A DNA stretch of 64,000 bases from contig OX597828.1 in the NCBI GenBank assembly GCA_951406725.2, positions 248,001-312,000 on the forward strand. The letters are read 5' to 3'. The notes under the pieces were generated by a model, which had not been told where the DNA came from, ran no database searches, and worked only from the letters and a program-made list of their open reading frames with translations. Numbering within the stretch: the stretch's first letter is position 1; each line of letters begins with the position of its first letter. The translations under genes and the position numbers were made by a program. Positions 1 to 64,000 of this stretch are shown here, one piece after another. This DNA comes from Octopus vulgaris. Taxonomy: Eukaryota.

Positions 1-187
1 GTTTTTTAAAAGAATATTTCTATAGTAGTGTTCAGATATAAGTGGCATTCTGTCTTTCTTTGACTCCCTTGTTTGCACTTGTGTGTTCGAGGTCCCTCGA
101 ACACACAAGTGCAAACAAGGGAGTCAGAGAAAGGCAGAATGCCACTTATATCTGAACACTACTATAGAAATATTCTTTTAAAAAAAC
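1..187. repeat. Near-perfect palindrome (about 92-bp arms, 2-nt loop), probable Penelope-like inverted terminal repeat; may extend past the window start
   Basis: Positions 1-92 are the reverse complement of 95-187 with 2 substitutions and one poly-A length difference. A degenerate hammerhead-like motif follows at 228-265, then (TA)n. Confidence 0.8.
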
Positions 188-314
188 TTTTCTTCTAATT
201 TTTCTAAATTTAATTATTTAATCGTTACAGTTGAAAAGGTCTCAAAATGACCGAAACCGGTACTGAAAGATTCACTATAAAATTATCTTAGCATTTTCTA
301 TTTTTGACTTGTTT

Positions 315-370
<56 letters not shown>

Positions 371-377
371 CAGAGTG

Positions 378-432
<55 letters not shown>

Positions 433-456
433 CAGCAGCAGCAGCAGCAGTAGTAA

Positions 457-506
<50 letters not shown>

Positions 507-3500
507 TGAGGGGCATATCCTGTAACAATGCGTCGTTGCATCCACCATTTGTTGGTGATTCCATGTTAGTCCTGGCGATCGTGTCTGCAACAGCCGAACC
601 ACAAGGTCACTTGACTTCACTCCAGAATACAGAGGTTAAGTATTATTATTAGATTGGTTATACAGAGAATATTACACTTCTATATTTATAAAAGTTTGTA
701 GCCATAGTTGTAGCCGTGGAGGTTGTTATAGTGATGTGGTTTATCTGCAAAGCTGTATGATAATAATGGATTGTCTCTTAGCTGTAGTGGGGGTCCTTGT
801 GTTATGTAATTACCATATTTATAGTTGTAGTATTATGAAGCCAAGAACTGTGGCAACGGCAGCGAGTTGACAAGTTTGTTACAGTGTCAAATAGAAGGCC
901 TTGCGGAATTCTTTCCGTCATTCCTTTTTAGCATTCCGTGTTCAAATTCCATCGAAGTCAACTTCGCCAGTCATCCTTTTTTCGTGGGTGTGGCCAATAA
1001 ATAAAACATCAGCCAATAAGCCTCTTTCTTCTTCTTCTTCTTCTTCTTCTTCTTCTTCTTCTTCTTCTTCTTCTTCTTCTTCTTCTTCTTCTTCTTCTTC
1101 TTCTTCTTCTTCTTCTTCTTCTTCTTCTTCTTCTTCTTCTTCTTCTTCTTCTTCTTCTTCGTCTTCTTCTTCTCCTCCTCCCCCTTTAGAAATCCATTTT
1201 GTTTACACCCAGAGAGGGATGGACTTCGCTAGATGATTTAACATCCCATAGCACGCCGTATATCCAGAGCACGTCAGGGGTTGAAAGCTTAAAGAAGGAA
1301 GAAGTTTTAGTGGTATGCAGTTTTATCAACAAAGATAGAGTTCTTGGTATGTAAGGAGCTGCAGTAATGGTTGTAGTAGCAGAATCGTTTTATTGGAGAT
1401 CAACTGGCAGAATTGCTAGAGTGTAGGACGAAATGCCTTGCAATATTCGTTCTGGGTTTCTTCGATCTGTGTTCAAATCTCGTCAAGGTACCAGTCGAAG
1501 GCGATGAATTTAAGAATTGTTAGGACAGTAGAAGGGATACCTTGTGGTATTTAATCCTGCTCTTTTCGTATGGGCTTTTAAGCATTAAACTTGGTTTGTA
1601 GGTTGGCTGACTGTTTGGTCTCTCCGCTCACGCTTTATCCGGTACATAGCCACTACACTTAATCCGTCATTCGGCTATATGCGTATTGTTATAAACCGAG
1701 TACATTTTGCGAAGTTCACTCAGCTAATGTGCCACTCTGCTGGGTGTCTTTAGCGGGGGTCACTCAGCTAATGTGCCATTCTGCTGGATGCATTTAACGG
1801 GATTCACTCTGTTACAAGCATGAGGTTCAGGCCACTGCTTTGAGGATAACTTCTTCCCTCTCACCCACCATCTCAGAAGCCCTAAGTAAGCGGTAAAAAT
1901 CTACGGAACTGCAGTGTTGAATTATCTGCGGATTTGCATGGATTATTGTAGTGTTATTTCTTCATCGTTCAACTGTAAAAGGCACACAACCACCTCCCTC
2001 CCCTACTCAATTCTAGGTGCCATGCTTTGCCCATCAGCCTCATTTGAATCCCTTGGCAGAATATGATCTCAGAACGCAAAGAGCCGGAACCGTTATACCG
2101 CAAGGCATTTCGTCCGATGATTCGCCAATCCTGAATTGGTACTTTATTTATCGAACTACGAAAAATGAGAAGTTAAAGTTGGTTTCGACATGTTACACCA
2201 CAGCATTGAATCCGACGCCCTAACGACTGTTCCAGTTCATCGATTATAAAACTTGGCTGCCACCACAACTAACACTACTACCGTGTATATATTACGTTTC
2301 TCCGCAGCAGACCCGATGGCTCTATGCATTAGCTTCTATAGTTCCAGGGTTGTCACAACAGCTCTATACACGAATAAACTAAAGCCTTTACCCGTTGGTT
2401 TCGATGCGGACGATTCAGTTCGAAATTTTTGCAATGTGGCAAGGCTTTCGGACACAACCTCACTTCCGTAACGTGGAGGACGACGACAGTGATTATATTA
2501 ATACTGCTTCTAACATAGATACAAGGCCAGAAATTACGGGATATAGTGTGTATGAGGAGGTGGTGGTGGTGGTGGTGGTGGGTAGTCTACTATATCAACC
2601 CCAGATTTGACTTGAAGTTTATTTTATTGACCCCGGGAGAATGAGAGGCAAATTAGACTGTGTGCGGAATTTAAAGAGCCGGGACAGACACCGAAAATTA
2701 TTTTTTAGCAATAAGAAATCGGGAGTACACAATAATGAATATTAAACTTTATTATCTTCAAGTTCTTCGTGAGGGAGGGTTATGAATTGTTTTATCCTAG
2801 TTTCCCGCCGCAATAAATCAATAAAATGTTTCCTTACGAGAAACTCAGAAGAAACTGATTGATGTTAAAAAAAAAAAAAAAAGAACTATCACATCTCCGT
2901 TAGATTGAATATAAACAAAAGCGAATATATGTTCGTTTTTGTTTATGGCTTAAGTATGGGATGGAAGGCAAGCAGCTATGACCTTTTGATAGCAACCATG
3001 ACCTCTGATAGTAGTGATAGTGGGAGGATAAGGTGTAGTGAGAAACACGTGACTCGTGTGTTTCCGTAGCAGGGAGTGCTATATTATCTATCTTCTGAAC
3101 TAAGAATTAAGACCTGAACTGAATCGTGAAGGAGAAAAGGGATTAACCGTTCACGTAATCCCATCGCTAGCGCGTCAGACGAAAAGTTTAGCAGAATCAC
3201 TTCCGACTCCTTACGTTCAGAGTTCAAATTCTGCCGAAGTTAACTTTTCCTTTGATGACGGCAAACTGGCAGAATCGTTGGCACGCCGGACAAAATGTTC
3301 TGCGACATCTGTTCCGGCTTTTAGTTTAAATCCCATTGAGGTCAAGTTTGCCTTTCATCTCTTTGAAAGTTCGATAAAATAAAGTACCAGTTATGTCGTG
3401 GGGTCGATAGAATTAACTTGCTGCACTTGAATTCTGCAGCGAACAGGCATCGTCTTATTCAGAGGGAATATGGCGACCTGGGTCACCTACCAGCGAAACT

Positions 3501-4059
3501 GAGTATCTGGCTTCGGAAGCCTTATCGCTTCAGGAAAAAAAACAATCGTTCTTAAGAATTCCTTCAATACTAGCAGCATTACTTCCCTTGTCTCCATTAC
3601 TCTTACATATATGAAGGGAAACAAATACCAACGAGTTAGCCTCTGTATGTTCGTAGATAGAAACAGCAGCTAAATCTGTCCTTCAAACGATACATCCACA
3701 GTCTTAATGGGTTCTTGTATTTGTACAACGTTAGAAATTTGTGGATAGAGGAAAGAATAATCGATAATATCAACTGCAGTATCTTTACTTTATCAACACT
3801 GAAGGATGAAAGGTAAAACCACCTTTGAAGAAAAGCAAAAATCTTAGCAGGATAAGATACGACCATCAAAATCCTAAAAGGAAATGTATAACATTAATCC
3901 TAGATTTCCTTCAAAAAGACACTATATTCAGGGATGGAATTTCTTTGACATTAAATAAGCTCGATCAGGACTGATTTTGAGGCTAAATCATCAAGAGTAA
4001 CAACAAATTTTATCTACCTTATAATGCACCAGAAGAAGGAAAGACCAAGCCTTAAATAA

Positions 4060-5035
4060 GACTCCGAAGACAAGCTAACTCTCAAACGAAAGCCAAGACT
4101 CCGAAGACAAGCTAACTCTCAGACGAAAGCAAAGACTCCGAAGACAAGCTAACTCTCAGACGAAAGCAAAGACTCCGAAGACAAGCTAACTCACAACCGA
4201 AAGCAAAGACTCCGAAGACAAGCTAACTCTCAAACGAAAGCCAGGACTCCGAAGACAAGCTAACTCTCAGACGAAAGCAAAGACTCCGAAGTCAAGCTAA
4301 CTCTCAAACGAAAGCCAAGACTCCGAAGACAAGCTAACTCTCAAACGAAAGCCAAGACTCCGAAGATAAGCTAACTCTCAGACGAAAGCAAAGACTCCGA
4401 AGACAAGCTAACTCTCAGACGAAAGCCAAGACTCCGAAGACAAGCTAACTTTCAGACGAAAGCAAAGACTCCGAAGACAAGCTAACTCTCAGACGAAAGC
4501 AAAGACTCCGAAGACAAGCTAACTCTCAGACGAAAGCAAAGACTCCGAAGACAAGCTAACTCTCAGACGAAAGCAAAGACTCCGAAGACAAGCTAACTCT
4601 CAGACGAAAGCAAAGACTCCGAAGACAAGCTAACTCTCAGACGAAAGCAAAGACTCCGAAGACAAGCTAACTCTCAGACGAAAGCAAAGACTCCGAAGAC
4701 AAGCTAACTCTCAGACGAAAGCAAAGACTCCGAAGACAAGCTAACTCTCAGACGAAAGCAAAGACTCCGAAGATAAGCTAACTCTCAGACGAAAGCAAAG
4801 ACTCCGAAGACAAGCTAACTCTCAGACGAAAGCAAAGACTCCGAAGACAAGCTAACTCTCAGACGAAAGCAAAGACTCCGAAGACAAGCTAACTCTCAGA
4901 CGAAAGCAAAGACTCCGAAGACAAGCTAACTCTCAGACGAAAGCAAAGACTCCGAAGACAAGCTAACTCTCAGACGAAAGCAAAGACTCCGAAGACAAGC
5001 TAACTCTCAGACGAAAGCCAAGGCTCCGAAGACAA
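4060..5035. repeat. 37-bp minisatellite, about 26 tandem copies (GACTCCGAAGACAAGCTAACTCTCAGACGAAAGCAAA)
   Basis: Units start at 4060, 4097 ... 4985 with an exact 37-bp period and no spacers. A partial 27th unit starts at 5022. Confidence 0.97.
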
Positions 5036-6592
5036 ACGAAAAGCCATAACAAGCCAAACAAAAAGAGGCCACAAGATAATCTGGATCTCGTATAATAAAA
5101 AAGTTTATAAATTTTCCTTCTAAGCCTTCTCTACGTTCATCGTAACTAAAGAAGAATGTTCTTGAATTGCGAATCAAATGATTGTGTGCTTCTTCCAAAG
5201 GGCAGTCCAACTAATAGTTGCATGATGTGTCATTCAATAAATACAGATTTTGAGTAAAGTGTCCGGATATCTGAAAGGTACCCGGGGTGTTTGAAGTTAG
5301 ACAAATGTCGATGTTGTCAATACGTCCAGCCGGTACCATCTATTTAAGCTCCTCCTACATTTTTTCAGTAATGTCAACTTTTTTCGACAATTTCAACAGA
5401 GTTGTTCAACACTCGTTAAACAACTTTCACATCTTTTTCTCTTTCATCTCTCTCTCTCTCTGTCACTCTCCCCACTCTTTCTCTCTCTCTTCCCTCCTTC
5501 TCTCTCTCCCGCTCTCTCTCTCTCTCCCACCCTCTTTCTCTCCCTTTCTTCCTTCCCTGAAATATTTTCTCCTTCCTACACATTTATTGACTCATACTAT
5601 ATCTGTCAACTGCTATCTATCTATCTTCTCCTCACTCTCACCCTCTCTCTCTCTGTCTCTCTCTTTTCCTTCTCATTTCAAGTCTTAAACCAACACAATT
5701 TTTCTTTCTTTTATATATACATTCTCACTCACTCTCTTTCTCTATACCCCCCTCTCTCTGTTAACTTCCTTTTCTCGTTATCACAAACTTTAACTTATGT
5801 TATTCTTATTCTTACCCTGGCTCTCTCTGTCTTTCCCTCTTTACTCACAATCTTCCTTTCACTCACGCTCTCTTATACATTCAAACACACACACGCATTC
5901 TCTCTCTCTCTCTCTTCTCTCCTTTTCTCTCTCTCTCTCTCTCAATATTTTTCTTTTCTCACTCACCCCTTTTTACTTCATGTCATCTTACCGACTTCTT
6001 CCTACTCCTCTCAATAAAGTAGATCGATCAATCGATCTACCATTATTTCTATTTTCTTGTCACCATCATTTTCTCATTCAGTCACACACACACACAACCA
6101 TTTCCTCCCTCTCCTTACCATTCTCTCCTCCTCTCCCTACACATCACCAAGTTTTTTCTTTTCTTTTATCTTTTGTTTTAGTTTCCCCTTTGCATTTATT
6201 TATTTTTCGTGTGTGATTTTTTCTACACCCCACCACTCACATACACACATTTTTTTCTCAGAAACACGTACGCGCGCGTTTACGCACACATCCAAATGCA
6301 TACATATAAACACATACATGTATGTAGGCATGTTGCATATGCATATATATATCCGTATACATATACACGCATGAGTCTGCGTGCATGTATATATATGTAT
6401 ATATGAATGTAAGTGTGCATATGGCTGTATACACGCACGCACACACACAAACAAACACACACACATCAAGAATCCTCATTAACATTAAACATGGTGGATT
6501 TTCGTAGGTGTTTTATTATCATTGTTGTTGATGTTGCTGTTGTTGTTGCTCCTGTTAAGCCCTAGGCCGTTCGACTTTGCCTTCATCAGTCT

Positions 6593-6651
<59 letters not shown>

Positions 6652-6810
6652 TTGAATAAAAAAAGTCTGTAATGTGATCAGAGGGCATTAATGAATATAA
6701 ATGAATATTAATAATGATGGTAAGGATTTTGATAATTGTAGTGATACTGGTGATGACGACTTTACTATTGGTCATGTGATCCGTTGCATTCCACCTTTCT
6801 CACTCAGATA

Positions 6811-6885
<75 letters not shown>

Positions 6886-6933
6886 CACGCGTACATACAT
6901 CGACATATATACATATATATACATATGTGCATA

Positions 6934-7498
6934 CACGAGTGTAATTCAAAAAGTAATGCCATTTTGTTTAGGACAGGTATATTTACCAACACAGGAACAT
7001 GTATCATACATCAAAATGAAGCTGGTCCTCAGTGGATCACATCCCTACTTCTCAACATAGTCATCGTTTCTCTCAATAGCAATATTCCACCTTCGAATCA
7101 GAGCATGTATCCCTGCCCCGTAAAATTCTGTTGGCTGTTCTTTGAGCCACTTCTTCACTACAGTTTCCACTTCCTCGTCACTGGAATAATGTTTGATTCT
7201 CAAATTCTCTTTCATTGGGCCGAAGAGATGATAGTCTGAAGGCGCTAAATTATTCCAATGACGAGGAAGTGAAAACTGTAGTGAAGAAGTGGCTCAAAGA
7301 ACAGCCAACAGAATTTTAAGAGGTAGGGATACATGCTCTGATTCGAAGGTGGAACATTGCTATTTAGAGAAACGGTGACTATGTTGAGAAGTCGGGATGT
7401 GACCCACAGAGGACCAGCTTCATTTTGATGTATGATACATGTTCCTGTGTTAGTAAATATACCTGTACTAAAAAAATGGCATTACTTTTTGACTCGTA
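6934..7498. mobile_element. Mariner-derived fold-back MITE made of two inverted transposase 3' ends
   Basis: Arms at about 6946-7190 and 7249-7492 are reverse complements. The right arm encodes a mariner transposase C-terminus remnant (YSNDEEVKTVVKKWLKEQPTEF*EVGIHALIRRWNIAI*RNGDYVEK). TA-rich flanks. Confidence 0.85.
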
Positions 7499-7656
7499 TA
7501 TATCATTATAGACATTTAACTATCATATATACATGCATACACATACATAAATATAATGTAAGCATATGTATATATGTATATGTATGTATATATATATATA
7601 TGTATATATGTATGTATGTATATATATATGTATGTATGTATGTATATATATATATG

Positions 7657-7701
<45 letters not shown>

Positions 7702-7778
7702 ATATATGTATATATATATATATGTATATATATATATGCATGTATGTATGTATATATATATATGTGTATGTATGTATG

Positions 7779-7840
<62 letters not shown>

Positions 7841-7973
7841 TATATGTATGTATGTATTCTTGTTGCTTATTTTGATTATAATCACCCCCCTGGATTTATA
7901 TGGATAACACCATACACGATTGTGGTCCATCCAACTCAAGTACCATATTCATTTGAATCTAAATTTTGATGAA

Positions 7974-8056
<83 letters not shown>

Positions 8057-8273
8057 ATATATATATGTATATATATGTATGTATATATATATATGTATAT
8101 ATATATGTATATATATGTATGTGTATGTATACATATATACATACACATATATATATATGTGTATGTATATACATATATATATATATGTATATATATGTAT
8201 TTATGTATATATATATATATATATATATGTATATTTATGTAAAAATGTATGTATATTTATTTATATATATATA

Positions 8274-8328
<55 letters not shown>

Positions 8329-8419
8329 CTATGTATCTATGTATATATACATATATAAGTGCATATGTTTAATATAAATATGTAAATATATAGACGGATA
8401 TGCATACATACATACATAT

Positions 8420-8890
<471 letters not shown>

Positions 8891-8981
8891 ACGATACACA
8901 CACACATACACAATAACTTAACTTTGATATGTTTCGACCGAAGATTGGACCAGGCTATGTCTAACTTAAGAGCATTAACTG

Positions 8982-9028
<47 letters not shown>

Positions 9029-9611
9029 TGTTTGTATACATACTTCCATATGCATTTATAATCATATATATAGATATGCTTAGGTATGCTCTGTATAAAT
9101 TTAAAATATAAACGTGTTTGTGTGTATAAATCTACACGTGTCATACTAACACCATCACCACCAGTATTTCTGCACTCAGCGGAAAACCTGACACCCGCCG
9201 AAACAATCACCACCACCACCACTACTGCTGCTCCTATCACCCTAATCACTACTACCACTCCCACAACCGGAATAATTACGACCACCACCACCACCTTCAC
9301 CCAGCACCACCACCACCACCCTCATTACTACCACCACACTCATACTACAACAGCAGCAACAGCAACAAACCCGACGACTTATCATTACTATGTCATTAAA
9401 CACAGTCAAAGATCAAACAGTTGTGTGTAAACAGCAACCATAAGACACAGGTGCCCAAAACAAGTGAAGCTTTCGAGAGACGCTGCGATTTGAAACCGAG
9501 GTACTTCAGTTTATATACAAGCATAAATATATAAATAAATATATACACACATACATACACACATACATACATACATACATACATACATACATACATACAT
9601 ACATACATACA

Positions 9612-9682
<71 letters not shown>

Positions 9683-9945
9683 TGAATATCAATGCGTGTG
9701 AGGAATGTATATATTTTGCTTTAAAGGAACACCATCAGAAACACTGTCTGCCAGAATGGATGTGAAGAATATAACAAAGACATGTCTATGGATTACCCCG
9801 TATTGGAGATTACGATATTAAGATAATCCCTTGGATTCTACTGACGATACTATCATTTATATTTACTTTGTTCTTTATTTGAGAGTGTATATATCTTTAT
9901 TTGTTTTTATACATACATAACAAGTTATATATATATAATCTTTAC

Positions 9946-10011
<66 letters not shown>

Positions 10012-10045
10012 CCACTTACATATAAATACGCACGCGCACACACAC

Positions 10046-10088
<43 letters not shown>

Positions 10089-10103
10089 TAAATATTCTAA
10101 CAG

Positions 10104-10161
10104 AAATTCGGGAGAAAAAACCGGTGAAAGAAACCAAACAACAGTTGGACAATATTTTAGG
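10104..10161 (+). CDS. Myosin motor-domain gene, internal exon A (end of loop 2: [19 protein letters not shown])
   Basis: Acceptor ctaacAG at 10102-10103 and donor GTAAGT at 10162. 58 nt = 1 + 19 codons, ending in phase 0. TVGQYFR matches the myosin TV(G/A)xxF(R/K) motif that precedes SLxxL, and it joins in frame to exon B. Confidence 0.85.
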
Positions 10162-10284
10162 GTAAGTTGCTCATAAATATTTTTATTGGAAACTAATCAA
10201 TTGCTTTCTTTCTTCCTTTTTGTACATACATTTCTATGTGTGTATTATAGATATAAATCTGTGTGCGTACTTCATTAAGTTATG

Positions 10285-10444
<160 letters not shown>

Positions 10445-10629
10445 CATATATATATCAGAGTAAGCTCATAAATGTGAAACAAGGTGGGAAAAAAAGTACT
10501 CGAAAACCGGAGGTAGAATAATATGCTTTATTAATAAAGCTGCAACGACAAAACCAAGACTCTCCGACGAACGGTAACATGAAACTCTGAGTAACAGTTT
10601 TTGTGATGTCTTTGCAGCTGTTATTAAGA

Positions 10630-10728
<99 letters not shown>

Positions 10729-10753
10729 CGAGAGAGAGAGAGAGAGAGAGAGC

Positions 10754-10808
<55 letters not shown>

Positions 10809-10818
10809 TGATAGATAA

Positions 10819-10879
<61 letters not shown>

Positions 10880-11617
10880 CGAACGTGTATAAGTCTAGTG
10901 TAGTAAGCACAAGTACCTATTACAAAGGAACACAGTACCCTCTGCATTTCCTACCGTATTGATTTTACGGAAGCCATTAAACTGTTCCATGCTAGATTTG
11001 TCCCTGATGGAAACCTTTGGAGCGACCCTTCCACCTGGTTTAGATACATATGCGTGCGCATGGATGCATGTACGTTCCTCGCTGTGCTTGAGTGCGTGTG
11101 TGAGAGTGGCTGCAGATAATAGCTACGTTGGATTAGGATTTCGTAATAAACGCATTCAAAATTCTTCTGAACACAAGATACTCCTCACTAAAATTGGTCA
11201 GCAAATTCAAATTTGATTTCAATAATTAAAGCTGTGAGGTTCATGTTTGTCTGCATAAAATGGGAAAACTGGAGGTCATTAGCTGTGTATGTAGGGAGGG
11301 GGGTGCGTGCCTGCGTGCGTGTGTATGTATGTATATATGTTTTTTATATATTCATTTCTGTATATATGCTGCTCCAAGAAACATTTCATAGAAACTCTGG
11401 GACGCATCATCAGTTATGCTTTTGGAGGTCTTTGAAGATTACGGGTTCTGTCCTCATCATCAGCCTTCCTCCCCTTAGCTGACCTCGCCAAGACCGGAAT
11501 TAATCTCAGTAGCAGCTCCTTGCATCTCTGTAGCAGCAAACCACCGCTGTAGCCAATTCAGCTATAGCTTTCTAGTGGCCATATGTGCATTTGTACTTAC
11601 ACACACACACACACACA

Positions 11618-11687
<70 letters not shown>

Positions 11688-11688
<1 letters not shown>

Positions 11689-11905
11689 GGTGGTTGTCTT
11701 CTCCTTATGCAGAGTTTGACCACCTCTTGTACTTACTCCTTAGATCCATCATACATTGTCTAGCTTTTTAAACCAGACAATGTATTGTTGCATATCTGAT
11801 TTGGACCACCAAGAGCTGCAGTTAAGATCTGATCTTTGTGGACCTTAAAATGCCTTTTGAGGCCTCCGTTAGGTTTGCAGACCTTCTGGCATACACGGCA
11901 TTGAA
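11688..11905 (-). mobile_element. LINE 3' fragment (RTE-like) with C2H2-type motif
   Basis: The minus-strand ORF contains CRVCQKVCKPNGGLKRHFKVH, typical of the C-terminal zinc finger of RTE-type ORFs. No intact upstream ORF. Confidence 0.5.
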
Positions 11906-12396
11906 CAGATAGATAAGCAGAGTAGTTAGTCAGTGGGGGTTGGATTTTCATCAGTCCGCAAGTGAGATTTAAACCCAGCAAAAGAAAGGCATGGTCTGTC
12001 ACAAACGGCCGTAATCCTAACGATGCCAGACGGTTAAATATATTCAAATCCCATACCTCCTGGCATTGTATGGTTTATGAATATATTATGCCCGTTTCGC
12101 ATCCTTCTTCAGGTAATAATAATTGCAGTGCATAAAAAACTATGTTTACAGGATTGCACCAATTAGTATGTTACGCATTATACAATACAATGAAATATTC
12201 ACAAATCAGTTGTATAATGCGTATAATGCATATTGGTGCAGACATAGAAACAATTTATTATGCATTAAAATCATAATTATATGAAGACGGTTACGAAACG
12301 GTCGTAATCTTAAGGATGACACGTGATTGAATATATTCATCTCTCATATGTCCTGACTTTTTATTGTATGTATATGTGTGTTCGTGTGTGTATACG

Positions 12397-12448
<52 letters not shown>

Positions 12449-13142
12449 ACACATATATATATATTCATTTATATAGTGAAATCGAACATTAAAAAGCAAC
12501 AAAATGACGCCCAGTAAAAGTGGAAAAAAAGAATGGGATTTTTACGCTTCGAGCTCTTCATCAGGAAAGCACGTGTGTGATAAGTTCATTTTTAGCTGTA
12601 GAACTTGAAGTAGATAAAGCTATAAATAAAGCAAGTAAATATTAGGTTGAAAACTCTTAAGAGGACCCCAAAACTGTTAAATTCATTTTATATTTATTTT
12701 GTGCCAAAAATTTCGTCGCACAGCTGCGACCTGAGTATTGACACAACTTTGCTACAACTACCTTCGTGATCGAGACACAATGGTGCGATGAAAATTTTGA
12801 TACCTTTATGAAATAAATCTAAAATGTCAAGTAAATTTTACAGCGTTGTATGTTGCTAAATGCATGATGCAATTTGATGCAACTGCTTTCGTTTCAATGC
12901 CCTTTCTCTCTGAGTCAGGCACTAGAGGAGTGATTCAGAAATATATTTAAATATGGACAGAGAGACAGACAGAGAAATATATAGATATATATATATATAG
13001 AGAGAGAGAGAGGGGGGAGGGGGATAAAATAGACAGACAGACAGATAAGAGAGAGAGAGAGAGAGAAGGGGAGAGAAGTGAAATAGACAGGCAGACAGAC
13101 AGATAGCTAGTAGCTAGAGAGAGAGAGAGGGAGAGAGATCAA

Positions 13143-13218
<76 letters not shown>

Positions 13219-13381
13219 AAGCATCGACGAATGTGCGTGTGTGTATTCCTTTGTGACTTGGTTAAGAAGCCGAAATTTAAAAAAAATAAATTAAAAACTT
13301 GAAAACTTTTTATTGATTTAAAACATGCATAGTCTGTCACCAAGACAGATTGAAACAATTTTCCCTTCCTTCCTTAATAAA

Positions 13382-13439
<58 letters not shown>

Positions 13440-15156
13440 GTAATAGTAGTAGTAGGTTGAAGGTATTGAATGATTGGCAGAAAATATTTTCTCATTTTCT
13501 TTCCTCTCTTTTCTCTTATTTTTGTTGTTGTTTTCTTCATAAAATAAGTTTTATGTGAAAATAAGGAAGTTCATTCCCATTGTCCTGAGAATATTGTAAT
13601 TCATCTCGCATAGTTTCAGTTATAAATATCTGGTGATGTGATGTAGTGAGTTGTATGCCTTTCCTTTTCTTCCGTTTCTTTTTCTCACGATATTTCGGTC
13701 CCAAGTGACTTGTATCAAGTAGAAAAAGAAAAACGAACAAGGTCGTTGAAAGAACACACAAAAGATTAAGTTCGAATTCAATAAATGGTGTTAGGAAGGG
13801 AGATAATTAGCAGAATTGTTTGAGAGGAACATTAAATACGTCGCCATCTTTGTTCCAGTCTCTTTGTGTCCTGAGCTCAAATCTTGTCAAGGCCTGTTTG
13901 GGGGGGCAGACTTGATCCATCGCCACCTGGTGACTGTCATCACTGTAGTAGTCTTCGCGATGTTACAGGAACTAATCCAAAGCAGCCACCTGGCGGAATT
14001 GTGCGAGAATCAGACGAGATACTTCACACTATTGTTTCCAAATTCTCACTCTCTAAGTTCAAATCTCGGCCGCCATAACATTGATGTTCCTCCTTTTCTC
14101 GGGGATGGCGGGAGTCGATAAAATAAATACTTCGTGGTATTTGTTTCGGCCTTGTGAGCTCTGTGAACTGCACAACATAATATAAATAAACAATAAATAC
14201 AAACTTATATAATATACAATTACCTCTAACTACAACAACGTTCAAATATATTCAATTTACTTAAACGTTTTAACTTGAGACAATTGTAAGCAATGAAAAA
14301 TCTTGCAATTAGGACAAGCACAGCGTCCCCCACAACACTCAATTCATTATATCATTATAGCATTAAACTTAATCCGTGGTCTTGTTTAAGATCGCAACCT
14401 GGGCCTTGGGCAGTATTACTGGTGTTCATTCGGTTGTATGCATTCAGGGAAGGTACTTCAATTGGCGGTTAAAATTTCCCTTTCATCTCGGAAGTAAAAA
14501 GATAAAGAAAGGTCATAGGCGCTACCCCACCCCACCCCGGCTAAGAAGTAAAAACATAGAAAGGCGTTGATTGGAGAATTGGGAGAAAATAATTTAGAGA
14601 ATTGACGTCACTCAATAGTCAAAGTTCAAATCCGACTGCAGTTAACTTTAGCATTCCTCCTTCATGGGACAATATAATAAAATACCAGCCATATAATGGG
14701 GTTAGATCAAATTAACTATGTTTTCCCCCATACTCGTACATACATGTTCTTCTATGAATGCCCTCATGGCAAACCTGGACATCATTATTATAAGGATGGT
14801 GATGACGATGATGGTGATGGTGGCGGTAGTGGTAAGGGAGATGATGATGATGATGGCTACCAGATGCGAGAAAACAACTTGCGATGCGTTAGTTATGTCC
14901 CTTTATATTGAAATCTCACACAATTCGATTTTGCTTTCCTTCATGTCTATAAAATGTCGGGGTTGATAAAATAAGTACTCGTTGAGCACTGACTCAATAT
15001 AATAGTATCTTTCCTCAACGGTCTAAGTTCAAATCGTGCTATAGTTGACTAGTTTAATATCTCCACCAGCAATATCGTCTCTTTGATTTAAACCCAACCC
15101 TTTTTTAATAAACTGCTGCCATGTCTAAATAGTTCAATAATGGTTGCCAAATGAAA

Positions 15157-15389
15157 GGCGGCGATCTGGCAGACACGTTAGCACGCCGGGCGAAATGCGT
15201 AGCCGTATTTCGTCTGCCGTTACTTCTGAGTTCAAATTCCGCCGAGGTCGACTTTGCCTTTCATCCTTTCGGGATCGATAAATTAAGTACCAGTTACGCA
15301 CTGGAGTCGGTGTAATCGACTTAATCCGTTTGTCTGTCTTTGTTTGTCCCCTCTGTGTTTAGCCCCTTGTGGGTAGTAAAGAAATAGGG
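15157..15389 (+). mobile_element. tRNA-derived SINE (family A), full-length
   Basis: Head ggcggcga(g/t)ctggcaga..cgttagc with a gagttcaaattcc B-box. Near-identical to 54610-54842, and many degraded copies occur in the window. Confidence 0.88.
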
Positions 15390-15751
15390 TGTCAGATGAA
15401 ATATATCTTACGAAAAAACACAGGTAAGACTAAGTTCGATGTAACCATGCAAACACACACACACACACACGGTCCCTTTATTCAGAAGATATAAACTAAA
15501 AAAACTTCACCAATTCAGTATAAGAAGAAAACTCTTTCTCTTTGAATGTGATCAGCGTTTTAATATAGTTTGCACACCAGTTACACAATAAGCACTGGCG
15601 TGCTGGTATGGCAAGAAGTTTGTTTCCCAATCACACGGTTCAGAGTTCAGTCTCACCGCTTGGCACCTTGGGCAAGTGCTTTTTACTTTATCGTCGGACG
15701 ACCAAAGCATTGCGTGTGCAGTTGGTAGCCGGAAATTGGAGGAAGCCCTTC

Positions 15752-15856
<105 letters not shown>

Positions 15857-16692
15857 ATGTCTTAAATAATAAACCTTGCGGCATAAAAAGAAAGCTTAGG
15901 TTCACCATTCTTGAGAAACGTTTCAATAGTATATGCGGGGTGCACAGGTTCGATCCCTGATGATAACTACAACAGTAAAACACTAGCTAGATGATGACAC
16001 CAATATTGTCTGCTCAACTTTATTATCGCCATATCAATGGCCGCGTAAATCATAGGAGATTTTTCTGTCGCTCCTATATCTGAGAGCAATGAGAGCCAGC
16101 TTAGACCAAAAACAACAATAGAATTTTCTAGAAAAAGAAATACACTCAGATAAATTTTTGGTGTCGTATTATTAGTCACGTATTATTATTAATGTAACTG
16201 CGCATGCGCCAAAGCAGGTCAGGAAAATATAGGGCAACGTTACGATAACGTGTATCTCCCTTTACACGTAAGTAAGCTTCAACAGTCAGATTACACACAC
16301 GTTAATGAACAATGAGTGAATAAAGGCCGATTATCGATGAACGCTTAATAGTAAAGAGTAAAATGCATTAAAATATATTTAATTTATTTGTAATTTCTTT
16401 GAACGTGTAACTCTTTCGTATAAACTCATCGCTGTATTCCGGGGTTATTGTTTTGTTTCTTAAAAAGCAATTCCTTGATACAGTTACATAATTAAAGATA
16501 CAGTTACATAATTAAAACGGATATCGACAACATACAGACAAAACGAAATTAGACAGATTACATTTATACAGCGCTAAAACCACCTTCTTAAATGCTAAAA
16601 TAACAGTAATGGGAAAATATTACCGATTGTATCAAGAGAAGCTAACTTGCGTATAGTCTATCTATCTCTCTAGCTGTCTGTCTGTCTCTCTC

Positions 16693-16767
<75 letters not shown>

Positions 16768-16768
16768 C

Positions 16769-18201
16769 TTGTGGAAAGGATGCGTCCCGATGGTCAGGCG
16801 ATCCATTTGCTGTCAACACCCGTTAAAAGGAGGGCTGGGCATGCCGTGGTTGATGATGCGCAGACACGCGCTGAGACTGCGACATCTCTGGCTCTATGTA
16901 GACGACGGTGAACAGGTGTGGTCGCCGTTTGTGAGGCACGCTTTCCCGCAGCTCGTCTCCATGACCGAACTGCAGTCGTGGATCAAAAAGAGGCCGAGGA
17001 AGGGCGAATGGCACCGCGAGTGTCGCGTTGCTCTCAAGCAACTCTGCCGTCCTGGGTCGACCTTGAGTAACTTCAACACAACCAAAGCATTCTATAGGGG
17101 ATTAGTAGAGGGGAGGTACGACGACGAGCTCGGGGCGAACCTGGACGTCGACGAGGAGTACCTGAACCGCCTGTTCAGGACGACTTTCGGGCCAGGGCCC
17201 ATGTACAACTTCCAGAGATCCCTGGCCTGGCAGTGCTACCGAGAAGCGCTACCCGTTCGGGATAAGCTCTACAGACACGGCTCGAGAAACACGGGGCCGA
17301 CCTGCCCGAGATGCGGTCAGAGCGACGAAACCGTTCTGCACGCACTCGTGCAGTGTCCAACAATTTCCGACCTGTGGGCTTGTGTCGAACAACTGCTGTC
17401 ACGTGTGGGACGAGTCGGTTTATCAGCTGAGTCTATCGTCAATATTGTCACGCCTCCTTCCTTCAAACGGGAAGGAAGAGCTATTTTCATCATCCTTGTG
17501 GCTATGGCGAAAGAATGTATCTGGTGGACGCGTCTGAAAGGATTGGAGACAAACACTTTCCTCTCTGGTCAATCTCTCATCAACTTCTTCAAGTACCACT
17601 TGAAAAGGAAAGTGAGAGTAGAGAGGCAAGTTTTGTCTAGCGAATGTTTAAAAAAAAGATGGGTGAATGTAGCAAGGATGGCACGTATGAATGACGAAGC
17701 CACCTTGAGCATAATCCTATGAACCCAGAAATTGAAAACAGAGGGTTACCCACTTGCAAACAAATGTGGTAACATATAACAATATTGACCAAGGTTACCG
17801 TGGTCTTTTTCGTAGGCTTTTCTTCCCACGGATAAACCTTATTTGCTTTCCCCTTTACACCATATATCATAACACTGTGATACACGATCCCTATTGATCG
17901 TTCTTTTTTTCCCCTTCCCCTTTTTTTCCCCTTTTTTCTTCTTTTTTCATTTCTCTTTTCTTTTGTTCCTTTTCCTTTTCTTTTTTTCCTTTTTATTCTT
18001 TTTATTTTTTATTTTATTTATTTATTTTTATTTTATTATTTTTTTGTTCTTTTCTTCCCTTTTACGATCCCTCTTGATCGAAAACCTACGCCACCCCCCT
18101 TTTTTTCTTTTGTTTTTTTGTTTTTTTCATCCCCCAAAAGAAAAGCTCTACCTTGTAACTTGTCCCATCTGTGTGCAGCCCTGGTGGCCAATAAAGAAAC
18201 T
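16769..18201 (+). mobile_element. 5'-truncated Tx1/L1-group LINE: open ORF2 C-terminus (16769-17722) plus 3' UTR
   Basis: 317-codon uninterrupted frame containing LWKG..., PLKGGLGMP, LAWQCYREALPV and a zf-RVT motif CPRC...ETVLHALVQCP. T-rich 3' UTR with AATAAA at 18190. Both junctions lie in (TATC)n. Confidence 0.9.
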
Positions 18202-18227
18202 TATCTATCTATCTAGCTATCTATCTA

Positions 18228-18320
<93 letters not shown>

Positions 18321-18321
18321 G

Positions 18322-18356
<35 letters not shown>

Positions 18357-18395
18357 GTCTGTCTGTCTGTCTATCTATCTATCAATCTCTGTCTG

Positions 18396-18542
<147 letters not shown>

Positions 18543-18549
18543 CTGTTTG

Positions 18550-18653
<104 letters not shown>

Positions 18654-18726
18654 TCTCTGTCTGTCTATCTGTCTATCTATCTTCTTATCTCTGTCAGTCT
18701 CTCTCTCTCTCTCTCTCTCTCTCTTG

Positions 18727-18776
<50 letters not shown>

Positions 18777-18991
18777 ATCAAATATTTTGCTAAAGGCTAA
18801 AAATACTTGATACAGTCGCACTATTTTTAGTTAAACCATTAAAAGTTATTTACTCTTTAGAGTCTTACGTAAACTGGATGACAAGAACCTTTTGGAATGA
18901 AAGTTTTGTACTGTGAGTGTAAGCGCTTCCGTTTTTTAATTTTTCAAACACACGTGTTGCATACATATGTATATATATATGTGTGTGTGTG

Positions 18992-19040
<49 letters not shown>

Positions 19041-19137
19041 CCCTGCTTCCATTTCTGAGCGCCTATTAATAATAATACTGTAATTGTTCCATTGTTGTTG
19101 TTTTGTTTCCCGTTTGGATTAAAATTATATATATATA

Positions 19138-19185
<48 letters not shown>

Positions 19186-19192
19186 ATACATG

Positions 19193-19236
<44 letters not shown>

Positions 19237-19869
19237 GTATATATATATATATGTATGCATATATAAATATATATATATACGTATATATATATATGTGTGT
19301 GTGTACATGTGTTTGTATATATAATGTATGTGTGTATATATATATACACACACACACACACACATACATACACATACTCTCACACAAGTATGTGCGGGCG
19401 ATAATATTTACAACACTGGCGCTGCTTTTAATCCGTTGTAGATATAGCTATATTCTATCAGTGTGTCCATTTCTCCTTTCGTTTCAAAATTCAAGCTCAT
19501 AATTATTTTGCTTGCTTCCGACATATAACACACGTATACATATACGACAAGCATCCGCACAGTTTCCGTAAAGCGAATTCTCTCAGAGTTTTGGTCGGTT
19601 CGAGATAATAGTAGAAGACTGCTCCCTAAACGATATGATTATGAAGCAAGTAGCCTCACCTCACACCGATTTCTGCTCCTGCATAACATCCTTACTTCTT
19701 CTAGTAAGTTACTTCAGCCCACAACCCAACCACACACACACAACTTTAAGAAAATATTTGCTTCACCTTTAACCTTTTTCGTTTTGTTGTTTATTCATTG
19801 AAATATCTTTAATAAGGTTCCTGACTTTCCGTCTTTCATTTTCTTTTATTCCTTGTTAACTTTATTCGA

Positions 19870-20290
19870 TGTCGTGTGGCCTAGTGGTTACGCTCTGCTC
19901 GTCAGTGTGTTGACACTCATTTCTAGCAACACTGGTGCTGACTAGTGCCCTTAGTCACTTTGGTGACATCGATATTTCTACCCTTCGATTGTAAAAGGGG
20001 AATAAACCACCTTTACTATTTATAATTTTCACTTTTACCATTTATGAAATCAGCGTCCGATTTCTACGGCAGTCATAAACTTACAAGGCGAGTGAGCTTA
20101 ACCCTAGTAAGGGCGACTGACGAGCATTAACCAAATGCGAAATCATCGGTGATGTAGCTATGCCCCGGATATAGGGAACTTGCCTTCTTTGTCAGCCTTA
20201 AGATAAGTGCTTTCTGTGGCTATGGGTTGTCTTGAACTCACATTTCTAGCAACACTGGTGCTGACTAGTGCTCTTAATCACTTTAGTGGT
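19870..20290 (+). mobile_element. Penelope-like terminal-repeat remnant with direct repeats and a degenerate hammerhead
   Basis: Direct repeat catttctagcaacactggtgctgactagtgc at about 19918 and 20241. CTGACGA-gcatt/aatgc-GAAA-tcatcggtga-T at 20117-20153. Confidence 0.55.
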
Positions 20291-20367
20291 GTGTGTGTGT
20301 GTATGTGTTTGGTATATCAAACACTTCGTGTGATAGTTATTTGTCTATCCGCATAATTGCCTCTATA

Positions 20368-20490
<123 letters not shown>

Positions 20491-20504
20491 TAATAATAAT
20501 AATA

Positions 20505-21041
20505 GGCAGAGGCTCTCATGGCTTCTGATCTTAACTGATTGGAAGTGTTATCATGTACATTGTTCTGTCTTGGTATAAAAGATGGGCTACAGCAAATATT
20601 CTGCTCAATACCACAGATTTGCTTGTCAGTTGTTTGACCGTAACCAGTTGAGCATGTCCCTTAGTGGCTGACGATATGTGCATCTCTGATCACGAGCAGA
20701 AGTAGTGGGGGAGCATCATAGCCATGTGTTGAGAGGGATTCTTTGGGGTTTGAATAATTCACCTCTGGAGACATGGGTGGGTTTTTCAACATCCTTAAAC
20801 AACCCTTATTCAGGGACCGTTTGAGCGGGATGGGCTACTCAACCTGAAGAAAATTCGAACTGGGCCCCTCCTGCAAGGTCATGTGCAGTTTATCTTGATA
20901 TGAGATCACCATGCCGCGCACATATGGTTGTGATGCATGTGCCTGGTGTGCCCTTATCAGACGGGTAGTCATGATGGGTATATTGGGCTTCGTATATTTT
21001 ACCCCAGTGTCACTTTGATGGCATGAACTGCTCTCTCACTC
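20505..21041 (+). mobile_element. Dispersed non-LTR retroelement 3' end flanked by (TAA)n (copy 1)
   Basis: Homologous to the minus-strand copies at 22668-23054 and 31586-32122. All three end in ...ctctcactc followed by (AAT)n. Confidence 0.8.
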
Positions 21042-21082
<41 letters not shown>

Positions 21083-21179
21083 GCACTGCTTGGAACCACT
21101 CGAAAACTCCGGATGGTGCTTGAAAAATAAAGGGTGTTACCTTAGTTCACTGGTGGTGAACAGCTGGCACCGTAAGACA

Positions 21180-21800
21180 GTATTTTCATTGGGAAATATG
21201 TAAACACTACAAAATCAGCCCTCCAGCTTACTGGTATGAACACCATCCTGAGCCAGTCATTGAAGCTAAAAATGTCACTCTCCTCTGGGATTTTCCAGTC
21301 AGCAGCAGCACAACGGTCCAGGCTAATCTACCAGACTTAATCAATAAAGACAAGGTGTTGAAAATACTTGCAGACTAATAGATGTAAGTGTCCCCACTGA
21401 TAAATATATATTTGTAAAGGAATTTGACAAATTAAGTAAATATAAGGACCTGGGAATTAAAATACAAAAGATGTGGCATCCTAAAGCGAGAACTGTTCAT
21501 GTTATTGTCGGTGCCCTATGTATGATAAGAAAGGGATGTCAGAAGCATTTAGATAAAATCCCAGGAGAACCATGTCTCAGGGATATCCAAAAGATTGTAC
21601 TGACAAGTACTGCCTACATCTTTAGAAAAACCCTTTCCTTTTAAATGACTGTGTTGTATTACATGAAGATATTTCACTACTGCCCCTCCCCAACCTTTCA
21701 GCCATACTGCAACATCTCTTATCCTTCACTCGCCCCAGGATGCTGGGTGTGTGTCTCGGCAAGTGACTGTTACAAACATGCAGATTACAAGTAAAACAAC
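21180..21800 (+). mobile_element. R4/Dong-like LINE 3' fragment (restriction-like endonuclease domain), degraded
   Basis: Translates to PDL...IDVSVPTDKYIFVKEFDKLSKYKDLGIKIQKMWHPKARTVHVIVGAL...IPGEPCLRDIQKIVLTSTAY. Followed by (CAA)n(TAA)n. Confidence 0.85.
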
Positions 21801-21809
21801 AACAACAAC

Positions 21810-21857
<48 letters not shown>

Positions 21858-21859
21858 CA

Positions 21860-22270
21860 GATGCTAGAGCATAACTGACCGGACCTAGTGGTGGTCGACA
21901 ATGTGCACCACATATGCTACATAGCTGATGTTGCATGTCCCTTTGACTCACGAATAGAAGGAAGGTGAAAAGATAGATACAACCCTCTTAAGTACGAAGT
22001 AGACCGGATACAGAAAATGACGGTGAAAATAGTGCCAATTATTGTTGGGTCCTTGAGATCAGTATCAGAAGGCATCAAGAGGAATATAAAGGAAATTGGA
22101 ATAGAGTGCCTAGCAGAACTGCTACAAAAGGTTTGCTTCGTTTGGCACGGATAGAATAATCAGCAAAGTATTAAAAAGCTGAAAAGAGCGAATAGCATGT
22201 TGCCGTAGGCCGCAGGTAGTAAGCCCGCTACTCATGCAAGACTCCAGGAGCTCCAACAACCCGTGATAAA

Positions 22271-22276
<6 letters not shown>
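21860..22276 (+). mobile_element. Second R4/Dong-like LINE 3' fragment, different subfamily
   Basis: Translates to PDLVVVD...IADVACPFDSRIE...KIVPIIVGSL...ELLQKVC with frameshifts. Flanked on both sides by (TAA)n. Confidence 0.8.
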
Positions 22277-22341
<65 letters not shown>

Positions 22342-22343
22342 TA

Positions 22344-22435
<92 letters not shown>

Positions 22436-22667
22436 GGCGGTGAGTTGGCTGAATCATTAGCATGCCAGACAAAATACTTAGCGGCATTTCATCCGTCTTT
22501 ACGATCTGAGTTCAAATTCCATTACGTTTAGAGTTCAAATTCCGCCGTGGTCGACTTTGCCTTTCCGGGTCTATAAAATAAAGACCAGTTGAACACTGGA
22601 ATCGACTTCCGTTCTCCCCGAACTTGTTGGCCTTGCGCCAAAATTTGAAACCATTATTATTATTATT

Positions 22668-23054
22668 GAGTGAGAGAGCGGTGCATGCCATCAAAGTGAC
22701 ACTGGGGTACAAATACATGAAGCCCATTATACCCATCACGACAACCCGTCTAATAAGTGTACACCAGGGATATATACCGCAACCATATGCGCGCGATATA
22801 GTGATTTCATATCAAGATAAACAGCGCATGATCTTGCAAGTGGAGCTCAGTTAGAATTTTCTTCAAGTGGAGTAGCCCATCCTGCTCAACAAGTCCCTGA
22901 ATAAGGGTTGTTTAAGGATGTTGAACGAAACACCCATGCTTCCAGAGGTGATTTAACCAAACCCCAAAGAATTCCTCTCAGTACATAGCTATGATGTTTC
23001 CCCACTACTTCTGCTCATGATCAGAGATGCGCATATCATTAGCCACTAAGGGAC
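22668..23054 (-). mobile_element. (TAA)n-tailed retroelement 3' end (copy 2)
   Basis: Reverse-complement homolog of 20655-21041. Confidence 0.8.
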
Positions 23055-23876
23055 AGTGGCAGACTCATTTGAGCGTCGAACCAAACATTCGTTCCAGCTC
23101 TTTACATTCTGAGTTCAGATCTCTGCTGGGTCATCCTAGTTTTTCATCTCTCCTGGGCCGATAAAATCTATCAATTACAGGGGTACTTGCATTGGACCAA
23201 TCTCCTTCCTCTAAAATTGATAGCCTCTGCCAAAATTTGAAACCACCATTATAACTAAAAGGGAGACCTCACGAAGGCGGTCTTTCTACTAATCGTTAAA
23301 TATTTACACATTTGATTCCCAGTTCGTGTTATTTTTCTTTTTCGTTTAATTTTTCTTTGTTTCATTTATTCGTATAATAGTATTCACTCACTCAAAGATT
23401 TCTTTCGTCATTTTATCGCAGCCTTAATCTGTCTTTTTTTTAAACAAACCCAAATTCAATTCATCTTCTACATTACTGCTTATTATGCTCGAAATAGCAG
23501 ACATCAGGTGGGTATATTCTAAGGTGTATAACATACAAATCTACGTATGATTTTCTTTTTCAAATTACGACGGTGTAAACATTTCAGATTTACCACACCA
23601 CATCTTCAACCGACCTCCAGGTAATTTGAAATCAGTTCAGATTAAGGAAGCTGCGGATACTAGTGTGAAATTGATTTCATCCAGAGCCCTTACGATTTCA
23701 GATTCCTCCCTTAAACCCAGGTCCTTTCCCAAATGTTCGTCACCTTGGAGGCAAATAAAGTGTATTCTCTCTATATATATATATCTATTCATCATATGAA
23801 CTACGACAACCCAAACTGGAGGTTACAGCAAAATAATTAGCTGTCGGAGATGACATAAAGAAAGAAGAGAAAAAGG

Positions 23877-23913
<37 letters not shown>

Positions 23914-24035
23914 CGAAAGAAGAGAGAAAGACATCAAACAAATCTTGCATTTAAGTTTTTCAAAACTGCTTTCAGTGAATAAAAATCAATCTTAAAGACC
24001 ACATTTTGATAAAAAATATATTAAAATGTATAAGC

Positions 24036-24118
24036 CAGTGGTTCCCAAACAGGGGTCCAGGGACTCCTAGTAGTCCGCAAGAGTAGTACTTGGGATCTGT
24101 GAATAAAATTCAAAATTT

Positions 24119-24190
<72 letters not shown>

Positions 24191-24259
24191 GATAAGCATA
24201 TTAAGAGGGGGTCCGTGAGAAAACTCATTTAAATAAAAGGGTTGAGAATCCGGCCACTT
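24036..24259. mobile_element. hAT-type MITE with internal microsatellite
   Basis: Starts cagtggttcccaa and ends ttgagaatccggccac (degenerate TIR), with internal ggggtcc motifs typical of hAT MITEs. Confidence 0.55.
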
Positions 24260-25460
24260 TAAGGATTGCTTTCTTCAAGTAAAATTTCATTACTCCAACT
24301 AATTAATCGGCAACCTTCTCCATTATGGAATAGATTCTCCATTATAGAATAGATTATGAGTTATGAAAGGGTGGTGGGTTGGCAGAATCGGTTGAGCATC
24401 AGACGACATGCTTTGCGGTATTTAGTTCAAATACTGCTGAGTTCAAATTCACCTTTCACTCCTCCTGGGTCGATGCCAGCCAAGTACAGGATAGATGTAA
24501 TCGACTACTGCCATCCTCAAATCTTGCTGGGTTTGTGCCTAAATTAGAAATAATTACTCAAGGTGAACAACTGGCGGGATTATTAGAAGAGTGGTATCCT
24601 AATCAGGGTCTTTGGGAACTGAGTTCAAATCCTCCTGTAATCGACTTTGCCCTTCATCTTTTCGAGGCCGATAAAACAGAGTACCAGTCGAGTGCTGGGC
24701 TAGCGGGTGTCGACTAATCCTTTCCTTTAATTTCAGCAATTCTTCTTCTTCTTCTTCTTCTTCTTCTTCTTCTTCTTCTTCTTCTTCTTCTTCTTCTTCT
24801 TCTTCTTCTTCTTCTTCTTCTTCTTCTTCTTCTTCTTCTTCTTCTTCTTCTTCTTCTTCTTCTTCTTCTTCTTCTTCTTCTTCTTCTTCTTCTTCTTCTT
24901 CTTCTTCCTTCTTTGTTTCTTTGTTTCTTTGTTTCTTTGTTTGTTTGTTTGTTTCTTTGTGGTTAAGGTGTTGCACTCACGATCGTTAATCGGGTAGTGC
25001 GTTGTTATTGAGTAAAACATTTAATTTCCACTTTGCTCCAGTCCATTCAGCTGTAAATGAGTTCCAGAAATACCTGGGGAAATTAACTCTGCGTGGGACT
25101 GGCGTCCCATCCAGTGTGAGGCAGTTTTGTAATCTCAGTCATTTACATGCCATAGAAACCGGCTTATGTGTCCTGGGACACATGACAAGACCTAAGTCTA
25201 TGTCTAAGTCCTTTATCATCCTGTCTCCTCCTCCTTAAATGCTTTTGAAATAATATTTTATAAATATTTAAATATTTAAATATAAATGTTTCATTTATTT
25301 TGTTTTTATAAAATTTATTTACTGATTAATTTTTTTAAAATATTTTTATTTTTATTTACTGATTATTTTTATTTTCTATTTATTTTTATTTTCCTTTTTC
25401 TTCTTCTTCGACGACTCCTCTTCCCGAATCCTCCATGCTCTTCGTCCTCTTCCATGGCAG

Positions 25461-25516
25461 AATTCCTTGACAGATCTTCTCAACAAAATGAGCTCCGCCG
25501 ACCCACATTTTATCAG
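25461..25516 (+). CDS. Myosin motor-domain gene, internal exon B (NSLTDLLNKMSSADPHFIR)
   Basis: Pyrimidine tract + cAG acceptor, GTAAAT donor at 25517. 56 nt = 18 codons + 2 nt. Matches the myosin SLxxLxxxxxxxxPHF(I/V)R motif. Confidence 0.95.
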
Positions 25517-26372
25517 GTAAATACAGAGTTCTTTATGTTGTTGTTGTTGCTACTTCATCTTAAACAAAAAATCTGGTGCTTTTTGTTATTGTTGTTGTTT
25601 TTAAACCCCAGGCCAGCCCTAATCTAACAAATGTACAATCAAAGATGTTCCAGCAGTGGATATATCTTCTAGTTTTCATCAGCTATAGTGTATCTAAGAC
25701 TACATTATCTAATTATCTGGAATCAGAGATGTTACATTTGTAACCATCCGGTCTTTTATGATAGGCAAAGTATGCCTCGGACTACATTTTCTAATAGATC
25801 CTTCCTTCTGTGTTGTTTGACCCTATGTCAGCCCTAGTCCAGTTAATCGATGATCAGATATGTCCCAGTCACAACCATCCTGTTCGTCTATGCTAACGAT
25901 TCTGCCAGCTCGCCGCCTTGCATGAGGAAATATTTCAACATCGTAGCTAAACTCTCTTTAAAAGACTCCAGACTAAACCTAGTGAAAAAACAAAACTGAG
26001 CAAAATCCCTCTTCATTTGATAATTCTTTTTAAAATTCAGTCAAATTATACACTTTTCAGAAAAGTTGCCAGAATGAATATATTTATTATTTCAGTAAAA
26101 TATTTCACGAAATGCTAAATAAATTTGACAACGTGTGAACAAAGCGGATATTTCGTCACATGGTAACTTGTATTTCAAGTTAAACAAATAAAAACATTCT
26201 AATAAAATTCCAATAAAATGAATAAGAAGTATAAACAAAATTCTTTCGATTATATTCACTTGCTAATGAATCATTTTTGTTTCTTTTATTCGCGAATTTA
26301 ACTGGGTGGTCCATGGTTAATGCGTTTCGGGACTTGGACGGATCGGGTCATGGCACGCAAAGACGACAGGTG

Positions 26373-26404
<32 letters not shown>

Positions 26405-27038
26405 CAGTCTGTGTGAACACAAACTTATACACACACACACATACACACATACACATACACACATACACACATACATACACACATACATACATACATACAT
26501 AATACATACATACATACATACATACATACATACATACATACACACACGCATACATACATACACACATACACACACACACACATGCATACACACACGCACT
26601 CGCGCACACCCACATATTAAGCCATCCCATAAATATTGCGGTTTTTTCAATTGCGTGAACTAGAAGTCGGAATTGGGTGGAATAAACAATTTGCAACAAC
26701 TTGCTATAAAAGCAGGTAGTAATGTTTACCTTGTACTTATTCTTAGTGTACGTTTTGAAAAGTACAGTTCTATTTCAACAGTTAATTCAAACCTATAATG
26801 GAAGCGACAAAGGAGCATATTCGGCATATTTTGTTTTGGGTTCAATAAAGGCAACAACGCAACGGAAAATGCGAGGAATATTAATTCAGCATATGGGGAT
26901 CGGACAATAAGCGTAAGCCAATGTCAACGGTGGGTTCCAGAAACTCTGTTTGTGTGTGTGTAAAATTCAAGTTATCATCATCTATTAAAATAATGATAAA
27001 GTGGTCAGCAAACATTATTCAAATAAGCAAAATATATA

Positions 27039-27103
27039 TCTATAAATATAAAACTGAGAATATCTGTCTGTCTGCCACGGACAACGCCGGGTATCTCTGC
27101 TAG
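27039..27103 (+). mobile_element. Minimal (65 bp) non-autonomous Helitron-like element
   Basis: A|TCTATAAATATAAAACTGAG...cggacaacgccggg...CTGCTAG|T. Both termini resemble the longer element at 51108-51557. Confidence 0.65.
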
Positions 27104-27287
27104 TATATATATATGTATATGTCAGGGTACGATAAATACCTGTTTGCTTCAAAGAGGTGTTAAAAATCCCCCAAACCACTCATCTCTCATTATATGTAAA
27201 CACACACAGAGAATACAGTGAATATGTCTCTCCGAATTAGTCCTCCTATTTGTAAGATACATAGAGTAAATTACAAATGACAGACAT

Positions 27288-27347
27288 TCTGGTATCAACT
27301 GATTTCGCCTTCTGTGTTGAAGCGACACTTAAGGCTCATCAGCCAGA
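27288..27347 (-). ncRNA. Minimal hammerhead ribozyme motif (left arm of palindrome 27248-27558)
   Basis: Minus strand reads tctgg-CTGATGA-gcctt...aaggc-GAAA-tcagttga-TA-ccaga. Confidence 0.75.
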
Positions 27348-27458
27348 CATAAATTTATACCTGCTCAATAACGTTTGATTGAAAGTCGCGGGGGCCTTCA
27401 GTTGAAAAACGCCAACGGACAGGTAAATACGTTTTTCTGAAATAGTTTATGTAGTAAG

Positions 27459-27518
27459 TCTGGCTGATGAGCCATAAGTGTCGCTTCAACACAGAAGGCG
27501 AAATCAATTGATACCAGA
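27459..27518 (+). ncRNA. Minimal hammerhead ribozyme motif (right arm of palindrome 27248-27558)
   Basis: Stem I tctgg/ccaga, core CTGATGA at 27464-27470, stem II gcc/ggc, GAAA at 27500-27503, palindromic stem III tcaattga. Predicted cleavage after AUA at 27513. Confidence 0.8.
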
Positions 27519-27559
27519 ATGTCTGTTATTTGTATTTCACTCTGTGTATCTTACAAATA

Positions 27560-28080
27560 TCATTTGGATACTATTGGTGGAATATTTTCCACGTGGTGCA
27601 AATAATGTATCGTTCACGGCGGCGTTGCAGAGAATAGAGCTTCAGCTGTTTAAGTCGAGCCCAATAATGAAGACCCATTATGCTATTTATTTTTTGTGAT
27701 TGGTCTTTGTGGTGCTTCGATCCTCTTTATATCTTGTTTTTCGTAGGGGAACCATAATAGGCAGCAGTATTCGAGGTGGGGCCTAGCGAATGTGGAGAAG
27801 AGAAGGATGATGGTTTCATGGTCCCTAGATTAGAAAGTTCTGAGGATCCATGAGTACATTCTGTGGGCTATATCGAATTTTTTTGTTGATGTGCACACTT
27901 CACCTAGGGTTGCTGTCGACAGTTACGCCTAAGTCTCTGATTTAATCCGACGGTACTGTATATGGTTGTTTGAGTGCCCACTCTTCCAAAGTCGATGAAC
28001 TCAAATTTTTCTTCGTTCGACTGCATATTGTTTTTTTTGTGTCCACTGGGTTACTGTGCATAGGTCCGATTGAAACATTG
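27560..28080 (-). mobile_element. CR1/L2-group LINE reverse-transcriptase C-terminal fragment, degraded
   Basis: Minus strand reads IRDLGVTVDS...SWILRTF*SRD...RPHLEYCCLLWFPY...RIEAPQR...YWARLKQLKLYSLQRRRERY, with stops and frameshifts. Confidence 0.85.
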
Positions 28081-28736
28081 TTCGATCACACGGACCAGGT
28101 TTTCTGGTAATGCCCAGAAATTCGGATCCGTGTGTATAGGACGGTCTTCTTTCAGTTTCCGTCTACCGGTTTGATAGACAGAAACTGAAAGAAGACCGGA
28201 TTTCTGGATAATACTAGAAATCCTGGTCTGTGTGTTTCACGTCGGGCTGGAAATACTAATAGGGCACAGAAAGTGTGTCAATAGCCAGCTGGAGGAGGTG
28301 TCCCCACAAGGCTTTGGTGGGGCCGAAGCTATAGAAGACACTCGCCCAAGATGCCACGCAGTGGGATTGAAACAGGAACCGTGTGGTCGGGAAGCAAGCT
28401 TCTTACCACACAGCCAAGTCTGCACGTATAGACTAGGGAAAAAAATTTTTTTTTTCAAAGTTTCAAGTTAGGGAAAGGAAACAACTACAACTAGATTAAG
28501 AATAGGATGCTTCCCTCACATTTTATTGAAAGAAGTTTTAAATTGCTTTTACAAATTCAATTTTTATAAAATGTGCAGGATTTTCAATTGAATGGGAATA
28601 AATGAACATTTTAAAAAATATAACCGTGCAAATGTAACATTCACAAACACCATAGAATCAAACAAACGCACACACACACACGCATACACACATACACACA
28701 TACACATGTATACATATATCATATATGTGTGGGTAC

Positions 28737-28772
<36 letters not shown>

Positions 28773-28836
28773 GGATCCGGGTGTCTGGTTAATACCAGAA
28801 ATCTTGGTCCGTGTGTTTGACGTCAGGCTGGAAATA

Positions 28837-28892
<56 letters not shown>

Positions 28893-29648
28893 GATATGTG
28901 TACAGGGAAGTCTGGCTATTTATTACTTGCAAGCAAATGTGGGTGTACATAGCTTGAATACGCATAGTTTATGTACACATTACTTCATCACTATTCACTA
29001 AATCTTCACTCAAAATCCCACCATCACGATTTCACTCATATCCACACCTACAAAAAATCATAGCGTTACTAATTACGGTTACACCGTACCCGTTATACCG
29101 GCTATTATTAACAACTATACGGGTGGGCGTCGAGATTTACGAAAATCTTACACAAAGTGTACACGTCCATATAAGTACACACACACACGCACACATTCGC
29201 ATATAGGTACTCAAAGCATTCACAAATATAGACACGCATTACTTTCTTTTTCACTTGGCTCGGTCAATTGACTGCGGCCATATTGGGACGCCGCCATTCA
29301 AAATGAAAGTTACATCCTCATTTGGGGGTACAACTTCGAATGTCAGTATTTCTCTCAACTTTTCAATAAAGAACGCAGGCCTTTAAACACGGCCTGCAAG
29401 CCGACCATGCCACCATAGAGCCCACGATTGTAGGTGTATATGCATTCATATATCTTTTATCTTTTATTCAGTCGTTGGAAAGCGGTCATGCTGGTTTTAG
29501 TCGATCGAACTGAGCTCAGGACTTTATTTTTTTAAAATCCGGCGACTTATGCTATCGGTCTCTTTTGCCGAGCCACTAAGTTATGGGGATGCAAACAAAC
29601 CAACATCGGTTGTCAAGCAGTGGTGGGGGACGAATACAGACACAGACA

Positions 29649-29718
<70 letters not shown>

Positions 29719-29723
29719 GCTAG

Positions 29724-29765
<42 letters not shown>

Positions 29766-29795
29766 GTCTGTCTGTCTGTCTGTCTATATATATAC

Positions 29796-29830
<35 letters not shown>

Positions 29831-30050
29831 CGAGGGGTGCTAAAAAGTTTCTGGCCTTTGGGGTGTCACGAAAGACCTGGCTGGAGGCCCAACCTTCCAT
29901 GTTCTTTTACAGGGTTTAGAAAAACTGAAGGACCGCTACAATAAGTGTGTGAATCTGAAAGGGGAATATGTTGAATAAAACCATAATTAACTGATCCGCC
30001 TCTATTTTCTTTTGCCCAAAGCCAGGTACTTTTTAAAACCTACCCCTTTG
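29831..30050 (+). mobile_element. Internally deleted mariner element (MITE)
   Basis: TA-flanked, with TIR-like ends cgaggggtgctaaaaagtttctggc and gccaggtactttttaa..cccctttg. Retains transposase end WLEAQP...GLEKLKDRYNKCVNLKGEYVE*. Confidence 0.8.
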
Positions 30051-30772
30051 TAAATATATATATGATGGACTTTCCCGTCATTAGACTACGTATGTGGGTT
30101 CGACAGTTTCTTACCGAACAACCACACGCACATATATAAAGTCAATTCAAATAAACGAATAATAAAACGGACCAGAAGAGGAATGTATTGGCTGGACGTT
30201 CGGCGAAAAGAGAGAGTTTGATGATTCGAGCATGGCTCTTCGTTGGAAAGGAGAAAGGTAAAAGTCCAAAGAAAGAAAAAGATCGCCAACACCGAGAGAG
30301 AGAGAGAGAGAGAGTAAACTATAGAAAATGGGTCTCCGTCACTTTAGACGCTAAGTGTCCAGGCTTTCGTTCAAACGAATTATTTATTTATAGAATAAAT
30401 ACATGGTGGTTGAAAGCATATGTGTGAGTGTGTACCTTTTAATCGTGGATGCAATTCATACACGCACCGGGTGGTTAAAGCTTCCATCCACCCAGTTTCA
30501 CTGACTAAGCGTGGATCAAAGGAAATCTGTGGAGAAAGTGACTTGCTTGACGTACCGCACTGAGACCGAACGCTGAACCTTGTGACTGCAAAGCAAATTC
30601 TTCAACCATCCGGTCACACAAACTCACACACACACGCCCATACACATAAACGCAATGACACACGCACACACGTCCCCATACAAATACTAAAAGTTAGGTT
30701 TTATGTTCGGTACACTAACCTTAAAAACACATGCATACAAACATCTTCAACCTCTCTCTCTCTCTTTCTCTT

Positions 30773-30829
<57 letters not shown>

Positions 30830-31432
30830 TTATGACTTGCACATAACCACAAATATAAATATAAAGGCCCACATGTACACGCAGTATACCAACATTTTAA
30901 AAAAGAAACCTACACACACACACACGCACACGCATACAAATACCTACACCATAATCCTACGCTTATTAAGAACAGGTAAATATATTCAAATAAATATTCC
31001 CACACACATACACACACTTTCACACAACACCAATGAGAAAGGTTACATACCTACAGTCAAAACAAACACTTGCTAAACAAGCTTACACACACACACACAC
31101 ACAAGCCTACACTCATTAAAGCACATCCAACGCTACTCTCCCACCCCACTTCCACCACTCCCAGATCTCACACCCGGACACATTTCTTTACCCATATAAG
31201 GAAACTCAATGTTTACGTAAAAGGTTCTAAAGTTAAAGAAGTGATTAATTTGCCTTCGACGCTAATCAAGGAGACATCATCACATTCACTTGATCGATTG
31301 GTCATCATTATTCCATCGATATTATAATCATTATTAATAGAATAATTCTATGATTAGTTTGGAACACAGCAACGAGCCATGGTCTTTCCACCGACATCTC
31401 AGCTGGGGTCAGTAATTGAAATTTCTTTATTA

Positions 31433-31470
<38 letters not shown>

Positions 31471-31510
31471 CCCTTCCCCAAAAATTTCAGGCCTCGTACC
31501 TATAGTACAA

Positions 31511-32375
<865 letters not shown>

Positions 32376-33962
32376 GGTATTATGCTTAGGGTGCCATATA
32401 TTTGGTTTTGCACATAGTATTGTTCTAGGGAAATTAGAGCCCAATTTGTTGTCATTACTTTTCTGGGTGCTACTGTGGTTCTAAATGGTTGTTATGGATG
32501 TCCTTGTATTTGTCTCAATTGAGACAAATCCTAATTTCCAAGGGGTCAGCTCCTCTACGCACCTCCTCTTGAGCATACTTCAGGCGAACGAATAAATACA
32601 TCGAACCAAAGCCAAGCCGTAACCAACTCCGACACTTCCCAGACGCGTCGTTATATCAACGTTTCTGCTAATTATTTATCATCGCAGATCCAACTCATCC
32701 ATTATTTTGTAGAAAATATTGATTACAAAATAAGGATCCCAAACTATGTGGTCACCATTTTGAAAACGAAAGCTGATTCGACTTCGATATTCTCGCTGAT
32801 TTGGGCTCTAACACTGAACAGCTAAATTGATCGTTAATGGACTGCGATATCTTAGCCTCTACATTCATCAAATTAAACGATCATATTTAAATCTCTCTCT
32901 CTCTCTCCTTCTCTCCTTCTTTCTCTCACTCTCTCCTTCTTACTCTCTCCTTCTCTCTCACACTCTCTCTGACGGGCTTTTACAGTATCTGTCAACGAAA
33001 TTCACTTCAAAGGCATTGGTCGCGCAGTGGGACTGAACCCGAAACTATGCAGTTGCAAGCATATAGCCTCTGCACACTTGTTAACAACATGAAGGAGGAT
33101 AAGAGAATATTCAATGAAAAAACTCATTAACTTGTATGACCGCCGTCCATCTGGCCGTAGTTGTTGCCACTGTTGTTGTTGTTGTCTCTGTCGTTGATGT
33201 TGTAGTTGCTGTTTAGCCCTCTGCCGGCCTTGATTGAGATCATGTATGACCAAATGCGTTCCACTCGTTACCCTCCTGTGTTTTCATATGTTTACACCCA
33301 AATACGTTCTATACTATTGTAGTTTTAGTGCTACTTGTCTTCCATACTTTTGCATATTTTGGACTTCTTGCTTTTTTTACATTTGTACTACTTGCCTATC
33401 ATACGTTTGTATATTTAGAACTATTTGTGTTTCATACTTTTCGTGACGGTAAGAATGTAATTTGAGGGAAATCGGCTGCTATTTCTTGCAAATCGAATAA
33501 CTACGTAGAAGCTCTCTTGTTGATAATTTTTAACAAACACTAAAGAATTTACTGAAAGCAAATGTTTTGACGCCATTACAGAAGTGAAACGGTGAAATAT
33601 AAGATTCTTCCCAGATTCCTATGAATTCGTCTCCTCCTTCTTTCGTTGAGTTAGGACGTCCACCAGGTCGACCACGAGGACGGCCACACCACAGATCTTG
33701 TGAATATTTACAGAATTTCTGAGTTATGATCTTATCGTTATGTTTTCTAAAACAATCCTTAATAGATACAGTTAGTATAAGATTTAATTTTTAAACATTT
33801 TATGGAGTGGTCGGAGATAAAACCTTTCAGTGTTGATTGAGTTGAAGGTGGTTCTTGTCTCTAAAATTACTTTTATATATTTGAATTAAAAATTGAAAGA
33901 TGTTCATTTTAGTACATCTAATTCGAATGTCTTTTTTCTGTGCACTTGGAAGTAATATTTCC

Positions 33963-34025
<63 letters not shown>

Positions 34026-34027
34026 TA

Positions 34028-34059
<32 letters not shown>

Positions 34060-34101
34060 TATATATATATATATCTATATATGTTTATATGTATATATAT
34101 T

Positions 34102-34165
<64 letters not shown>

Positions 34166-34293
34166 TAAATTAGAGACAAAACCACTATTAGGCAAATCAT
34201 ACAATGAAAAACTTAAGCCAATACATAAGATTATCTAATTTATATTATTTAAATATAAAACAAAATTATTTTAAAAATATATAATTAATATAT

Positions 34294-34357
34294 CACTACG
34301 ATCGTTTCATGGCTGTTAATTTCTTTAAATTTTCGAGTTACAGTCATTCATCAGGTG
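34294..34357 (-). ncRNA. Minimal hammerhead ribozyme motif (left arm)
   Basis: Reverse complement of the motif at 35333-35396. Confidence 0.75.
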
Positions 34358-35332
34358 GTTTAAATATCTAAAATATAATCAATATTTTAAAGATATAAAT
34401 AATATATATAATATAATATAATAATTTAACTTATAATAAACTCTATTATCAAATATGATTATATCGAAATCGACTATAATGTTAAATATTAACTTTAATT
34501 TATAAGGTAGGAAACCCATAATCTAGTATCAATATTAGTCTATATCTAATTACATAAATATTTAAAATGACTAATATATATAAATTATCAATGAAAATAT
34601 ATATAAATATTATAATCAAGATCTAAAATAATCTCTATAAATAATTGTATATAATGAAAACCTAATGAATTTAATTTTTCATATTTAAAGATGAAATAGC
34701 TAATTTCAAAATACAAATAAACTAACTTAAACGGACTTTCAGAAATCTTATGTAAAATACTTTTAGAAATAATCAATTCTTAGTAATATAGTATCGAATA
34801 AATACTATAAGTACTATAAATATAATTATGAATGGGAATTATTATCTAATATACATTTAAAGAAATAACTAAGTTATGCTATTAAATTATACATGGCCTA
34901 GACCAATCTTTAGTCGAAACATATCTAATTTTATCAAAGTTTATTTCTGAAAGTCCGTTTAAGTTAGTTTTTTTTGTATTTTGAAATTAGCTATTTCATC
35001 TTTAAATATGAAAAATTAAATTTATTAGGTTTTCATTATATACAATTATTTATAGAGATTATTTTAGATCTCGATTATAATATTTATATATATTTTCATT
35101 GATAATTTATATATATCAGTCATTTTAAATATTTATGTAATTAGATATAGACTAATATTGATATTAGATTATGGGTTTCCTACCTTATAAATTAAAGTTA
35201 ATATTTAACATTATAGTCGATTTCGATATAATCATATTTGATAATAGAGTTTATTATAAGTAAAATTATTATATTATATTATATATATTATTTATATCTT
35301 AAAAATATTGATTATATTTTAGATATTTAAAC

Positions 35333-35396
35333 CACCTGATGAATGACTGTAACTCGAAAATTTAAAGAAATTAACAGCCATGAAACGATCGTAGTG
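35333..35396 (+). ncRNA. Minimal hammerhead ribozyme motif (right arm)
   Basis: cac-CTGATGA-atgactgt...acagccat-GAAAC-gatc-GTA-gtg. Stem I cac/gtg, stem II 7 of 8 bp paired, stem III C-GATC-G with a palindromic tetraloop. Predicted cleavage after GUA at 35393. Confidence 0.8.
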
Positions 35397-35605
35397 ATAT
35401 ATTAATTATATTTTTTTAATAATTTTGTTTTATATTTAAATAATATAAATTAGATAATCTTATGTATTGGCTTAAGTTTTTCATTGTATGATTTGCCTAA
35501 TAGTGGTTTTGTCTCTAATTTAATATAATATAATATTTTACTATAAAATTGGATTCAATCCTAAATCTGCTTTTTCCCTGTAAGTTTGGATTTATTCCTA
35601 ATATT

Positions 35606-35702
<97 letters not shown>

Positions 35703-37769
35703 AGAGAGAGAGAGAGTAAGAGAGAGAGAGAGTTAGGTATTATCGTTTAATTCGATGAATGTAGAGGCTAAAATCCCAATCCATTAACGATCAATTTAGC
35801 TGTTCAGGGTTAGTCTAATCAATGGAAATATCGACGTCGAATCAGCTTTCATTTTCAAAATGGTGACCACATAGTTTGGGATCCTTATTTTGTAATTCAT
35901 ATTTTCTACAATGTCCTTCAGACATGTGAGGGAAACCTTTGTTAGGAGAAACAAGATTATTCTTCACAAAGAAGTCCAGTTTTTGGAGGGTTATGTTGAA
36001 TTAGTGGCTGGTATTCATGCTCAACAACAAAACATTCTCAGTTTTGTGGGTGGGGAGTTTTCATTTTCACTGTTATTGTTGGTGTTGTTGTTGTTGCTGT
36101 ATTCAAATGTATTTAAATGGCAGGGATAAAAATAACATTTTACAGTAATATTTTGCGCATTTCGTTCACAATTAGGGGGAATTTCATTTACATTAATTAA
36201 ACGATGCCTCCTAAAACAACAAACTGGGTCTTTTATATGCAGATTATTTTGGTGTCTTTCTTTTCAATCGTTTCGATTCTGAGTCACATGAAAAACAGGA
36301 GTAAAAACAATGCAGAAAAGAGAAAGTATTTAGACGTGGGAAATTTCTGCGGAAGATCTGGATAATTTGCATGTTTCCGTTTACTGACATGTTTGTTTTG
36401 TTTTCTATTTTTTTTCTTCTTCCAAAAAAAAAAAAAATAGAAGACTTAATGTCACCGTAGCCTAAGTCTAAGACAATGAAGGGAGTTTATATGTGGTTAC
36501 TGACCTACCAGGAATAATACTCGAATTTCCTCAAACCACACCATACTGTCTTCGAAAATAAAAGAGAATACAATAAAACACGTCCTAGATATGTAAAAAG
36601 TCAGGGTGGTCACAATCGGAACGATTTGATCATAGGCTTGTTTTTTGCTTGGTCAGGATTAACTTGGATTAACAGCTAAAATATTCAAATAAGAAAGCGG
36701 GGATTTTATTTGTGCTTTTTTATTGTTTTTTGGTTTCTGCGCACTATTTTTATTATTTTTTTATGTATGATCTTCTTTGTTTATAAATAAATTTTTGAAT
36801 TTCGAGACTAAGTGGCGTAGGAAAATTACTAAGGTGGCGGTGCATGTGCCTTGCCTTAATTGCGTTAATTGTTTCAGTTGTAGAGTTCAAATTACACCAT
36901 GTTCAAATTCCGTGTTCGACCTTGGGCTTCCTACTTTAAGGGGTTTTATAAAATACACCGTTATAAAAACAGAGCCACCAGTTGTGACCTTTCTCTGTCT
37001 CTTCTACTCTTACTACACCCATTAGTCTTACCCACACTTTTATGTCTTCTCTTACCACAAGTACAAATTATATCCTCCCTCTCTCTCTCTCTCTCTCTCT
37101 TCTACTCTTACTACATCCATCAGTTATATTCTCTTGCTATTCTTATTCTTACCACAATTACCAATTGTGATCTCCTTCTATCCCTTCTCCTCTTACTACA
37201 ACCACCAGTTGTGTTCTCTTTGTGACACTTCTTCAATCATCAGATAACAATGTTGTCACTCGATCGGCCAAAAGTGACAACTAAAATCTTCAATTCATAC
37301 GCTGTTGTCTTTAAAAAGAAAAACAATACACAATGTAGTTCATAGAATCTGTTATATTATGGCTAACCTGTGGCTACAAACATTAGCAACAGCAAGGAAA
37401 GACATATCAGATAATGTAGTTGTTGATAGACTATGTTTAAATAAAGATGGGGTGGTCACAGCTGGATGTCTTTGATCACAGGCTTGTTGGATCATGGGTG
37501 ATCTATAGATAAAGGTTATTTCATATTGATGCTGGAAGACAGAAGGAAATTTTTATATTTATTTTTATATTCTAGAGAGGAGATAATCCAAATAACCGGC
37601 AATTAATTGGTGTGAATGGCCACCAGGGCAGATTTACGCAAAACTGAAAGGTTTTAAGGATCATGCATTTCTAAATACATAGAAATAGTGAGAGAGAAGT
37701 GAAAATCTACACAGGAGTGTAGATTAAATTGTCCAGTGGGCGGCAACCTAACTTTGAAGACGACAGGAA

Positions 37770-38000
37770 AAAAAAAGAAAAATTATGTACCGAACTCTTA
37801 AAAAACCTGAACTATACTTTAGATTTATACCTGTAATTATTGAGATATTTGCTCGCTTAACTACCTGTCTCAGCACCGAAGTTGAAAAGCTAGGCTTCAT
37901 AGAATCAGTAAAGATAAAGATAGTTGGAAATTTCCAATAGAACATTTTTGGAACTGTAAAAATAGGCGAAACATTCTGGAACGTTAGCCTATAGTATATA
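37770..38000 (+). mobile_element. Degraded RLE-type LINE 3' fragment
   Basis: FRFIPVII-like segment, homologous to 39300-39520. Confidence 0.5.
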
Positions 38001-38235
38001 CACACACACACACCTATAGACACGTAAGCACATGCGTATTTCGATGGGTTTTTTTACATATGTACGTACGTACGTATGTAAGTATGTATGTATGTACTAT
38101 GTAAGTACGTATGTATCTATGTATGCATGTACGTATGTATGTACGTATGTATGTATGTATTTATGTATGTATGCATTAGGTGGAGGAATACAGCAACACA
38201 CTCAGTACACAAGTGTTTACCATAAAAATGCCTTT

Positions 38236-38332
<97 letters not shown>

Positions 38333-39029
38333 GATAGATAGATAGATAGGTAAGTAGGTAAATAAATAGATAGACAGATGTAGAGAGAGAAAGAGAGTGA
38401 GAGAGATAGGGGGAAGGAGAGGAATATCAGCAGATAAGCATAAATTGCACAAATAGTTAATTCATTTAATTTATTTCTGAACTGCATGTGAGATTTATGC
38501 CTTTTTGTTCTTTATTCTAAACATGTTGCTCTCAGCGATCGTCTTAGCCGATACTGTATTTACCAGTAAACATGTTCCACAAGAGATTATGATGTTGTGA
38601 GAACGTATTGGAGCTTAACAATGTGTCAATAACTGAGCTCTTAACTGCTGTGGATTTAATTTGTGGTGCCAATTCTTCAAAGATGTCACATACAAATGTT
38701 TGTGCATAAATGTGTGCATGTATGTATAAACATACGCGCATACATACTAGCATGCATGTATCCAGCCATCATACCTACACAAATAAGAAAAATACGTTTT
38801 CTTGGTAAACACTTGTTTCCTGATGGTGTTGCTGTATTCCATCTCGAAATGCAAACATACGTAAATACGTACATACATACATACGCACACACCTTAACAT
38901 GTACATACACACATACACACACACACACTTACATACATACATAATACATACATGCATATGTAGGCAAAACATGGAAACGAGCTAACCGATGCTGACTTTT
39001 AACGCCATAGATATCAACCGCATTATAGG

Positions 39030-39520
39030 AATTGTCATCACTTTATTATTTGCCGATGAGACATGATGCTGTGGCCAAGACACCTTACAATGAGATCTGT
39101 CGGGACAATACACAGATGTAAAAATCCCCCATGTGGTTGGGACCACAGCTATGATGATGAGAAGAAGTATTGGTGGAATGTCCCATTGAAAAGATCAATA
39201 AAATGCAAACCTAGAAGACAGGAGGGAAAGTAGTGGAAGTTAATTTCCCAGAGGATGTCAACACAAAGCTATAAATCACTGAAAAAGTAAAACACTACAC
39301 TGAACTATAAAGAAATTCACGGTTGTTTCAGCCGGATTACAACCTCAAATTTATACCTGTAATTATAGGTGCCCCAGGGTATCTAACAGACAGCCTCAGT
39401 ACCAGTCTTGTGAATTCAGGCTTCTCTAAACCAGAAAGGAGGAAACTAATTAGATTACAGACACAAACTGTTATTTGAACAATCAAAAGTTATAAAATAT
39501 TCCAAAAGTTTAGCATATAG
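39030..39520 (+). mobile_element. Degraded RLE-type (R4-like) LINE 3' fragment
   Basis: Remnants RHDAVAKT.YN, YWWNVPI and KFIPVIIGAPGY, with frameshifts. Confidence 0.65.
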
Positions 39521-40158
39521 GTGCATATGTGCATATGTCTAAACATGTGACATTGTGTATGAGTTTACACACACAAAACATGCAAATCTGCAGATGTAGT
39601 GAGGCTATATACTTGCAAGAACGCTCCAAGACAAGCAGAAATACTTCGTTGGTGTTATTGAAATTTCAGTAAAGGTGTCTTGGATCCTGGCTAGGAACCG
39701 ACACTTTCTCCAATGAGAAGAAATACAGAATCAAAATTAAATAACAAACAAAAATACATACATACATACATACACACACACATACATACATACATACATA
39801 CATACATACATACATACATACATACATACATACATACATACGTACGTACGTACGTACGTACGTACATACATACATACATACATACATACATACATACATA
39901 CATACATACATACATACATACATACATACATACATACATACAATCAGCATCTGGCTGATTTGTAAATTCAAATGAAAGAACCTTCCTTCGAAATTGCAGA
40001 CCGGTTTTGTTTCTTCAGTGAGAAATTTGAAAAATTAGGTTAGCATAAGTGATACATTTGCATACACATGCACACTCACGAGTACACACAATACGTACAC
40101 ATACACATGCAACATACACACACATACAAACACACACACACAGAGATATGTATGTAAG

Positions 40159-40197
<39 letters not shown>

Positions 40198-40220
40198 ATG
40201 TGTATATATATATATATATA

Positions 40221-40309
<89 letters not shown>

Positions 40310-40524
40310 TTCTTGTAAGTTGTTGTTATAATAATAATAATAATAATAAAACAATAATTTCATTAATTTGCCACAAGGGCATCAATGAGTGAGACAATAC
40401 TAATGCATTTTTCATCCACTGCACTTATTAATTAGTGTAAATAATATAATATCCAGTTTTTATTTTTCACATTAAGTACTCCGTGTCTTCTATACTGTTC
40501 TTTATTGTTTCTTGTTGCTTGCAG

Positions 40525-40674
40525 GTGTATTAAACCGAACGAAGAGAAAACTCCAAATAAGTTCGAAACTGATCATGTCCTAGACCAACTGCGAACCAGT
40601 GGACTTATGGAAATTGCCAGAATCAGACAACTGGGTTTCCCAGTACGAATTGGCTTCCAAGAATTCATAGACAA
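40525..40674 (+). CDS. Myosin motor-domain gene, internal exon C (RCIKPN...QLRTSGLMEIARIRQLGFPVR...FIDK)
   Basis: Acceptor ttgcAG, donor GTAAGT at 40675. 150 nt, phase 2 on both sides. Contains the diagnostic RCIKPN motif and the QLRxxG..E..RI...GFP.R (SH2/SH1 helix) motif. Confidence 0.97.
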
Positions 40675-40705
40675 GTAAGTTGATATTTCATACATAACAT
40701 TATAA

Positions 40706-40788
<83 letters not shown>

Positions 40789-40945
40789 TGTTGAAATGGA
40801 AAGATGAATTATCTTGTTACGGATTATTCAAAAGTTTAACCGATACCTGGGTAGCAAAAATCACAGCAGAAAAAACACGGTTGGAGATATGACCATATGG
40901 TGTTGCAACCGTGCGTTGGTGCGGATAATTGAAGTTTAATATAAT

Positions 40946-41157
40946 TAGTGAATGGAAGAAATGGAGTTGAACGAAGATTGTACAGAATTCCTTTTATTAC
41001 ATTCTACACATGTTTCAAAGGCCACAATTTTCCAAATTCTGATTAAATTCTGATTTATTTAATCAGAATTTGGAAAATTGTGGCCTTTGAAACATGTGTA
41101 GAATGTAATAAAAGGAATTCTGTACAATCTTCGTTCAACTCCATTTCTTCCATTCAC

Positions 41158-41159
<2 letters not shown>
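40946..41159. repeat. Perfect palindrome, 103-bp arms with an 8-nt loop
   Basis: 40946-41048 is the exact reverse complement of 41057-41159. The arms contain a hammerhead 3'-half-like GAAAC-atgt-GTA. Followed by (TA)n. Confidence 0.95.
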
Positions 41160-41234
<75 letters not shown>

Positions 41235-41664
41235 TTTCATGTACTGAGAGCATGTTTTTTAACACGTCTGGTGTCCACAATCATCAGACACTGCCTACAT
41301 GGCAAGGCAATGTCTGGTCATTGTACTAGGACACCATAGGTTTTAAAAACACTGTTTGGCACGCTCTCAGCACATGGAACTAATAGTTGTACAGAAATAC
41401 AAACTATCTTTAACATTTTCTTGAGAATGTATATTTATGTTGTAATCTTTTGTGCCCAATATTTTAAGGAACTTGTTAAACTTTCTTATGTCCTTAACAT
41501 GTTCTTGTTACCAAAGACTGTATATATGTAATGTAGCATTTTGTAACAACCAATAATTAACGCAACCAAACTTTTACACGTTACTTTTGACAATCTTTTT
41601 CCAAAGAGTGAAACCGGTAAAGTAAAAAAACACCTTTTAAAATTACATTTTCAAACCTTCTTTC

Positions 41665-41709
<45 letters not shown>

Positions 41710-41717
41710 TATATATG

Positions 41718-41787
<70 letters not shown>

Positions 41788-42712
41788 TATACACGACGAG
41801 CTTCTTTCAGTTTCCGTTTACAAAATCCACTCACAAGGCTTTAATCGGCCCGAGGCTATAGTAGACGACACTTGCCCAAGGAGCCACACAGAAACTGAAA
41901 CCATATGGATGGGAAGCAGACTTCTTACCACACAACCACTCCTGCACCTTGTGTTGCATTTCGCAATGGTCAAGTTAACAATTAACACATGCTTAAGTTG
42001 CTATTGACTTCAGTGGTGGCCATCATTGTTTTTCTCCGTGCTAACAGACACATACACACGTTGTTTTTAACTCTTTGCTTGTGTTGGAATTTTGTCAGTA
42101 TTTTGTTTAAGATGAAAACTGAATTGAACTACATTCAACGCGTGTCTATTCGTTGGTAGCGTGAACCGCCCAAAATATAACAATTCTTGTTTCAACACAT
42201 GATTTCAAGCCAAACAACTTGCAAAAGAAATATATTTCTGTGCGTGATTGCGTGTACCGCATGAGTGCGTGTGTGTCTTTGTATATGTGTTAACTTAGAG
42301 ACAGGAATGTGCTCCAGTTTAATCTTATTTTTCATTATTAAAAATGCTTCTTCAAGAACACAAGACTATATATGCTTATACGCACGTATATGTACATATA
42401 TAATATATTGATAGCCTGAATGTATATACACAGAGGTAGAGGTGGGACAAATACAGAAACAAAGGCACACACACAAATACACACATATGCCGATATACAT
42501 ATATTTATATATATGTACTTATACATAAATATGTGTGTGTGTATACATACACACATATACACACGACGGCCTTCTTTCAGTTTTCATCTACCATATGAAC
42601 TGACAAGGCAAAAGTAGAAAAAAACTTGCCCAGGTTATCACACTGAGGGACCGAACTTGGAACCATGCGGTTGGGAAGTAAACTTGTTACCACACATCCA
42701 CACACACACACA

Positions 42713-42788
<76 letters not shown>

Positions 42789-43264
42789 GAAGTGGGATGA
42801 GTGTGAATGTGAACATCGCCCCCAGATATCTGATTTTAGTGAAATACCATCATCACTTAGTCATGGCTGCAGTTTGTCATCCCACTTCCGGTTCACCCTG
42901 ATAAAAAACAAAGAAAGGTATGGATACATTTATACTCAATAATACCAATGACAACAACAAACAAGGAAGAGAGGGAATAAAAGAACAAGAATTGAATCTC
43001 GAACACAAACCCTGCAAAAACATATTTAGGAAAATAGATTTTAAAATGTCTTCCATTTTTTCTTTTTCTAGGATTCTTTCACCCTTGTCTTTCTTCTTCG
43101 TCATCATCGTTCCCTTCTAATTTCTTTCTCGTTCTCCCTCTCTCACTCTCACTCTTCGCTTCGTTCATTTTTGTGCTTTTTCTCTTTTTCTGCGTTTTCT
43201 TTGTCTTTGTTCCTCTTTTTCTTAAACCCTTCTTCTTCTTCTTCTTCTTCTTCTTCTTCTTCTT

Positions 43265-43357
<93 letters not shown>

Positions 43358-43359
43358 TA

Positions 43360-43965
43360 AGGCAGCAAGCTGGCAGAATCGTAAGCACGCCGAGCGAAAT
43401 GGTTAGCGGTGTTCCGACCGTCTTAAACGTTTTGAGTTCAAATTCCGCCGAGGTCGACTTTGCCTTTCAGGGTCGATAAATTAAGTACCAGTGAAACACT
43501 GGGGTCGACGTAATCGACTTATCCCCCCCCACCAAAATGGCTGCCCTTTTGGCAAAATTTGAAACCATTATAAGGCGGCGAGCTGGCAGACTCGTTAGCG
43601 AACTGGGCGTAATACGTAGCGGTATTTCGTCCTCCTTTTCGTTCTGAGTTCTAATTCCGCTTTGACTGTTATTCTTTCAGGTCCATAAAATAAGTATCCC
43701 TTTCCCAAAAATTTCAGGCTCTGTGCGTTATTATTGTTGTTGTTGTTGTTGTTATTTAAGGCGGCGAGCTGGCAAAACCGTTACCGCGGCTCGCAAAATG
43801 GTTAGCGTTATTTCGTCCGTCTCTACGTTCTGAGTTCAAATTACGCTGACATCGACTTTACTTTTCATCTTTTCTGGCTCGACAAGATTAGTACCAGTTG
43901 GACACTGGGGTCGATATACTTGACTTATCCCCTACCCCCGAAATTGCTGTCTATAATTTGAAATC
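43360..43965 (+). mobile_element. Three tandem family-A SINE copies
   Basis: Heads at about 43361, 43573 and 43760 (ggcggcgagctggca... gagttc(a/t)aatt). Confidence 0.8.
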
Positions 43966-44370
43966 ATTATTATCATTTTCTTCTCTCCCATCTCAACTAG
44001 TGTCGCCAGCCTTTCTTACTAATTATCTCCCTTGTTGACTACCTCTCTTCATACTCGTTTGCCCGTCGTATCTTTTATACTTCCAAAATACAATAACAGC
44101 ATTTTTTCTCATCCAGCACCTTCAAGATTTCCTTCCCATCTCATATTTCTCTCTCTCTCTTTGTTTCTTTCTTCTCCATTTTTTCTTTTTGTCAACAAAA
44201 ACTAATACAACTAATTACACTTCAACGTAGAACTTGCTTACTCACGTTTACCTTACGTTGCTGGTGGGGTGGGGAGTATCCCCACTTCGTATATGCGTGT
44301 ATGTGAGTGTGTATATGGATATATATATATGTCATATAATAAATACATATACATGCATATCTATGTGTGC

Positions 44371-44421
<51 letters not shown>

Positions 44422-44911
44422 CGTGGTGTGTATGTATCTATATATGTGTAAGTATGTGTCCGTGTTTACACGTGTAAGTGTTTGTGTGTGTATCTTTGGA
44501 TTGCGCATTCTTCAATGTTGATATTTGAGGTGGGTTAAGGAAACAGGTTTAAAATAAAGATTTATTTTTTAAAAAAGGCCAAAGAGGATAGAGAAAGAAA
44601 GGGTTGGTGATAATATTTAGAGTGAGATGTAGATAGAGAGATCGACAGAGAGACAGGCAGAGACAAGAAAAGCAGCAAATTGGAAAAAGGAAAAGAAATA
44701 ATGAAAGTTGATTTTTAATTCAACACTCCAAAAAGAATACATAGATTATCCCTCTGTACACGCACACTATATTTGTGTGCATGTGTTAATGCGTGTGTGT
44801 ATGTGTATCTGTGTGTGTGTGTGTGTTTATACACACACACGTACATATGAATATATATATAAATGTGTGCTTTACTCATCATCCACTTATATATTTTGCA
44901 TAATTTCTCCA

Positions 44912-44957
<46 letters not shown>

Positions 44958-45049
44958 TTATATAAGCATATATACCTATACATGTATATTCAACGGAATC
45001 TCAATTATTTTCTATACATTTATATGCATATATGTGTGTATGTATGTAT

Positions 45050-45081
<32 letters not shown>

Positions 45082-45243
45082 GGCGCAGGAGTGGCTGTGG
45101 GGTAAGTAGCTTGCTTACCAACAACATGGTTCCGGGTTCAGTACCAGTTGCGTGGCACCTTGGGCAGGTGTCTTCTACTATAGCCTCGGGCCGACCAAAG
45201 CCTTTGAGTGGATTTGGCAGACGGAAACTAAAAGAAGCCCGTC

Positions 45244-45294
<51 letters not shown>

Positions 45295-45447
45295 TGTGTT
45301 TGTTCCCGTAACTTAACGGTTCGGCAAAAGAGACCGATAGAATAAATAGTAGGCTTCCAAAGAATAAGTCCTGGGTGTCGATTTGCTCGACTAAAAGGCG
45401 GTGCTCCAGCATGGCTGCAGTCAAATGACTGACACAAGTAAAAGAAT
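45082..45447 (+). mobile_element. tRNA-derived SINE (family B), full-length
   Basis: tRNA-like head (tggctgtggggtaag...ggttccgggttcagt), central (TG)n, and tail ggcggtgctccagcatggctgcagtcaaatgactga. Partial copies at about 15595, 28300(-), 29450(-), 41792(-), 42563(-), 59560(-) and 60865(-). Confidence 0.88.
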
Positions 45448-46518
45448 AACAGAAAAAAGAATAAAAGAATATATGTATATTATATAAATGTGTGCGTATT
45501 TGCTTATGTCCTCATTACCAGGCAGAAAAGAACAGAAAATCTTCAAATTTCCCACTTCCAAGGCAAACAGAATCAACCAACAACGTTTTCTCCTCGATTC
45601 CATTCCTTCTCTTCATTCGGTTCACTTTACCTGAACATTGTTGCCTGAACTTTCCATCTTTAATTCATGCCATCAGCAGAACATGCAATTAAATAGCGCC
45701 TAATTAGTCTATAATGATGTTGTTTTTGTTGTTGTTGTAGGTGTTGTTGTTGTAGTTGTTGGCGGTGGTGCTGTGTTTGTGGGATCAATTTCTTGTTATT
45801 TATAGCTCATCGAAAAGACATGATAGTCGTTCCAGTCATGACCATCTCCATTTATGTATGTGTGTGTGTGTGTCATTTCCTTTACTCAGTAGAATATGAT
45901 TGGAAAAAGATATAACTGTTACTTTTAGAAGGCCAATCGACAAAATAGAGGTGGGCATATTCGGATCATTGGTGAAGGACGTCGTGAGCATTGGAGTTGA
46001 TGAATGAGGGCAAAGGAGAGTGATGCTGCGTAAGAGCTAGGGGATGGAATGTAGGGTAGAATGGGTGAAGGGGTCAGTATCAGGATTGAGGATTACATAA
46101 ATCGCAAATGGAGTAAGAATGAAATGTTACTAACAAGATATTCTTGGTTGGTTCTGGTTTTTGTAAAGTTTTAACACTGTTCACAAATACCTTTAATTGG
46201 TCATGAGTCAAAAAAGAGCACACACACAAACACATCTCACACATACTTGCATATATATGTGTATATAAACATATATAAACACACACACACATATATATAC
46301 ATACACACATACAGAGTTGGCCAAAATTCACCCGACAGTAAATCAACATTACATAAATAATTAATACTCAATTTCATTTATTCATTCCAATTATATATGC
46401 TTAATAATTGAATGCTGTGAGTTAAAAATCACAGTGGAAATGAGATACTAATGAGAGGAATGATAAAGCATACGCATACACACACACTTGTATATGTACA
46501 TACATATATGTACTAGGT

Positions 46519-46612
<94 letters not shown>

Positions 46613-47637
46613 TTTGTGTGCGTGTGTGTGTGTGATTGTGTTTATGCGCGCGTGTTCGTGTGAACAAAATTGCCCCAAAAACTTGGCGATCCGGGTTCCA
46701 AACCTGTTTTCTAATTTCTTTCACAACAAAATAACAAAAACAAAACGTCTCAATTGTTTTCGTGTGTTTGCAGATGTCCTCCTCTTCCTCCTCCTCCTCC
46801 TCCTCATCCTCATCCTCCTCCTTTTCCTTTTTTCTTGTTTTTTCCCCTTTGTTCTTGTTGTTCTTTTAGTTGTTCTCTTTTGCTTTTCTTAGTCACACTG
46901 TTGATGATAATGATAATTATGATGCTTTTTTCGCTTTTGATGTTGCTATTGTTGTTATTGTTATGCTGCCGTTGTGGAGACACAATTCACGCGGCATGCC
47001 ACATGCCCACCTCTTCTAAACTTTTTAAAAAACTTTTATCGACATCTTTGTCTCCTTGATTCCTCAGAGGAACCGATCGAGAAGCGAACCAAAGATTCTA
47101 TATATTGATTGATTGATTGATTGATTTCCCTCTAAGCACCACCACTACCGACGTCCCCATCACCAGCCCCACTACCACCAAGACCTCTACTAACTCTATG
47201 GCTACTTCCACTAAACTAACACCAACATCACCAACAAAGACTTTCTTTGAAAATTATATTCTTTGTTACCCACATTCACTTCCACCTTGAAAGTTGTGAT
47301 CTATTATGTTTGTCATGGAGCGGACATGTTCTAGAAATATCTGCGGATAATTGTCCTTGAGAAAATACTGGTTCATTTCTCTTTGCCATTGTTAGAAGAA
47401 TTGTTGCTGTTATAAAGGCGGCGGTTTGATAGAATCGTTAAGGCGTCGAGAAAAATACTTTACGGTATTTCTTCAGAGTCTTTATGTTCTGAGTTCAAAT
47501 AGTGACGTGATCAATCAACGTCACATTTCATTTCTCCAAGTTTGATTGGAATAAAATACAAAATGAATATTGAAGATCGATACTATTGGCAAATGAAACC
47601 GCTCAAAATGGCTGGCTGTCCTTGTGACGAAATTAAA

Positions 47638-47677
<40 letters not shown>

Positions 47678-47899
47678 TGGCTTTCACAAAAAAGGAAAAT
47701 CAGAGGAGTATCTGTTGGTTTTAGAAGTTTTACAAAGAACATCAGATTAGAAAAGAAAATAATCAGCGGGAAAGGTGCATCGAAGAGGCAGCACAGACGA
47801 CGCGCTAGCGGCGAGAATCACCTTTTCTTCAACACCAAACATGAAGGTTGGGTTGTCCGTGCTAAAGTATATGCGCCGAAACAGCATAAAAGCACAAAA

Positions 47900-48300
47900 A
47901 CGGGTCTGTCCACCTTCATCCAGTGTCCGTACATTAGTATCTTGTGGACTTGGTTCGTGTGGGGCGAACCCGGCTCTCCATTGAATCTAAGTGTAGGTCG
48001 ATGTGCTGCCTTCCTTTAACAGGAAAGAGAGGCTTGATGGCGGTGGCGAAAGAGATTGTTTGGTGGAGTCGTCTCAAAGTTTTGAAGACAGGTATTTTCT
48101 AATCTGGGCAAGGCCTCAAGTACTATTTGAGGAGGAATGTGAAGGTGGAGAGGGAGGCACTGCCTTCTAGTGTGCTTATTGAAAGGTGGATGCGAGAGGC
48201 AATACTAGTGAGCCTGAATAAACCTACTCTGAGTAAGGTAGAAACTGGAGGAGGGATCATTCGATGCCTTGTAGTCGGCAGAATAAACCGGAATATTCAG
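47900..48300 (+). mobile_element. Old degraded Tx1-like LINE 3' fragment
   Basis: YYLRRNVKVEREALPSSVLIERWMREAILVSLNKPTLS aligns with YHLKRKVRVERQVLSSECLKKRWVNVARMARMNDEATLS from the 16769 element. Confidence 0.7.
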
Positions 48301-48675
48301 TGCGGTACTTTCCCCAAATAACCTCACTCTTAATGGAATGTTTTCCCTTTCTGGTTGATTTTTTTTTTATTTCTTAATTCTATTTTTATAATTTTCGCTA
48401 TATTTATTGCTGTTGATTTTCCTTTGATCATTTTCGTGTGTTGTATATCGTGTTTTGGTATTGTCCTCAATGCATTCGGCATTTCGTCCTTGCGATGCAA
48501 TAAGCTGTATATGCATTTCACTGAAAAGTATTCAATAAAATTGCAGTTTATAACACGCTTTCCCATTCAGTTAAACCAATAATATTTTTATGTGAGAGCG
48601 ATATGGCTGCCTCACCTTCTCACTTATTCTTAGCCGTTTTCTATATGATTCACAACTATTGCATATATATACACA

Positions 48676-48765
<90 letters not shown>

Positions 48766-48871
48766 ATTTATTACATTTAAAATTAATTTATTTTATGATT
48801 TATAATGTTAAAAGACATTATACGTACATACACACACACAAACACATGCATCTATACATCTTTAAATATAT

Positions 48872-48923
<52 letters not shown>

Positions 48924-49870
48924 CAGAGAGAGAGGGGAAGAGATAATGTGTGTGTACATATGTGAGAGTAGGAAGGTTCAAGTTTTAATTAACTGCTCCA
49001 GCTGAACATGTGTGTGTGTGTGTGTGTAAGTGTGTGTGTGTGTGTGCCTGTATATCTGTATTTATGCATAGATATGTATAATACATTTGAGATACATGCT
49101 CATGGATAGAAAGACATCCAGCAAGGCACAGAGAGAAACATCAGGTAGGTATATAAGTAGGCAGGCAGGCAGATAGATAGATATCACTCCATTATCTATT
49201 GCGCCCTCGTTGTAGGGAGTAGATCTTCAAATTTTGTAGCCTGCCCCAGTATCTCTTCTGTTGCACTGAAGCAGTCTTCTAAGTATAACAGTGCTGGATT
49301 GCCTGGAACTCCGCTGTTAGACTGAAGCCTTGTGGCGACCATAATTAGGAGCAGTGGTCCTAATAAAAGAGAATAAATGTTTTCGACAGGAACAACGTTG
49401 TTTCATGTTTTCTGCTTTTTTTTCTCTTATTGATCTCAGACTCCGATCAACCTAATCTCTTGCTCACTGTTACCCATGTTAATAGAATGCATTCAGGATG
49501 CTGCATCATTACTCAGGTGGATTCCCACGCACTGACCATTTCCCACTGTGACTCCAGGATCGCACCAATATTCCTTCATTTTGTGCAGTCTTACTTCAAA
49601 CCGGAGCGCTTGGAAATGCTCAGCATTTATGCGTGTGTGTGTAATGCATTTAGATACTATAAATCACGTGGAATAATAGATGTTTATTCTATAGAAAAGA
49701 ACCAACAATGAAGGAGAGGGTGAGGCAGTCATGCTGCACTCACATAAAAAATATTAACGGCTTCATTGAATGGAAACACTTATTATTAACTGCAATTTTA
49801 TCGAGTTCTTTGCTCCGCAAAGCACATAGAACTCTATTTGTCACAAGGACGCAATAACAATAACGAAAGC

Positions 49871-49920
<50 letters not shown>

Positions 49921-50133
49921 CAACAATAATTTTAATGTTTTTTGTTCTGACAAAGCGGCAAGGCCACAGATATGTCATATATGGGCAGGGTCGTCTATAA
50001 CTCTCTTAAACATCATAAAAACCTAGTTCTGTTACCTACAGTTCTGTCACATAAAACGTTGTATCTATCACATCTGGATCCTGTCCAACCCGAATAACGG
50101 CTCTGCTCAAGCTTCCTGTATACTATACAACAC

Positions 50134-50190
<57 letters not shown>

Positions 50191-51107
50191 TAACTAACTA
50201 ACTCCTTCTCTTTCCTTCTCCTTGCCCTTTTTATTTTTATTGCCTTCTTGTCTTTCCACATATATGCGCATGTGGCTAGATATATAAATATACATATATA
50301 CATAAATATATTTATGTATTTATGTATATCTTAAAAGGCAGATTTTCTCTGCCTGTTACCATGTTCGTTTTTAATACAATTCTACAATATAGAATTTCTT
50401 CAATTGGAATTTACCTATGATTTTTCGAAGTAGATTCGATTGGGTCATGACATATAAAGTTTTTTCAATTTGACCCCCAATTAAGCCAAATTTCGAGAAA
50501 AGTAGATATTTTACGATTTGCCTCTCTAATTTCAACTGCTTCACTCCTGCTATTACCATACTTTCTCTTTGCAAGTGTACCTTAAACCACTACTCAAAAA
50601 AGATACAGAGCAAACAGAAACAAATAAATACATAACGATTTACTCCTCACACAATTTCTTCAATTGGAATTTACCTATGATTTTTCGAAGTACATTCTAT
50701 TCGGTCATGGCATAATTGGGGGTCAACCCCAATTAAGCAAAAATTCGAGAAAACTCAATATTTTACGATTTCCCTCTCTCACTTCAAAGACTTTACTCCG
50801 CCTATTACCACACTTTCTCCCACTTTCTCTTTACACACATAGACACGCAAACATATACATATATGACAGTTTGCAAGCGTACTTCAGTTGTCAATTGTTG
50901 AAAGAAAATTGTAAACTAAGAAGGTGTGTGAGTGCGTGCGTGTGTGTGTGTCTGTGTGTGTGTGAGTGTGTGTGTGTGTGTGTGTGTAGGTAGTGAAGGA
51001 TAAAAATATGGCAAGAAGTGGACAGATGTACATATATACATACATAAATCCATACATACATACATGTGTGTGTGTGTGTATGTATGTGTATTAATGTGTG
51101 TGTGTTA

Positions 51108-51557
51108 TCTCTCTCTATATAAAGCTGAAGTTGTCTGTGTGCGCCAGGTTTGGTAGCCTTCAACTAACACTATCTCCTCCGAGACCCTGCGGCGCAAGTT
51201 GATCAAAATTGAGAGTATGATAGAAGGGTTGCTCTTCCTTCCGTAGAAGATAAAATTCAAATCGGACCATGTTAACACCAAAAATTATTTACATCAAAAA
51301 GGTGCTTTTTTTCTATGAAAATCCCTATTTTTTACGATTTTTTCACTGCTGTGTCGCCACTTTTCGGTGTATTTCAACCAGAAAAATATTCACACAATTG
51401 TGTGAGGAGTAAATCGTTATGTATTTATTTGTTTCTGTTTGCTCTGTATCTTTTTTGAGTAGTGGTTTAAGCTACATAATGCAAAATTTTTACTTTTCAA
51501 AAATTCCAATTCCAGCGGGTCGAAACAAACCCGAGCAACGCCGGGCGCTACTGCTAG
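51108..51557 (+). mobile_element. Non-autonomous Helitron-like element
   Basis: A|TC 5' end, 3' hairpin cccgagcaacgccggg about 10 nt before CTAG|T, no TSD or TIR. Confidence 0.7.
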
Positions 51558-51581
51558 TATATCTATATGTGTGTGCGTGAA

Positions 51582-51895
51582 GGCGCCTGGCTCAGTGGTT
51601 GCGATTTTTGGCTCACGATCGTAAGGTCGTGAGTTCAATTCCCGGCGATGCGTTGTGTTCTTGAGCAAGACACTTTATTTCACATTACTCCAGTCCACTC
51701 AGCTGGCAAAAATGAGTTGTACTTGTATTTCAAAGGGCCAGCCTTGTCACACTCTGAGGCACGCTGAATCTCCCTGAGAACTACGTTAAGAGTACACGTG
51801 TCCGTGGAGTGCTCAGCAACTTAACTTCACGAGCAGGCTATTCCGGTGATCGCATCAACTGTGGCTCTCGTCGCCATAACCGACGGAGTGCTCTC
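51582..51895 (+). mobile_element. tRNA-derived SINE (family C)
   Basis: A-box tggctcagtgg, B-box gagttcaattcc, core cttgagcaagacacttt...gtccactcagct. Relatives at about 24958-25200(+) and 53540-53660(-). Confidence 0.8.
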
Positions 51896-52869
51896 ATATA
51901 TTTTTTTAATGCACTACATAATCACTAAATTACATAGGAGATAAACCCTAAGTAGGGATGGGAGAACATTAAGCCTTTAGAAGTGTTCATGCGAGAGACA
52001 TCCGATAGAGGTCAGAGGATAGAGACTTCTGGTACAGGTGGTGGGGTTGGGAAGGGCAGCTGCATCGTGAAACAGCAAAAACTCAAGGAGAATATTATGA
52101 GAGTAATGAGATAGAATTGGGCATTTGAAATTCTTAACTAGAACTTTCGGTCAAGAGTTTTCGGTCAGCCAATTTGTGACAAAATTAGATGAATGAATGA
52201 ATAAGTGACAATAATAAATGAGCGTGAAAGAGAGGGAGAGTTGGATCGAGCGAAGGGATCTTAAGTATTTTTTTTTAACATACAGCGTGGAAGACGAAAC
52301 TGTGTTTACATAGATAATGAAATAGATAGAATAATGAAATGAACAATTAAGGTAATTATGATTTGCGCCGAAAAAAAAAGAGTTTTAGATGTACCTGGTT
52401 AAAAAACAAGATTGCTTATCTGAACATCTTCTGATTTTCTACTCCTTTTGGCAAGGTGTTATACATATATATAAACATATGTGTGTGTCTGTGAGTGCGT
52501 GTCTGGGCGCTTGGGTGGGTGGGTGTTTAGGTGTGAGGCTGAATGTTTTTTATATTTTTATGAACCCTTAATAGTTCTGTGTGGAAAAATTAACGTTCTC
52601 CAGGCCGCTGAAGCTTCCTAAGCATTGCAGTCTTATCTTGATGATGAAGAAGTTGTTGCTATAATTGTTTACGGTGGTGTACATGACTAAAGATTGTAGG
52701 AGGCAAGAAACATGGGGGAACCATGATGTGTTAATGATGTCATTATTTCACTTTTGTTTGTTGATACGCTCAGTTATCTCTCCGGTGGCTGCATCGATTC
52801 TGTCTTAACTATTAATAAACTATCACGCACCCCCATACACATACACACACACACACACACATACATACC

Positions 52870-52907
<38 letters not shown>

Positions 52908-53470
52908 GCGTGTCTCTATGTTTAAGTATATATAAAGCAATGTATATATTCATGTATGAGTGTTTGCATATATGTACGTATATATCTCTCCTGTTTGTAA
53001 AAATTTTAATTCCTACCCTGAAGAACAGGTTGGCTTCTAAAAAAGACACGAAGCTCCATCCTTCGAATACAGATAAGGAAAACAATGTCATTTTCTAAAC
53101 CTGAGAAAAATCTTGCATAGCTTTACTGTTCCGCTTACAGATTGTAGCTGTAATGTGCGAGTCAGTTGATTTCTTTTTCTGAAAAGTTTATCCAGACTGA
53201 CAGTTTGACATTTATTTACAAGACCAAGTTCTCCAATCATAATTCGTATAACTGTAAACTTGGAATTCGGATATAGAGGCTGGAGGTTTCGAAGCAGTAG
53301 GCCATATTTATCTTCTTTCTCTTATATTGTTATATTCAATAATAAATTATCTACATGTCTGTACAAATGTAGATTTTCTTTCACCTGAGGACGTAGCTTA
53401 ATTTCTACATTTGTCTTAAAAGAGTTTTGCATTAACGCAGACATGTAAATAATTCATTTATTTTCATCAT

Positions 53471-54391
53471 AAATTTTCATCATAATATTTCTGTCATTTA
53501 TAACTTAAGAATATATATATATTTTTTTTCTTAAGTTTGTCACACGAATGAACTGAAATAACCTGATATGAAGTGTTTTGCTCAAGGACACAACCCATCA
53601 CCAGGAATCGAAACCACAATCTCACAATCATGAAAGCCATTCCGTAACCGCTAAGCCATGAGCATACGTGTACACGTACATATAAACATATGAAATAACC
53701 CATGAAACCATTAATCTTTAATAAATATAATAATATAAACTATCTTTACAAGCTTTAATTTACGAAACAATTTCTCGTGATATTTAAATTTTGTTATAGT
53801 TAAATAAATTTTCATCATAATATTTCTGTCATTTATAACTTAAGAATATATATATTTTTTTTTCTTAAGTTTGTCACACGAATGAACTGAAATAACCTGA
53901 TATGAAGTGTTTTGCTCAAGGACACAACCTCACCAGGAATCGAAACCACAATCTCACAATCATGAAAGCCATTCCGTAACCGCTAAGCCATGAGCATACG
54001 TGTAACGTACATATAAACATATGAAATAACCCATGAAACCATTAATCTTTAATAAATATAATAATATAAACTATCTTTACAAGCTTTAATTTACGAAACA
54101 ATTTCTCGTGATATTTAAATTTTGTTATAGTTAAATAAATTTTCATCATAATATTTCTGTCATTTATAACTTAAGAATATATATATATTTTTTTTCTTAA
54201 GTTTGTCACACGAATGAACTGAAATAACCTGATATGAAGTGTTTTGCTCAAGGACACAACCCATCACCAGGAATCGAAACCACAATCTCACAATCATGAA
54301 AGCCATTCCGTAACCGCTAAGCCATGAGCATACGTGTACACGTACATATAAACATATGAAATAACCCATGAAACCATTAATCTTTAATAAA
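53471..54391. repeat. Tandem triplication, about 333-bp unit (2.8 copies)
   Basis: Units start at 53471, 53806 and 54137. Identical ORF-track entries occur 666 bp apart. The unit contains a minus-strand SINE head. Confidence 0.93.
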
Positions 54392-54609
54392 TTTATTTGC
54401 CTTTAACGACTCTAATACTCGTAAATGATCCCATTCTAATTGAGCTGTTTCTCCTTTCTGGGGAAAATATTCTCTTTGTCTAACCTTATGGCCAACAATA
54501 TATCGAAACTGAATCGAACGTCTCTTAAATATAATTCCAGTAATGTTATTCATGAAAATATTTCGATTTTCCTGGAATAAAGCTTCAGAATAATATATGA
54601 CTAATCAAA

Positions 54610-54842
54610 GACGGTGAGCTGGCAGAACCGTTAGCACGCCGGGCGAAATGCTTAGCGGTATTTCGTCTGCCGTTACGTTCTGAGTTCAAATTCCGCCGAG
54701 GTCGACTTTGCCTTTCATCCTTTCGGGGTCGATAAATTAAGTACCAGTTACGCACTGGGGTCGATATAATCGACTTAATCCGTTTGTCTGTCCTTGTTTG
54801 TCCTCTCTGTGTTTTACCCCGTGTGGGTAGTAAAGAAATAGG
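54610..54842 (+). mobile_element. tRNA-derived SINE (family A), full-length, followed by a partial tandem copy
   Basis: Near-identical to 15157-15389. Confidence 0.88.
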
Positions 54843-56752
54843 TATTTCGTCTGATTTACGTTCTGAGTTCAAATTCTGTCAAGGTCGCCTTTGCCTTTCG
54901 GGGTCGATAAATTAAGTACTAGTGGCGTAATGGGGTCGATCTAATGGACTGGCCCGCTCCCCAAAAAGTTTAGGACTTGTACCTAGACCTAGAGCAGAAA
55001 AGAATAAATGACTAAATAGGCAAGCCAACCTTTCCCCAAATATTTCGGGATTTTTTTTTTCCAAACAGAATTCAAGTAACGTTTTACAAGCATCGAAGGG
55101 AGTTACGGTGGTGCTGTTGGTAGTGGTGACGGTGATGGTGGTGGCAGGAGAGAAATTTGGGGGTATCAGCGGTGGCGAAGGCAATTGTGTCGATAGTGGT
55201 GATGAAGGTGGTGATGTTTGTAGTGTTGGTGATAGTGGTGTTGTCGGCGGCGTTGGAGATGGTAGTGGTTGTGATAGCGGTGGTGGTGGTGGTGGCAGCA
55301 GCAAGGATGACGTTGGTGCTTGTGATGTCAGTGGTGGTGGTAGTGGTGTCACTGGCGGTTATCAAGGTAGTCATGCTAAAGATGGTGGTGGTTGTGGTGG
55401 TAGTTGAATTGGTGGTGAGGATTGTGGTGGTGATGGATCAAGGTCGAGCAAAAACTATGTGGTTGGGCTCCAGCCGCGCCCTGGTCCCTTGTTGGCTCGC
55501 AACTCTAGTGTCTACATTTATGTGTGTCTCTGGGTGTGTAATAATTATGGGAACTTTTTAAGGACAGGTTGGTTTGTCTCGGTTTTATATTATTTTCCGG
55601 TTTACATGAGAATATATACACAATAACCTGACTGGAATTATATCTTGGTCAATAAGGTCAGACACACAAGATATGTTATTCCTGAAAAGACAAGCAACTA
55701 TCCTCCTCCTCTCCCTCCTCCTCCTCCTCCTCCTCCTCATCATCATCATCATAATAAAGGGTCGATTTGCAGAATCGTTAGTGTGCTGAGCATAATGCTT
55801 AACGGCATTTCGTCCGTCGCTACATTCTGAGTTCAAATTTCGCCGAGGTCGATTTTACCTTTCATCTTTTCGGGGTCGATAAATTAAGTACCAGTCAAGT
55901 ACTGGGGTCGATGTGATCGACTTACCCCTCTCCCCAAATTTCAGACCTTATGCTTACATTAGGAAGGATTATTATAATTATCATTTAAGACGTCGCACAA
56001 TATTCAATACCGTTATGTTGCTAATTGAAGATGTTGTGTCATTGGATGTGTCTGGTTTTTCATGTTTTGTGTGCGTTCCTCTTTGTGTGTCTGGCTCTGC
56101 ATTGTTCGGTCGGCTCTTCGATCCAATATTGGAGCCAACAAAATAAATTAATTCAATGGCTTACATTTCTGACTAACAAGATATTTTTCCTTTCATGAAA
56201 AATATTCATTATAAAAGAAGGGCTTTTTTCAATGTCACCTAATTTTGTCACAGTATGGAATAGAGAAAATATATAATTCTCATCCTCGAACAAGTGACTG
56301 AGAATTCTTCATTGACTTCAATTGAAAATAGTGCGTAACTGGTAATAGCTTTTGTTGTTCTCTGGTATTTTCACGCAGTTTTCTTTGGCTCACTTAAATA
56401 TTACGCACTTTAGTTCACTTTCAGACGAAACAATGACGAACTTTCTGTTTCACAAACTCCTCTTCCGCCTGTTATATTGAAAGAATGAGCAGCCTTCAAA
56501 TCTGTCACACATTGTTAGTCGCTCTAATTTATCTCTTACCGCGATCTCTCGTATACTTTGTCAGTCTACCGTTCTCTCTCTCTCTCTCTTTCTCTCTCAC
56601 TCTCTCTCTCTCTCTCTCTCTACCTATCACTTTCCTACACACACCCTCTCTCACTCATTCACTAACTCGCTGTAATATATATGTGTATATGTGTGTATGT
56701 GCTTGTTTTAGTATGTATGTATGGATGTATGACTACATGCATATGCATAGAC

Positions 56753-56812
<60 letters not shown>

Positions 56813-56842
56813 GTAGAGAGATAGGTAGATAGACAGACAGAC

Positions 56843-56920
<78 letters not shown>

Positions 56921-57034
56921 ACAGACAGATATGTGATTCGTGTCACATAAAGATGCATTAAATTAATAGAAGATATGATACTTATATCAAAAGGGGAACG
57001 GAAATTCAAGATTGTAAAACAGACTACAAAGTAG

Positions 57035-57086
<52 letters not shown>

Positions 57087-57153
57087 GTGTGTGCGTGTGT
57101 GTGTATGTGTGTATGTATGTATGTATATATATATATGTATGTATATATGTATC

Positions 57154-57210
<57 letters not shown>

Positions 57211-57226
57211 GTGTGTATATATATAT

Positions 57227-57370
<144 letters not shown>

Positions 57371-57409
57371 ATATTTTTTATTTTATTTTTTATTTTTTAT
57401 TTTATCTAG

Positions 57410-57973
57410 TTTCATCTCACGAGCTGCGGCCATGCTGGGGCACCGTCATTTGGTGATGCTACATGATTTTACTTCACGAATGCTTTCAGCAATTGCCATT
57501 TGGTGAATGAGAGAGTTCGATGCAGCTGCCCTCATCTGCACCTCCTGTCGTGAAGTTGGTTCATCTGGGACACCTGACAGGAAGAGATCCAGTTTTATTT
57601 TAAAGACATCTGCATCGACCCCATGCAGGGCTCTCAGGTTCTTCGAGAGGATATTGAAGAGCTGTGGGTCTCTGAAGCCCAGGCTATCTTGGTATCTTGT
57701 CCTACATCTTGATGGCAATTTTGGAGTCCTTGGCACTGAAGAACCTGAGAGTCCTGCATGGGGTGGATGCAGATGTCTTTAAAATAAAACTGGATCTCTT
57801 CCTGTCAGGTGTCCCAGATGAACCAACTTCACGGCAGGAGGTGAAGATGAGGGCAGCTGTATCGAACTCTCTCATGCACCAAATGGCAGTTGCTAAAAAG
57901 CATTCGTGAAGTAAAATCATGTAGCAACACCAAATGGCGGTGCCTCAGCATGGCCACAACTCGTGATCTGAAA
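57410..57973. mobile_element. Head-to-head pair of CR1/L2-group LINE 3' ends forming an inverted repeat
   Basis: The minus copy (57410-57736) and plus copy (57738-57973) both encode KNLRxLHGVDADVFKIKLDLFLSGVPDEP...AAxSNSL and share the same 3' tail. Confidence 0.88.
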
Positions 57974-57974
57974 T

Positions 57975-58015
57975 ATATATATGTATATATGTGTGTGTAT
58001 ATATATATATATGTA

Positions 58016-58080
<65 letters not shown>

Positions 58081-58328
58081 GTGAAATTATGTATAAATAT
58101 ATATATGCATGTATATATGTATATATATATATGTATATATGTATATATATATATATATATGTATGTATATATATATGTATATATATATATGTATGTATGT
58201 ATATGTATGTATAAATATATGTATATATATATATATATATAATATATATGTATAAATATATGTATGTATATATATATATGTAGGTGTGTATAAATATATG
58301 TATATATATATGTATGTATAAATATATG

Positions 58329-58363
<35 letters not shown>

Positions 58364-58508
58364 AAATATATGTATATATATTTATATGTATGTATATATA
58401 TATATATGTATGTATATATATATATGTATATATATGTATGTGTATATATGTATGTGTATATATATGTATGTATATATATGTGTATATATATATGCATGTA
58501 TATATATG

Positions 58509-58539
<31 letters not shown>

Positions 58540-58643
58540 GTATGTATATATATATATGTATGTATATATGTATGTATTATGTATGTATATATGTATGTAT
58601 ATATATATGTATGTATATATGTGTGCATGTATATATGTCTGTA

Positions 58644-58677
<34 letters not shown>

Positions 58678-59010
58678 TATATGTGTGCATTTATATATGT
58701 ATGTAAGTATATATATATATATATATATGTATCTATGTATATATATATGTGTCTATGTATATATATATGTATATATATATGTGTGTCTATATATATATGT
58801 ATGTGCATATATATATGTATGTATATATATATATATATGTATGTATGTATATATATATATGTATGTACGTATATATATATATAAGTATATATATATATAT
58901 ATATATGTATGTATATATATATATGCATGTATATATGTATGTATATATATGTATATATATATGTATATATATGTATGTATGTATATATGTGTGTGTGTGT
59001 GTGTGTGTGT
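57975..59010. repeat. About 1-kb compound (TA)n/(TATG)n low-complexity tract
   Basis: Direct observation. Similar tracts occur at 7560-8360 and 57035-57370. Confidence 0.95.
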
Positions 59011-59129
59011 GGTGCGTGTGTGAAATTATGAGAATTGAAGTTTCGCTTGTCAATTCTTATTCAAGCTTGAACTATACCACAAACAACACAACACAGACAC
59101 TGGTTTGAATTGAACTGTTTATCTTTCAG

Positions 59130-59241
59130 ATACAAGATATTAACGTTTCCTTCGCTGGCCAGAGTTGAAGCGACGGCACCAAACTGTGCCAAAATTGCCA
59201 AAGATGTCAAGCTTGAAGAGTATTCCATAGGAGAAACGAAG
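59130..59241 (+). CDS. Myosin motor-domain gene, internal exon D (converter: YKILTFP...LEEYSIGETK)
   Basis: Acceptor tttcAG, donor GTAATA at 59242. 112 nt = 1 + 37 codons, phase-compatible with exon C. Ends at the conserved converter GxTK|VF junction. Overlaps track ORF 59110-59301. Confidence 0.93.
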
Positions 59242-60606
59242 GTAATAACATCTGTTTCATTCTTATTTTACTCTCTATGTATTGTTTTATTCTTCCAGTA
59301 GTTTCACTCGTTGTACTACGGCCATACTGGGGCATTGTTTTCAGGGAGTGTTAATCAGTTGATCAGTTCCACTCAACAGCTTATTATTTCATCGATCTTT
59401 ACTTATCGAATCACTTTGTGGCATTTTGACATAGAGAAACACAGTTCGTTACTCTGAGTTACATAGAAACAAATACTCACATACACATATTAATATACAA
59501 TATGTACGTACACATGTATATTTATAAGTGTGTGTGTGTGTGTTCTCTGCAGCCATGCTGGAGCAGTGTCATATAGAGTTAATCGAACAATTTAACCGCA
59601 GTTCTTAATATAAGTGTGGAACTTTCTCTATAGGTTACTTTTGCTGAGCCACTGGGCTAATGGACGTATGCAAACCAACACCGGTTGTCAAGCTGTGTGG
59701 TGACAAACACAGACTACAGACGCACTCAGATATGCGTATGTGTATTCGACAGGTTGTTACGCAGTTTCTATTTACCAAATTCACCCACGAGGGATCTATC
59801 GGTCCGAGCCCATTGTAGAAGACACTTGAGCAAGGTGCGGCTCCCGGGACTAAACTGAAACCACGATGGTGCGAGAACTTCTTAATTACGTTGCCATGCT
59901 TGTGCCTACACACACACACACACACACATACACATACGTACGCTTATGTACACGCAGACACACACACACACACTCATATATGGATAGATCTGTATACATA
60001 TATATATGCACACGCACGCAGACGCGCGCGCCCATATATATTTATACACGTACATACATATATATATTATATATATGTATGCGTATGTATGAATATATGT
60101 GTATTTGTATGTAAATATATATATATACATATATATATGTGTGTGTATGTGTGTGTTTTATGTATGTGCATGTGTATATATGTGTGTGTTTTATGCGTGT
60201 GCAAGTGTATATATATACACATGCACGCGCATACAAAATATGAAGACATTCTAAAAGAGCGAATGTGATTCGTTACCAAAGTCCGTCACGTAATTCAGGA
60301 ATTCTCACGAAAAACTTCAAAGTGAGATGGAATAAAATAAATAAACCAAAATAAGTGCATGCGTGGTTGAGTTGTTAAGGATTTCCCTTCACAACCACGC
60401 AGTTCCGGGTACGATCCTGTTTCACAAGTTTGGCAAGTCTTTTAAGATATAACTTCAATGTAATCAATGATTTCTGAATACAATTTTGATGACGAAAATT
60501 GCAGAAGTCAGTAGGAAGTCGTTGTGAGGGCAGATGCATGCACGCGCGTGCGGAAGTGGATGTATTTGTCAGTGTATCACATATGTATCGATAGACACAC
60601 ACACAC

Positions 60607-60641
<35 letters not shown>

Positions 60642-60765
60642 TGTATGTATGTATGTATGTATATACGTAGGTTCGAAACTTAAAACACTTATCCATTTTC
60701 CCCAGCGTATACACCTGCTTCTTGTACTACGCCTGTCTCTGTCTTTTGGTTTTTCTCTAAATTTC

Positions 60766-60865
<100 letters not shown>

Positions 60866-61053
60866 TCTTTACTCTTTTACTTGTTTCAGTCATTTGACTG
60901 CGGCCATGCTGGAGCATCGCCTTTAGTCGAGCAAATCGACCAACAGGACTTATTCTTTGGAAGCCTAGTACTTTTTCTATCGGTCACTTTTGCCGGACCG
61001 CTACGGGGACGTCAGCGATGTTGGTTGGGGGACAAACACAGGCAGCCAAACAT

Positions 61054-61168
<115 letters not shown>

Positions 61169-61199
61169 AACATTTTCAAACTACCTAATATTTGGTAAG

Positions 61200-62807
61200 A
61201 GTTAGCTCCCTTTTCACCTTGCTAGAGTAACACCTCTTCACTTACACCGCCGGTGTCAAAATCTATAATACGAGATAAACCCACTGCGTAGTTTTGATAG
61301 AGAAAAAGGGGTAGAAATACAGAGAGGGAAAGTAAAAATAAAAAATAAACAAAGAAAATAAAATGGAAAAAAAAGAACAAATTCTCAGCGACAATGCTCT
61401 TCTCAATACGTGTGATGTCTCAGTTAAGACAACCTTTTGCACTTCCTGCTTGGATGGTAAGCCAGGGATCATTCGTAAATAATTTTCAATTCCTTTTATA
61501 ATCATTCCAAGTGCTCCTACAATCACTGGCATTGTAACCGTCTTGAGATGCCACATCTTTTCAATTTCGATTACCAAATCTTTATATTTTCCGAGCTTGT
61601 CAAATTCTTTTGCTGAGAAGTTAAGGTCACAGGATTTGCTCATGTCAATCAATAAACAGACTTTATTGTTTTGGTCTTTCACAACAATATCTGGTTTATT
61701 TGTTTTGATGGTCGGTTTGTTCATACTAGAAAGTCCCAAAGAATCGTTACATTTCCCTCTTACAGCTTCAGGGTGTACCATTTGTCTTCAGTTTTGATTT
61801 TATAATGCCAACACATTATCCAATGGAGATATTGGCCAACTCTGTCATGTCTTGATTTGTACTCTCCATGTCCTAAAACCTTACACCTAGAGATTAGGTG
61901 GGCCACTGTTTCAATCCCATCATTGCAGTATCAGCACTTTGGATCTACACCATTTTTCATCACATTGGCTTGGTAGTCCCGGGTCAATAAGCTCTGATCT
62001 TGAGCAGGCAAGATAAAGCCTTCACTCTCTGCCTATAGCCCGGAGCTCAGTAGCCACTGATGGGTGTGCTTCTCATGTTCATCAGCTTGTTTGTCACGGG
62101 CCACATATTTGCCATGCAGAGGTTTTTGTTCCCACCTATCAGCCAATTGTTCGAGCGTATTTTGCTTTGCTATTGATTTCACCTTCTTCGCAGCTACAGT
62201 TGCCGCACTTACATCGTGCTGTTTGATCTGGGTATTATGCATAAACTCACTTGAAAATATTGGCTTTCCTTCATAACAGAATGAAGTTACTTACATCTTT
62301 GGTGGCTTTCGACGATCTTTAGCAACCAGTCGTTAGATGTTTTGAAGATATTTTACCAGTCTAATTGTGGTGGTATTTTAAGATATTTCAAACTTGAGCT
62401 CTGAGTAGGTAAAGACGATCTGCCTCTGCCTTTGGGTGGTGCATTTTATTGCAAGTCAGCAGCTTACGTATTTTCCTGTCAATCTTCCTTATTTCGCTCA
62501 TATTCCAGTTCAACACATTGAAAATGTAACAACCGGAACAGCTAAGAATTTATAGCTAACATTATGTTATGTGCATTTAGCTAAGATTTTAGGACTGCTC
62601 GAACTTTCTTGTAACATTCCTTCGTTGTCTTCTCTTTCATGCTTGCATGCCGAATGCTAGAGCCCCCATTTATGCTGAGGTATGTTTGTAAGTTTGTTCC
62701 TGCTCGAGTTCTATTATAACTGTGTCAACATCTAACACCACTGAATGTGAGGTCTTCGATTTCTCTTTCTGGAAAGTGGTATTGGCACATTTCTCAAGAC
62801 CAAGTGA
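61200..62807 (-). mobile_element. 5'-truncated R4/Dong-like LINE (end of RT, thumb, CCHC region, RLE endonuclease), pseudogenised
   Basis: Minus strand reads GLEKCA...TYK.L, WEQKPLHGKY, SEGFILPAQDQSL and KPDIVVKD...LIDMS...KLGKYKDLVIEIEKMW...PVIVGALG, with stops and frameshifts. The 5' junction abuts (TAA)n. Confidence 0.9.
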
Positions 62808-62821
62808 TTATTATTATTATG

Positions 62822-62891
<70 letters not shown>

Positions 62892-64000
62892 ACGTCGCCC
62901 ACTATACAATATCGTGACGTTGTTGATTGAAGATATTGTGTCTACGGGGGGGGGTGCACTGTTTGTCAAGTCACAACAAGAACCTCAGACAAACAGTATT
63001 TTACACAATATACGAGTTTTCACCAGGTTGAGTAGCTCACCCTGCATAAAGCCTGCAGAATCGTTAGCAAGCCGGGCAAAATGCGTGGCAGCATTTCGTT
63101 CTTCTTTGCGATATAAGTTCAAATTCTGCTGCGGTCAAGTTTGCCTTTCATCCTTTCGGGGTCAATAAAATAAGTACCAGTTGAACACTGGGGTTGATGC
63201 AATCGATTTATCCTCTCCTCCGAAAGGGCTGACCTTGTGCCGAAATTTGAAACAGTATAATTGGTAATCATTCCCAATGTACACATCGAACCAAAGTGTG
63301 ATACTTTGTTAATTAATTCTTGATTAGCTGAACTTTGTATGCCTGAGTTTGATATATCTGTATGTGAGTTGGAAGTAGCAAAGTCGATGTGTTGGGAAGT
63401 ATGTGACTAGCGAAGCATCTATGAAGCAAATACGAAGCTTCTGGATACCGATGTGGTAGTTTATACCTTTAAAACAAATATAGAGTTTGATTTTTCACGG
63501 TAGAGTGACACAAACAAAATTATTTTATTGGGTAATTTTGTCACCTGGCATGTGACAAATACCTAGATCGAATTCTGTAAGCGGCTCTGTCACCGATTTT
63601 CTGTTTTAAATCAATGTCTTCTACAATTTATCTATATATTCGTCTTTGTGTGTTTCATTATATGCACATATGTGTGTGTGTGTGTATGAGAGACAGCTAT
63701 GTGGTCTTATTTGTCAATGGGTGAAACTTACGTAATAGCATTGGGTTCAGGTGATTTCACCAGTCATGTGACATTGCCGGAATCCCCCATCACACACACA
63801 CCACCGACCATTCTGCTGATGAAGTCAGTTAGTTATGTTAGTTCTAGGCTGGCCTTACAAAAGGTTTTGGTAAATCGCTTGTAATAAGTCAAATTTAACC
63901 CTCTCCCCCAAACCCACATCCACACACACACACACACACATACACATACACACACACATGTATACGTAGCTATTATATTTTTGTGTGCGTTTGTCTGCAT

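Follow-up and report, generated by a model that had tools for sequence, protein, structure and literature searches.

A palindrome with a hammerhead ribozyme in each arm in an Octopus vulgaris myosin intron: a probable head-to-head insertion of a short repeat by Penelope-like enzymes

Does a palindrome carrying a hammerhead ribozyme in each of its arms regulate the myosin gene in whose intron it lies, or is it a by-product of the process by which it was inserted? The question is raised by a locus in the stretch of DNA analysed here, 64 kb in length and referred to as the window, for which a first-pass annotation had proposed that the upstream antisense arm pairs with the ribozyme in the host transcript and locks it, a built-in switch, perhaps modulated by A-to-I editing, that could explain how such inserts are tolerated in introns. 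The host setting given there is borne out, as Myosin_head matches are found on the + strand both upstream and downstream of the insert and the exons at 25461-25516 and 40525-40674 join in frame as PHFIR-CIKPN, making the + copy sense to the myosin pre-mRNA. The myosin motor domain alone covers about 89 kb (G000:C15:199900-288675), the introns that separate the identified exons being 9-36 kb long. The features of the locus are as follows.

25461..25516, + strand: upstream myosin motor-domain exon, NSLTDLLNKMSSADPHFI-R, phase 2, joining the next exon in frame
25517..40524, + strand: putative host intron of 15,008 nt, GT..AG, deduced from the in-frame join in the sequence
26640..26942, + strand: truncated transposase start, presumably mariner-like, flanking the left end of the insert
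26962..27037, - strand: 3' 'tail' of the left copy, unit +227 to about +302, which stops at a (CA)n run and represents the long 3' end of the family
27038..27120, no strand assigned: later insertion of an unrelated high-copy short repeat, of very high depth, splitting the left copy at the TA-rich short-end site
27121..27351, - strand: left copy, spanning unit -9 to +223, with its 5' truncation point a little upstream of the ribozyme and including the left arm (27247-27351)
27288..27347, - strand: type I hammerhead of the left copy, predicted cut after 27293, imperfect stem III palindrome
27352..27559, + strand: right copy, unit -114 to about +97, its 3' end cut off
27459..27518, + strand: myosin-sense type I hammerhead carried by the right copy, with its core C at 27464 and a predicted cut after 27513
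27560..28050, - strand: decayed RT fragment, presumably LINE-like, cut mid-frame at the right-copy junction and resembling a frame in locus L149
40525..40674, + strand: downstream myosin motor-domain exon, CIKPN..., Pfam Myosin_head E 5e-14

The flanking elements are named from their motifs, an N-terminal one for what we take to be the mariner-like start and several, together with the likeness to the L149 frame, for what we take to be the LINE-like fragment. As the flanks are two different truncated elements, a target-site duplication is unreadable at the insert. Beyond its right flank, 28082-28261 and 28764-28842 are copies of another short, internally palindromic repeat, with high depth in all four sequencing runs.

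The inverted arms of about 100 bp that had been noted, each with a hammerhead core, are confirmed as 105 nt each (27247-27351 and 27455-27559), 93% complementary and separated by a 103-nt spacer, and they fold into a hairpin with a predicted energy of -192 kcal/mol (z -24). A hammerhead descriptor run over the 64-kb window returned exactly two matches, one per arm, compared with a mean of 0.025 matches in block-shuffled windows, where 1 of 40 shuffles gave one match. In both, three helices surround a core of CUGANGA, GAAA and UH, and stem I is the open one, the arrangement of a type I hammerhead. The + core has its C at 27464, an AUA cleavage triplet and a predicted cut after 27513, while the - core lies at 27342 with a predicted cut after 27293, the opposite-strand cores being 122 nt apart, core to core. 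The self-complementary stem III ascribed to both arms holds without change for the right arm, a perfect 10-nt palindrome, and in the left arm one G replaces A. An Rfam scan run at the gathering score returned no family. An assembly artefact is an unlikely source of the inversion, as it is bridged by a contig of run X2 (27300-27467; possibly the assembly's own sample) with 0 differences and the right junction by a contig of run X3 (27477-27601; another organism label and study) with 1 difference.

The insert is not the compact 310-bp unit first described, family sequence spanning about 26962-27559. With the unit numbered from the core C as 0, the left copy on the - strand runs from -9 to +223 and then, past an 83-bp unrelated repeat, from +227 to about +302, where it stops at a (CA)n run, having the long 3' end of the family. 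The right copy, on the + strand, runs from -114 to about +97, and the spacer, 27352-27454, is the upstream sequence of the right copy itself. The two copies meet at their 5'-truncated ends, which is to say head-to-head. The 3' end of the right copy falls at a non-family position, and hence cannot be classed as long or short, and abuts the LINE-like frame, which is cut mid-sequence; this, with another element at the left flank, suggests a deletion of about 130 bp. The compact appearance of the ~100-bp arms is, on this anatomy, likely to be secondary, following the later deletion.

The 83-bp repeat at 27038-27120, very high in copy number, has at its end a GC-rich stretch and CTAG within a run of TA, features that suggest a Helitron-like element. 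A conserved motif at 27444-27459, just 5' of stem I, allows two splicing readings, one as a donor through GTAAGT and the other as an acceptor, being U-rich with TAG, and the left copy begins close to this point of the unit; in the Penelope element of Drosophila, an intron ends at helix I. The 5' start of the right copy (27350-27352; unit -114, equivalent to +308 on a circular unit) coincides with the family's long 3' end, and a few other fragments (L075, L044, L106) start at -109 to -115.

Related copies were collected from the 2.8-Gb genome (227 contigs) in four similarity searches with arm, spacer and left-flank queries, the matches being merged into at least 52 independent loci; since loci were picked by similarity and taken with 1.5 kb on each side only, which misses distant partners, the locus counts below are biased lower bounds. 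All three kinds of query match one repeat family, an ORF-less repeat with a unit period of about 420-430 nt (~425 nt): at L006 two cores lie 422 nt apart within 1.6 units, and at L020 the period is about 426. Eleven fragments at 10 loci run from a preceding unit through the ribozyme, extending up to 1.6 units, and no complete dimer or longer array was found among the sampled loci. No description of the family was found in the literature, and repeat libraries and preprint supplements may already list it.

The ends of the copies are not randomly placed. 3' ends cluster at two sites about 80 nt apart, with 40 of 99 fragments ending at +220..240, where some ends at +233..239 are set by the end of the reference copy, and 20 at +290..322. 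A microsatellite adjoins 45 of the 60 preferred 3' ends, compared with 5 of the 39 other 3' ends and 13 of the 99 5' ends. Adjacent head-to-head pairs are present at 21 of 52 sampled loci and tail-to-tail pairs at none, the former count remaining 21 when six more loci are added (21/58). A long end is combined with a short end in 12 of the 15 pairs that can be classified at both ends (p 0.017), six pairs with one cut end having been set aside. Arm-to-arm divergence was obtained for 16 pairs with at least 50 aligned bases, of which the window pair is the least diverged, the 15 others differing by 10-22%.

Combined, the insert and the family show what is expected of insertion by EN+ Penelope-like elements (PLEs), namely an inverted, 5'-truncated head-to-head copy, two 3' ends with a tail on one arm, and AT-rich or microsatellite targets. 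The family also has, as non-LTR retrozymes do, a unit that lacks an ORF, measures a few hundred bases, holds a single type I hammerhead and shows a period in tandem. An RT and a GIY-YIG ORF, which would mark an autonomous PLE, are absent from the insert and the adjoining sampled copies, and tblastn of the merged loci revealed no PLE RT or endonuclease remnant adjoining any family copy. Among the 30 of 148 GIY-YIG matches that were examined for an autonomous partner, none ends in the family repeat; one of these loci (L044) holds a family copy in antisense, and tblastn of the frames from the GIY-YIG loci against the family loci gave only unrelated repeats and one RT match (L087), about 1 kb from the copy and on the opposite strand. 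With no partner found among the sampled matches, the argument for PLE mobilisation, which we regard as likely, is drawn from the anatomy of the insertions.

This anatomy has close counterparts in the parts of published reports with which it was compared. An inverted 5'-truncated copy, a tail and a microsatellite bias are described for PLEs by Craig et al. 2021 (PMC8557442), and Arkhipova et al. 2013 (PMC3846280) give the head-to-head arrangement as usual and propose self-priming on an antisense template. EN+ PLEs in those two accounts share with the present family heavy 5' truncation, partial tandems, an adjacent head-to-head inverted copy, a tail on one end only, microsatellite bias and a hammerhead in the repeat, but differ in having a period of about 3 kb and a tail of 30-40 bp, compared with about 425 nt, about 80 nt and no ORF found here. 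Two internal RT start sites, with both strands cleaved and extended, are reported by Frangieh et al. 2024 (PMC11167929) for the Poseidon element PAc of Anolis, in which, as here, two sites 3' of the hammerhead set the tail and targets are AT-rich; the in vitro cleavage and extension are those of PAc, which is autonomous, with sites about 111-118 nt into the ORF, whereas the ends here lie about 228 and 305 nt after the core. For the window's family, two-strand priming is favoured over self-priming on an antisense template (PMC3846280).

The ribozymes resemble the minimal hammerheads of PLEs (PMC4209133, in the portions compared) in their type I fold, 5-bp stem I, long stem II, palindromic stem III and occurrence as an opposite-strand pair, and differ in the longer stem III of the window (10-nt palindrome, 3 bp plus tetraloop) and in having no extra base between positions 9 and 10.1. 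Dual opposite-strand hammerheads 100-700 bp apart in Schistosoma are part of the account of Cervera and de la Pena 2014 (PMC4209133), who also report low activity. Metazoan non-LTR retrozymes, as far as the compared parts of two sources go (PMC7229834; 10.64898/2026.07.22.740005), likewise have low-GC units that lack an ORF, measure a few hundred bases and hold one type I hammerhead, and they share dispersed monomers with partial dimers and a proposed dependence on PLEs; by comparison, no full dimer or array of the present family was found among the sampled loci, and the same parts describe no tails or inverted partners for retrozymes.

We therefore consider it very probable that the palindrome represents an insertion now in decay, in which two 5'-truncated copies of a ~425-nt hammerhead repeat without an ORF stand head-to-head; both were likely placed in one event by PLE enzymes, and their ribozymes are predicted to be locked and likely inert. 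A series of steps that would produce it can be proposed. The family RNA would be a circle or multimer processed by dimeric hammerhead cleavage, and a PLE endonuclease would nick both strands at AT-rich or microsatellite DNA, each 3' end then serving as primer for reverse transcription, from the long site (about +305) in one case and from the short site (about +228) in the other. Both cDNAs would stop early, here past the ribozyme in each case, and be joined at their 5'-truncated ends. The right copy would later have lost about 130 bp in a deletion that also took part of the LINE next to it, and the left copy would have received the insertion of a short repeat, leaving arms of ~100 bp. In the myosin pre-mRNA the arms would form a duplex of ~105 bp, a likely ADAR substrate, with no regulatory role. 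That the template was specifically a circular-RNA retrozyme, inserted by PLE enzymes priming from both nicked strands at two fixed sites of the circle, is a more tentative proposal, plausible and falling just short of probable.

Two other origins for the palindrome have to be weighed. The copies might derive, as terminal (pLTR) stubs, from a PLE that is autonomous and has its ORF-bearing copies outside the sample, a reading that matches in all its insertion features the published autonomous PLEs, that draws on a locus of a second hammerhead family (L149, below) in which an RT-like and an endonuclease-like frame lie between inverted arms, and that is left room by searches covering the best 40 scored candidates. 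Upstream of the ribozyme, however, the region in the sampled copies is always the 3' part of a previous unit, with a period of about 420-430 nt, and never an ORF; we therefore regard pLTR stubs as unlikely, and under them neither the insertion mechanism nor the verdict on the locus would change. The compact palindromic look, on the other hand, might suggest a MITE-like element, a DNA transposon whose terminal inverted repeats would be ~100 bp long, or else a fold-back duplication that arose locally once insertion had taken place, and the arms are indeed more alike (93%) than either is to any other copy (84%). Against this, family sequence continues for about 200 bp past the left arm and also makes up the spacer, all 21 pairs are head-to-head, with a long/short end rule among those classifiable, arm extents differ in every pair, and no second copy with the boundaries 27247 and 27559 was found, so that an origin of either kind is extremely improbable. 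As a candidate class, MITE was rejected, fixed shared terminal inverted repeats with a target-site duplication not being found and arm extents varying by pair. Gene conversion between the two window arms may have taken place: sites private to them are mostly arm-specific, at about 6/104 per arm compared with 6/103 and 10/126 in the unpaired parts, and no other sampled copy has their loop II within one mismatch.

The status of the ribozymes themselves bears on the proposed switch. Their initial assignment as PLE-type, type I hammerheads with a palindromic stem III is upheld by the descriptor and by stems that covary among genomic copies, stem III being perfect in the right arm. In 38 aligned copies, 89.6% of 683 cells pair, compared with 35-43% when the alignment is slid, and changes on both sides are found in stem I pairs 5:65 and 8:62 and stem II pairs 19:44 and 29:35; covariation amounts overall to 41 cells in 5 pairs of stems I and II, a count of sequences and not of events, uncorrected for relatedness, and two covariation measures that count pairs or types did not beat shuffles (391/500, 488/500). 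Stem III pairs do not vary informatively. The covariation of stems I and II across copies indicates that the ribozyme fold is real, as judged from the aligned sequences, and as the covarying changes separate subfamilies, selection would have acted on the source elements. Individual genomic cores, in contrast, look neutral, decaying at about the background rate. Core positions depart from the majority at 29 of 476 cells (6.1%), similar to half the arm-to-arm divergence of the other pairs, non-core columns depart at 16.3% with subfamily differences included, and cores are intact in 21 of 40 copies compared with 19 expected under random decay. Stem III is of the short palindromic, dimer-favouring kind, with predicted homoduplex energies of -9.0 kcal/mol (right) and -6.0 kcal/mol (left), and the predicted probability of the hammerhead fold in the monomer, without the opposing arm, is 0.002 (~0.2%) for the right and 1e-5 for the left.

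The lock itself, as an energetic prediction, stands: in a read-through transcript the duplex is predicted at -192 kcal/mol compared with -110 kcal/mol when the hammerhead is enforced, a gap of 82 kcal/mol, and on this model the window ribozymes are likely to be locked in the hairpin and inert. What does not follow is that the host has retained the pair as a ribozyme/anti-ribozyme switch and, by tuning it through A-to-I editing, tolerates or regulates the cutting of its myosin pre-mRNA. In favour of such a switch, the predicted lock is thermodynamically real, the window pair is the only one of 21 sampled family pairs with both cores intact, and the insert is present under two organism labels. 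However, two intact cores would arise by chance in 44% of pairs at the divergence, and hence age, of the window pair, and the head-to-head geometry is shared across the family, the part of the unit involved being arbitrary. As this geometry places an antisense arm first on either strand, the lock needs no selection. An antisense arm lies over the ribozyme at only 1 of 21 loci with an intact core, the intron and sense status of the loci not being distinguished in this count; with 20 of 21 such loci lacking the arm, a lock is not needed for persistence in the genome, and a built-in or selected switch is unsupported. The predicted monomer fold is in any case improbable, and low or no activity is reported for such ribozymes in the parts of two studies compared (PMC4209133; one of nine dimers active in 10.64898/2026.07.22.740005).

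Modulation by editing fares no better. When A-to-G editing of 20%, 50% or all of the non-core A's of the arms is simulated, gaps of 79, 74 and 60 kcal/mol remain, G being an imperfect proxy for inosine that overstates the stability of I-U pairs. Six A's of the core and cleavage site lie inside the duplex, and editing there would, in this model, more likely destroy the ribozyme. Run X1, which we guess to be RNA, has contigs at 27082-27268 and 27509-28288 with no A>G changes in the parts of the arms covered, contigs being prone to drop rare variants; the second begins 5 nt upstream of the predicted cut, and the gap between the two is uninformative. Apart from the X1 contigs, which weigh on neither side, these results make a retained, editing-tuned switch very unlikely. 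No description of a ribozyme/antisense switch in PLE palindromes was found in the literature; a ribozyme switch kept by selection and controlled by editing would represent a novel type of regulation, to which nothing here points.

Opposite-strand hammerhead pairs and inverted 5'-truncated PLE copies are both already published, and the layout is a known, and in this genome common, by-product of PLE activity. As a described insertion pattern that is common in the genome, the single locus matters little; the residual interest lies in a retrozyme-like unit that inserts with the full PLE signature. The family forms a tidy natural data set on how PLE tandem and inverted structures arise and on the use of PLE machinery by retrozymes via circular RNA. 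If the circular-retrozyme reading is true, the insertions themselves would be direct evidence for retrozymes parasitising PLEs by way of a circular template, a parasitism that has so far been argued from co-occurrence and pLTR homology. Palindromes of this type are, in addition, likely to give rise to long double-stranded RNA from introns.

Another hammerhead family, unrelated to the first and present in L039, has at least 649 copies that match a 20-base pattern exactly. Among the first 100 matches listed, 12 pairs lie head-to-head within 1 kb and no close pair is arranged otherwise; 5 of the 12 have a core in each arm, one of these with a truncated stem I. Its members (L123:330-910; G000:C1:183.008 Mb) have a 59-nt stem II and a CGAUCG stem III and are often near-perfect head-to-head palindromes, and the family looks younger than that of the window. 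At L149, 701-bp inverted arms surround RT-like and endonuclease-like frames. This 5'-truncated second-family element (L149:1249-4747), which we take to be PLE-like from its motifs and from an Atlas lead (PF26215 on 39% of cluster members), gave no Pfam family for three of its frames and carries an asparagine-rich stretch between the RT-like and endonuclease-like frames. The stretch recalls the N-rich inserts described in the compared part of PMC3846280.

An abundant PLE family (L037, L042 and relatives) has 781-aa open frames with RT and C-terminal GIY-YIG at many loci, and the descriptor found no sense hammerhead within 1.5 kb downstream of them. Several unrelated hammerhead-like motifs with a 6-nt palindromic stem III are present in the flanks of L003, L008, L009, L016 and L026, and their occurrence in random flanks suggests that the genome is rich in such families.
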